From assembly GCA_051313645.2 (NCBI GenBank), contig JBNRSN020000024.1, forward strand, positions 48,794,001-48,858,000: 64,000 nt of DNA, given 5' to 3'. The notes under the pieces were generated by a model that saw only the letters and a list, made by a program, of their open reading frames with translations, made no database searches and was not told where the DNA came from. Within the stretch, counting starts at the first letter, position 1. The number at the start of each line of letters is the position of its first letter. The DNA is from Centroscyllium fabricii. Taxonomy: Eukaryota. The position numbers and the translations under genes are program-made. Below, one piece after another: positions 1 through 64,000 of this stretch.

Positions 1-244
1 ATTTTGGGGGACTGAGCTCCACGATTTTGTCCAGTTTTCCATAAAAATGGAGTACGTATGTATTTCATTTTTATCTCAATTTTTTTAAAGCCCAAGATAC
101 ACAGCAAGATTATCTTCAAGATGCACAAGATTTGAAGTAAAGACCTGTTTTTTAGCTGCAGTGGAAGGGGAGGGCTTGTGGGTTCATCAGCACTTGCGGG
201 GGGTGAGGTAACAGGTTTTGCAATAAAAAAAAGTGGTGGTCTTA

Positions 245-855
245 TAGAATCATCGAGTTATACAGCACAGAAAGAGGCCCTTCGGCCCATCGTGTCCGCG
301 CCGGCCATCAAGCCCTTTCTATTCTAAATCCCATTTTCCAGCACTTGCTCCGTAGCCTTGTATGCTATGGTGTTTCAAGTGCTCATCTAAATGCTTCTTG
401 AATGTTGTGAGGGTTCCTGCCTCTACCACCCTCTCAGGCAGTGAGTTCCAGATTCCAACCACCCTCTGGGTGAAAAAGTTCTTCCTCAAATCCCCTCTAA
501 ACCTCCTGCCCCTTACCTTGAAACTATGCCCACTTGTTACTGACCCCTCTACTAAGGGAAAAAGTTCCTTTCTATCTACCCTATCTATGCCCCTCATAAT
601 TTTGTACACTTCAATCAGGTCCCCCCTCAGCCTTCTCTGCGCCAAGGAAATCAACCCCAGCCTGTCCAGTCTTTCTTCATAGCTGAAGCGCTCCAGCCCA
701 GGTAACATCCTGGTGAATCTCCTCTGCACCCTCTCCAAAGCAATCACATCCTTCCTATAGTGTGGCGACCAGAACTGCACACAGTATTCCAGCTGTGGCC
801 TTACTAGCGTTTTGTACAGCTCCATCATAACCTTCCTGCTCTTATATTCTATGCC
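245..855 (-). mobile_element. CR1 LINE 3' fragment (ORF2 C-terminus and 3' UTR)
   Basis: ORF 319-888 contains LYKTLVRPQLEYCVQFWSP...RRLRGDLIEVYKI...NFFTQRVV, the typical CR1 ORF2 end. An 11-bp continuation (GGCTAATGAAG) resumes at 2953 after the Rex insertion. Confidence 0.92.
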
Positions 856-2952
856 ATCCCGTGCCCCCACCTCGGGAATTCCGACCACCTTTCACTGTTC
901 CTCGCCCCAGCATACAAACCACTCATCAAAAGGGTGAAAGCTTCAGCCAAAACAGTCAGGGTATGGCCAGAAGGGGCAGCCTCAGAGCTACAAGACTGCT
1001 TCGAACGCACTGAATGGAGCATGTTCGCTCACACGGACATCGAGGAATACGCATCAACAGTGCTTTTTTACATCAACAGCTGTGTCGAGGTGGTCACTAC
1101 CCAAAAACCCATCAAGACATTCCCAACCAGAAACCCTGGATGAACGGGGAGGTCCGCTCGCTGCTGAAGGCGCGTGACACAGCTTTCAAATCTGGGGATG
1201 TGGCGGCTTACAGCACAGCCAGGGCCAACCTAAAGAGGGTTATCAGGTCTGCCAAACGAAATCAGACACTGAAGATAGAGGAACACTTTCACAACAACTC
1301 AGACCCTCGACGTATGTGGCAAGGCATACAGTCCATCACGGACTACAAGTGCAGAAACACCAGCCCCCCGACCAGCGATGCCTCCCTACCGGAGGAACTC
1401 AACAACTCTACGCTCGCTTCGACAGGGCCAACAGGGAGCCAGCCACCAAAGTCCTGCAATCTCCTGAAGACCAGCCATTAACACTGTCCTGCTCCGACGT
1501 AAGAGGTGCTCTACGTGGAGTGAACGCACGGAAGGCCGCGGGTCCTGATGGCATCCCCGGCCGGGCACTCAAAGAATGTGCTGACCAACTGGCTGAAGTC
1601 TTCACTGACATCTTCAACCTGTCACTGGCGAAGGCAGCTGTCCCTACCTGCTTCAAGACCGCCACCATCATCCCTGTGCCCAAGAAAACGGCCGTGACGT
1701 GCCTGAACGACTACCGCCCTGTCGCACTTACACCCATTATCATGAAGTGTTTCGAGCGGCTGGTCCTGGCCCACATCAAAGCCAGCATCCCCGCCGCCCT
1801 GGACCAATACCAGTTCGCCTACCGTGGGAACAGATCTACGGAAGATACGTATATCAGAATGCTGTTTATTGACTACAGCTCAGCATTCAACACCATCGTC
1901 CCCAGCAAATTGTCAAACAAACTCCTCACCCTCGGCCTGAACACCTCCCTCTGCAACTAGACCCTGGACTTCCTAACCAACAGACCACAGTCTGTGAAGT
2001 TAGGCAACCTCACCTCCCCCCCCACCCCTTACCCTGAACAAGGCTGTGTGCTGAGTCCCCTCCTCTACTCCCTCTTCACTCACGACTGTGCGGCTGTCCA
2101 TGGCTCCAACACGATCATCAAGTTTGCGGATGACACCACGGTGGTTGGCCAGATCACCAACAACGATGAGTCAGCCTACAGGGATGAGATCCAGCGCCTT
2201 GTGGGATGGTGTGCCGACAACAACCTGGCATTGAACACCAAGAAAACTAAGGAGATCATAGTGGACTTCCGGAGGACTGGAAGCAGAAGACACACCCCCA
2301 TCTTCATCCAAGGGGCTGAGGTGGAAAGGGTGTCAAGCTTCAAGTTCCTCAGGGTCCATATCTCGGAAGATCTCTCCTGGTCACTAAACACCTCCTCTCT
2401 GGTTAAGAAGGCCCAACAGCGCCTGTACTTCCTAAGGAAGCTGAAGAAAGCCAGGCTGTCATCCGGCATCCTCTCCAACTTCTACCGTTGCACAATCGAA
2501 AGCATACTGACAAGCTGCATCACAGTCTGGTATGGAAATTGCACCATCTCGGACCGGAAGACCCTGCAGCGGGTAGTCAAAACTGCCCAACGAATCACCG
2601 GTACCCAGCTACCGTCAATGGAAAGCATCTATCTCAAACACTGCCTACGGAGGTCTCTGAACATTATTAAAGACCCCACACACCCCAGCCACAGTCTGTT
2701 CGCGCCCCTGCCCTCCGGGAGACGCTGCAGATCAATTCGCACCCGCACGACTAGATTTAAGAACAGCTTCTTCCCCAGGGCTGTCAGCCTCCTGAACTCT
2801 AAAAATAAACTCCGGTACCTGCACACCTGAAAATGTACTTTACTGTATGCAATTTGCATGTAATTTATTTGCACTACTCTCGGGAGCGTCGAGTCTTCGT
2901 CTCGTTGTATTGTACTAGTACTCTGCAATGACAATAAAACTTGAATTGAATT
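856..2952 (+). mobile_element. Rex1/Babar LINE, 5'-truncated and frameshifted, inserted in the CR1
   Basis: RT motifs [41 protein letters not shown]; C-terminal KAQQRLYFLR and RFKNSFFP; AATAAA followed by a (TTGAA)n tail. Confidence 0.9.
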
Positions 2953-3779
2953 GGCTAATGAAGTGTGAAAGCACAGTTGAGGGTCCTCGAGTTTGAAAGC
3001 ATCACAGTGGCTTCCATGGAAGCTCAGAGGGGGTGGTCTCGGGGGGGTTTGACAGCATCGGTGTGGTCCTGCGGGTTTTAAAACACTGAAGTGGCTCCCG
3101 AGGGATTTGACTAGATAGATTAATAGCCTGTCGTCTGGTAACACTGAGGAAGGTTCCTGGGGTTTGGAACCTCAACAGAAGGGAAACCTGAGGTTTGACA
3201 GAACTGGAAGGGGAGGGGCGTGGGTCTTGCTTACCCACTGCAGCTATATAAACAGATACCTGAGCTGCAAAAACTGTTATTTTTGAATTACGAAACGAAC
3301 AAAAAAAAGCAGGTCCTTTATCTCTCGCTACCGAAGAAGAGATGAACACATGCTTTGCTCAAATAAACCAAAATGACCTCATAAAACATTCAAAAGGTTT
3401 CCATGTTGTAATACATTTTTTTTTAAACCTTTAATCTACAAATTGTGTTTGGTCTGAGGAGTGGGGGCTCGGAAATTACAAATAGTAAATTCTAGCAAGT
3501 TGTAAATGGCCAACTTTGTTAATAAAATGATCAAAAGTAGTGAACAATATTACCAGGGAGAACCTTCTTTGTTTATTTGAATTATTCATCACTAAGTTGG
3601 ACAAGCATCCATTAAATCCCTTAAAGTAGTGCTTGATGAATGCTAGCCAGACTGCTTGCAAGCATTGACATTTATATCATATTGAATCTTATTCAATTAT
3701 CCAGTAGCAATCACATCCGTAAAATACAACTTTGGCTGGCTGAACAGCATTACTAACAGAATTAATAAAATGAGTTCGA

Positions 3780-4757
3780 TAGCAAAATACTGCAGATGCT
3801 GGAAATCCGAAATAACAGAAAATGCTGGAAAAACTCAGCAGGCCCGGTAGCATCCGTGTTGAGAGAAATATAGAGTCGACAAAGGGTCCCGACCCGAAAC
3901 GTTGGGGGGGAATTTCATGTCCCCGTGAGGCGGGGTTTTCGGCGGCCCGGCCGGCAAAATAGTGGAACCGGCGGGTCCCGACCTCCCCCGCCGCTTTATC
4001 ATTTTCTCCCACCCAGATTCCCCACCCCGAAACCTTCCCGCCGCCGGCCAGCAGGGATGGGTTGTCACCTCGTTAAGGGCCCTTAATTGGCACCTTTAAT
4101 GCCATTTTAACGGCCCTCAGCCATTTTGCCCTGTTTCCTGCCCTAACCCTGTCACCTTAAACCCCGCTGGGCGAAACCCACAGCGGGAGCACAGCGCTGG
4201 TTATTACTTTCTCCTTCAAGGTGTGAAGGACATGCTGCCAAATGGTTGGCATGCCTCCAGCACCTTAGAGGAGTATGTAACTCCGTGCTGGCTGCAGCAG
4301 CTGTGAGCAGAAACTGAGAAACCTCAGCTCTGCACATTTCCTGACAGCCGGTGTGAGCTGTCAAGGATTCTGAGCCCGCCCGTCCACCTGTCAGTCACCA
4401 GCACTTGACCGTTCCCATTGGTTCCACTCGACTGTGATGTCACAGTGGAGTGTTTCCATGGGAACTGTCAACAACCAGTGCTGGAACTGTCAATCAAACT
4501 CCTGGCAGCCCCGATGCAGCCCGACTCGATTGACTTAATTACTTTCCGCTGCTGCCGGCGGGGATTTAACAACCCAATTAAATTAAAATTGCGTGGCCTT
4601 CCCAGCTGTTTGGGCGGGCGGGACAGGAAGCCGCCCCGACCAATCCCCGCCAGGTTCCCGTCCTTCCGGCAAAGTGCCCCTCCTTGGCTTTATTTCTCTC
4701 TTCCCGGATGTTGCCTGGCCTGCTGAGTTTTTCCAGCATTTTCTGTTGTTATTTTTG
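3780..4757. mobile_element. Penelope-type pseudo-LTR remnants in inverted orientation, interrupted by a MITE
   Basis: AATAACAGAAAATGCTGGAAAAACTCAGCAGG near 3811 is inverted relative to CCTGCTGAGTTTTTCCAGCATTTTCTGTTGTTATT near 4719. The same sequence follows the ribozyme cores at 47573 and 62965. Confidence 0.6.
3905..4683. mobile_element. Non-autonomous PIF/Harbinger-like element
   Basis: GGGGGGAATTT / AAAGTGCCCCTCC termini, apparent 3-bp TTG duplication, and internal blocks shared (inverted) with the elements at 7483, 17567 and 27741. Confidence 0.6.
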
Positions 4758-6154
4758 ATAAAAAATGAGTTGTCCTATTCATCTGAAAGACTGGCATCAA
4801 GCCATTAGAATGTCCCCAAAACACTTTCACTTTGCTGCATTGGTTTCATCAAAGGAAGGCTGTATCACTCTCCCACTAACATTCTCCAATTTAGTTTTGC
4901 ACGCAAAGTCATTCTCCATTAAATCTTGAGGAGAACCTGAGCTGACAAATCCAGAGGGAGTTTCCGAAGCCAATGAAAAAGTGGGTCTCTGCTGGAACAA
5001 AATTAGTTGCGCTGTTTACATTGTTTAGTGCAGCCAACAGCGGATAGGACTGTTTGCTATCAGCTGCATTTTCAGGTTTAATGAAGACTACACGCAGGAC
5101 CTCAATCCTTTGGTTACCTTGTATGACCACTGTTTTTAGCAACACTTACGCTATATACATGCAAAAAGAAGTCTATGCAAGGTATTATTCTCCCAATATT
5201 CCACATTTTCTTTTTGCAGGGTACTTGCCAATATGCATAATTCTTCAATGAGAACAAGACTGGCAAAGCTGCAGATTTTTCTAACTATACTGCTCTTTAA
5301 ACAACAGGGTGGAAATGCAATTTAAATAGAGGAAGTTGAACATTTTATTTTAAACTCGCCATCACTTACTGCCTCTAATTTGGAATCTACCACTTCCATA
5401 TGGTGCCAAAACTGATGGTTCTGCAGAGAAGCAGCCATTCATAAAGTATGTGCAGCAACATTCATGATTTTTGACCCCCTCTTTTGTCAGTCATATGCCA
5501 TACCAAACCTCACTCCCCCACCCCTACAAACGACATTAATTTTTGACTTCCCCCTCTCAACAAAGTAATTGAATTGGACCTCAAATACAATAGTCTGATT
5601 GCATCCTCTCCCTGGGACAATCAGAGTAACACAAAGACTATTCTCAGAACACAATTCTGTACTTAGAACCAAGTTCTGCCCCATCTAATTCAAATTTCTC
5701 AATCGGAGCTTAAAGCAGCATACACACACTTGGGCAACACCACCACCCAGCACTCTCCTTCCCCAAATCATTTCCTTTATACCTTTTCTGTAATTCCCCA
5801 ACATATTTATACACAAGTTTTATGGATGGCCCCAAAGCATGAAACTTGCCCATAACTAAAATAACTAAGTTCCAGAACAGGCAACTTTGGAAAGCAAATT
5901 TATGACATTCTGGTTGTTAACTCAATTGTTTGGCCGCGTGAGCAACTGGATCACTTAATATTATGAGTGAAACATCATTAAATCAATATTCTTTAACAAT
6001 TGTAACATTGCTGCTGCAGAATTACTGGCATCATCAACCCTTCAAGGGGCACAGTTATACAGCAGAAATCGCCTTTTTGCTACTCAAATTTATAATTTTA
6101 AGCAAACTTATAAAAGGAAATGGCGAGAAACACGCTAATTTGAATTATTAGAAA

Positions 6155-6600
6155 GAAAAACACTTGCAGTTATATAGTACCTCTTATAACCTCACGATGT
6201 CACAAAGCACTTTGCAGCCAATGAAGTACTTTTATACACACTCGTGTAATGACGGCAAACACAGCAGCCAACTTGCACATAGCAAGGCACCACAAACAGA
6301 ACTGAGATAACTGACCAGATCATCTGGGTTTTTTTAAAGTGGTGTTGGTTGAGAAATAAACGTTGTTCAGGACACAATGCTATACTTCAACTAGTGTCAT
6401 GGAATCTTTTACATCCACCCGAGGGGGCAGATGGGTCCTCGGTTTAACGACTCATCCGAAAGACGATGCCGTCGACTGTGCAGCTCTCCCTTAGTACTGC
6501 ACTGAAGTGTCAGCCTAGATTATGCGCTCAATTCTCTGGAGTGGGGCTTGAACCATGATCTTCTGACACTAGATCGAGAGTGCTACCATTGAGGGAAGGC
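6155..6600 (-). mobile_element. Deu-domain SINE (SacSINE1/AmnSINE1-like)
   Basis: Reverse complement reads CAGTACTAAGGGAGAGCTGCAC...TTTCGGATGAGTCGTTAAACCGAGG...GGATGTAAAAGAT. Paralogous to 13940-14345. Confidence 0.75.
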
Positions 6601-6767
6601 CGACATCCTTGTACCTAATGCCGAACAAAGCTTTTTTTTCTTCCTAAGTTTGCTGAAATTGTTAAACAGGAGTTAAAATGTAATGAGGAAAAGGGTACTC
6701 TGACAGACAAGGTCATAATGGAAAAATAACTAATAAAATTTAAAACACAAGAGTAATCCCTCCTCAT

Positions 6768-7100
6768 GGGACAACCCTCTCATCCCAGGAATCAATCTGG
6801 TGAACCTTTGTTGCACCGCTTCTAAGTCAAGTATATCCTTCCTGAGGTACGGAGACCAAAACGGTACACAGTACTCCAGGTGTGGTCTCACAAAAGCCCT
6901 GTATAATTGCAGCCAGACTTCCTTACTCTTGTACTTAAACCTCTTGCAATAAAGGCCTTCCTAATTGCTTGCTGTACCTGTATGTTAACTTTGTGTTTCG
7001 TGTACAAGGGCACCTAAATCCCTCTGAACACCAACATTTAATAGTTTCTCACCATTTAAAAAAAAATCTGTTTTTCTATTCTTCTTAGCAAAGTGAATAA
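6768..7100 (-). mobile_element. Degenerate CR1 LINE fragment
   Basis: Reverse complement encodes VRPHLEYCVPFWSPYLRKDI...QQRFTRLIPG. Confidence 0.8.
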
Positions 7101-7482
7101 CCTTTCAGATGCATTAGATCTGCAAAACACAACCTCCAACAGCCAAGCTGACTATCTTCAATTCATTTATGCTCCTAAAGGGAGTCCCTTACACTGTCCC
7201 TCAACAGTGTTTCAAGCAATTTTACAACAATCAATGCAAAACTCACAGTTCTATAATTAGCTTACTCATTGCTAAGCCCTTGCTTTGAAGAGGAATATCA
7301 CACTTCTTATTTTCAAGTCCACTGGGTTCTTACCCAAATTCGGTGACCTAGAAAATCTCCTTAATTGAACTCCCAATAAACTTTAAAATAGGGTGAACAC
7401 TGTCAGGGCAAGGATCCTTAGTTACTTGCTAAATAAAAACAGAAAATGTTGGAAGTACACAGATCAGTCAATATAGAATCTT

Positions 7483-8260
7483 GGGGGGGGATTTTCGCAA
7501 AGGTGTGGAAAGCTGACGGGTTTTGGGCGGGTCAGCTTTCTGACATGAATGTTTGAGGGCCTGGGAACCCCACGCAATTTTGGTTTAATTGGCCAATTAA
7601 TTGCCTGTGTGTGGGGAGCCCCTACCAAATGACTGATTCCAGTCAGAAAGCAGCAGGCTGCAGATGAGAGCCAGAGGTTTGATTGGCAGTGCTAAGGACT
7701 GTGTGTTGTTAGTTTCTATGGAAACAGTCCATTGTGACATTACAATGGAGTGCAACCAATCTCAAAGCCCAAGTGGGTTGAGTGACAGGTCTAAGGACTC
7801 ACTGGAAACCTTTCACAATTAGGGGCCGTCTCTCTATGAAGCATTTCAGCATCTGTCAAGGTAAGTGTTTTGAGTATTTTCTTCACAGCTGCTCCTCAGA
7901 GAAGGGAGTCACTTACACCTCCAGGGTGTTGAAGGCCTGGAAGGCATTCTGCTACAAGTCCTTCAATGCCTTGAAGGTGAAAGTGACCAAGCCGACTGCG
8001 ATCCTGCCAGCTTTCACTGGTGGGGTTTCAGGATGGCGGGGTATGGGTGGGAAGGGCTCAAAAATTGCGAGGGGCCCTTAAAATGGGATTACCCATGGCA
8101 ATTAAGGGCCCCTAACGAGCTCAACGATCAACCCCACCGGCGGCGGGCGGGAAAGATTCGGGCCGCGATCCGGCGGGAGGGGTCAAGACCCCCCGGTTTC
8201 GGGATTTTAAGCCCCACCCCGCCGGAAACCCGCCCTCACGGTCCTCCGAAAATCCCCCCC
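7483..8260. mobile_element. Non-autonomous PIF/Harbinger-like element
   Basis: Terminal inverted repeat GGGGGGGATTTTCG / CGAAAATCCCCCCC. It interrupts a CR1 3' tail (ATAGAATC...AAAGCACAGAAGGAGACCATTCGGCC). Confidence 0.7.
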
Positions 8261-9614
8261 ATAAAAACTTAAAGCACAGAAGGAGACCATTCGGCCTGTC
8301 GTACCTGTGCTGAGTTTTTGAAAGAGCAGTCGAGCATAGTTCCATAGTCCCACACCCCCGCCTTTTGTCCGCAACCCTGTAAGTTTCAAGAACCTGTCCA
8401 ATTCCCTTTTAAATTTATTTACGCAATCAGCTTCCACCATCTTTTCAGGTAGAGCGTTCCAAATCCCGACAACTCTCTGAGTGAAACAAAAATCTGGAGA
8501 GAGAAAAGTTATCTTACTTGAATTTAAATAATTACTCCTGCTTCATTAGTTAGAAACAAAACCAGTACTATCTTACCCTTTGTGGGTCCCCTCATCTGCT
8601 GTTTAGACCTTCCGCCAGGTTTCAGTCGCTCTTATGATATTAGCCCCTTATTTACCATTACTTCTAACTCATTTTATTTCTTATGCTCTGGCTTTCATAC
8701 AATTACATCTTAGTTTATTCCTTCTTCTCCTTGCTGTATTCATGATTCCTTATTAATAATTGGTCAACACTATTATACAAACATAGGAAAATGACAAACT
8801 GGAAAAGACCATATGCCGAGTCGTACAGGAAAGGTATTGCATCTACTTGTCTCAATTCAGGCTTGATTAAACGCTTTAATCTTAAAGTATGAAAATAAAC
8901 AGGTTCTGCTGCATTATAAAACATGTAAATATTTGTAGAATTGAATTGAAAATTATTTGGCCATTTTAAATTCTATAAGCTGACTAGCTAATATGGGTAC
9001 AGTAATAACATTTCAAAGAATATATAAGTGTAAACAAAATGTCATCGAGACAGTCTAAAATCTATAGAAAATATATCGAATTTTTTGAAAACTATCTCTG
9101 AAAAGGAAATAAATTCATATTTCGTTTTTGCCGCTCATATTTTTTCTGTGTAATCAATAAAGATTTTGGTTTGTGTTGAATTCTATGACTGATACGTGCA
9201 TATACCAGAGTTGAAAGACCAAACAAACTGGCTTTTGCCATCAGCTAATATTAGGACGAAGTGGGGAATTAAGGGGGAATGTCATGGGAGAGGAAGATAG
9301 TATCTTTAATATAAACTACTCCCTTCAGAAAGACTTAGGGGAGCGAGACATTACTGTGCATCAGACTGGCACCATTTCAAGAAACGCCAGCACTGACTGA
9401 GTACTTGTCTACAATTCATATTGAAATCACTCCCCCGCTACAATAATACATTTTTCATTTAAAAGTACTCCAAATGAGTTGCTGTAAAATGAATCAGTGT
9501 ATCTGAAGAAAATGTTTATACAAGATTCCTCTCTGTTATTTGTTGACTTTGTTTTAATATACTTAGGGAACCCAATAGACAAGAACATTGTGTGAAGTGG
9601 ATAGATGCGCTTAC

Positions 9615-9709
9615 TTGGTGAGTTTTTGCGGAACCATGGCCGTAAGAAACTCAGTTACGATTTCTGGAGTCTGATGTTTGCATGGCGTTTTGGACAAATA
9701 CTTGAGAGT
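9615..9709 (-). CDS. CRCP: CRCP (RNA polymerase III subunit RPC9 / CGRP receptor component) internal exon, TLKYLSKTPCKHQTPEIVTEFLTAMVPQKLT(K)
   Basis: 95-bp exon with acceptor tttcacccacag and donor gtaagc. The peptide matches vertebrate CRCP as I recall it (TLKYISKTPCRHQSPEIVREFLTALKSHKLTK). Confidence 0.95.
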
Positions 9710-10884
9710 CTGTGGGTGAAATACAGTACACAGGTTAAGCACTCTGATGTCCTCTGTAATGCAGAAGACTCTGATGCAAATTATAATCTATTTCCATCTC
9801 TTCTGCTTTGTTACACACTCTTTAATCTCAGTTATTGCCATCAGGAAAATACTGGCATGTTAAATAAAAATATTGAACAGGAGCCACAAGTTATTTTTGT
9901 ATTCATCATTTACGATTTACTGATTTGTAAATTTACTGTGCAGTGGCACTCGGGTAATTTGCTACAGCACATACATTCTGAAAGTATCTCCCTCGCGACA
10001 ATGATCTGCACTGGAGCAAACATAAAATAGTACTGAGTTTTTAACTTGAAGTAACCTACTCCATCTACAATGCTGGAGCACTAAGTTCAAAACCTGGGTT
10101 TTAACCTCAATCTGAAATGATATTAGAATTTGAGTTTCCCATGAAGGGTAAACTTTGCCAGTCGCAGCTGGTCTAGAAGAACTCTTTCCTGCATCTGTCA
10201 AGCACACGATTATTTCACCAAGGAATGATACTGATGGTATCAATAATGTCACCTACTTTATCACTGATGATTGAATAAGTGCAGAATGATACAATAGGGG
10301 GAGGGGGTTAAAGTACCCAAAAACCAGGATCTTGTCAAAAGTTGCCATACTAATTGGAATTCCACGTCCTACAATGAAAATAACGACATAAGCTACAGAT
10401 GCCAAAATTAAAATTGATTCTCCGCAGGATGCTTGGCCAACTGCTGGAAGTAATTCAATCTCAACATTCAACTGACAAACAAACTTAGCTCTTGTGGGTT
10501 ACAATGTCATCCTTATTTAGTGCATTGTAATTCACTCCCAGCTATCTGCTATCCTTTAATTTAATAAACATGGATAAAAACCAGGGTTGTGATGAGGGTC
10601 GGAAGGGCAGCACTTGGAAAATTAACACGGTTTTTGTGCATCTCATGACAATGTCAAGCATATGCAGGTCAGGCACAGTTTAGCTATCCTTTTATGTTCT
10701 TCCTTTGGACTCCTGCAATATTACCAACAACAGACACCCTTACATTCTGAATATTATGATTGCTCAATGATGCATACAGTTGAATTATCAAGACTGTTCT
10801 GCCATCGACTTACATCAAATGGGATCTAAATTGAACACCTCACAAAATTAGATTTACAATCTTGAAACTAACTGAAACTAACTG

Positions 10885-13800
10885 AAACCAGGTAGTATTA
10901 GGTCAGAGAATGAAAGGTATATATTTTAACGCAAGGAGTCTGACTAACAAGGTGGATGAGTTAAAGGTATTGGTTGACTCATGGGAATATGATATAGTAG
11001 CTATCACGGAGACGTGGCTGAAGGAGGGGCAGGAATGGCAGCTAAATATTCCGGGGTATAGAATTTTCAGGCGGGACAGAGACGAGGGAAAAAGGGGAGG
11101 GGGGGTAGCGATACTGATTAAGGATTCAATCACAGCCATCAGGCGGGTCGACCTAATGGATGATTCCTCAAACGAGGCACTATGGGTGGAGGTAAAAAAT
11201 AAAAAGGGGGGGGGGGCACCTTACTGGGAGTATATTATAGACCACCAAACAGTAAAGGGGAGATGGAGGGTAAGATATGTGAGCAAATCACGAAGATAAG
11301 CGAAAATAACAAAGTAATAATATTAGGGGACTTTAATTTCCCCAACATCAACTGGGATTGTCAGAGTGTGAGGGGCACGGAAGGTTCAGCATTCTTAAAA
11401 TGCAGCCAAGAGAGTTTTTTGAAGCAATATGTTGGGTCACCTACAAGGGGGGGGGCGGTACTAGACCTAATACTTGGGAACGAGGACGGGCAGATAGAGG
11501 AGGTAACAGTGGGGGAGCACTTCGGGGATAGCGACCACAATTCAGTTAGTTTCAAGATTGTAATGGAGAAGGATAAAAATGGACCAGGGGTAAAAGTACT
11601 AAACTGGGGGAAGGCGGATTTCATTAAAATTAGGCGCGATGTAGCCGCAGTAGATTGGGGCCATCTTCTCAGAGGAAGATCTGCATCAGAGCAGTGGGAG
11701 GCCTTCAGAGGGAAAGTCGGGAAGATACAGGAGGAACATGTTCCTGCAAAAATCAAGGGCGGGGGAGGTAAACAAAGGGAACCTTGGATGTCTAGGGATA
11801 TATGTAAATTAATGAAGAAAAAAAGGGGGGCCTTCAATGAATATAAACGGCTAAAAACTGAGGAGGCGCTAGGGGAGTATAAGAAGTATAGGGGGGAATT
11901 AAAGAAGGAGATAAGAAAAGCCAAGAGGGGTCATGAGATTGCAATGGCCGGCAAAATCAAGGATAACCCTAAGGCATTTTACAGTTATATAAAAAACAAA
12001 AGGATCACGAGGGAAAGAGTGGGGCCCATTAACGACGATAGCGGAAAGTTGTGCGTCGAGCCCGAGGCGGTGGGGGAGGTACTAAACGAATTTTTCTCTT
12101 CAGTATTCACAAGAGAGAGGGACGGAACCGACATCGTAATCGGACAGAGTGTAGGGGGGGTAATTGAGGATATTACCATTACAAGGGAAGAAGTACTAGA
12201 AATCTTGGGAAGCTTAAAGGTAGACAAATCACCAGGGCCGGACGCGATGTTCCCCAGGCTGCTGTTCGAGGCCAGGGAAGAGCTTGCGGGCCCCCTGTCT
12301 CAAATTTTCAGGTCCTCTCTCGCGTCAGGGGATGTACCCGAGGACTGGAGAACGGCTAATGTAGTACCCCTGTTTAAAAAGGGTAGTAGGGACAAACCGG
12401 GTAACTATAGGCCAATCAGTCTTACATCTGTAGTGGGGAAAGTAATGGAAAAAATTCTGAGGGACAAAATCAGTCTGCATTTGGAAAAGCAGGGTCTGAT
12501 AAGGGATAGTCAACATGGCTTCGTCAAAGGTAAGTCGTGCCTAACTAATCTGTTGGAATTCTTTGAAGAGGTAACAAAGAGGGTGGATGAAGGGTGTACT
12601 GTTGACGTGGTGTATATGGACTTCAGCAAGGCTTTTGATAAAGTCCCACATAGGAGACTAATAACAAAGGTTAAAGCACATGGGATACAGGGCAACTTGG
12701 CACAGTGGATTCAAAATTGGCTGGGGGATAGGAGACAAAGGGTAATGGTAGAGGGCTGCTTCTGTGACTGGAAACCAGTAACCAGCGGTGTCCCCCAAGG
12801 ATCGGTTTTGGGACCCTTACTGTTTCTAGTATACATCAATGATTTGGACATGGGAGTAGGGGGTACGATCAGCAAATTTGCTGATGATACGAAAATTGGA
12901 AGGGTGGTAAATAACGATGAAGATAGTAAAAGGCTCCAGGAAGATATAAATGTAATGGTTAGTTGGGCAGAAAAATGGCAAATGGAGTTCAACCCAGAGA
13001 AATGCGAGGTCATACAATTCGGCAGACCAAATGGGGTAAGGGAATATACCATGAACAAAAAAACATTAAGTAGGACCGAGGAACAGAGGGACCTTGGGGT
13101 ACAGGTGCACAGCTCCCTGAAGGTTGCTGGACACGTAAACAAGGTGGTTAAAAAGGCATACGGAATTCTGGCCTTTATTAACCAGGGCATAGTATACAAA
13201 AGTAGGGAGGTAATGTTAAACTTGTATAACACGCTGGTGAGACCTCAGCTGGAGTACTGTGTGCAGTTCTGGTCACCGCACTTCAGGAAGGATGTGGTTG
13301 CCCTGGAGAGGGTGCAGAGAAGGTTTACCAGGATGATACCTGGTCTGGGGGACCTATGCTACGAGGAAAGGCTGGACAGGCTGGGGTTGTTTGCCTTGGA
13401 GAAGAGAAGATTGAGGGGTGACATGATTGAGGTGTACAGGATCATGAGAGGACACGACAGGGTGGATAAAGGGGCATTGTTTCCCTTGGTGGGAGAGTCA
13501 AATACTAGGGGACATAGATTCAAGATTAGGGGGGGGAGGTTTAGAGGGGAGGTAAGGAGAAATTTCTTTACTCAGAGGGTGGTGGAAGTGTGGAACTCCC
13601 TGCCTGTAAGGGTGGTAGAGGCAGAAACCATCGCAACATTTAAAAAATATTTGGACCAGCACATGAAGGACCGTAACATACAGGGTTATGGGCCAGGTGC
13701 GGGCAAATGGGGTTAGTATAGTGAGGAGTTTCCTGGGCCGGTGCGGACTGGATGGGCCGAATGGCCTTTATCCGCACTGTAAAGTTTCTATGATTCTATG
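10885..13800 (+). mobile_element. CR1 LINE with near-complete ORF2 (APE endonuclease + RT)
   Basis: Endonuclease motifs YFNARSL, ITETW, GDFN, SDH; RT motifs YMDFSKAFDKV, GVPQGSVLGP, KFADD; CR1 C-terminus and (ATTCTATG)-type tail. One frameshift, in a G homopolymer near 11205-11217. Confidence 0.95.
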
Positions 13801-13939
13801 ATATGTAAATATAATCAGGTACTGCATAATGAACCCTGCAGAAATGTCCCATTAATTCAAAGTAGTTAACTTTTTGATATTGAAGTTCAGAAATAGAGGA
13901 GCTCTTCAGATACATTGTAGCTAGCACCCTAAATTTTAA

Positions 13940-14345
13940 AAGACTTACATTTCTATAGCGCCTTTCACGACCACCAGACGTCTCAAAGCGCTTTGCAGCC
14001 AATGAAGTACTTTTGAAGTAGAGTCACTGTTGTAATGTGGGAAACGCGGCAGCCAATTTGCGCACAGCAAGCTCCCACACACAGCAATGTGATAATGACC
14101 AGATCATCTGTTTTTATTATGTTGATTGTCAGAGAAATATTGGCCAGGACACCGGGGATAACTCCCCTGCTCTTCTTTGAAATAGTGCCTTGAGATCTTT
14201 TACGTCCACCGGAGAGAGCAGACGGGACCTTGGTTTGACGTCTCATTAGAAAGACAGCACCTCTGACAGTGCAGCACTCCCTCAGTGCCACACTGGAGTG
14301 TCAGCCTAGATTTATGTGCTCATGTCCCTGGAGTGGGACTTGAAC
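13940..14345 (-). mobile_element. Deu-domain SINE (SacSINE1-like)
   Basis: Reverse complement: CTGAGGGAGTGCTGCACTGTCAGAGGTGCTGTCTTTC...GGTGGACGTAAAAGATC...GAAGAGCAGGGGAG, ending in an L2-like tail GAAAGGCGCTATAGAAAT. Confidence 0.8.
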
Positions 14346-15135
14346 CCAAAGATATGGTTAATCAAACAGGTATAAATCTCAATGCATATTCAGTTGCAAA
14401 ATAACTAGCATTTATATCGTATCTTTCACGCAACAAAGCATTCCAAGGCATCTAACAAGGGGATCAGAAAACAAAACAAAAAGTGGGATAAAAGCATGAA
14501 TGAACAGGGAGCCTTTGAGGAAAGTTAATACAATAGAGAGATTTAGTAAATTAAATCCAGAGAGCAGGGTCATATGACTGAAAGCTCTGGCACCAAAGAA
14601 TGAGCAGAAGGTGGAATGTACGGTAGACCGGAGGGAGATATCGAACTAGAGATGATCGCAGAGATAGGTTGGAAGGAGGCTGCGGAGGGATTTCAGAACG
14701 AGGACAAGGATTTTGGAGCAGACAAACATGGGGACAAAGAGCTAATGGAGATCAGCAAGGATAGAAGCAAGAGCGGAGCAGGACTTAGTACGAGATACAA
14801 GTGCCAGAATTCTGGATGAGCTGAAAGTTACTAATGTAGTGTGCAGCTAAGGAGGCTGGTGAAGAGTGCATTCGAGAAATTGAGCCTTGGGTTGACAGGT
14901 GTGGATGAGGGGTTTGACAGCAGTGGGTGGGACAGTATTCTTGAGCCAGGCAACATGAGGACCAGTGCAGCTTCCACCGTATTACTTGCGAGGAAGTGCT
15001 TCATTACTGCTTTAATCAGAGACCTCTCGATGAGTAAGCCCTTGCAGGAACATATATCGTTCGTCAAAAACCTCCACTAAAATTAGCATTGCAATTATGA
15101 ACTTGCACTTATGGTCATCAATATATTTCTATCAA

Positions 15136-15529
15136 TAGAAACATAGAAGATAGGAGCAGGAGTAGGCCATTCGGCCCTTCGAGCCTGCTCCGCCATTCAA
15201 TGAGATCATGGCTGATCATCCAAACCCAGTACCCCGCCCCTACCCCCTCCCCACATCCCTATCGAGCCTACCACCGACACATATCCCACCCTATCCCCGT
15301 AACCCCACACATTCAATCCCCCTAACACTAAGGGTCAATTTATCATGGCCAATCAACCTAACCCGCACATCTACGGACTGTGGGAGGAAACCGGAGCACC
15401 CGGAGGAAACCCACGCAGACACGGGGAGAATGTGCAAACTCCACACAGATAGTACCCGAGGCTGGATTTGAACCCGCGTCTCCAGTGCTGTAAGGCAACA
15501 GTGCTAACCACTATGCCACCGTGCCACCC
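15136..15529 (-). mobile_element. tRNA-derived V-SINE (HE1-like) with CR1-derived tail
   Basis: Pol III A/B-box head, V domain GTGTGGAGTTTGCACATTCTCCCCGTG...TTTCCTCCCACAGTCC, tail GGGCCGAATGGCCTACTCCTGCTCC(TATGTTTC). Confidence 0.88.
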
Positions 15530-16174
15530 AAATGTTCTCATTTTCCTCCTCTCCTGAAGGTGCTGTCGTCGTGTTGAATTACAAGTTCCATGGGCATTCT
15601 TCAGTACATCGCTCAAATGACCAATACTCATGCACATGCCACACAGCAGCAGAAAAATAATTTGTGGGGAGCACGGTCAATCCCATCCTCTGTTAACGTC
15701 CTTATACATACACTATTCAGCAGTGATCATTTGGATAATTTCCTCTCTTTAATCCAAAGGCACTAAGACCAACTGCAGCACTCTCTGCTGTTGCCCTGGC
15801 TGAGGTTAGCTAACTCAGGACTAGATAAACTTGCTGAACCATTGGAACTAATGAAGAATTTTCAATCTTTCAGTTCATTCAAAAGTCCTTCCCCCTCCTA
15901 GACTGCTCTACAGCCACTCACTGCCCACTCTGTGTGGATCCCTAGCCCAGGGGCTTCTGCCAAGGAATCCATACACAGAGCAATCAATCAGAGGTAAAAA
16001 AAACTAGCTCATATCAAAAATATAATAGGGGTTCAGAAACATTAGGGGCTCAACCAATTAAATCAAAAGGCTTAAAATGCAAAATCACTGTATTTTAACA
16101 TTCTGGGGCATCGTCAGAAATTTGAAACAGGGTTTGACATTTTGGTCATGACTGGAACACTCAAAAAGAAAATA

Positions 16175-16491
16175 CAGGTACACAATCCCTTATCCGCGAC
16201 TCCGAAAACCGAAAGTTGTTTCGGAGCGTCACATGACCCGTTTTGAAAGCTAATTCATTATAATCCAGTGATAAAAGTAAAATTAAGATAGTAGCACATA
16301 ACAATTTTTAAAAATGGACCTGCAGGTCCAATTCCTCCCCGAGCCCACAATCTCCTACTGTTTTAGCCTGCGCACTGGGCCGCCAACACGGCAATGCGCA
16401 TGCGCGCTGGGCACCATTCCGAAAACCGAAGAAATCCGAAATCCGAGACCCGTCCAGTCCCAAGGGTTTCAGATAACGGATTGTGTACCTG
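16175..16491. mobile_element. Tc1/mariner (Tigger/pogo-like) MITE
   Basis: TIR CAGGTACACAATCC / GGATTGTGTACCTG with TA on both sides. Confidence 0.85.
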
Positions 16492-17566
16492 TACCACTTT
16501 TAAGTAGTCCTTGCTCCAACATTTAGCAGCTAAATATTTCTTGTGCACACCAAAATGCAGAAGTGAGATTTTACAGGTAGAGATATGTTGCGTTCTACAT
16601 GGAATAAAAGAAAATTAGTCAAGAAACAGCATCAACAGAAACAAAAATTGAAAAACAAAATTCCTCATCAAAAGTAGCAGTCAGTAATCCAACCACACTG
16701 GATTCTGATAGGTATCTGAAAATCGAAATTATACTGAAGAGCAGGGCAATCAGCATTTGTATGGAGATGCTGCCCAATCCGTAGGACAATCTACATGCTG
16801 TTTAACTGTTGCTCAGTTTAATTTAGATTTTCAGATGCCTCCAGAATCTAATCCTGTTCTATATGACCATGCCCCTTAAGTAGACTTGCAGATCTTCCAT
16901 GTTACTTCATACAGAATGAAATAAAGCATCCTACTCCCTTCCTGTGCTCGATGGAAATCATCTCCACGACTGCTAAGAGAATGCAGGAGGGAGCATTAAA
17001 TGTAAGGTCTCCCAGGCAACAAGATGTTCAATCTTGTGAAATGCTGCTGCTGCCAGTGTACTGCTGCTGAGAAATGTGCCAGGGACTATCTAATAACTTA
17101 AATCTTTGTTCCATTTCCAACAGAATTCTAAGTGCATCTTGCCACCAACACCTGAAAAAAGCTAGTATGAATTCTGACTGAAGAACAGCTAAAGGATGAT
17201 TGGAGCCCCAAACAGAAAGTGCTCAAGGTAACCAGACTCTTGGGCCCCTCACACTGAGGTAACCAAACATTCACAAATGTAGCTTTCCTGAAATAATCTG
17301 ATTTCGGGAAATCAGTCTCTTTAGAGTGGGGAGATAGTTTGGTCTTTTTTCGCACGGCTTCTAAATCACAACAGTCGCTTTTTACATAGAAATTTCAACG
17401 CTGTAACAGGCCATTCGGCCCACCCAGTCTGTGTTGGTGTTATCCTCCACACAAGCAGTCGTTCTAATCTTGTGTGCCCACTGAACTCTTTTTAATCCCC
17501 TATTCTTCAACCACCTGTCTAATTAATCTATTTGCAAATGTGGACATGGTCCCTGCTTGAATCACT

Positions 17567-17973
17567 GGGGTCGATTTTCCTCAAGTGGGTGGGGAATTGG
17601 TGGGTTCCCCGCTGATCACTTTTTCTTACCGCTTTCTGAAGGGTGTGGGAGCCCCACGCAATTTTGGCTCAATTGGCCAATTAAATCCCCGAATGTGGGA
17701 AGCCCCTGCCAATTGATTGATTTTAGATAGAAAACCGGCAGGCTTCCCACTGTGTAAGCAGCAGAGCAGATGATACCAATTAAGGGCCCCTAATGAGCTT
17801 AATGACCATCCCTGCCGATGGCGGGCGGGACTGAAGCGGGCCGATCAGACCTGCCGGGTAAAACTGACAAGCTGGCGGGAAACCAGCGGGAGGGGTCGCG
17901 ACCCCCCGTTTTAGTGATTTTCCCTCCCCGGCTGCCGAAAAAGCCGCCTGCCGGCACCATGAAAATTGACCCT
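17567..17973. mobile_element. Non-autonomous PIF/Harbinger-like element inside an old CR1 3' fragment (~17380-18400, minus)
   Basis: TIR GGGGTCGATTTTC / GAAAATTGACCCT and a 3-bp ACT target duplication. Confidence 0.75.
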
Positions 17974-18715
17974 ACTAAGTCCAATAATGCTTTAAATAGT
18001 CTCACAATCTTACATGTCAAAAAAGTTTCTCTTGCTCCATTCTAAATCTCTTACTTTTAATCTTATATCTATATGCTCATGATCTAGACCCCTCAACCAG
18101 TGGAAATAGTCTGTTTCTGTCTACTATGTGCCATCCCTTCATAATTTTAAATACCTCTAGCAAATCACCAAATCATTTCCACTATTCTATTAGAAACGGT
18201 CTCAATTTTCCACATCTTTCTTCATATTTGTATTTCCTTATACCAAGCAGCATCCGAGTGAATCTGCGCTGTAACCTCAACAGCCTTCCTATAGCGTGTA
18301 GACCAAAACTGCACAAAGTACTCCAACTGTGGTCTTACTAAGGTTTTACAGGGGTATATAGATTCACTATATATTCCGCACCTCTTGCCATCAAGCCCAA
18401 TATGGTATTATCCAGGTGAGGTTAACATTTAAGTAAAATGAAGCTGGTCATGCAGGAGAAATACAGGCCCAAGATCAACAAGCTCAGGCTAAACAAGTGC
18501 AACCCTAAATGGATCAAAAAATAAATTTAAAAGGAAAATAATGGGGAAAAAATTACCTCTACAAATCCTGTAGGAAGAAAAGAGAAGGGGCTCACTGGGA
18601 TGAATATAGGACCATGCGGAAACAAGTTAAAAGGGAGATCAGAGGGGCTTAGAAAGACATAGAAAAAAGCATAGCTGCAGAGGCAAAAAGTAACAGTAAA
18701 AAATTTCAATATAAT

Positions 18716-19480
18716 GGGCCAGAACTCCCGATGAGTGTGGGAGGTTTTTGAGCCGGGTGTTAGCGCACCCGAGCTCCGAATTGCAGGGAGCAGCTGTTTC
18801 CAGCGGCTACCTGCAATTCCGAAGGCGGCCAGCGGGAGGTCGAGAGCTGCTGCGAGCTGGATCGTGTACGCCTGCGCACCAGGAGGTGCGCAGTGCACTT
18901 CCGATTTTTTTGCGAGTTTTTTATCGGGGTAAGTATGGAAGATTTTACACTTAAAAATATCAGACGTAAGCACCCGTTTTTAGCAGGTAAGTCTTTATTT
19001 TATAGAATTTAAGTATTGTTTTTACAAGTTTTTAATTTTTTCAAACTTTAAAGACAGGTAAGTATTTTTTTAGGCCAGTTAAAGACTTTACATTTTTTTT
19101 CTAAATTTTTATTTTTTCTTTAAAATAGGTAATTTATGTTAGTTAGAGTATTGTTAAAAAAATGTGGTGTTTTTAAAATTTTATTTTTGTGTTTAGATGT
19201 GTTTTTGAAGCTCTTCCTTTTCATAACTTACACAGATTTCTCCGTGTAAGTTTTGAATGGAGGATTGCTTCCATTAATTGGCTCCCTGCCGATCACGTGG
19301 TCTCGTGCGATATCTCGCGCTAATTACGCTGTTGAGTTGCACCAGCAGGTCGCTTAGAACTTTCTGCTGCTGTACAACTCGGGAGTTCACATCGTAGAAT
19401 TTCAAAACGGCAAAAGTGCAGGGTCAGTGTAACTTGGAGCCTTGCACACAGAGGAAGGCTCCAAGGCTAATTTCTGGGCC
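18716..19480. mobile_element. Non-autonomous Harbinger-like element, second family
   Basis: GGGCCAGAA / TTCTGGGCC termini; highly similar along its length to 30070-30815. Confidence 0.7.
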
Positions 19481-19611
19481 ATTGATAGAAAGAGGACTGT
19501 CAAAGAGGGGAGAACATTAAAAGATACAAACAGGCTTGAAGCTGATGAACACAAGACAGCAAGTATTCTGAGAGTACTTTTCAAAGCATTCGCAAAGGAA
19601 AACATGAACAG

Positions 19612-20015
19612 CATAGAAACATAGAAGATAGGAGCAGGAGTAGGCCATTTGGCCCCTCGAGCCTGCTCCGCCATTCAATGAGATCATGGCTGATCATCCA
19701 AACCCAGCACCCTATCCCTGCCTTCTCCCCATATCCCTCGATCCCTATCGAGCCTGCACCGACACATATCCCACCCAATCCCCGTAACCCCACATATTTA
19801 ATCCCCCTAACACTAAGGGTCAATTTTATCGTGGCCAATCAACCTAACCCGCACATCTTTGGACTGTGGGAGGAAACCGGAGCACCCGGAGGAAACCCAC
19901 GCAGACACGGGGAGAATGTGCAAACTCTACAGAGATAGTCACCCGAGGCTGGATTTGAACCCGGGTCTCCAGCGCTGTGAGGCAACAGTGCTAACCACTA
20001 TGCCGTCGTGCCACC
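19612..20015 (-). mobile_element. V-SINE (HE1-like)
   Basis: Same head, V domain and tail as the copy at 15136. Confidence 0.88.
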
Positions 20016-22074
20016 CATCTTTTCACCTCCAAAAAAAAATGTACAAAGAAACAATTCAAGACTTTGATATAAATGAGATGGTTTGTGGAGCTCAAGAACA
20101 AGTATAATGAAGGTCTACCACCAGGACTTAAAAAAAAATGATGGTAGGTGGGTAGGGAAGAAGCCGTGTTCTGCATTAGTTCAGCACAGTCACTGCACCC
20201 TGAGGTCATGGGTTTAGATCCAACTCAGACCGATAGGAATGTCTCTTCTATCTGTCAGCTGTAAGGGTCCTGTGTGAAATGAATTTGGTCAGCTTTAACT
20301 AAGTTTCCAGTAAATCGATACCACTCATGCAGTGCCAACTGGCAACCTTATGAAATGATGACTGGCATAACTAGCAGATAAAATCAGATTGGTGTAAATG
20401 CAGGTTGTAGCCAAGGAACCATTATGCAACAAAGCAAAGTGAACTTTGCTTTGTAGCTGGCTGTGCTCGAATGCTTGTTGCTGATACTGAGTGACAGCAC
20501 TGGAAAAAGCATTCCCAACACTGATACAGTTCACCTCAATGAGCACAACCTTCATAAAAAAATCAAAGTCTTCAGCAGGGTTTCCTCAAAGAAGCAAAAC
20601 CTGGTAAATGGATAGCCAAACCGAGAGAGCAGCAAAATTGCTTTAACAACGATACCCCGCCAAGATTAAAGATGAAGTCAGGGCCAGGAAGAATGGAAAA
20701 AAGCATAATGCCCGATACACCCCCCAGCTAACCAACATGAACTCAGGACTGGGGAGATTATTAAAGCTGCTCAGTGCACCTCCTGCACCCATCGCCTGCT
20801 GCCTTGAACAGTGGAGCAGTAGCTTCCTTCCCCCTCATTGAGCATAATGTTGGGCTGAGAATGCAGTAACTCGCTCAAACCCTCCCCGCCCCGCCGAGCC
20901 CCTACCACAAATCTCCCTTCCAGAGCAACCGTAATCTAATCATGCACATAAAGCAGGCTAGACTTCCCTGTGATCTGTTACCTTGTGCTGGATTACCATG
21001 TTGTCTTTCTGGTTTGAGTTAAGTAAAAACCAAGTCATTTTTCAATATCAATTTAAGCTTTTAATATTTTTTTTAAATGTATTACATTTTTTCTTCCCCC
21101 TCACTCAGGCAGTCTCACTTGCCATCCTGCTTTGTGGTGCACATTTGAAATTAATTTTAAAAATTCCTCCCCCACTGGCCACGCTCCCCACCCCCCATCC
21201 TGTGCTTAACGGCATCCATCGCGCTCCAGCTACTTTCCAATGACTCTCCTAACTGTGGCCCTGGCTCTCGATTCGGCCGGACTGGTCACTAACGTATCCC
21301 TAACCCCTCACGTACAAGCCACAGCATTGGCTCCCGATGCACCCAGCCTCGCCGCGTCCCCCGATTTAGAATGTAATGGCCACGACTGCTCCCCACCAAC
21401 CCTACACTAGCCACGATGTTGACTCACAATGCATCCCTCCTGCACTGCTGGCAGTACTTGTGTGTGTGAGATGCACCTCTGGCAGGGTCAATGCCAACGA
21501 TGCAAAACTGTGGGGAGGTGGGGCCAGGAGAGGAGGCTTTCAGCTATTTTGCCAATTCCAGCTACTGAGAGAGAAAGCGATTTTTGTTTTTTATTATTGG
21601 AACTACAAGTGGAGGAGAGGGGCAACTATCAGCTTGAAAGACCCTCTCCTATCCTATTCCGCTCTCCTTCCTCCTCTGCACCCATTCCACCTTCGCTCCC
21701 ATACCCTCTCCTCTATCCCTACCTACCTCTCTACATCATACCTTCTTCTGGCATCCATCGTTGCAGAAGTCCCTCAGTTTTAGCCCAATTATCATCTCCC
21801 CACTAACCCTGCTTGACCTAAAGACTGTGCTTGGTCTTGACTCCCCATGTGAAATACCATATATATTATGCATATATACGCACATACACACACATCGACA
21901 ACTTGTATTTATATAGCACCTTTAGCATAGTAGAACGTCCCAAGGCGCTTCACAGGTGTGTTAGAAAACAAAATTTGACACCGAGCCACAAGAAGGAGAT
22001 ATCAGGGGAGATGACCAAAAGCTTGGTCAAAGAGGTAGGTTTTAAGGAGCATCTTAAAGGAGGAAAGAGAGGTT

Positions 22075-22935
22075 AAGACAAAGTCAACATGGATTTACTA
22101 AAGGTAAATCATGCTTGACTAATCTACTGGAGTTTTTTGAGGATGTAACTGGGTAAATAGATAAGGGAGAACCAGTAGATGTGGTGTATTTGGACTTTCA
22201 AAAGACTTTCGATAAGGTCCCGCATAAGAGATTAGCGTGTAAAGTTAAGACACATGGGATTGGGGGCAAGGTATTGACTTGGATAGAGAATTGGTTGGCG
22301 GACAGAAAGCAGAGAGTAGGAATTAACGGGTCTTTTTCCGAGTGGCAGGCAGTGACTAGTGGGGTACCGCAGGGATCGATCAGTCCTTGGACCCCAGCTA
22401 TTCACAATATACATTATTGATCTAGATAAGGGAATTAGATGTAATATCTCCAAGTTTGCAGACGACACAAAACTGGGTGGGCGTGTGTCCTGCGAGGAGG
22501 CTACCAAGAAACTCCAGGATGATTTGGACAGGTTGGGTGATTGGGCAGAAGCGTGGCAGATGCAATGTAACGTGGATAAATGCGAGGTTATCCACTTTGG
22601 TGTCAAAAACAGAAGGGCAGACTATTATCTGAATGGAAATAGATTGGGAGACGGGGAAGTGCACCAGTCACTGAAGGTACGCATGCAGTTGCAGCAGGCG
22701 GTGAAGAAGGCAAATGGTATGTTGGCCTTCATAGCGAAAGGGTTTGAGTACAGGAACAAGGATGTCCTGCTGCAGTTGTACAGGGCCTTGGTTAGACCAC
22801 ACCTTGAGTACTGTGTGTAGTTTTGGTCGCCTTATCTGAGGAAGGATGTTCTTGCCATGGAAGGAGTTCAGCGAAGGTTCACAAAGCTGATACCTAGGAT
22901 GGCAGGAATAACGTATGAGGAGAGATTGGGTCGAC
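22075..22935 (+). mobile_element. CR1 LINE RT fragment
   Basis: YLDFQKTFDKVPH, GVPQGS, KFADDTKLG, LYRALVRPHLEYCV, with stops and frameshifts. Confidence 0.9.
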
Positions 22936-23699
22936 ATGGTGGCGCAGTGGTTAGCACTGCTGCCTCGCAATAAGGAGCTCCTGGGTTCAAATCCTGTTTG
23001 ACCCGGGACCTCTCTGCGTGGAGTTTGCATGTTCTCCCCGTGTTCGTGTGGGTTTCCTCCGGGTACTTCGGTTTCCTCCCACCACCCAAAGACATGCAGG
23101 TTAGGTGAATTGGAGAAACTAAAAATTGTCCATGAGTATGTGTGTGAGATATAGTTCTTAGAGTTGGGGGTGTCGGGGGATATGAGGAGAGGGTAGGAGC
23201 GGTGTGCTGCGTTTGGATGATCAGCCATGGACGGCACGGTGGCATAGTGGTTAGCACTGTTGCCTCACAGCGCCAGGGGCACGGGTTCAAATCTGGCCTC
23301 GGGTGACTATCTGTGTGGAGTTTGCACATTCTCCCCGTATCTGCGTGGGATTCCTCCGGGTGCTCCAGTTTCCTCCCACAGTCCAAAGATGTGCGGGTTA
23401 GGTTGATTGGCCAGGATAAATTGACCCTTAGTGTTAGGGGGATTGAATATGTGGGGTTACGGGGATAGGGTGTGATATGTGTCGGTGCAGGCTCGATGGG
23501 CCGAAATAACCTCTATCTGCACTGTAGGAATGCTATGATTCCATGATATAGTTCTAAGAGCTAAAGGTATCAAGGGATATGGGGAGAAGGCAGGTACGGG
23601 GTACTGAGTTGGATGATCAGCCATGATCTCATCGAATGGCAGAGCAGGCTCAAGGGGCCAAGTGGCCTATTCCTGCTCCGATAGTCTATGTTTCTATGT
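22936..23699 (+). mobile_element. Two nested V-SINEs of different subfamilies plus a CR1-type tail
   Basis: Head TGGCGCAGTGGTTAGCACTGCTGCCTCGCAATAAGG near 22939, a second head near 23231, each followed by a V domain. Confidence 0.8.
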
Positions 23700-24090
23700 A
23701 GCAAGGCGGAGAGGTTTAGGCAGGGAATTCCAGAGCTTCGGCATAGCCAACAGAAGGCACGGCCACCAAAGGTTGAGCGATTATAATCAGGGATGCTTAA
23801 GAGGGCAGAATTAGAGGTGCGCAGGTATTTCGGGGGGTTGTGGGGCTGAAGGAGATTACAGGGATAGGAAGGGGGGATTTGAAAACAAGGATGAGAATTA
23901 TGAAATCGAGGCGCTGCTTAACCGGGAGCCAGCTTTGGTGGGCGGTAGAGAACAAGAATTTTAAATGAGAGACGAGAGGGGTGGAATAAGGTGAGAAGCT
24001 CAAAGGAGGAGGAAGTGCCGGTGGAATAGGGGGACAGACCCAGGTGTCATTTGTGACAGGTGGAGTGTATTCCATCACATGGATAAATAA

Positions 24091-24121
<31 letters not shown>

Positions 24122-24293
24122 GACATAAATATGGAGATAGATAGGGATAGAGATACAAAACATGCTTTTTCTTTTACGTTCCCTGGTAATTTTGCTTTGT
24201 ATTTAACTTTTGGATGAAAACTAACAGCACAGCGAAGTACATAGAAACATTTGTACACTTCCTAAAGAACCTGATCATGAATGATATATAATA

Positions 24294-24846
24294 CAGGTTG
24301 AGCACCGTTAATCCGGCACGGGCGGGACCAGGCCAGTGCCGGGAAAGTGAAAATCCCAAACTATTGAAGTTTCGGAGAGCGCATGCGCAGACCATTCAAA
24401 ATGGCCGGCGCGATAGGCCTGCGGCCAGTTAGAGTGGTCTGCGCATGCGCTTATCGTTCGGCGAGTCCCGGCCCAGCATCGTTCGGATGGTCCCGGCCCG
24501 CGTTCGGGGAATCCTGGCCCAGCCCGCGTTCGGGGAATCCCGGCCCAGCCCGTTTTCGGGGAATCCCGGCACAGCCCGCGTTCGGGGAATCTCGGCACAG
24601 CCCGCGTTCGGGGAATCCCGGCACAGCCCACGTTCGGGGAATCCCGGCCCAGCCCGCTATCGGCTCGGAGAGACCATTGTGAATGATCTGCGCATGCGCT
24701 CGCCGTTGGGCGGCGCATGCGCAGATCATTCACCAAAGCATCAATCGCGGCGGCCATTATGCGCATGCGCGCGCAGTCGGAGAAATTATTGCCGGATGTT
24801 TGAAGCTGACGGTTTTTCGGGTAACGGATTAACGGTGCTCAATCTG
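24294..24846. mobile_element. Tigger/pogo-like MITE with an internal 26-bp minisatellite
   Basis: TIR CAGGTTGAGCACCGTTAATCC / GGATTAACGGTGCTCAATCTG, TA flanks. About 6 units of CCCGCGTTCGGGGAATCCCGGCMCAG at ~24497-24652. Confidence 0.85.
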
Positions 24847-25000
24847 TACTGAGCTAATTCCTACAAAGTATATCGTCAGCAAAACTAATTTGGTCAACCA
24901 CCATTAAAGTGGCAGATGTTCATTCATGATGGACATTACAAGAAGCTAGGGTGGAAAAAGTGTAAACCATGGCAAATCACAATTGCCGTATTCCACCTAC

Positions 25001-25099
25001 CTCATACATTACTGTGTTGAGATTCTGCTGACCAGCGCTATGTTTCTTATTTCCACTTTCTTTCCGTTGCTCTTTAAGATCAGTCAGAAGCTTAAAGAC
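25001..25099 (-). CDS. CRCP: CRCP internal exon, VFKLLTDLKEQRKESGNKKHSAGQQNLNTVMYE
   Basis: 99-bp exon with acceptor ttctccatttatag and donor gtaggt. Matches recalled human VFQLLTDLKEQRKESGKNKHSSGQQNLNTITYE and joins in frame to the flanking exons. Confidence 0.96.
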
Positions 25100-25141
25100 C
25101 TATAAATGGAGAACGAAAGGATGAAAGAGTGCTGATAGATG

Positions 25142-26850
25142 TGGATTTTGCATCTGTGTTCACTCTGGAGAGGGATGATGTAGGCATAGAAATCAGGCAG
25201 GGGGATTGTGATATACTTGAACAAATTAGCATTGAGAGGGAGGAGGTACTAGCGGTTTTAGCAGGCTTAAAAGTGGATAAATCCCCAGGCCCAGACGAGA
25301 TGTTTCCCAGGCAACTCTGTGAGGCAAGGGAGGAGATTGCAGGGGCTCTGACTCAAATTTTCAGAAACTCTCCGGCCACAGGGGATGTGCCAGAGGAATG
25401 GAGGACAGCTAATGTAGTACAGTACCATTATTCAAGAAAGGTAGAAGGGATAAACCAGGGAATTACAGGCCAGTGAGCCTAACATCAGTGGTAGGGAAAT
25501 TATTAGAAAACATTCTGAGGGACAGAATCAGTCTCCACTTGGAGAGGCAAAGATTAATCAAAGATAGTCAGCATGGCTTTGTCAGGGGGAGATCATGTCT
25601 AACCAATTTGATTGAATTTTTCGAGGGGGTGACTAGGTGTGTGGATGAGGGTAGTGCAGTTGATGTAGTCTGCATGGACTTCAGTAAGGCTTTTGACAAA
25701 GTCTCATATGGGAGACTGGTCAAGAGGGTAAGAGCCCATGGGGTACAGGGCAATTTGGCACATTCGATCCAAAATTGGCTTAGTGGCAGGAGGCAGAGGG
25801 TGATGATCGAAGGTTGTTTTTGTGACTGGAAGCCTGTGTCCAGTGGTGTACCACAGGGATCGGTGCTGGGTCCCTTGCTGTTTGTAGTGTACATTAATGA
25901 TTTAGATATGAATGTAGGAGGTATGGTCAGTAAGTTCGCAGATGACATGAAAATTGGTGGAGTGGTAAATAGCGAGGAGGGAAGCCTCAGGCTACAGGAC
26001 GTTATAGACGGGTTGGTCAGATGGGCAGAACAGTGGCAAATGGAATTTAACCCTGAAAAGTGTGAGGTGATGCATTTTTGGAGGACTAACACGGCAAGGG
26101 AATACACAATGAATGGTAAGACCCGAGGAAAGACAGACGATCAGAGGGACCTTGGTGTGCATGTACATAGATCCCTGAAGGCAGCAGGACAGGTAGATAA
26201 GGTGGTTAAAAAGGCATATGGGATACTTGCCTTCATTAGCCGAGGCATTGAATATAAGAGCAGGGAGGTTATGATGGAGCTGGACAAAATGATAGTTAGG
26301 TCACAGCTGGAGTACTGTGTGCAGTTCTGGTCGCCACACTACAGGAAGGATGTGATTGCATTGGATAGGGTGCAGAGGAGATTCACCAGGATGTTACATG
26401 GGCTGGAGCGCTTCAGCTATGAAGAAAGACTGGACAGGCTGGGGTTGTTTTCCTTGGAGCAGAGAAGGCCGAGGGGGGGACCTGATTGAGGTGTACAAAA
26501 TTATGAGGGGCATAGAGAGGGTAGATAGAAAGGAACTTTTTCCCTTAGTCGAGGGGTCAATGACCAGGGGCATAGTTTCAAGGTAAGGGGCAGGAGGTTT
26601 AGGGGGGATTTGAGGAAGAACTTTTTCACCCAGAGGGTGGTTGGAATCTGGAACTCACTGCCTGAAAGGGTGGTAGAGGCAGAAACCCTCACAACATTGA
26701 AGAAGCATTTAGATGAGCACTTGAAATGCCATAGCATGACAAGGCTACGGACCAAGTGCTGGAAAATGGGATTAGAATAGACAGGGCTTGATGGCCGGCG
26801 CAGACACGATGAGCCGAAGGGCCTCTTTCTGTGCTGTATAACTCGATGAC
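25142..26850 (+). mobile_element. CR1 LINE, 5'-truncated and frameshifted
   Basis: KSPGPD, DFSKAFDKV, GVPQGSVLGP, KFADD, CR1 3' UTR. Same subfamily as 245-855 and 40921-47303. Confidence 0.92.
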
Positions 26851-27465
26851 ACTATTCTCAGCGGAGATTTCAATGTATTATATTATAGGGGTGATTCAGC
26901 GATCCCTTATCCCAGTAGGGAAGCTTGACCACAGGGCATGCAAGTTTGCGACAGGGCTACAACGCTATAGCTACAATGCTCCAGCCTACACTCCCTGGAA
27001 GCACTGCTCCTTGCTGAATGGGCAGAATCACTCCTTATGTGTGAACTTTACATTCCTACAGACACTTCAATCCTCTATATTTATTCATATTATGACCAAA
27101 TAAAACACATCTGCATTTTAGCTATCAGAACTGCAGCAAGGAGAAGCAAAGTGACAATACTATAAATTTTATATACCTCTTTGTTTTGCGATGGTCAAAT
27201 GAGTGAGGGTAGCTTAATTGTTTCCATACTTTTACTTGGCGTGCGTGAACTCATGCCTAGGCACTAAACAGCAGGAAATACACATTGGGGGGTAATGGTC
27301 TGCAGAAAAAAGTCTGATCACAGTACGAAAGCACAGATTGCAGTAAAATTCACATCAAAACGGCACGCACTTTGTTATTAAGCAGGATTAAAATGACTGC
27401 TGTACAAGTTAGAATTTATGTTTTAATTGTTGAAATGTAAAACCAACAAAAATCCAAAAATTTAC

Positions 27466-27502
27466 CTCATAATTACTTAGCATTGCTGCATTTGCGTCTT
27501 TT
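27466..27502 (-). CDS. CRCP: CRCP internal exon, (x)KDANAAMLSNYE
   Basis: 37-bp exon with acceptor tttttgtatttcag and donor gtaaat. Matches recalled MEVKDANSALLSNYE. Confidence 0.93.
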
Positions 27503-27740
27503 CTGAAATACAAAAATGAGAACGTTTTGATTTGAAAAAGTAAGTACACAAAAGACAATTCATTGAGTACAGAACATATTTTCTTTTACAAGCTTCACAT
27601 TGCCATAACTTAGCAGTGAATGAACACACCCCAGTATTCATTGGCAGCGGTTCCTGCATAGTATCTAACCATTTTGAAGGAATTTCTGACCACAAAGCAA
27701 AATTTCAATATCTGGATTTTAGTTCAGAGTTAGATATATA

Positions 27741-28734
27741 GGCATCAATTTTCCCATAGGTGCGGGGAATTGGCGGGTTTCGGGCGGGTCAGGTTTCTGA
27801 CCCAAATGTTGAAGGGCCTGGGAGGCCCAAGCAAATTTGGCTCAATTGACTAATTAATTCCTCGCGGCGGGAACCCCTGCCAATTGACTGATTTAAGACA
27901 GAAAGCCGTCGGGGTTCGCGCTGTGTAACCACAAGAGCCCTTGATTGACAAGTCTAAGTAGTTTGGAGTGCTTGTATCTGTTGACCGAGTGCTTTGTGAT
28001 GTCATAATGCCGTGTAACCACAAGCCCTTGATTGACAAGTCTAAGTAGTTTGGAATGCTTGTATCTGTTGACTGAGTGCTTTGTGATGTCATAATGCCGT
28101 GTAACCACAAGCCCTTGATTGACCAGTCTAAGTAGTTTGGAATGCTTGTATCTGTTGACTGAGTGCTTTGTGATGCCATAATGCCCTGTAACCACAAGCC
28201 CTTGATTGACAAGTCTAAGTAGTGTGTTTCACTGGCAACCTCTTGACAGCTAGGGAAGATCTATCTGTTAATCAGTAGAAATAAGCTGGAAGGCGAGTTT
28301 TTGAAAGGTTTTTTCCCACTGGTCTTGTTCACCCTAGGGATACAGTTAGTCCCGATGCAGGCTGGAGTCCAGGGATGGCTTCTGCTGCAGCTGCTTGAAT
28401 GATAGTCAGGAAGTCACTAGTGTCCCCGCCAGGTTTCACCGGCGGCGTTTCAGGCTGGCGGGTTATGGGTGGGAAACGCTTCAAAATCGTGGGGGGGCCC
28501 TTAAAATGGCATTATACATGGCAAATAAGGGTCCCTAATGAGCCTAACGACCATCCCCGTCAGTCGCCGGCAGGAAAGATTCGGGACGGACAGACACGGC
28601 GGCGGGAAATCGCAAAGCGGCGGAGATCCGGCGGCCGGAGGGGGGGGGGGGGGGTGTCGGGACCCCCCGGCTTTGGTATTTTGTGCCCATCCCCGGCGAA
28701 AAGCCTGCCTGACGGCTCACTGAAAATTGACGCC
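27741..28734. mobile_element. Non-autonomous Harbinger-like element with an internal 87-bp tandem repeat
   Basis: TIR GGCATCAATTTTC / GAAAATTGACGCC, 3-bp ATA duplication. About 3.4 copies of an 87-bp unit at ~27922-28222. Confidence 0.78.
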
Positions 28735-29161
28735 ATAGTTTTAGCAGGTCCATTGAATCAAGTTCTGTTTTTTTATTACAGAATATTGTGGGAGTGTTTA
28801 TGGCATTTTCAGGTTCGAAGTCCTAGATTGTGGGCATATTTACAAATGTTGTTTGATAAAGGAAGAAAAAGAAAGACTTACATTTATATGGTGCCTTTCA
28901 TGACCACCAGGCATCCCAAAGCGCTTTACACAGAATGAAGTATGTTTGAAGTGTAGTCACTGTTGTAATGTGGGAGGATTAAATAGCATAATGGAGAATG
29001 TATTATTGTGCTGGTTTATTTTAGGTGTAGTTGGGAATAAAAAGATTGTTGGCTAAAATAAAGAATTGAAAGTAAAAGAGTAAATGGTAGAGGGGAATTA
29101 CATCAAAATTTAAATGAAATGAATTTCATTGAAAATAAGAGTGGTATATTAAAGCTTAATA

Positions 29162-29403
29162 CAGTAAACTCTTGTTTAAACAGTACCTAATCAACCAGAA
29201 TTCTTCAATAAACGGCAAAATAGATAGCCGGTAATCTTGCCGAATCCATCATTTTTCATAGTCAGAGTTTCCCACGGTGGCTGAGTTAGTCACCGGTTTT
29301 TATTTTTTTGTGTTAAAAATTGCCTACCTCTCTGTTATCCAGAATTTTTACTCAACCGGCACCATCCCAGTCCCGTCAGTGCCGGCTACGAAAGAGTTTA
29401 CTG
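29162..29403. mobile_element. Tigger-like MITE
   Basis: TIR CAGTAAACTCTT / AAGAGTTTACTG, TA flanks. Confidence 0.75.
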
Positions 29404-29490
29404 TATATATTTATAGAGGTTTATGAATAACGGAAATGCAAGTTAAAACAAAGTTGAAAATATGGACTACATTCAAATGTATTTCTTATA

Positions 29491-30051
29491 CAGGTTGAGC
29501 ACCGAAAATCTGTGACCCGAAACGCCGGCAGCTTCAGTCTGCCGGAACAAATTGCCCCGACTGCACTGCGCATGCGCAAAATGGCAGCCGCAATCGCGGC
29601 TTCGGCGAATGATCTGCGCATGTGCCGCCGAACGGCGAGCGCATGCGCAGATCATTGAAAACGGCTGCCGGGTGTTTTGAATGATCTGCGCATGCGTCGC
29701 CAGATGGCTAGCGCATGCGCAGATCATTCAAAACAGCCGCCGGACGAGCCGGGCCTTCCGTGGCACCAGGGCGCGGCGGCTCGCGCTGCGTTTTGAATGT
29801 GCGAGTCCCGAGCGCCCGCCAAGCTGAAGCGCGCGGTTTCCCGGAGCAGCCTGCAGGCCGTCATCAGGAGGCACAAACCGCAGTTGAGACTCCACAAAGA
29901 CGTTCGGCGGCCATTTCCAATGTTGTGCGCATGTGCGCGGCCATTTTGCATGGTGCGCGCATGCGCACTGACCGACTTCATTCTGCCGTTTTTTTCACTT
30001 TCCCGGCACGGGCCTGGTCCCGCCCGTGCCGGATTTCCGGTGCTCAACCTG
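29491..30051. mobile_element. Tigger/pogo-like MITE, relative of 24294-24846 in the opposite orientation
   Basis: TIR CAGGTTGAGCACCG / CGGTGCTCAACCTG, TA flanks, shared subterminal CCGGCACGGGCGGGACCAGGCC. Confidence 0.85.
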
Positions 30052-30069
30052 TATATGTTTCTACACAAT

Positions 30070-30815
30070 GGGCCAATACTTCCGATGAGCCAGGAGGTTT
30101 TGGAGCCGGTAGCGCACCTGAGCTCCAAATCGCAGGGAGCAGCCGTTTCCAGCTGCTACCTGCCATTCCAAAGGTGTCCAGCGGGGGGGGTCGAGAGCTG
30201 CTGCGAGCTGGTTCGCATTCGCCTGCACACCAGGAGGTGCGCAGTGGACCTCTGTTTTTTTTCCGACTTTTATATCGGGGTAAGTATGGAAGATTTTACA
30301 CTTAAAAATATCAGACGTAACCACCCGTTTTTAGCAGGTAAGTCTTTATTTTATAGAATTTAAGTATTGTTTTTACAGGTTTTTAATTTGTTTAAACTTT
30401 AAAGACAGGTAAGTATTCTTTTAGGCCAGTTAAAGACTTTTTAAAAAAAATCTAAATTTTTATTTTTTCTTTAAAATAGGTAATTTATGTTAGTTAGAGT
30501 ATTGTTTTTTAAATTTTATTTTTGTGTTTAGATGTGTTTTTGAAGCTCTTCCTTTTCAAAAGTTACACAGATTTCTCCGTGTAAGTTTTGAATGGAAGAT
30601 TGCTTCCATTGATTGGCTCCCTGCCGATCATGTGGTCTCGTGCGATATCTCGCACTAATTGCGCCGTTCAGTTGCACCAGCAGGTCGCATAGAGCCTGAA
30701 GCAGCTGTACAACTCGGGAGTTCACAGCGTAAAATTTCAAAACGTCAAAAGTGCAGGGTAAGTGTAACTAGGAGCCCTGCACTCACACGAAGGCTCCAAG
30801 GCTAATTTCTGGGCC
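30070..30815. mobile_element. Non-autonomous Harbinger-like element, second family
   Basis: GGGCCA... / TTCTGGGCC termini, AAT duplication; paralog of 18716-19480. Confidence 0.72.
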
Positions 30816-30835
30816 AATGTGTAGATTAGCATCGA

Positions 30836-30924
30836 TGACGTGGAGGTGCCGGTGTTGGACTGGGGTGGACAATTGTAAGAAGTCACATAACACCAGGTTA
30901 TAGTCCAACAATTTTATTTGAAAT
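30836..30924 (-). repeat. Fragment of the 177-nt Penelope-related unit, without the ribozyme core
   Basis: GTGGAGGTGCCGGTGTTGGACTGGGGTGGACAATTGTAAGAAGTCAC...TTTTATTTGAAAT matches ~50799-50885. Confidence 0.8.
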
Positions 30925-31136
30925 TAACATCGCAATTGTATGGATTATTTTGGATATAGACAACTGTAATAAAAAATATTTATGGAATTTTATATTCGTG
31001 CAAGCGTCAGTTTGTGTGTTCAGAGAAGGTGTGTTGGTGAGTTCAGGTACCAAGAAGTTGCAGCATATCGTTTAACTAGAAGATAACTAGGGGGGAGAAG
31101 GGGGAGGGAGAGAGACTGGGGGGAGAAGGGGGGAGG

Positions 31137-32089
31137 ACATATAAATTGGCCAGAAAAAGCAGTAAACCTGAGGATTGGGAGCAGTTTAGGATTCAACAAA
31201 GGAGGACAAAGGGATTAATTAAGAGGGGCAAAATAGATTATGAGAGTAAGCTTTCAGGGAACATAAAAACCTGACTGTAAAAGCTTTTATAGATATGTGA
31301 AGAGAAAAAGATTGGTGAAGTCAAGCGGAGGTCCCTTGCAGTCAGAATCAGGGGAATTTATAATGGGGAACAAAGAAATGGCAGACCAATTAAATATATA
31401 CTTAGGTTCTGTCTTCACAAAGGAGGACACAAATAACCTCCCAGAGTTGTCGGGGAACATAGGATCTAATGAAAGGGAGGAACTTAATGAAATCAGTATT
31501 TGTAGGGAAATGGTGTGAGGGAAATTGACGGGATTGAAGGCCGATAAATCGCCAGGGCCTGATAATCTACATCCTAGGGTACTTAAGGAAGTGGCCCTAG
31601 AAATAGTAGATGCATTGCTGGTCATCTTCCAGAATTCGATCGACTCTGGAACAGTACCCATGGATTGGAGGGTAGCTAATGTTACCCCACTATTCAAAAA
31701 AGGTGGTAGAGAGAAAACAGGTAAGCCTGACATCGGTAGTGGGCAAAATGCTAGAGTCCATTATAAAAGATGTAATAGCAGAGCACTTGGAAAACAGTGA
31801 ACGGATCGGACAAAGTCAACATGGATTTACAAAGGGTAAATCGTTCTTGACTAATCGACTGGAATTTTTTGAGGATGTAACTGGTAAAGTAGATAAGGGA
31901 GAACCAGTGGATGTGGTGTATTTGGACTTTGAAAAGGCGTTCGATAAGGTCCCGCATAAGAGATTAACATGTAAACTTAAGGCACATGAGATTGGGGGCA
32001 AGGTATTGACTTGGATAGAGAACTGGTTGGCAGACAGAAAGCAAAGAGTTGGAATAAACGGGTCTTTTTCCGAGTGGCAGGCAGTGACT
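31137..32089 (+). mobile_element. CR1 LINE internal ORF2 fragment
   Basis: KSPGPDNLHPRVLKE, SQHGF, YLDFEKAFDKVPH, broken by stops. Confidence 0.88.
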
Positions 32090-33214
32090 TTCAGATTCAG
32101 AAATTCCAACTGGCATTTGGATCAACATTTTTAAATCAGTAATTGAGCCAATCGCACTTTATGGCAGTGAGGTGTGGGGTCTGCTAACATACCACGAATT
32201 TGCAAAATGGGACAAACACCCAATTGAGACCCTACAGGCTGAATTCTGTAAAAGTATCCTCTGGACTCAAGAGGAAAACCACAAACAATGCATGCAGGGC
32301 AGAGTTAGGCCAATATCCACTATTAATTAATATCCAAAAAAGAGCAATCATATTTTGGAAACATCTAAAATTGAGCAACCCCCACAGCTATCACTACAAA
32401 GCCCTGAAATGCCAAGAAGCGAAGATAAAGAGAAGTCCCCTCAGCCAACTTGTTCTTGGACTTAGCGAAGTAACTACTAACATTATTGGTAACAACCAGC
32501 CCCAGGACAGTGACATCCTAGCACTCAGAATTCGACCCAACACAATTATTACTAAACAAAGAGAAAAATATTTGACATACTGGACAGAAATGACAAAAAC
32601 CCAAAACAAACTAGATTGTTATTTGGCCCTAAACAGACAGTACACCATGGCTGATTACCTGACCATGGTGAAAGATAGCAAACTGAGAAAAACCCTGACA
32701 ATGTACAGACTTAGTGAGCACAGCCTAGCCATTGAAAAAGGCAGACACAGAAAGGCTTGGCTGCCCAGAGAGGAAAGGCTGTTCTCCCACTGCAGTCAGA
32801 GAGTGGTGGAAACAGAGCTGCATTTCCTCACAACTTGCGAAAACTATCAGGGCATAAGGGAGAATTTCTACCCAAAATTCGTAAAAACATGCCCTGAATT
32901 CAAAAATTTGAACAACCACCAAAAACTCCCATATCTATTGGGGGAACAGAGGGACTGTATAAAATTAGCGGCAAACTACGTCACAGCTTGCCATAAGCAG
33001 AGGGACAACTAGTGACCACTGAAGCTAAGAAGATTATATGAGATTTATATGTGGGTATATATGTATGTGTTTGCATAGTTATCCATTCACTATGTCTAGT
33101 TATGCATTTCTATGTTCAATTATATATGTCCTTTTTCTGTGCTTTGGCAACATAAGATGTATCTTGTCGTGCCTATAAAGCAATTTGAATTGAAAATTGA
33201 ATTGAATTGAAAAT
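32090..33214 (+). mobile_element. RTE-X-like LINE 3' fragment
   Basis: YGSEVWG, ACRAELG, YRLSEHSLAIEKGRH, ETELHFLTTC zinc-knuckle region, (AATTG)n tail; TGACT on both sides. Confidence 0.75.
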
Positions 33215-33215
33215 T

Positions 33216-33695
33216 GACTGGGGGAGAGATAGAGACTGGGGGAGAGAGAGAGACTGGGGGAGAGAGAGAGACTGGGGGAGAGAGAGAGACTGGGGTAGAG
33301 AGAGAGACTGGGGGAGAGAGAGAGACTGGGGGAGAGAGAGAGACTGGGGGAGAGAGAGAGACTGGGGGAGAGAGAGAGACTGGGGAGGGGAGAGAGACTG
33401 GGGGAGAGAGACACTGGGGCAGAGAGAGAGAGACTGGGGCAGAGAGAGAGAGACTGGGGCAGAGAGAGAGAGACTGGGGCAGAGAGAGAGAGACTGGGGC
33501 AGAGAGAGAGACTGGGGGAGAGAGAGACCGGGGGAGTGAGGGATGGGGAGAGAGAGACTGGGGGGAGAGAGAGGGACTGGGGGAGAGAGAGAGAGAGAGA
33601 CTGGGGGAGAGAGAGAGACTGGGGGGAGAGAGAGAGACTGGGGGGTGAGAGAGAGACTGGGAGGCAAGAGAGAGACTGGGGGAGAGAGAGAGACT
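33216..33695 (+). repeat. Purine-rich minisatellite (ACTGGGGGAGAGAGAGAG)n, left part
   Basis: Directly visible ~18-bp units with variable GA tract length. Confidence 0.97.
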
Positions 33696-34400
33696 CTTTT
33701 CCCAGGCAGAAGAACAGAAAAGATCTGGAGCCCCACCACGTCCACAGCCATGGAGGAGCTTGAACGGTCCAGCCATAATCCTCAAAAAGTTGAACATATC
33801 CTGATTCACACTGGAACAAATGATCTGAACATGCAAATAGACATACCTCAAGCATTAAATCAGATAGCAGTGATAGCTAACACAAAATTCCCCACAGCAA
33901 GGATAACCATATCCACTCTGCTACCCAGAAAAGACACACAACAGCAGGTAATCAACAAAATTAACGATGATATCCTCAAAAGATGTGCCCAACTGCCCAA
34001 CGTCCATGTGGCAAGACACGAACAGATAACACACCAGCACCTCCAAGACCGACTGCACCTCAACATGAGAGGCGTGAGTATATTGGCAAAGGACATCAAA
34101 GATATAGCCCTAAACCGGAACACAACCACCCAGTACATCAAGACCCCCCAACACACTAACACACCCGTCTACAGGGGCTCAAACCTTCCCAAAATGCAAA
34201 GAACCACCCTGCCCCAACTCGCCCTAACACATTCCCAGGTCCAGCAGCAACAACCACTCCAGCCAACAGCCCAGAGAGACAATTTTACCACTACAAATGC
34301 TAAGACAGTAAATCCCACACCTACCCAACTGCACCAAAATCAGATAAAAGACCTGTTGGCCATCATCTGTGATAAAATATTAGACATAATATGGAAATAA
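33696..34400 (+). CDS. 5'-truncated LINE ORF1 with SGNH/GDSL esterase-like domain
   Basis: ILIHTGTND, ISTLLPR and DRLHLN motifs; directly upstream of ORF2. Confidence 0.8.
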   Translation, partial: LFPGRRTEKIWSPTTSTAMEELERSSHNPQKVEHILIHTGTNDLNMQIDIPQALNQIAVIANTKFPTARITISTLLPRKDTQQQVINKINDDILKRCAQLPNVHVARHEQITHQHLQDRLHLNMRGVSILAKDIKDIALNRNTTTQYIKTPQHTNTPVYRGSNLPKMQRTTLPQLALTHSQVQQQQPLQPTAQRDNFTTTNAKTVNPTPTQLHQNQIKDLLAIICDKILDIIWK

Positions 34401-34522
34401 TAATTAATTTTCTTTTCTTTTTATAAACTAATAAAACAAATAAATATAAAAGCGAATGACTTTAGATTATAGATCGGATACTTCTTTGAAAACACTTCCA
34501 GCGAAGGAAATAAGTTCATAAA

Positions 34523-37500
34523 ATGGCATCATTCTCTATTAGTAGCTGGAACATCCAGGGCTTGTCTTCTACAGTATTTAGCTTGAAATCGACAAACCCA
34601 GAATTTATAAATAATATACAAAATACGGATATAATTATCTTGACTGAAACCTGGAACATAAAACACATAAACTCCAATTGCCCGATTAACTACATCGAAC
34701 TAATCGTCCCCTCTGTAAAACTGGCCCATGTCAAAAATGGCAGAGACTCCGGTGGGATCCTCGTATGGTATAAAGGGGAGCACAAAGACTCAATTTCAGC
34801 AGTCAAGAAAGGAAAAAACCATATTTGGATTAAGATCAATACAGGTATCTTGGAAAACAGCAGGGATGTCTATCTGTGTGCAGCCTATATCCCACCTTTA
34901 AATTCCCCCTACCACGTAGAGGAGGACTTTAAAAATCTCCAAAAGGAAATAAGTCACTTCCAAAATCTAGGATCAATCATACTAAGTGGTGACCTTAATG
35001 CCAGGACTGGTAGGGAGCCAGATTTTATCAGTGTGGAAGGAAACAAACATATATTTAGACAAACCCCTTCATACCAAACCTCCATAACCACACAGAGAAA
35101 AAGTTATGACAGTGTAGTAAATAAAACCGGCAAACAGGTAATTCAAATGTGCAAAGGTCTGGGTTTGTACATTATTAATGGCAGGTTCAGGGGGGACTCT
35201 CTAGGTAGATTCACCTACTGCTCCGTGCTGGGAAATAGCGTGGTAGATTATGCCATTACTGACATGGAACCTCAACATATCAATGCATTCGTAATCTCGC
35301 CCCAACTTCCCATATCAGACCACTGCCAAACAACCTTATACTTAAAAAAAGCAGTGACACACAAAGAGAACCCGGACACTAAACCCAACCTCTTCCCTCT
35401 TCCAAGGAAATACAAATGGACAGAGAATAGTACAACTGACTACACTGCAGCACTATACTGTGATGAAACACAATACATACTAGATACATTTCTGAATACA
35501 CAGTATCAACTCAATAAAAAAAACATTAATTTAGCCACATGCGATATAAACAAAATATTTATCCATTTGGCTAAAAAATCTAAACTAAAAATGTCAACAA
35601 ATAGAAAACCAAGCGCAAAACAAAAAGAGAAATGGTTTGACAAAGAATGCGCTTCATCAAGGAAAAAACTGAGGATATTGTCAAACGAAAAACATAGAAA
35701 CCAAAACGACCAGATAAAACGCAATGAATACCTTAAGGCCTTACAGCAATATAGGAAACAGCTCCGTGTAAAAAAAACACAATACATGGAGAGAGAACTA
35801 GCCAAAATCGAAAAAGCCGTCAACGAAAATACATTCTGGCAGTTATGGAAAAATATGAATCCAACTCCTCATAAAGAGAACACTCCAATCCAAAATGGCA
35901 AGATCTGGAAAAACTACTTTGAAGACCTTTATAAGAACCCAGAAAGTCACAGCCCAAACTCTAACCAGACCTCAATTATTGAAAAACTGAAAGTACTAGA
36001 GACTGCAATAAAAGATAACCAATGTGCTCTTGACTACCCCGTCACAATTAAAGAACTACAACAAAAACTCAAAACCCTTAAAAAAGGAAAGGCTTGTGGA
36101 ATCGACAACATTAACCCAGAAATGCTGAAACACAGTAGTCCTAAACTTCAGATTGCCATCCTGAAACTTTTTAACTTAGTACTGAAAACAGGAAGTTTCC
36201 CCACGATCTGGAACAAAGGACTCATCACCCCAATATTCAAAAACGGGGACAAATTTGACCCCAACAACTATAGAGGGATATGCGTCAATAGTAACCTTGG
36301 AAAAGTCTTCTGTAGCATACTCAACACCAGACTACAAACGTACCTAACTGAACACAACGTCCTATCAAAGAGCCAAATCGGTTTCCTACCCAAACATCAA
36401 ACATCAGACCACATTTACACTTTACATACACTCATCAAAAACCAGGTCCACAAAAAAAACAAAGGAAAAATATTTGCCTGTTTTGTAGACCTAAAAAAGG
36501 CATTTGACTCAATTTGGCATAATGGACTACTGTTTCAACTCCTCCAAAGTGGGATAGGTGGTAAAATATATGATCTAATTAAATCCAAATACTCTGCTAA
36601 CAAATGCTCTGTGAAAATTGGTCACAAAAGAACTGAGTTTTTCACTCAGAATCGAGGAGTTCACCAAGGCTGCAACCTATCTCCTACACTATTCAACATC
36701 TACATTAACAAACTGGCGAATATACTCGAACAATCCCCAAGTCCTACATTATCTCTACACGGAAAAGAAATCAAGTTCCTCATGTACGCAGACGACCTAG
36801 TCCTGATATCTCCTACAGAACAAGGTTTACAGCAGAACCTATCACTGTTAGAGAACTACTGTAAAAACTGGGCACTAGACATAAATCTAAATAAAACCAA
36901 GATTATGGTGTTCCAGAAAAAAGCCAGATCACAGGCATCCAAATACCGATTTAATCTAGGGGAAACCACATTACAACACACTACGGAATACAACTATCTA
37001 GGAATAACAATCAGTGCGTCGGGCAGATTCGACAAAGCCATGAATGCATTGACAGATAAAGCACGCAGGGCATACTATTGCATCAGACGGTCAATAAACA
37101 AATTCAACCCCCCAATAAAAATTTGGCTAAAAATCTTCAAAACGCTAATTCAACCTATTCTTCTGTATGGGAGTGAGGTATGGGGACCTCTTATAAACCA
37201 AAAACGCGCATCATGGGACACAAATCCTACAGAAAAACTACACCTTGAGTTCTGTAAAGACATCCTCAAAATCAATAGAAACAGCCCGAACCATGCCTGC
37301 AGAGCAGAGCTGGGTCAGTTCCCTTTGTCCGTCAACATGGAAAAAAGGGCCATTAAATTTCAGGCCCACTTAGCCCAGTCGAACCCCGAGTCCTACCAAC
37401 ACAGAGCATTCATGAACAACTCCCTCTGCTCAGAGACAGACCGTCTGCAACACATCAAGGAAACACATAATCTCCAAAATGAGGCCCTTCATAATCTTTC

Positions 37501-37993
37501 ACACAAAGATCTAAAAACAATAGACAACAAAAATAAATCAGAATACATCGGAAATTGGCTACACGAAATCAACTATATAAATAAATTAGAATGCTATCGA
37601 TCATTAAATAAAAATTACACATTAGCACAATACCTTGTTAATATAAAAAACCTCAAACAAAGACGGACATTAACAATGTACAGACTGAGTAACCACAAAC
37701 TAGAAATAGAAAAGGGACGCCATAGGAAACAATGGACACCAAGAGAAAAGAGGATATGTAAAAATTGTGATTCAGGAGAGATAGAAACGGAATTCCATTT
37801 TCTCCTCTCATGCCCAACATATGATTCCCTCAGAGGGGCTTTCCTGAATCAAGTTAGATACAATATCCCATCATATGACAGCAAAACAAGTGATGAAAAA
37901 ATACGGATATGTCTGGGAGAAGCACCAGAACTTCTCGAATTAGCTGCAGAATACGTGACAGCATGCCATGACGCAAGAGAACTATTGATATAA
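34523..37993 (+). CDS. Intact LINE ORF2 (APE endonuclease, RT, C-terminal CCHC), RTE-X-like; element spans 33696-38387
   Basis: 1156 aa uninterrupted: SWNIQG, LTETW, GDLNAR, VDY, SDH; FVDLKKAFDS, QGCNLSPTLF, YADD; CKNC..ETEFHFLLSC; AATAAA and a (GAAATT)n tail. The clade assignment is an inference. Confidence 0.9.
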   Translation: MASFSISSWNIQGLSSTVFSLKSTNPEFINNIQNTDIIILTETWNIKHINSNCPINYIELIVPSVKLAHVKNGRDSGGILVWYKGEHKDSISAVKKGKNHIWIKINTGILENSRDVYLCAAYIPPLNSPYHVEEDFKNLQKEISHFQNLGSIILSGDLNARTGREPDFISVEGNKHIFRQTPSYQTSITTQRKSYDSVVNKTGKQVIQMCKGLGLYIINGRFRGDSLGRFTYCSVLGNSVVDYAITDMEPQHINAFVISPQLPISDHCQTTLYLKKAVTHKENPDTKPNLFPLPRKYKWTENSTTDYTAALYCDETQYILDTFLNTQYQLNKKNINLATCDINKIFIHLAKKSKLKMSTNRKPSAKQKEKWFDKECASSRKKLRILSNEKHRNQNDQIKRNEYLKALQQYRKQLRVKKTQYMERELAKIEKAVNENTFWQLWKNMNPTPHKENTPIQNGKIWKNYFEDLYKNPESHSPNSNQTSIIEKLKVLETAIKDNQCALDYPVTIKELQQKLKTLKKGKACGIDNINPEMLKHSSPKLQIAILKLFNLVLKTGSFPTIWNKGLITPIFKNGDKFDPNNYRGICVNSNLGKVFCSILNTRLQTYLTEHNVLSKSQIGFLPKHQTSDHIYTLHTLIKNQVHKKNKGKIFACFVDLKKAFDSIWHNGLLFQLLQSGIGGKIYDLIKSKYSANKCSVKIGHKRTEFFTQNRGVHQGCNLSPTLFNIYINKLANILEQSPSPTLSLHGKEIKFLMYADDLVLISPTEQGLQQNLSLLENYCKNWALDINLNKTKIMVFQKKARSQASKYRFNLGETTLQHTTEYNYLGITISASGRFDKAMNALTDKARRAYYCIRRSINKFNPPIKIWLKIFKTLIQPILLYGSEVWGPLINQKRASWDTNPTEKLHLEFCKDILKINRNSPNHACRAELGQFPLSVNMEKRAIKFQAHLAQSNPESYQHRAFMNNSLCSETDRLQHIKETHNLQNEALHNLSHKDLKTIDNKNKSEYIGNWLHEINYINKLECYRSLNKNYTLAQYLVNIKNLKQRRTLTMYRLSNHKLEIEKGRHRKQWTPREKRICKNCDSGEIETEFHFLLSCPTYDSLRGAFLNQVRYNIPSYDSKTSDEKIRICLGEAPELLELAAEYVTACHDARELLI

Positions 37994-38387
37994 TTACGAA
38001 TGCTGTTATATATATATTCTGTTTGTAATGTTGTTATTATGTCTATTAATATCATATGTCTGGGAGAAACACCAAAACTTCTCGAGTTAGCTGCAGAATA
38101 CGTGACAGCATGCCATGACGCAAGAGAACACTTGAACATTGGACATCCCAGTCCCAATCAGATCACAGTTAAACCACTGTGACAAACTGCGTTTAAACTA
38201 TATATCTCTTAATATAATTACGGATGCTGTTATATATATTCTGTTTGTACTGTTGTTATTATGTCTATTAATATACTATTTTTTAATGTATATTACAATG
38301 CTTTGGCAACAAAGGTTGATACCATTCATGCCAATAAAGCTTTTTGAAATTGAAATTGAAATTGAAATTGAAATTGAAATTGAAATT

Positions 38388-40920
38388 GACTGGGGGAGAG
38401 AGAGAGACTGGGGGAGAGAGAGAGAATGGGGAGAGAGAGAGACTGGGGGAGAGAGAGAGAGAGAGAGAGTGGGGGAAAGAGAGAGAGACTGGGGGAGAGA
38501 GAGAGAGAGTGGGGGAGAGAGAGACTGGGGAGAGAGAGTGACTGGGGTAGAGAGAGACTGGGAGAGAGAGACTGGGGGAGAGAGGGACGGGGATAGAGAG
38601 ACTGGGGGGAGAGAGAGAGACTGGGGGAGAGAGAGAGACTGGGGGAGAGAGAGAGACTGGGGGAGAGAGAGAGACTCGGGAGAGAGATAGAGACTGGGGG
38701 AGAGAGAGACTGGGGAGAGAGAGAGAGACTGGGGAGAGAGAGAGAGACTGGGGAGAGAGAGAGAGACTGGGGAGGGGAGAGAGAGACTGGGGGAGAGAGA
38801 GGGACTGGGGAGAAAGACTGGGGGGAGAGAGACTGGGGGGGAGAGAGAGAGACTGGGGAGAGAGAGAGACTGGGGAGAGAGAGACTGGGGGAGAGCGAGA
38901 GAGACTGGGGAGAAAGGGATGGGGAGAGGGACTGGGGAGAGAGAGAGACTCGGGGTAGAGAGAGAGACTGGGGTGAGAGAGAGACTGGGGAGAGAGAGAG
39001 AGACTGGGGGAGAGAGAGAGACTGGGAGAGAGAGAGACTGGGGAGAGAGGGGGACTGGGGGAGAGAGAGAGACTGGGGAGAGAGAGACCAGGGAGAGAGA
39101 GAGAGACTGGGGGAGAGAGAGAGACTGGGGGAGAGAGAGAGACTGGGAGAGAGAGAGAGAGACTGGGGGAGAGAGAGAGAGAGAGACTGGGGGAACGAGA
39201 GGGACTGGGGGGAGAGACTGGGGAGAGAGAGACTGGGGAGAGAGAGACTGGGGGAAAGAGAGAGACTGGGGAGAGAGAGACTGGGGAGAGAGAGAGACTG
39301 GGGGAGAGAGAGAGACTGGGGGAGAGAGAGAGACTGGGGGAGAGAGAGAGAGAGACTGGGGAGAGAGAGAGAGAGACTGGGGAGAGAGGGACGGGGAAAG
39401 AGGGGGACTGGGGAAGAGAGAGAGAGAGACTGGGGGAGAGAGAGACTAGGGAGAGAGAGAGAGACTGGGGGAGAGAGAGAGAGAGACTGGGGAGAGAGAG
39501 AGACTGGGGAGAGAGAGAGACGGGGAGAGAGAGACTGGGGGAGAGAGAGACTGGGGAGAGAGAGACTGGGGGAGAGAGAGAGAGAGACTGGGGGAGAGAG
39601 AGAGACTGGGGGAGAGAGAGAGAGACTGGGGGGGGAGAGAGAGACACTGGGGGAGAGAGAGAGACTGGGGGAGAGAGAGAGACTGGGGGAGAGAGAGAGA
39701 CTGGGGTAAAGAGAGACTGGGGGAGAGAGAGAGAGACTGGGGGAGAGAGGGACGGGGGAGAGAGAGAGAGGGACTGGGGAGAGAGAGAGAGGGACGGGGG
39801 AGAGAGAGAGAGAGTGACGGGGGAGAGAGAGGGACTGGGGGAGACAGAGGCAGAGAGAGAGAGGGACTGGGGGAGACAGAGGCAGAGAGAGAGAGGGACT
39901 GGGGGAGAGAGAGACGGAGGGAGAGAGGGACTGGGGGAGAGAGAGAGACTGGGAGAGAGAGAGACTGGGGAGAGAGGGGGACTGGGGGAGAGAGAGAGAC
40001 TGGGGAGAGAGAGACCAGGGAGAGAGAGAGAGACTGGGGGAGAGAGAGAGACTGGGGGAGAGAGAGAGACTGGGAGAGAGAGAGAGAGACTGGGGGAGAG
40101 AGAGAGAGAGAGACTGGGGGAACGAGAGGGACTGGGGGGAGAGACTGGGGAGAGAGAGACTGGGGAGAGAGAGACTGGGGGAAAGAGAGAGACTGGGGAG
40201 AGAGAGACTGGGGAGAGAGAGAGACTGGGGGAGAGAGAGAGACTGGGGGAGAGAGAGAGACTGGGGGAGAGAGAGAGAGAGACTGGGGAGAGAGGGACGG
40301 GGAAAGAGGGGGACTGGGGAAGAGAGAGAGAGAGACTGGGGGAGAGAGAGACTAGGGAGAGAGAGAGAGACTGGGGGAGAGAGAGAGAGAGACTGGGGAG
40401 AGAGAGAGACTGGGGAGAGAGAGAGACGGGGAGAGAGAGACTGGGGGAGAGAGAGACTGGGGGAGAGAGAGACTGGGGGAGAGAGAGAGAGAGACTGGGG
40501 GAGAGAGAGAGACTGGGGGAGAGAGAGAGAGACTGGGGGGGAGAGAGAGACACTGGGGGAGAGAGAGAGACTGGGGGAGAGAGAGAGACTGGGGGAGAGA
40601 GAGAGACTGGGGTAAAGAGAGAGACTGGGGGAGAGAGAGACTGGGGGAGAGAGAGACTGGGGGAGAGAGAGAGAGACTGGGGGAGAGAGGGACGGGGGAG
40701 AGAGAGAGAGGGACTGGGGAGAGAGAGAGAGGGACGGGGGAGAGAGAGAGAGAGTGACGGGGGAGAGAGAGGGACTGGGGGAGACAGAGGCAGAGAGAGA
40801 GAGGGACTGGGGGAGACAGAGGCAGAGAGAGAGAGGGACTGGGGGAGAGAGAGACGGAGGGAGAGAGGGACTGGGGGAGAGAGAGACGGAGGGAGAGAGA
40901 GAGAGGGACGGGGGGGGGGG
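38388..40920 (+). repeat. Purine-rich minisatellite (ACTGGGGGAGAGAGAGAG)n, right part, with a ~0.92-kb higher-order duplication
   Basis: Rare variant units recur, e.g. AACGAGAGGG at 39194 and 40121, GAGTGACGG at 39812 and 40752. Confidence 0.95.
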
Positions 40921-41718
40921 AGTTAAAGTGGATAAATCCCCAGGCCCAGACGAGATGTATCCCAGGCTGCCGTGTGAGGCAAGGGAAGAGATTGCAGGGG
41001 CTCTGACACAAATTTTCAGAACCTCTCTGGCCACAGGGGATGTGCCAGAGGAATGGAGAACAGCTAACGTAGTACCATTGTTCAAGAAGGGTAGTAGGAA
41101 TACACCAGGGAATTACAGGCCAGTGAGCCTAACATCAGTGGTAGGGAAATTATTGCAAGAAATTATGAGGGACAGAATTAGTCTCCACTTGGAGAGGCAA
41201 GGATTAATCAAGGATAGTCAGCATGGCTTTGTCAGGGGGAGATCATGTCTAACCAATTTGATTGAATTTTTCGAAGGGGTGACTAGGTGTGTGGATGAGG
41301 GTAGTGCAGTTGATGTAGTATACATGGACTTCAGTAAGGCTTTTGACAAAGTCCCGCATGGGAGACTGGTCAAGAAGGTAAGAGCCCATGGGATCCAGTG
41401 CAATTTGGCACATTGGATCCAAAATTGGCTTAGTGGCAGGAGGCAGAGGGTGATGGCCGAAGGTTGTTTTTGTGACTGGAAGCCTGTGTCCAGAGGGGTA
41501 CCGCAGGGATCGGTGCTGGGTCCTTTGCTGTTTGTAGTGTGCATTAATGATTTAGATATGAATGTAGGTGGTATGATCGGTAAGTTCGCAGATGACGCGA
41601 AAATTGGTGGAGTGGTAAATAGCGAGGAGGGAAGCCTCAGGCTACAGGATGATATAGGAGGGTTGGTCAGATGGGCAGAACAGGGGCAAATGGAATTTAA
41701 CCCTGAAAAGTGTGAGGT

Positions 41719-44700
41719 TGTGGGATACTACCATCTCCCAGCGAAATAATCAGCCAAAATCAAGAGGTTAACTCAATACAGGTCTTTACTACTCAACTCC
41801 AGGAAACACAATGAATTCAAAGGCCCACGAAACACGCTACAATGTCACGGCTTGGTCATGTGATCTCCGTTTCCCCCCTCTCTTAAAGGGGAGGGGAAAA
41901 CTGCTAGTTAAAGGGGAGTTTATATGTTTAACTATGTACAGACATTTAATCCCCGATGTGAAACACCACATGCGCCCCCCCCCCCCCAGAATCCTCTTTA
42001 ACTGTAAAAGGCAGTCTTTCGGGCGGCTTGATCAAGCGGCCGTAGCGGCTGTAGTGCCCGGATGGTGGACGAGGAGTCGTCTCTGGAAGGTTGTCCTGCT
42101 GAGGCACTGGTGGCATCGTCGGCTGCTCTGGCGATGTGCTAGCGGAAGGCTTAGCAGGTGGCAACGGCGGGGCAACCGGAGGGAGAGGCGGAGTTAAAAA
42201 CTGGTTAGCAAGAGGGCTGGCAGGTGGTCTTGGTGTTGTGGGTGGTCTGCCACACCGCGGGGTGAGAGCTGGCTGCACTGGTGAGCTGAGGTCCAGATGG
42301 GCCAGCTTCAAGCGGTCCACCAAAATGTGGTCAGGTTTCCCGCCAACGTCTATGATGAAGGATTTTTCTCCTGCCTCTAAAACTGGAAAAGGTCCTGTGT
42401 AGGGTGCTTGAAGGGGGTCCTTCTGCGCGTCCCGGCGTAAGAAGATGAACTCTGCCTGGTGTAAGTCCCTTGGAACATGAGGGAGTTGGGGGCCGTGCTG
42501 GGACGTGGGCACCAGTCGAAATTGCTTCGCGGATTCTTGATGCAGCGATCGCTGCGTGGACGGGGTCCAGGGCTCGTTTGTGAAGGGCAGAAATTCGCCT
42601 GAGACTCTAAGTGGTTGTCCATAAACCATTTCGGCCGCTGACGACTTGAGATCTTCCTTGGGTGTGGTGCGCAGTCCCAGGAGGACCCAGGGTAACTTGT
42701 CAATCCAGCCGGTATCGGCCAGGCAAGCTCGCAAGGAGGCCTTCAACGACCTGTGGAAGCGCTCGCAGAGGCCATTGGCCTGCGGGTGTTAGGCTGTGGT
42801 TCTGTTGAGTTTTGCTCCTAACCCATCGGCGACAGCATTCCACAGCTGGGAGGTGAACTGGGGGCCTCTGTCGGATGAGATATCGGCGGGGACGCTGAAT
42901 CTGGCCATCCAGGAGGATATAAAGGCTCTTGCAACGTCTGCTGCGGTGGTGGAGGTTAGGGGAACCACCTCGGGCCATCTTGTGGTGCGGTCGACGATGG
43001 TGAGGAGATGTTTGTAGCCATGTGATGGCGGCAGTCGGCCAACCAGGTCCACATGAATGTGGTCGAAACGCCTTTCGGACACGGGGAAATGTTCATGGGG
43101 CGCTTTGGTGTGTTGTTGGACCTTCGCCCTCTGACACACCACACAGGTGTTCGTCCAGTCCCGCATGTCTTTGTGGAGACCGGGCCACACGAATTTCGCT
43201 GCCATGAGCTTCTGGGACGCTCTCATGCCTGGGCGGGAAAGCCCATGAACTACGTCAAAAACCTGCTTGCGCCAGGAGAGCGGGACTACTGGCCGCGGGT
43301 CCTTGACCGACATGTCGCAGAAGAGAGTTGCACCAGCCACTTGAAAGTGTAAGTCGGCCAGGTTGAGGCCGGTCGTCGCTGACCTTAGTACCTGAATTTC
43401 GGCGTCTGCAGCTTGGTCCTTTGCCATACTGGCGTAATCAACGCCTAGGTGCACGGCATGCAGAGAGGGTCGTGAGAGGCAATCGGCAACCATGTTGTCT
43501 TTACCAGCCACGTGGCGGATGTCTGTGGTGAATTCGGAGATTAAATTAAGCTGGCGCTGTTGGCGTGCAGACCAAGGTTCTGCTGCTTTTGCCATGGCAA
43601 AAGTCAATGGTTTGTGGTCAACGAACGCTGTGAATGACCGGCCTTCTAGCAGGAACCTGAAGTGCCTGACTGCCAAAAACAGGGCGAGCAGCTCTCTGTC
43701 AAACGTGCTGTATGCTTGTTCGGTCGACCCACTGCTGCTGCACCGCCCCAATGGCGTAGTCGGATGCATCAGTTGTAAGGGCGACCGTGGCGCCCGGAAT
43801 GGGGTGAGACAAAAGTGTGGCGTTGGCCAAGGCTTGCTTGGTGTTCTCGAAAGCAGAGGTCATTTCCTCGGACCAGGGCGGCACGGTGGCAAAGTGGTCA
43901 GCACTGTTGCCTCACAGCACCAGAGACCCGGGTTCAAATCCAGCCTCGGGTACTATCTGTGTGGAGTTTGCACATTCTCCCCGTGTCTGCATGGGTTTCC
44001 TCCGGGTGCTCCGGTTTCCTCCCACAGTCCAAAGATGTGCGGGTTAGGTTGATTGGCCAGGATAAATTGACCATTAGTGTTAGGGGGATTGAATATGTGG
44101 GGTTACGGGGATAGGATGGGATATGGATTGAGGGATATGGGGACAAGGCAGGGACGGGGTACTGGGTTTGGATGATCAGCCATGATCCCATTGAATGGCG
44201 GAGCAGGCTCGAAGGGCCGAATGGCCTACTCCTGCTCCTAGTTTCTATGTTTCTATGTCAGCGGCTCTTTCCCGGTCTTGCCCCTGGTGGCCTCGTAGAG
44301 AGGGCGCATGAGTGAGGTGGCTTTGGGCACGAAGCGGTAGTAAAAGTTAACCATGCCGAAAAACTCTTGGGAGAGCTTTGACCGACGTGGGCTGGGGGAA
44401 ATCTGACACCGCCTGCACCTTGGTGGGAAGGGGAATTGCGCCTTCTGCCGGAATTTGGTGACCCAGAAAATTGATTTGGGCCAGCCCGAATTGGCATTTT
44501 GCAGGGTTAACGATAATCCCGTGATGGTTCAGGCGTTGTAAAAGGGAGCGCAGATGCAAGATGTGCTCTGCCTTGCTGGTGCTGGCCACGACGATGTCAT
44601 CTAGGTAAACAAAAAGGAAAGTCAGGTCGCGGAGCACCGAATCCATAAGGCGCTGGAAGGCCTGTGCGGCATTCTTCAGCCCGAAGGGCATTCGCAGGAA

Positions 44701-46534
44701 TTCAAAAAGCCCGAAAGGGGTAATCACTGCCGTCTTCCGGATGTCCTCCTGGTGGACTGGGACCTGATGGTAGCCCCGTACCAGGTCTACCTTGGAGAAA
44801 ATAGTTTTTCCTGCCAGGTGCGGTGAGAAGTACCGGATGTGTGGAATGGGATAGCGGTCCAGCGTGGTGGCATCGTTGAGCCGCCTGTAATCCCTGCACG
44901 GTGGCTAGCCGCCGCCAGGCTTGGGTACAATGTGGAGTGAGGACGACCAGGGACTATTTGAACGCTGAACAATGCCCAATTTCTCCATCGTCGTGAACTC
45001 TTCTTTGGCAATGGCCATCTTGGCTGGATCGAGGCGTCTGGCCCGGGTGTACACCGGTAGGCCTGTGGTGGCGATGTAGTGTTCCACGCCATGCTTCGCT
45101 GCCGAAGCTGAAAAGGTTGGCTGCGTGAGCCCTGGAAACTCTGCCAGAAGGCGGGCGTTATCGTCCTTTGTCGGTGAGGAGCAGGACCAAACAATGGCTG
45201 GCCTGTTGCTGCACTGGCATGTCAAAGAGTTGAAGGTGGCTGCGTCAATGAGGCGTCTGTCGCGGACGTCGACCAAAAGTCCGTGAGCACACAGGAAATC
45301 CGCGCCTAGCAGGGGCTGTGAGACGGAGGCTGTCGCGAAATCCCAGGTGAATCTCTGGCTGTTGAAGCAGACTTCCGCCCGCCGCTTTCCAAACATGCGG
45401 ATGGCAGCGCCATTGGCTGCCACGAGGGGAGGGCTGCCTGGATGTCGAGGGTTGAGGCTGGGATGATGCTGCACTGCGCGCCTGTGTCGCAGAGGAATTG
45501 CCGTCCAGACAGGGAATCGGTGATGTAAAGGAGCTTCCCCGCGAAGCTGACAGCCATCGTGGCGGCTGGGGTGCTTTCAGAAGGGGTTAGTCGGTGGCGG
45601 AAAATCGGTGGGCTGGGTCGGACGCTCTTTTTTTTGTGTTGAGCGAGCATGGAGGGCGGCAGCGCAGGCCCTTCACGCCGAAACGGGCATGATAGTAACA
45701 AAGGCCTGTGGTTTGGCGAGGCAATGTGCGCTCCGTGGGGGAGGGGAGCCTCGTGGCTGCAAAGCCGTGTTGGGCTACAGCGTATATCTTGTCTGCTGCG
45801 GCCGCGTGTTTAACACAATCTGTGATCGGGGAGGGCTGCTTGAACCTGCTGCGGGAGCTGGCTCAGGAATAAGACCCGGAATAAAAAGCACTGCGGTTCT
45901 GATTCCAGAAGGGTGAGCATCCGGCTCATCAACTGGGTCGGGGTGGAGTCGCCAAGGCCTGGTAACGAGAGAAGCCGGCGTGTTCTCTCTTCTTGGGACA
46001 GGCTGAAGACCTGCAAGAGTCCATCTTTCACTGCTTCATACTTGCCGACGGCTGGGGGGTTCCCCAGAAGATCCATGATTTCGGCAGCCGTGGAGCTCTC
46101 GAGGGCTGAAACTGTGTGGAAATATCGTTCCTCATTGCCCTCGACTTTTCGGAGCGAGAACTAGGCCTCTGTATGGGCGAACCAGGCGGGCGCTTGCTGT
46201 TCCCAAAACGAAGGAAGCTTTCAGGCCACAGCGCTGGTCGCCATTGTGCTGCTTGGGTCAACAGCTTCGTCTGTTGACATCGGGGTCACCAATGTGGGAG
46301 ACTACGGTCTCCCAGCGAAATAATCAGCCGAAACCAAGAGGTTAACTCAATACAGGTCTTTACTGCTCAACTCCAACAAACAGAATGAATTCAAAAGCCC
46401 GCGAAACGCGCTGCAACGTCACGGCTTGGTCATGTGATCTCCGTTTTCCCTCTCTCTTACAGGAGAGGGGAAAACTGCCAGTTAAAGGGGATTTTACAAG
46501 TTTCACTGTGTGCAGACATTTAATCTCCAATGTG
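41719..46534 (-). mobile_element. Degenerate Gypsy LTR retrotransposon, CsRn1-like
   Basis: Diverged LTRs 41719-41970 and 46293-46534 (the latter clipped), PBS TGGTGACCCCGATG (tRNA-Trp type), poly-G PPT, and frameshifted gag, protease (LCDTGA), RT (YLDD), RNase H and integrase pieces. Confidence 0.9.
43877..44257 (+). mobile_element. V-SINE (HE1-like) inserted in the Gypsy pol
   Basis: Complete head, V domain and (TATGTTTC) tail. Confidence 0.88.
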
Positions 46535-47304
46535 GTGCATTTTGGGAGGACTAACAAGGCAAGGGAATACACAATGAATGGTAGGATCCTAGGAAGGACA
46601 GAGGATCAGAGGGACCTTGGTGTGCATGTACATAGATCCCTGAAGGCAGCAGGACAGGTAGATAAGTTGGTCAAAAAGGCACATGGGATACTTGCCTTCA
46701 TTAGCCGAGGCATAGAATATAAGAGCAGGGAGGTTATGATGGAGCTGTACAAAACGCTGGTAAGGCCACAGCTGGCATACTGTGTGCAGTTCTGGTCGCC
46801 ACAGTATAGGAAGGATGTGATTGCCTTGGAGAGGGTGCAGAGGAGATTCACCAGGATGTTACATGGGCTGGAGCGCTTCGTCTATGAAGAAAGACTGGGC
46901 AGACTGGGGTTGTTTTCCTTGGAGCAGAGAAGGCTGAGGGGGGACCTGATTGAGGTGTACAAAATTATGAGGGGCATAGATCGGGTAAATAGAAAGGAAC
47001 TTTTCCCCTTAGTAGAGGGGTCAATATCAAGGGGGCATAGTTTCAAGGCAGGAGGTTTAGAGGGGATTTGAGAAAAACCTTTTTCATCCAGGGGGTGGTT
47101 GGAATCTGGAACTCACTGCCTGAAAGGGTGGTAGAGGCAGGAACCCTCTCAACATTCAAGAAACATTTAGATGAGCACTTGAAATGCCATAGCATACAAG
47201 GCTACGGACCAAGTGCTGGAAAATGGGATTAGAATAGACAGGGCTTGATGGCCGGTGCAGACACGATGGGCCGAAGGGCCTCTTTCTGTGCTGTATAACT
47301 CGAT

Positions 47305-48285
47305 GGGGGAAAAATTCGGTATCGCCACGTTTGGGGAGCTATAGTCGGCGCAGCGCTAAATTTAGCGCCTGGCGCAAATTAGCACCGCCAACAGCAAACT
47401 TGGGTTTTAACTTCCCTGGAGGTGATTGGAGCGCTAAATCAGGCGCTACACACCTCTCTTAAGGCGCAAAGGCCGAGGAGCGAGGCGTTACCTCAGAGCG
47501 CTGGCAAAGCTCATGTGATGTCAGTCAGCAATGGAACACAGACATACTGGCACCGTCCAATTCTTAAAGGAGAGTTCTGACGAATGGTCATCGACCTGAA
47601 ACGTTAACTGTTTCTCTCTTCACAGATGCTGCTTGACCTGCTGAGTTTCTCCAGCATTTTTTGTTTTTATCTTAAAGGGGAGGATTGATCTTGCTCTCCA
47701 TCCACATCCTGCTCATTGCAGCCTTGAATCTTGGCCTGGAGAGTCAGGTCCATCAAATCTGCTGGAAAGAACAATGGAGAGACCCAGGGAAAGAGCTGAG
47801 AGTGCAGCCCCCACAAATCGATACAAGGAAAGGCAAATCAAAATGAACCTGCAAAGTGCTGCTCAGTACCCAAAACTCTTTCACATTGTTGAATCTCTCC
47901 AGAAGTCTCTCTCTCTCTCTCTCTCAGAATGCGTGGTGCAAAAATGTCACCAACAAAAAAAGGCAGGAAGCAGTCACCTTTAAATAGCGCTCCCCCAGTC
48001 CCTTTCTGACTGCAGAACGCTCCCCTCAACCTGTCGTTGTTAGCGGCAGGCGGTAAGGTAGGGGGCGCCACTCAATATCCGGTCCGGGGCGCTGCGCACT
48101 CCAATGACGTCACAATCTGCCCGCGCAGGAGATCGTGGCACTAATGTTTAGCGCCGCTGCCGAGCGCCTTGTCAATTTGCCGAGAGCCGCTATACTCACC
48201 GCACCCGGGCGCCAGTTGCTGTGCGCCCCCATTAGTGCCCTCCTAGGGCGCTAACGGGTGGCGCAACCAACCAAATCTTTCTCCC
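47305..48285. mobile_element. Harbinger-like deletion derivative inserted in the CR1 tail
   Basis: GGGGAAAAATTCGG / CCAAATCTTTCTCCC termini, GC-rich subterminal GCGCT motifs; splits the CR1 tail AACTCGAT|GACTCTA. Confidence 0.6.
47573..47609 (+). ncRNA. Minimal type-I hammerhead ribozyme motif, family B
   Basis: AGTT-CTGACGA-AT-GGTC ATC GACC-T-GAAA-CGT-T-AACT: stem I AGTT/AACT, stem II, palindromic ACGT in place of stem III. Confidence 0.7.
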
Positions 48286-49419
48286 TGTGACTCTAAAAAG
48301 AAAGGACCATAGCGCCATCTACCTTAGAGATGGGAGGATTCATTCAAAGGTAAGTATATGAGGCAAGCATAGATATTTATCATTTAAATGAGCACCCAGC
48401 ATGATGAAAATAGCATCACGAGGGGAAGTAATTAATTAGATACTGAATATATAAAGCACACACTATACACAAGACTTTCACTGTATTTATAGATATCTGA
48501 ACATAGAAATATATATATATATATATTCAGAACGGCACGCACATTGATCCAATTCAACAACTTGCCTTTAACATAGGAAAACACCCCAACGCACTTCGCA
48601 GGGGCATAATCAGATAAAAGTTGACACCGAGCCAAAGAAAGAGATATTAGGTGGGGTTACTAAAAGCTTGGACAAAGAGGTAAGCTTTAAGGGCGGGTCT
48701 TAAAGGAGGAGAGCGAGGCGGAGAGGTTCAGGGAGGTGGAAGCTGGTGGTCTTTGTGATTGATGCTGTGAATGTGCTTTAATTCTTGCCATCAATGTGTT
48801 TCTGGCTCATTTCAGATATTTGCTGCAATCCACAAAAGCGGCAGATGGTTTCAAACACACTGCTTCGTCAAGGAAAATGTTTGTGTTGAAGCTGCCTGTG
48901 AATTGATGCACAGCCTGCCCAATGAAAGATTCTGGTAATCAGCCTTGATTGGCCAGACAAAGCAAAGCAAGGACAGTGCACAATTGGAACTTGCAGCATC
49001 CATAATCTGTACCATTGCCAGAAGTAAGGAAAAGAACATGAAGTAGTAATGAGATAATGAAAACAGCAGGGGAAAAAATATGAAAGACAGGTGGCCATAA
49101 ATTACAAGAGACAAAAAAAGCAGCAATATGTGGACAAGTGCCAAATATAAAAGGGCAAAGGGAAGCCAATTGCTAAAGTTGTGGGTCTTCCATTTGAATT
49201 CTCAAACAGTTGGTGATATCAGTGGCAACAGAAGCATGCCATTGCATTCAAACAGCTCACACTGAAAATGCAACTTTTAATTATTTATTTATGCTGTCTT
49301 CTTTATCTTGACCATCCTCACTTTCTTGCTGAATACTGACCCAATAACATTCATAAATTTTTTTTAAAGAGCTTCCTTGGATAGAATTCTCCCCTTTCAA
49401 GACAACGATGTAACTGTAA

Positions 49420-50272
49420 GAAACATAGCAGGAGTAGGCCATTCGGCCCTTCGAGCCATTCGATTCAATTAGATCATGACTGATCTTTCAGATTCAGCAC
49501 CCTGTCCCTGCCTTCTCTCCATATCCCTTGATCCCTTCAGTCTGAAGAAATATATCCAACTCCTTCTTGAATATATTCAATGAACCGGCCTCCACCGCCC
49601 TCTGTGGCAGAGAATTCCACAGGTTCACCACTCTCTGGGTGAAGAAATTCCCCCTCATCTCTGTCCTAAATGGCTTTCCCCTTATCCTTAGACTGTGACC
49701 CCTGGTTCTGGATTCCCCAACCATCAGGAACATCATTCCTGCCTCCAGTCTGTCCAGGCCTGACAGAATTTTATAGGTTTCGATGAGATCCCCTCTCAAT
49801 CGTCTGAACTCCAGCGAGTATAAGCCCAATCGACTCAATCTCTCCCCATACATCATTCCTGCCATCCCAGGTATCAGCCTGGTGAATCTTCGCTGCACTC
49901 CTTCAATGGCAAGAACGTCATTCCTCAGATGAGGCGACCAAAACTGCACACAATACTCGAGGTGTGGTCTCACCAAGGTCCTGTAGAGCTGCAGCAAGAC
50001 ATCCTTGTTCTTATATTCGAACCCTCTTGCTACGAAGGCCAACATACCATTTGCCTTCTTAACCGCCTGTTACATAGAAACATAGAAGATAGGAGCAGGA
50101 GTAGGCCATTCGGCCCCTCGAGCCTGCTCCGCCATTCAATGAGATCATGGCTGATCATTCAATTTCAGTACCCTGTCCCTGCCTTATCCCCATATCCTGT
50201 GATCCCTTTAGCCTTAAGAACTATATCTAACTCTTTCTTGCACCTGCATGCTTACCTTCAGTGACTGGTGCA
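49420..50272 (-). mobile_element. CR1 LINE 3' fragment with an inserted CR1/SINE tail (50072-50240)
   Basis: ORF 49494-50045: LYRTLVRPHLEYCVQFWSP...RLRGDLIETYKI. Confidence 0.9.
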
Positions 50273-50705
50273 CTGATATCAAAGAAAGATATCAAAGAAG
50301 CATATTTCTGCACAATGTGTGCCAATATTGTATGTAGGCAGGATGAAGTTGCTTACTGTTAGGAAAACTAAGAAACGATTACTGTGACAACCATACCATC
50401 AAATCCAACATGAAGTGAAATAAAGAGAGGGAAAGAAAGATGGGATTAAGAGAGATGAACGAGACAAAAAAAAGTAAAATAAAGTGTTTATCTTAATTTA
50501 AAAAAAATCTCCAACAATAATTAAAATCTGAAGGAATGAGACATCATACTTTTAAAAGTAAATTTTCAGTACCAGAGAGGTTGTTTGGCAGAAATTAAGA
50601 GTTGCTACGCTGTTAAAAATCATTTACACTTGAATGGTCAAACCCTAACTTTTTCTGTATGAAGTCACATAACACCAGGTTATAGTCCAACAGTTTTATT
50701 TGAAA

Positions 50706-50742
50706 TCACAAGCTTTCGGAGCGCCGCTCCTTCATCAGGTGC
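50706..50742 (-). ncRNA. Minimal type-I hammerhead ribozyme motif, family A
   Basis: Reverse complement CAC-CTGATGA-A-GGAGC GGC GCTCC-GAAA-GCT-T-GTG. Confidence 0.8.
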
Positions 50743-50978
50743 ATGTAAAGAGATTAACCTTGGAGCTGGCAGTTTGTGGTGTCGATAGTAGCTATGATGT
50801 GGAGGTGCCAGTGTTGGACAGGGGTGGACAATTGTAAGAAGTCACACAACACCAGGTTATAACCTAACAGTTTTATTTGAAATCACAAGCTTTCGGAGCG
50901 CTGTGCCTTCATCTACATCATGGCTACTATCGACACCACAAACTGCCGGCTCCAAGTGGAGAGGTTAATCTCTTCACT

Positions 50979-51015
50979 TCACCTGATGAAGGAGCTGCGC
51001 TCCGAAAGCTTGTGA
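50979..51015 (+). ncRNA. Minimal type-I hammerhead ribozyme motif, family A
   Basis: TCAC-CTGATGA-A-GGAGC TGC GCTCC-GAAA-GCT-T-GTGA: stem I TCAC/GTGA, 5-bp stem II, palindromic AGCT. Confidence 0.82.
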
Positions 51016-51719
51016 TTTCAAATAAAACTGTTGGACTATAACCTGGTGTTGAGCCCAGGACAGTGACGTCCTAGCACTCAGAATCCGACCCAACACAATT
51101 ATTACTAAACAAAAAGAAAAATACTTGAATTACTGGACAGAAATGACAAAAACCCAAAACAAACTAGATTGTTATTTGGCCCTAAACAGACAGTACACCA
51201 TGGCTGATTACCTGACCATGGTGAAAGATAGCAAACTGAGAAAAACCCTGACAATGTACAGACTTAGTGAGCACAGCCTAGCTATCGAAAAAGGCAGACA
51301 CAGAAAGACTTGGCTGCCCAGAGAGGAAAGGCTGTGCTCCCACTGCAGTCAGGGAGTGGTGGAGACAGAGCTGCACTTCCTCACAACTTGCAAAAACTAT
51401 CAGGGAATAAGGGGAAATTTCTTCCCAAAATTTGCAACAACATGCCCTGAATTCAAAAATTTGAACGACCACCAAAAACTCCCATATCTATTGGGGGAAC
51501 AGAGGGACTGAATAAAATTAGCGGCAAACTACGTCACAGCTTGCCATAAGCAGAGGGACAACCAGTGACCACTGAAGCTGAGAAGGGCATACAAGATCTA
51601 TATGCGGGTGTCTATGTATGTGTTTGTGTAGCTATTCATTCTATACGTCTGGTTATGCATTTGTATGTCCAATTGTATATGTTCTTTTTAGATCTATATG
51701 CGGGTTTTTATGTGTATGC

Positions 51720-54700
51720 TGTTGGGTTTTGGTGGCGGGCGAAAGAATGCCTGAGGCAGTTAACATGAACACAACAGCTTTATTGACTTCAACTACAGAG
51801 TGGTTGCTTTCGCGCTCTTTTCCAGCTAAATATAGCGCTGGCTACGTCATTGCGTAACAAGGCAATGACGTAAGCACGTCCGCGCGTGTGCGCATGCGCG
51901 GAGCGTTTTTGCGTCGGCACTGGCCTCGCGAGAGTAGCGCGCCTCGGGCCAGTGCCTTCAGGGTCCAAGAGTCCGGTCGATTCGACCACAAGTCCGTGGC
52001 AAGCCGCCACATAGCTCCCCCCAGAATCCGACTAGGAGGAATGGACGAGACGTTGCGGCGGTCTGATAAGTCGGCCGGATCGGCTCCTGCTTGGAGACAG
52101 CTGGCGAGCTGTGGTCGGGCGAGCTGGTTGGCCGGCGGGTCGACCACGTGGCGGTGGGTGGGCAACTAGTGTGGCCTCGCCGGGCTCAGTGTGCGCCGGC
52201 TTGAGCCTGTCAATTGACACAGTTTCAGTCCTGCTGCCCACCTGCAATTTGAAAAATTTGTCCCCCGCTTGAAGCACCTTGTAAGGCCCGTCGTATGGCA
52301 GCTGCAGAGGCCCGCGGTGTGCGTCGTGGCGGACAAAGACGAACTGCGCCTGATGTAGTCTAGGCGGAATCTGCGCAGTCGTTTCACCATGCCTGGTCAC
52401 GGGTACCGGTGTAAACTGTTGCGCCGACGTGGTGAAGTCGAGGCGCTGCTGGTTGGCTGACCAGGGTGTCGTAGCGGCGGCCAGGAATTCGCCGGGTACA
52501 CGCAGTGGTTGTCCGAAGACCAACTCCGCTGCCGATGCATGAAGGTCCTCTTTGACCGCAGATCGGAGACCAAGTAAAACCCATGGGAGGCGGTCAGTCC
52601 AGGCGTTGTCTGTGAGGCTGGCCCGTAGGGAAGCTTTCATTGATCTGTGGAATCGTTCACACATACCGTTGGCTTGCGGGTGGTACGCCGTTGTGTGGTG
52701 CAAGTTCACCCCCAGGCTCTTCGCGACGGCAGACCATAATGCTGAGGTGAACTGTGACCCTCTGTCGGATGTGATGTCAGAAGGCACGCCAAACCGGGCG
52801 ACCCATGTGGCGATGAAGGCTCTGGCGATGTCCGCAGTGGTGGTGGAAGTCAGCGGAATAGCTTCGGGCCATCGAGTGGTGCGGTCCACGATAGTGAGCA
52901 AGTGGGTGTTGCCTTGTGACGGTGGCAGGGGTCCCACGATATCCACATGGATGTGATCAAACCGTCGTGCGGGAACTTCGATCTGACCGAGGGGAGCTTT
53001 CGTGTGCTGATGCACCTTTGCCCGTTGGCAAGCTACGCAGGAGTTGGCCCAAGTACGCACATCCTTACTAAGGCCGCGCCAGATAAAGCGACTGGTTACC
53101 AATTTTATTGATGCGCGGGCGCCGGGGTGGGAGAGGTTGTGGAGCGTCTCGAATATGTGCTTGCGCCACGATGCTGGGACGACTGGCCGGGGTTGCGGCA
53201 GGGTTATGTCGCACGTGACGTTAGTGTCGGCGGGGCCGCAGGCGACGGTGGCCAAGCGCAGGCTGGGTAGGGTGGTGGGCGCGGAGAGCAGGTCCGGGTC
53301 TGTGACCTGGTCCGCTGCGAGTTTGACATAGTCCACCGCCAGGTGAGTGGCGTTGATGGTTGCGCGGGAGAGACAATCGGCCACCACGTTGTCGCGTCCG
53401 GCGATGTGGCGTATGTCGGTGGTGAATTCGGATATGGCCGCGAGCTGGCGCTGTTGTCTAGCGGACCAGGGCTCGGTTGGCTTGGCCATCCCGAATGTGA
53501 GGGGTTTGTGGTCCACAAACGCGGTGAAGACCCGACCCTCCAGCAGAAAGCGAAAATGTCGGACCGCTAGGTACAAGGCAAGGAGCTCGCGGTCGAAGGC
53601 GCTGTACTTCACCTCCGGGGGGCGCAGCTGGCGGCTGAAGAAGGCGAGGGGCTGCCAGGCGCCGTCGACCCACTGTTCGTACACAGCCCCGACCGCGTAG
53701 TCGGAGGCGTCAGTAGTGAGTGCCACCTTGGCGTTGGGCCGTGGGTGTGCGAGCATGGTGGCGCCGGCGAGTGCCGATTTGGTGGAGTCGAAGGCGGCGG
53801 AGGTTTGCGCCGTCCATTCGACCACATCCTTCCCGCTCTTCCCGCGGAGGGCTTGGTAGAGGGGGCTCATGAGGGATGCCGCTTTGGGGATAAAGCGGTT
53901 GTAGAAGTTCACCATCCCGAGGAACTCTTGGAGCCCCCGGACGGTGGTGGGCCGGGGAAATTGCTGGACGGCTTGCACCTTGTTGGGCAGGGGAATGGCC
54001 CCGGCTTGTGTTATGCGGTGGCCTAGGAAGTCGATCTGTTCGAGACCGAACTGGCACTTGGCGGGGTTGAGGATGAGGCCGTGTTCGCTGAGGCGCGTGA
54101 ACAGGGCCCTGAGGTGCTCGAGGTGTTCCCGTTTGGAGGAACTGGCTACTAGGATGTCGTCAAGATAGACAAACAGGAACTTCAGATCCCGTAGGACCGA
54201 GTCCATTAGCCGTTGGAATGCCTGCGCGGCGTTTTTAAGGCCGAAAGGCATTCGCAAGAACTCGAACAGCCCAAAAGGGGTGATGACCGCGGTCTTGGGG
54301 ATGTCATCGGCGTGGACGGGGACTTGGTGGTAGCCGCGCACCAGGTCGACTTTGGAGAAGACTGAGCACCTGGCCAGTCTAGCCGAAAAGTCCTGGATGT
54401 GCGGCACTGGGTACCGATCGGGCGTGGTAGCGTCGTTGAGGCGACGGTAATCCCCGCAGGGGCGCCAGCCCCCGTCGGGTTTAGGGGCAATGTGGAGCGG
54501 TGAGGCCCACGGGCTGTTGGAGCGGCGGATGATACCCAGCTGCTCCATAGTGGCGAACTCGTTCCGCGCGACCTCTAACTTGGCCGGGTCTAACCTGCGG
54601 GCGTGGGCGTGCACCGGTGGGCCGGTGGTGGGAATGTAATGCTCTACCCCATGTTTGGCTACCCTAGCGGTGAAGGTCGGGTTGGTGAGGGCCGGGAATG

Positions 54701-56167
54701 CGGCCAGGAGCGTCGAGTAGGCGTCCGTGGGACGGGCGTGGCACTGTATGGTCAAGCTGGCGGGCTGGGCTGGGGTCGTGTCGCCCGGGATGGTTGTCAT
54801 GGAGTTGATGTCCACGAGGCGGCGCCGGGGCATGTCGACCAACAGGCCGTGAGCGCAAAGGAAGTCTGCGCCGATGATTGGCGAGAGTATCTTTGCGGTG
54901 AGAAATTCCCACGTATAACAGCGCCCTGCGAGCTGGAGCTGTACCGTGCGGTTGCCGTACGTCGGGATGTCGGAACCGTTGGCCGCGGCGAGCGCCGGGC
55001 CCCGCGTGCCTGTTTTAATTTCGAGGGCGGAGGCGGGCACAATGCTATGCTGGGCCCCGGTGTCGCAGAGAAAACGGCATCCGGTTTTGTCATCCGTGAC
55101 ATATAGGAGGCAACCGGCCTGTCCGACAGACATGGTAGGGGCTGGTGATAGGGCAGGCCTAAAGGTGCAAGGTTGTGCGCACCGTTGTGCCCTGGTGCCG
55201 AACCGGGTGTGGTAGTAGCAGTACCCTGGCTTAGGCGGGTCTGGGGGACGTGGCGGTCGTGTGGGCCTGGGTGCCGGTCCTTGCGACCGCGTGGTGGGAG
55301 CGGCTGGATGCGCCGTGGCGGCGGCCGCCAAATCCGCGGTGTCGTGGCCCCGTTGCCCGTCCATCAGCCTGTCGGCCAGGCTGGCTAGGTCTGCTAGGCT
55401 CCGGATTTCGGACGCGACGATGGTGGGGCGTATGCTGGAAGGGAGTTGGTTAATGAAAAGCGTGCGGAAGAGGGAACCCGGGGGATTCTCGTCCGTGAGC
55501 GAGAGCATGTGGGAGAGGAGGCGCGAAGGTGAAGCGTCACCGAGGCCTTGCAGGGCCAGGAGCTGACTGCAGCGCTGGTACTGGGAATCGGTGAACCTTT
55601 TAAGTAGCGCGGCCTTAAGATGTACATACTTGCCCTGTTGAGGTGGGTTCTGCAGCTCTGCCCAGACTTCCGTCACCGTGGAGCTCCCCAGCGAAGTTAC
55701 CAGGTAGTCATATCGCACTTCCTCTTTGTTGACCCGGTGCAGCCTGAACCGGGATTCAGCTTGAGCAAACCAGGCTTCGGGCTGGTTTGTCCAGAACTCA
55801 GGCAGCCGGACCGCGGCTATGCTTGCGTCCGCCATCGTTGGGTTCGAAATCCGTTTCGAACGTCGAGGTCACCAATGTTGGGTTTTGGTGGCGGGCGAAA
55901 GAATGCCTGAGGCAGTTAACATGAACACAACAGCTTTATTGACTTCAACTACAGAGTGGTTGCTTTCGCGCTCTTTTCCAGCTAAATATAGCGCTGGCTA
56001 CGTCATTGCGTAACAAGGCAATGACGTAAGCACGTCCGCGCGTGTGCGCATGCGCGGAGCGTTTTTGCGTCGGCACTGGCCTCGCGAGAGTAGCGCGCCT
56101 CGGGCCAGTGCCTTCAGGGTCCAAGAGTCCGGTCGATTCGACCACAAGTCCGTGGCAAGCCGCCACA
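51720..56167 (-). mobile_element. Intact Gypsy LTR retrotransposon, CsRn1 clade
   Basis: 292-bp TG..CA LTRs at 51720-52011 and 55876-56167 with no difference seen, ATGC 4-bp TSD, PBS TGGTGACCTCGACGT (tRNA-Trp type), PPT GGGGGGAG. Confidence 0.97.
52032..55835 (-). CDS. Gag-Pol polyprotein (Gag with CHCC motif, protease, RT, RNase H, integrase)
   Basis: 1267 aa uninterrupted: CYYHTRFGTRAQRCAQPC, LCDTGA, YLDD, TTDASD, HHCC zinc finger, DDE core, GPY motif. Confidence 0.96.
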   Translation of the reverse strand: MADASIAAVRLPEFWTNQPEAWFAQAESRFRLHRVNKEEVRYDYLVTSLGSSTVTEVWAELQNPPQQGKYVHLKAALLKRFTDSQYQRCSQLLALQGLGDASPSRLLSHMLSLTDENPPGSLFRTLFINQLPSSIRPTIVASEIRSLADLASLADRLMDGQRGHDTADLAAAATAHPAAPTTRSQGPAPRPTRPPRPPDPPKPGYCYYHTRFGTRAQRCAQPCTFRPALSPAPTMSVGQAGCLLYVTDDKTGCRFLCDTGAQHSIVPASALEIKTGTRGPALAAANGSDIPTYGNRTVQLQLAGRCYTWEFLTAKILSPIIGADFLCAHGLLVDMPRRRLVDINSMTTIPGDTTPAQPASLTIQCHARPTDAYSTLLAAFPALTNPTFTARVAKHGVEHYIPTTGPPVHAHARRLDPAKLEVARNEFATMEQLGIIRRSNSPWASPLHIAPKPDGGWRPCGDYRRLNDATTPDRYPVPHIQDFSARLARCSVFSKVDLVRGYHQVPVHADDIPKTAVITPFGLFEFLRMPFGLKNAAQAFQRLMDSVLRDLKFLFVYLDDILVASSSKREHLEHLRALFTRLSEHGLILNPAKCQFGLEQIDFLGHRITQAGAIPLPNKVQAVQQFPRPTTVRGLQEFLGMVNFYNRFIPKAASLMSPLYQALRGKSGKDVVEWTAQTSAAFDSTKSALAGATMLAHPRPNAKVALTTDASDYAVGAVYEQWVDGAWQPLAFFSRQLRPPEVKYSAFDRELLALYLAVRHFRFLLEGRVFTAFVDHKPLTFGMAKPTEPWSARQQRQLAAISEFTTDIRHIAGRDNVVADCLSRATINATHLAVDYVKLAADQVTDPDLLSAPTTLPSLRLATVACGPADTNVTCDITLPQPRPVVPASWRKHIFETLHNLSHPGARASIKLVTSRFIWRGLSKDVRTWANSCVACQRAKVHQHTKAPLGQIEVPARRFDHIHVDIVGPLPPSQGNTHLLTIVDRTTRWPEAIPLTSTTTADIARAFIATWVARFGVPSDITSDRGSQFTSALWSAVAKSLGVNLHHTTAYHPQANGMCERFHRSMKASLRASLTDNAWTDRLPWVLLGLRSAVKEDLHASAAELVFGQPLRVPGEFLAAATTPWSANQQRLDFTTSAQQFTPVPVTRHGETTAQIPPRLHQAQFVFVRHDAHRGPLQLPYDGPYKVLQAGDKFFKLQVGSRTETVSIDRLKPAHTEPGEATLVAHPPPRGRPAGQPARPTTARQLSPSRSRSGRLIRPPQRLVHSS

Positions 56168-56224
56168 ATGCATAGTTATTCATTCAATACGTCTGGTTAT
56201 GCATTTGTATGTCCAACTGTATAT

Positions 56225-56646
56225 AAGATAAGATAAGATTCAATTTATTGTCATTGTAAAGTGAACATACACAAAACAACGAAATGCAAACATGCAATCT
56301 CCCAAATTATTAAATGTCCTTGGTCCCAGTCTGATCCATTCCATCCCACCAGGCGCTGCAGCCACGATGCGCCCGGTGCCGGCCACGCAGGCCCTGGCGC
56401 TCCAGCCACGACGGCCCCACAGCTCTCCGAGCCCGACGGCCCCACGGCTTCACCGAGCCCGACGGCCCCACGGCTTCACCGAGCCCGCTCTCAGCACCCT
56501 GGCGCTCCGATGACCACGACGGCTTGTTCAGCACCAGTGCCCCGATTGAGGAGCACTGGTGCTCTACTCCACCGACCCCGCCGTCCTCTCCAGGAACAGT
56601 GCGGGAACCAGGGACATTAAAAAATCGGGAGACGCAAAGCACATTA
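56225..56646 (-). mobile_element. Short non-coding retroposon with a (TCTTA)n tail
   Basis: TGTATAT duplicated at 56218-56224 and 56647-56653; reverse-complement 3' end ACAATGACAATAAATTGAATCTTATCTTATCTT. Confidence 0.65.
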
Positions 56647-57750
56647 TGTATATGTTCTTTTTCTGTGCTTTGGCAACATAGGATGTATCTTGTCATGCCA
56701 ATAAAGCAATTTGAATTGAGAATTGAGTGTGACTTCTTCCAATTGTCCACCCCAGTCCAACACCGGCACCTCCACATCATAACGTTTTCTGGTGTGTTTC
56801 GTGGGTATCTAGTGGGGCTCGACTAGAGCATAAACGCCGGCATGAACTGGTTGGGCCGAATGGTCTGTTGCTGTGCCATATGTATCCTATGTAATCCCAG
56901 TAGGTAAGTACCCCAAATTCACATTCTTCATGCATCTGAATGCTGAGTCTCTCCTCGAGGTATTGGTGTAGCGAAGCTTGTGGAGGAGCAGGGCAACTCG
57001 GGACAGCAACTTCCTGATTTCCGTGTTTATCTGCGCCTGTGCGGTACATTATACGACGTGCTAAATCTAGGCCAATGTGCGCCACTACTGTCCAATTTAC
57101 TCCTTTATAATGGTGAGCGCTGATAGCCTCGCCATTATTTTAACTGCAATTAATGCATTGCCTTGACATACGAGACCCACCTCCTGCTCCCTGACCCCAT
57201 TTCTACTAAACTGACTACCCAATTTATGCTCGCTGAAATTGTAAATGGTTCCCTCTCCTCAAGTACTGTTCCCCTCCATTTCAAAACCCCTGTCATCACC
57301 GCTCGCTCAAACGCCCACCAGACCAGACAAGTACAGCACGATTCCTTCCTTCAAGGGGACTGGTGAACCTGTTGGGGTTTTCCTGATAAGAGCATTTTAT
57401 TGCCAGATTTAAACTGAATGAAAATGCTCAAACTGCCGTGGTGGGATTTGAACTCACGTTCTCTGGATTAGTTCAAGCCTCTGGATTACTGGTCCAGTAA
57501 CATAATCACGAGACTATATGCCTATATATTGCCCCTGTGCTTGATGATTTACATTGGCCCGCGGTCCCCCAAAGACTCAAATTTAAAACTCTCATCCTTT
57601 TGGACTCCAGGGAAATCAAGGGATATGGAGATCGGGCGGGAAAGTGGAGTTGAGGTCGATCTTATTGAATGGCGGAGCAGGCTCGAGGGGCTGTATGGCC
57701 TACACCTGCTCTTACTTATGTTCTTGTATTTAAATCCCTACATCGCCTTG

Positions 57751-58145
57751 CTCGGTGGCATAGTGGTCAGCACTGTTGCCTCACAGCACTAGAGACCCGG
57801 GTTCAAATCCAGCCTCGGGTACTATCTGTGTGGAGTTTGCACATTCTCCCCGTGTCTGCGTGGGTTTCCTCCGGGTACTCCGGTTTCCTCCCACAGTCCA
57901 AAGATGTGCGGGTTAGGTTGATTGGCCAGGGTAAATTGACCCTTAGTGTTAGGGGGATTAAATATGTGGGGTTACGGGGCTAGGGTGGGATATGTGTCGG
58001 TGCAGGCTCGATAGGGATCGAGGGATATGGGGACAAGGCAGGGACAGGGTACTGGGTTTGGATGATCAGCCATGATCTCATTGAATGGCGGAGCAGACTC
58101 GAAGGGCCGAATGGCCTACTCCTGCTCCTATCTTCTGTTTCTATG
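57751..58145 (+). mobile_element. V-SINE (HE1-like) inside an old L2 fragment (~57130-58490)
   Basis: Head, V domain and tail as in the other copies. Confidence 0.87.
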
Positions 58146-58829
58146 CTCCTCGCTCTGTCTGTAATCTCCTCCAGCCCTTTGACACCCTTCCCAAATGCTT
58201 CGTTCCCTTGACTTTGGCCTTTTGTGCAATCCCGCCTCCCCCTCTTATCGCACCATTGGCTGCCATGAAATTCAGCTGTCAAGGTCCCATGTTCTGGAAT
58301 CCCCTTCCTAAACTCCTCCACCTAACTCTCCTCCTTTAAGACACGACTTAATACCAACCCCTTTGACCAAGCTTCTGGTCACCTCTCCGAAAATCTCCTT
58401 CTTTGGCATAGCATTCATTTCTATCTGATTAAACCTCTGTGAAGTTCCTTGGAATATTTTTTTCCATGTTAAAGACGCAAAATAAATGCACGTTCCTGGT
58501 CGGCATCTGTCAACGTTCAATGCGCTGGACAACTGCATCAACTACAACGGGAAGAGAGACCGCTATGATAGATTTTATTGAGAGTAAACAAAGAACTACT
58601 TCTGTTCTTTAGTTTTTGTAACTTTCCCTAGTTCTATCCATTCTTGAATATAAAGTGTAGGTAATTTAAGTTAATTTACTTGTGGATGTTTAGCTCTTGT
58701 TCCCAATGTGGTCTCATTTTGACTGAACACCCAAGTCTAAAAGCTTTAGCATAAAATTGGTATTCACTAAATGTGGGGCTCACTGTATCAGCGAAGTTAT
58801 TTTTAAACCTGTTGCTGAATATGTCGCTA

Positions 58830-60337
58830 TACACCAGATACATCGCCGACATTTTCCTCCTGTGGACCCACGGCGAAGAATCACTGAAAAGACGACACGA
58901 TAACAAACAAGTTCCATCCCACCATCAAACTCACCATGGACTACTCCTCAGAATCTGTTTCATTCTTGGACACACGAATCTCCATCAAAGACGGACACCT
59001 CAGCACTTCCCTCTACCGCAAGCCCACGGACAACCTCACGATGCTCCATTACTCCAGCTTCCACCCTAACCACGTTAAAGCAGCCATCCCCTATGGATAA
59101 GCCCAGCGAATACCAGGATCTGCTCAGACGAGGAGGAACGCGATGGATACCTACAGACACTGAAAGGTGCCCTTGTAAGAACGGGATATGACACTCGACT
59201 CATCGATCGACAGTTCCGACGGGCCACAGCGAAAAATCGCATAGACCTCCTCAGAAGACGAACACGGGACACAACCAACAGAGTACCCTTTGTCGTCCAG
59301 TACTTTCCCGGAGCGGAGAAACTACGCCATGTTCTTCGCAGCCTTCAACATGTCATCGATGACGACGAACACCTCGCTAAGGCCATCCCCACGCCTCCAC
59401 TACTCGCCTTCAAACAGCCGCCTAACCTGAAACAGACCATCGTTCGCAGCAAATTACCCAGCTTTCACGAGAACAGCGACCATGACACCAACCACACAAC
59501 CCTGCCACGGCAACCTCTGCAAGACGTGCCAGATCATCAGCACAGATACCATCATCACACGTGAGGACACCACCCACCAGGTACACGGTACATACTCATG
59601 TGACTCGACCAACGTTGTCTACCTCATACGTTGCAGGAAAGGATGCCCCGGGGCATGGTACATCAGCGAGACCATGCAGACACTACGACAACGGATGAAC
59701 GGACACCGCACAACAATCGCCAGGCAGGAGTGTTCCCTCCCAGTCGGGGAACACTTCAGCAGTCAAGGACATTCAGCCTCCGATCTTCGGGTAAGCATTC
59801 TCCAAGGTGGCCTTCGAGACACACGACAACGCAAAATCGGCACACCGAGGCTGATAGCCAAGTTCCGCACTCACGAGCATGGCCCCAACCGAGATATTGG
59901 CTTCATGTCGCGCTACATGTGACCCCACCTGACGTAGAGTCATCCAGACTCGAGTCGTCTTTGGCTTGTCCTCACCACGCAGATGTGGCTGTACCGGCTG
60001 CGATTGCCAGCAAGAAAAATCTTTTTTTTAAATTGTTCTGTGTAGGTTTTCACACAGACCCAGACTGCAACATTTGACCCTGTGTGACTGCACCTCATTG
60101 TTCCTAGGGTGGTGCCTGCCTGACTGATCTGTTTAAACACCATTCACACCTTTGATTGCTATGAATGTCTCTCTGCCGAGGTGTGATATAGGGCAGTTGG
60201 AAAGATTACATTGTTCTCCGTCTATATATGCTGTGTTTAAATGCATCTCTATTACACCTGATGAAGGAGCAATGCTCCGAAAGCTTGTGATTTCAAATAA
60301 AACTGTTGGACTATAACCTGGTGCTGAGTGACTTCTT
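58830..60337 (+). mobile_element. Penelope-like element, 5'-truncated (RT C-terminus, GIY-YIG endonuclease, pseudo-LTR)
   Basis: RYIADIFLLW (degenerate RYIDD), FLDT, HP..VKAAIPYG, CKTC..SCDSTNVVYLIRC..YISET..RMNGH; hammerhead motif near the 3' end. Confidence 0.9.
60255..60289 (+). ncRNA. Minimal type-I hammerhead ribozyme motif, family A, in the Penelope pseudo-LTR
   Basis: CAC-CTGATGA-A-GGAGC AAT GCTCC-GAAA-GCT-T-GTG. Confidence 0.8.
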
Positions 60338-61034
60338 GTATTTGAATATGTGTGTGGCGTTCCACTTACTGCCTGTAGGTGGTGAGTGAATTACACAAAA
60401 CAGGAATTACGAGTTTCTATCTTCACTCTTGTGAAAGAAGAGCTTGATTGATCAGAGTGTTTTATGGTCAGAATCCAATAATCAAAATACAGTCTTAAAA
60501 CTCACAGCATAATCTATTTTTTCATATTATTGTAGGTGAAAGGGTAGAAAACCAGACTGTGACAACTGACATTAAGTAACAGCTAAAACAGTTTAGATTT
60601 GCTTTTTCAGGAACCAATTACCAGTAAATATTATAAATGGCCAGTAAATATTATAAATGCATGACCCTGCTTCATAGATACGAAAGGTTTAATTTATAAA
60701 ATAAATCCTAAAACCAAAGCACACCTCAAGAATGATTTGCTTCTTAAAATCCCACCTCGCTTTTATACAGCGAGCCACCAATATTCCCCACTTGAAGTTT
60801 CCTCTGACACTGCAGTTTCTCTTTAGGCTGCAAGGCTTCTCAAAATGCCAGTAAGTCAGCTTGTCTCCTTCCTGCTGAACTGTTAATCAGCATTTGTCTC
60901 AGACTGTCATAATTCAAGGGGATAACCCTTGGTTGAACTATTTGCACAACACCCAGAATGCATCTGAACCCAGGATATTATTTTAACAATTTTCAACAAT
61001 GAGTTCAACAATTTTAGCTCATAACCTCGGCCCA

Positions 61035-61852
61035 CAGAAACACAGAAGATAGGAGCAGGAGTAGGCCATTCGGCCCTTCGAGTCTACTCCGCCATTTTTG
61101 ATGAGATCATGGCTGATCATCCAAACCCAACACCCCCCTCCTACCCTCTCCCCATATCCCCCGACACCCCCAACTCTAATTCAATTCAATTTCAATTCAA
61201 TTCAAGTTTTATTGTCATTGCAGTGTACTAGTACAATACAACGAGACGAAGACTCGCTGCTCCCGAGAGTAGTGCAAATAATTTACATACAATTGCATAC
61301 ATGTAAAGTACATTTTCAGGTGTGCAGATACTGGAGTTTTTTGTTAGAGTTCAGGAGGCTGACAGCCCTGGGGAAGAAGCTGTTCTTGAATCTAGTTGTG
61401 CGGGTGCGAATTGATCTGCAGCGTCACCCGGAGGGCAGGGGGGCGAACAGACTGTGGCTGGGGTGTGTGGGGTCTTTAATAATGTTCAGAGACCTCCGTA
61501 GGCAGCGTTTGAGGTAGATGCTTTCAATTGACGGTAGCTGGGTGCCGGTGATTCGTTGGGCAGTTTTGACTACCCGCTGCAGGGCCTTCCGGTCCGAGAT
61601 GGTGCAATTTCCATACCAGAACTCTACGAACTATATCTCACACACATACTCATGGGCAATTTTTAGTATCTCCAATTCACCTAACCTGCATGTCTTTGGG
61701 TGGTGGGAGGAAACCGGAGTACCCGGAGGAAACCCACATGAACACGGGGAGAACACGCAAACTCCACGCAGAGAGGTCCCAGGTCAAGCAGGATTCGAAC
61801 CCAGGAGTTCCTTATTGCGAGGCTACAGTGCTAACCACTGCGCCACCATGTC
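61035..61852 (-). mobile_element. V-SINE (second subfamily) interrupted by a Rex/Babar 3' fragment (61179-61619, minus)
   Basis: The insert matches the reverse complement of ~2526-2952; AACTCTA is duplicated at 61172-61178 and 61620-61626. Confidence 0.87.
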
Positions 61853-61861
61853 GCCACCATG

Positions 61862-62300
61862 TTGCCCACATTTAGTGCCCATCCCTAAATGCCCTTGAGA
61901 GGATGGCCTTCTTGAACCGCTGCAGTCCATATGGTGTAGATACACCCACAATGTTGCGTAGCGGTTGTTTACAACTGAGTGGCTTGCTCGGCCATTTCAG
62001 AGGGCATTAAGAGTCAACCACATTGCTGTGGATCTGGAGTCACATGTAGGCCAGACCAGGTAAGGACGGCAGATTTCCTTCCCTAAAGGACATTAGTGAA
62101 CCAGATGGGTTTTTGCAACAATCGACAATGGTATCATGGTCGCCATTACTAAGACTAACATTTAATTCCAGAATTAAATTGAATTGAATTTTAAATTCCA
62201 CCAGCTGCCGTGGTGGGATTTGATCCCATATCGTCAGAGCATTTGACTGAGCCTCTGGCTTACTAGTCTAGTGACATAACCACTAGGTCATCGCCTCCCT
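61862..62300 (-). mobile_element. tRNA-derived SINE of another family
   Basis: Reverse-complement head GGAGGCGATGACCTAGTGGTTATGTCACTAGACTAGTAA...GGATCAAATCCCACCACGGCAG; a related fragment lies at ~57430-57510. Confidence 0.6.
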
Positions 62301-62555
62301 ACCACACTTTTTTATATATAGTTTCTCTTTCTTCAATCCACATTTTCATCTGGGCTTTTTTCTCTTTTTTTTTACTCTGCCAGAGCCGTTCACACCTATC
62401 CAGAGCCATCCTGTGTTCCTTCAATTTCTCCTAATATCTCGTATCTCCCCCGCCTTCTAGCCAGTTGCTGATCTTTGCTTTGTTCTTTCAGCCCCCCCCC
62501 CTTCTTTCCCCAGCCCCCACAAGCTTTAAAATCTATCCCCCCTCCCGGCTTCTCC

Positions 62556-62957
62556 ATAGAAACATAGAAACTAGGAGCAGGAGTAGGCCATTCGGCCCTT
62601 CGAGCCTGCTCCGCCATTCAATGAGATCATGGCTGATCATCCAATCCCAGCACCCTGTCCCTGCCCTCTCCCCATATCCCTCGATCCCTATCGAGCCTGC
62701 ATCAACACATATCCCATCCTATCCCCGTAACCCCACATATTGAATCCCCCTAACACTAAGGGTCAATTTATCCTGGCCAATCAACCTAACCCGCACATCT
62801 TTGGACTGTGGGAGGAAACCGGAGCACCCGGAGGAAACCCACGCAGACACAGGGAGAATGTGCAAACTCCACACAGATAGCACCCGAGGCTGGATTTGAA
62901 CCCGGGTCTCCAGTGCTGTGAGACAGCAGTGCTAACCACTAGGCCACCGTGCCGCCC
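62556..62957 (-). mobile_element. V-SINE (HE1-like)
   Basis: Complete head, V domain and tail. Confidence 0.88.
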
Positions 62958-62964
62958 AGTCTCC

Positions 62965-63001
62965 AGTTCTGAAGAAAGGTCATCGACCTGAAACGTTAAC
63001 T
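62965..63001 (+). ncRNA. Minimal type-I hammerhead ribozyme motif, family B
   Basis: AGTT-CTGAAGA-A-AGGTC ATC GACCT-GAAA-CGT-T-AACT. Confidence 0.75.
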
Positions 63002-63560
63002 CTGTTTCTCTCTCCACCGATGCTGCCTGGCCTGCTGAGTTTCTCCAGCGTTTTCTGTTGTTATTATTTTAACAACTTGCATTTCTATGTCGCTCCTTAT
63101 GCGCAGAGACACATCTCAAAGCAATGGAGAAATAGCCACAGAGCAGGAGGAAAAAGAGTATAGAGGGGCTAAGGGATGCAAAAATCTGATCAAAGAAAGG
63201 GGGACTTAAAGCCACTCGAAAACATGAAGGGAGGTGATGAGGTGCATGGGAAGTGAGTGGCTATCAATGAACAAGCAATCGAGTGTCTATAAATATATTC
63301 AAGAAGGAGTTAGATATATTTCTCAAAGCTAAAGGGATCAAGGGATATGGGGAGAAGGCAGGAACAGGGTACTAAATTTGGATGATCAACCATGATCTCA
63401 TTGAATGGTGGAGCAGGCTCGAGGGGCCGAATGGCCGACTCCTGTTCCTATCTTCGATTTTTCTATGTATCGAGATGTATGGCTAGAGGAGATTACTGAG
63501 GCAAGGTGGTGTGAGGCAATTGAAGGTCAAGAAGAGGATATTCAAATCAATTCACTACGG

Positions 63561-63942
63561 CAGGGGTCCCCAATTACCGGGCCGCGGACTGGTACCGGGC
63601 CGTGGATCATTTGGTACCGGGCCGCACAGAAAGAATAAAAACGTTTTAATTTTTATTTTATTTCCATTTTATTGACTATCGCAGTCTGCAGGGTGTTTTA
63701 TTTTGAAAAATGACCACTTCCGTCTGTGCCTCTTTTCCGCACTTGTCTCAGTCGCAGTTTTTTTCCATGCACCGATAGATTAAACCCACAAGCTAATTCT
63801 TCCCCCCCCGGTCCGTGGAAAAATTGTCCTGCATGAAACTGGTCCGTGGTCCGTGGAAAAATTGTCCTGCATGAAACTGGTCCGTGGAAAAATTGTCCTG
63901 CATGAAACTGGTCCGTGGTGCAAAAAAGGTTGGGGACCGCTG
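63561..63942. mobile_element. hAT-Charlie (MER1-like) MITE
   Basis: TIR CAGGGGTCCCCAA / TTGGGGACCGCTG, perfect 8-bp TSD CACTACGG, and three copies of GGTCCGTGGAAAAATTGTCCTGCATGAAACT. Confidence 0.9.
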
Positions 63943-64000
63943 CACTACGGTATGGGTAACCAGTGGAGCTTGGTGAGGAAGTGTGGACAAAGATGGAGGG

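Follow-up and report, generated by a model that had tools for sequence, protein, structure and literature searches.

The ribozyme-bearing repeat block at positions 50658-56780 of the window (the whole 64-kb stretch of DNA analysed) is probably the trace of a single retrotransposition event, in which a non-autonomous, internally deleted derivative (hereafter mini-PLE) of a Penelope-like element (PLE) was copied in trans from multimeric RNA. The insertion looks old and inactive, and a LINE that itself holds an LTR retrotransposon now interrupts its span (Table 1). The locus would exemplify how a unit of retrozyme size arises from a PLE, i.e., through loss of internal sequence with the ORF start retained. 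Its tail, inverted arm and target-site duplication (TSD) point to PLE enzymes for insertion.

Table 1 Features of the locus, of the elements nested in it and of related insertions in the window
Feature	Position	Strand	Remarks
Left TSD, TAACTTTTTCTG	50646..50657	.	11/12 match to 56780-56791
Minus arm, 256 nt	50658..50913	-	clipped pseudo-LTR (pLTR) A, tail, ORF codons 1-12, junction, complete pLTR B
Hammerhead B, complete minimal type-I	50707..50741	-	predicted cut after 50710
ORF-start remnant, codons 1-12	50760..50795	-	ATA in place of the start codon; differs from the plus-arm copy at 2 of 40 nt
Hammerhead A, clipped	50884..50913	-	starts at -50913
Plus arm, part 1	50912..51053	+	ORF start, junction and hammerhead C, then pLTR as far as the nested LINE
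PLE ORF codons 1-15, MATIDTTNCRLQVER	50920..50964	+	matches residues 1-15 of P0035
10-bp hairpin across the junction	50954..50979	+	formed by ORF codons 12-15 with the 3' UTR stretch directly preceding the ribozyme
Hammerhead C, complete minimal type-I	50979..51015	+	loop II UGC; predicted cut after 51011
Nested insertions, later than the element	51054..56726	+	LINE interrupted by a block with the presumed Gypsy-type LTR element
5'-truncated LINE	51054-51689 and 56649-56726	+	collinear with the uninterrupted copy at 32501-33200, 93%
LTR element, presumed Gypsy-type	51720-56167	-	inside the LINE; uninterrupted ORF of 1278 aa
Plus arm, part 2	56727..56780	+	remaining pLTR and ~40-nt tail
Right TSD, TAACGTTTTCTG	56780..56791	.	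pairs with the left copy
Insertion D, coding PLE, 5'-truncated, frameshifted	58825..60342	+	stop at 59920-59922; 9-bp TSD
Insertion E, 90-nt pLTR/tail fragment	30835..30924	-	10-bp TSD

The minimal type-I hammerheads at the locus are real: a descriptor of this class matched 4 sites in the window and none in any of 100 dinucleotide-shuffled versions. A first reading of the letters alone (the sequence-only reading) had listed two full cores and a clipped middle copy, and these are found at -50738 (copy B), +50983 (copy C) and -50913 (copy A), respectively. In agreement with that reading, both B and C carry a CAC/GUG stem I (3 bp in the minus copy B, 4 bp in the plus copy C), a CUGAUGA box, a stem II (GGAGC/GCUCC), the GAAA box, an AGCU palindrome in place of helix III and the predicted cut triplet CUU. 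One extra A follows the CUGAUGA box, and stem II has 5 bp with G-C as its first pair; the extra base between positions 9 and 10.1 and the G10.1-C11.1 pair are thus present. The same reading had given loops GGC, UGC and AAU over a conserved stem II. The first two belong to B and C, whereas AAU is that of a hammerhead 9 kb away (60255-60289, core at +60258), in the coding copy D; the stem is kept in B and C and broken in the clipped copy A (GGCAC/GCUCC), which is also without the 5' strand of stem I and the CU of the core, its substrate half (GAAAGCUU/GUG) being intact. The CUGANGA ... GAAA ... NUH core is conserved in B, C and D and clipped in A. Pairwise differences among B, C and D fall largely within the three loop II bases (1 of 2, 3 of 4 and 3 of 5), a concentration that suggests selection on the ribozyme. 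A hammerhead model search, which had been proposed as a check, came back negative: Rfam gave 0 matches, hence no hammerhead model, for the whole 64-kb window at the gathering threshold, and at E<=10 for 50500-51200 (701 nt) it gave 3 weak unrelated matches, none of them a hammerhead and two being miRNA hairpin models that merely reflect the inverted arms. The locus is likewise absent from the 20 rows that Tandem Repeats Finder produced for the window.

Judged by their sequence, these are the pLTR ribozymes of a shark PLE, as the same ribozyme and tail terminate the coding insertion D (63 of 67 nt identical between D and C). Insertion D reads, in order, the end of the RT, the thumb, a CxxxxCxxC linker, GIY-YIG, stop codon, 3' UTR, hammerhead and a 3' end of the short kind described below. 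Pfam recognised nothing in any of its 4 translated pieces and only RVT_1 in P0001, a shark protein to which D is 87% identical across the endonuclease, and the GIY-YIG assignment of D is based on motifs and homologues. The host can be called a shark because the best matches of the D endonuclease are shark proteins (Heptranchias perlo 87%, Scyliorhinus torazame 83% and Mustelus asterias 77% identity, among 34 matches in 75 candidates), in keeping with the cartilaginous-fish origin proposed from the letters. The linker motif is CHGNLCKTC in D, a CX2-5CxxC type that also occurs in P0001 and in P0035 (introduced below); according to the available part of PMC8557442, the CxxxxCxxC linker marks Neptune and Nematis among PLEs with a C-terminal endonuclease. 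By this motif, which is common to Nematis, the parent PLE would be Neptune-type. The anatomy of the ribozymes, together with the coding copy D, bears out the earlier assignment to Penelope-type minimal type-I hammerheads with a dimer-only fold. The sequence-only reading had also asked whether the unit occurs only as the terminus of coding Penelope copies: ribozyme and tail do end the coding D, and the short unit is more than such a terminus.

The short unit carries a remnant of the PLE reading frame. On the plus arm the frame MATIDTTNCRLQVER opens with ATG at +50920 and is identical at 8 of 15 and similar at 11 of 15 positions to residues 1-15 of P0035, a full-length relative of 881 aa (beginning MPYLDTTTRRIKVER; 65% identical to P0001) that was retrieved by a protein search with P0001, the best shark match of copy D. 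Compared with 124066 positions in 182 proteins, MATIDTTNCRLQVER scores highest at residue 1 of P0035 (39, against 28 for the runner-up), and in the reverse test the P0035 N-terminus finds +50920 as the best of the 127906 six-frame 15-mers of the window (39, next 26). The similarity stops at the junction, with a score of 39 before it and -15 for the following 15 residues, and the modest pairwise E of 0.007 for the match refers to one relative and 15 residues. Residues 16-507 of P0035 have no tblastn match below E 0.8 anywhere in the window. When a shark protein with such an N-terminus was sought, 0 of 2 candidates reached E<=10 for the 44-codon frame that holds the peptide and 0 of 63 reached E<=1 for P0035 residues 1-130 against shorter proteins; an N-terminal match is likewise absent among the first 34 proteins. 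The unit had been described as purely non-coding; this has to be revised, for it contains a PLE start codon and 12-15 codons. The ~20 nt that follow the codons resemble the 3' UTR of D just ahead of the D ribozyme. On this comparison the unit is pLTR, tail and ORF start joined to the next pLTR, i.e., a putative internally deleted mini-PLE, from which roughly 2.9 kb would be missing (a figure derived from the 881 codons and the ~330-nt UTR of D).

The same junction between ORF start and ribozyme is present on both arms, which upholds the short non-autonomous unit seen in the letters; within the 64 kb this amounts to 1 junction-bearing insertion with 2 junctions. The two differ by 7 nt, missing from the minus arm between two AG microhomologies, and by 3 nearby differences. 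The hairpin across the junction has a folding energy of -12.6 kcal/mol in the plus arm (against -1.4) and is absent from the minus arm, where the 7 nt are missing. Splicing was considered as the cause of the deletion, given a GT after the minus-arm breakpoint in the longer copy, and rejected: a 7-nt difference cannot be an intron, and a single donor cannot yield both junctions.

The architecture of the block is in keeping with one insertion. As the earlier reading had it, repeats spaced by 177 nt on the minus strand are followed by an inversion: a direct repeat of 81 nt (50656-50736 and 50833-50913, 90% identity) precedes inverted arms (50671-50741 and 50980-51050) that are 99% complementary. 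The 177-nt tandem unit holds for the spacing in the minus arm only, where the tandem comprises 256 nt or ~1.45 units; the plus arm has a period of 183 and is an inverted, 5'-truncated copy, head-to-head with the minus arm. The right end had been placed at 51053, where the plus arm halts because the nested LINE begins there, and must be moved: the arm resumes past the nested insertion, in register with 51050 and differing from the minus-arm tail at 3 of 54 nt, and stops at the AT of the start codon. A 12-bp TSD with one mismatch encloses the whole inverted block, a match that 34 of 20000 random position pairs reached in one anchored null and 17 of 10000 in another; the search for an empty site with both flanks gave no paralogue of the target within the window. 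The related insertions are flanked in the same manner, D at 58816/60343 (null 14/10000) and E at 30825/30923 (9/10 match; null 29/10000), and the TSD sizes (12 bp with one mismatch, 9 bp for D, 10 bp with one mismatch for E) all lie in the PLE range of ~8-12 bp. The 4 3' termini examined fall in two classes ~40 nt apart, the short ones just after GACTTC (B, which ends the minus arm, and D) and the long ones at the start-codon AT (F and E); the tail of ~40 nt is found at the right end of the block only. Adjacent repeats that are 90-99% alike would also fit a rearrangement at the DNA level, with no RNA step, in which a solo pLTR was locally duplicated in tandem and inverted after its insertion. 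This is very improbable given the TSD around both arms, outer ends that are both family-specific 3' ends and a junction between stretches that 2.9 kb separate in the parent element.

We therefore favor, as probable, a single insertion of the mini-PLE, and its history might be as follows. A shark PLE would have lost ~2.9 kb between ORF codon 15 and ~20 nt before the pLTR hammerhead, a deletion that the pairing of ORF codons 12-15 with the 3' UTR (the 10-bp hairpin) may have guided, leaving a ~183-nt unit of ribozyme, pLTR, tail, start codon and 15 codons. The RT/endonuclease of an intact family member would then have acted in trans on multimeric RNA of this unit, reverse transcription being primed at both DNA nicks and at the two initiation sites of the family. 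The expected outcome is a partial tandem head-to-head with an inverted copy, one end bearing a tail of ~40 nt and the whole enclosed by a 12-bp TSD; the LINE and subsequently the Gypsy element would have inserted into it. We infer a pre-existing mini-element family, a linear and mostly uncleaved multimeric template and mobilisation in trans: the mini-PLE should predate the insertion because both arms carry the junction, and the template must have extended across intact cut sites, which are read through in both arms, and would hence have been largely uncleaved. A circular template would also be compatible with the small divergence of the copies (2-7 of 67 nt, within the range expected from age alone), the excess divergence of A not being significant (A-B 7/67 vs B-C 2/67, Fisher p 0.16).

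Against a family stands the fact that this is the sole junction-bearing insertion in the window, and the 7 nt and 3 differences also fit two independent template jumps. The locus might then be a one-off product, the RT having jumped twice, 7 nt apart, across the same structured hot spot of a full-length tandem PLE RNA. Junctions that differ by exactly 7 nt between two AG microhomologies, a plus-arm hairpin that could bring the ends together and the lack of the junction in the other two family insertions (D and E) are all in line with this. It requires, however, two near-identical 2.9-kb jumps in a single event, where a 7-nt microhomology deletion after unit formation is simpler, and complementarity between the 3' UTR of the coding D and the ORF start is only partial, so that we regard it as unlikely, if the strongest of the competing explanations.

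A further explanation, which develops the sequence-only reading, takes the locus for the dead offspring of a shark non-LTR retrozyme. Tandem arrays at other genomic sites would cleave themselves after CUU in dimeric form, and the ~180-nt circles so formed would be reinserted through rolling reverse transcription. The unit size and TSD are within the ranges of such elements (150-450 bp and >4 bp; PMC7229834, in its available text), the more-than-unit arms fit a circular template, the variation among B, C and D is concentrated in loop II, and tandem hammerhead repeats with a mean of 363 bp are known from one chondrichthyan (accessible part of 10.64898/2026.07.22.740005). Insertion E begins 3-5 nt beyond the predicted position of cleavage (n=1) and has its 3' end at the start codon; it may stem from a cleaved RNA or have been truncated by chance. 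The folding data speak against the retrozyme. The 177-nt minus-arm monomer (the form folded against shuffles, rather than the 183-nt one) is not self-paired but less structured than shuffled sequences, with 49% of bases paired, z of +1.1 as a circle and +1.24 when linear, and 176 of 200 shuffles folding as well as the linear form. The ribozyme can, in these models, fold only as a dimer, and the active dimer fold (-17.5 to -20.7 kcal/mol) lies 10-17 kcal/mol above the inactive dimer (-29 to -34.6 kcal/mol), in energies that hold no tertiary terms. These energetics accord with the low activity reported for the minimal class in the portions available of PMC4209133 and PMC6765202; in the corresponding texts, cleavage failed in 8 of 9 Xenopus dimers (10.64898/2026.07.22.740005), an Anolis PLE uses uncleaved RNA (PMC11167929), and the coral and axolotl repeats that produce circles have canonical rather than minimal ribozymes (PMC7229834). 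Cleavage would thus be weak, dimer-only and possibly protein-assisted. At the locus itself each strand has one complete ribozyme, hence no monomer can be released in cis, and at most B could cleave the site of A. The release of ~177-nt monomers or circles, as had been suggested, is not supported here, with no strand carrying two complete ribozymes, a unit length that differs between the arms and a poorly structured monomer; taken as a whole, the retrozyme origin is doubtful, a little more so than the double jump.

Equally doubtful is the idea that the locus captures a retrozyme at its birth, i.e., a ~183-nt mini-PLE family formed by hairpin-guided deletion, with circular RNA made by a protein-assisted minimal dimer hammerhead and inserted by the enzymes of the parent PLE. 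If true, it would provide a direct link between PLEs and retrozymes at the sequence level (ORF start, tail, TSD and inverted arm) with the helper element identified, and it would make E a copy of RNA cleaved in vivo.

The stretch holds further repeats. The LTR element, which we take to be Gypsy-type on its domain motifs, has 292-bp LTRs that are 100% identical and is very young; a 16-bp duplication (51674/56647) flanks the block inside the LINE, and a relative, 70% identical, lies near 42585-45306. Both LINE 3' ends (the nested copy and 32501-33200) have a CCHC-like motif at the C-terminus and a tail of the TTGAA type; the nested copy aligns with the other from its very first base, and its insertion point within the pLTR shows a TTGAG microhomology. 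Two plus-strand arrays of an 18-nt purine-rich unit, GACTGGGGGAGAGAGAGA, each directly adjoin a preceding TTGAA-type repeat (33216-33695, 26 copies; 38388-40904, 143 copies). An 87-nt tandem repeat (27923-28223, 3.4 copies, 96% matches) gave no hammerhead core in scans. A second minimal hammerhead family is seen at 62966-63060 (+), with stem I GUU/AAC, stem II AGGUC/GACCU, palindrome ACGU and site GUU, so that all three helices differ from those of the first family with pairing kept; no clear TSD or ORF context was found for it there. Right after the stop codon of D, at 59925-60012 (+), is a degenerate hammerhead-like motif that aligns weakly with this second family (score 32, reached by 1 of 500 shuffles), and an older pLTR may have been captured in the 3' UTR of D.

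The locus reveals no new class of RNA or element. Its value lies in locus-level support for the derivation of animal retrozymes from PLEs as non-autonomous elements, which was recently proposed from co-occurrence and pLTR similarity, and in offering a small test substrate, both for the cutting of a minimal PLE hammerhead in vivo and for circles versus linear multimers as the source of more-than-unit insertions. In the literature, as far as its text was accessible and outside Repbase, Dfam and the supplements of 10.64898/2026.07.22.740005, no description of this shark element was found; in the available parts, sharks are not among the taxa named for minimal PLE hammerheads in PMC4209133, and PMC6155905 mentions them only with regard to the name of the ribozyme.

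The minimal hammerheads of metazoan PLE pLTRs have, in the same portion of PMC4209133, a CUGANGA/GAAA core, a palindromic 15.2-16.2 and no helix III loop, and dual copies on opposite strands, 100-700 bp apart, are known. The ribozymes described here agree with them in the core, the extra 9/10.1 base, G10.1-C11.1, the palindrome and the short helix I, but have a helix II of 5 bp where the Schistosoma families have 7-8 bp. As an insertion, too, the locus resembles EN+ PLEs. In the text consulted of PMC3846280 and PMC8557442, PLEs have inverted pLTRs, TSDs of 8-10 bp, a 31-bp tail and codons of the ORF within the terminal repeat, and derivatives with internal deletions are known; PMC8969392 likewise gives the insertion layout, and in Anolis the tail is the stretch between two RT initiation sites, both DNA strands being nicked and extended (PMC11167929); the partial tandem, head-to-head inverted 5'-truncated copy, tail of 30-40 nt at one end, TSD of ~10 bp and internal deletion found here have their counterparts in the available parts of PMC3846280, PMC8557442 and PMC11167929. 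Unlike in EN+ PLEs, the ORF is cut to 12-15 codons and the whole repeat unit is 177-183 nt, and the tail ends at the start codon, whereas it ends inside the ORF in the Anolis and Adineta PLEs of the same texts.

With retrozymes, as characterised in the accessible text of PMC7229834, the locus shares a short unit (177/183 nt) without coding capacity apart from the 12-15 codon remnant, a type-I hammerhead, a head-to-tail repeat, a TSD (12 bp) longer than 4 bp and kinship with PLE pLTRs. It differs in its minimal rather than canonical ribozyme, with a helix I of 3-4 bp and a variable 3-nt loop II in place of a 6-bp helix I and loop 1-loop 2 contacts, in its 1.45 tandem units and in the retained ORF start; its single complete ribozyme per strand compares with the two consecutive complete ones by which Li et al. 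define a retrozyme (10.64898/2026.07.22.740005, in the part available), and its poorly paired monomer with the mostly self-paired monomers of the coral and axolotl repeats. The locus thus resembles a retrozyme as a short, non-autonomous, hammerhead-bearing PLE derivative, and at this site falls outside the retrozymes proper. A further parallel is the Chlamys PLE MRC1, also a short non-autonomous PLE derivative with pLTRs, head-to-tail arrangement and a 3' end common with an autonomous family, although MRC1 is an algal element from a clade without canonical hammerheads (both after the portion available of PMC8557442). Every structural feature of the locus is already known for PLEs, and a PLE origin of animal retrozymes is already proposed.
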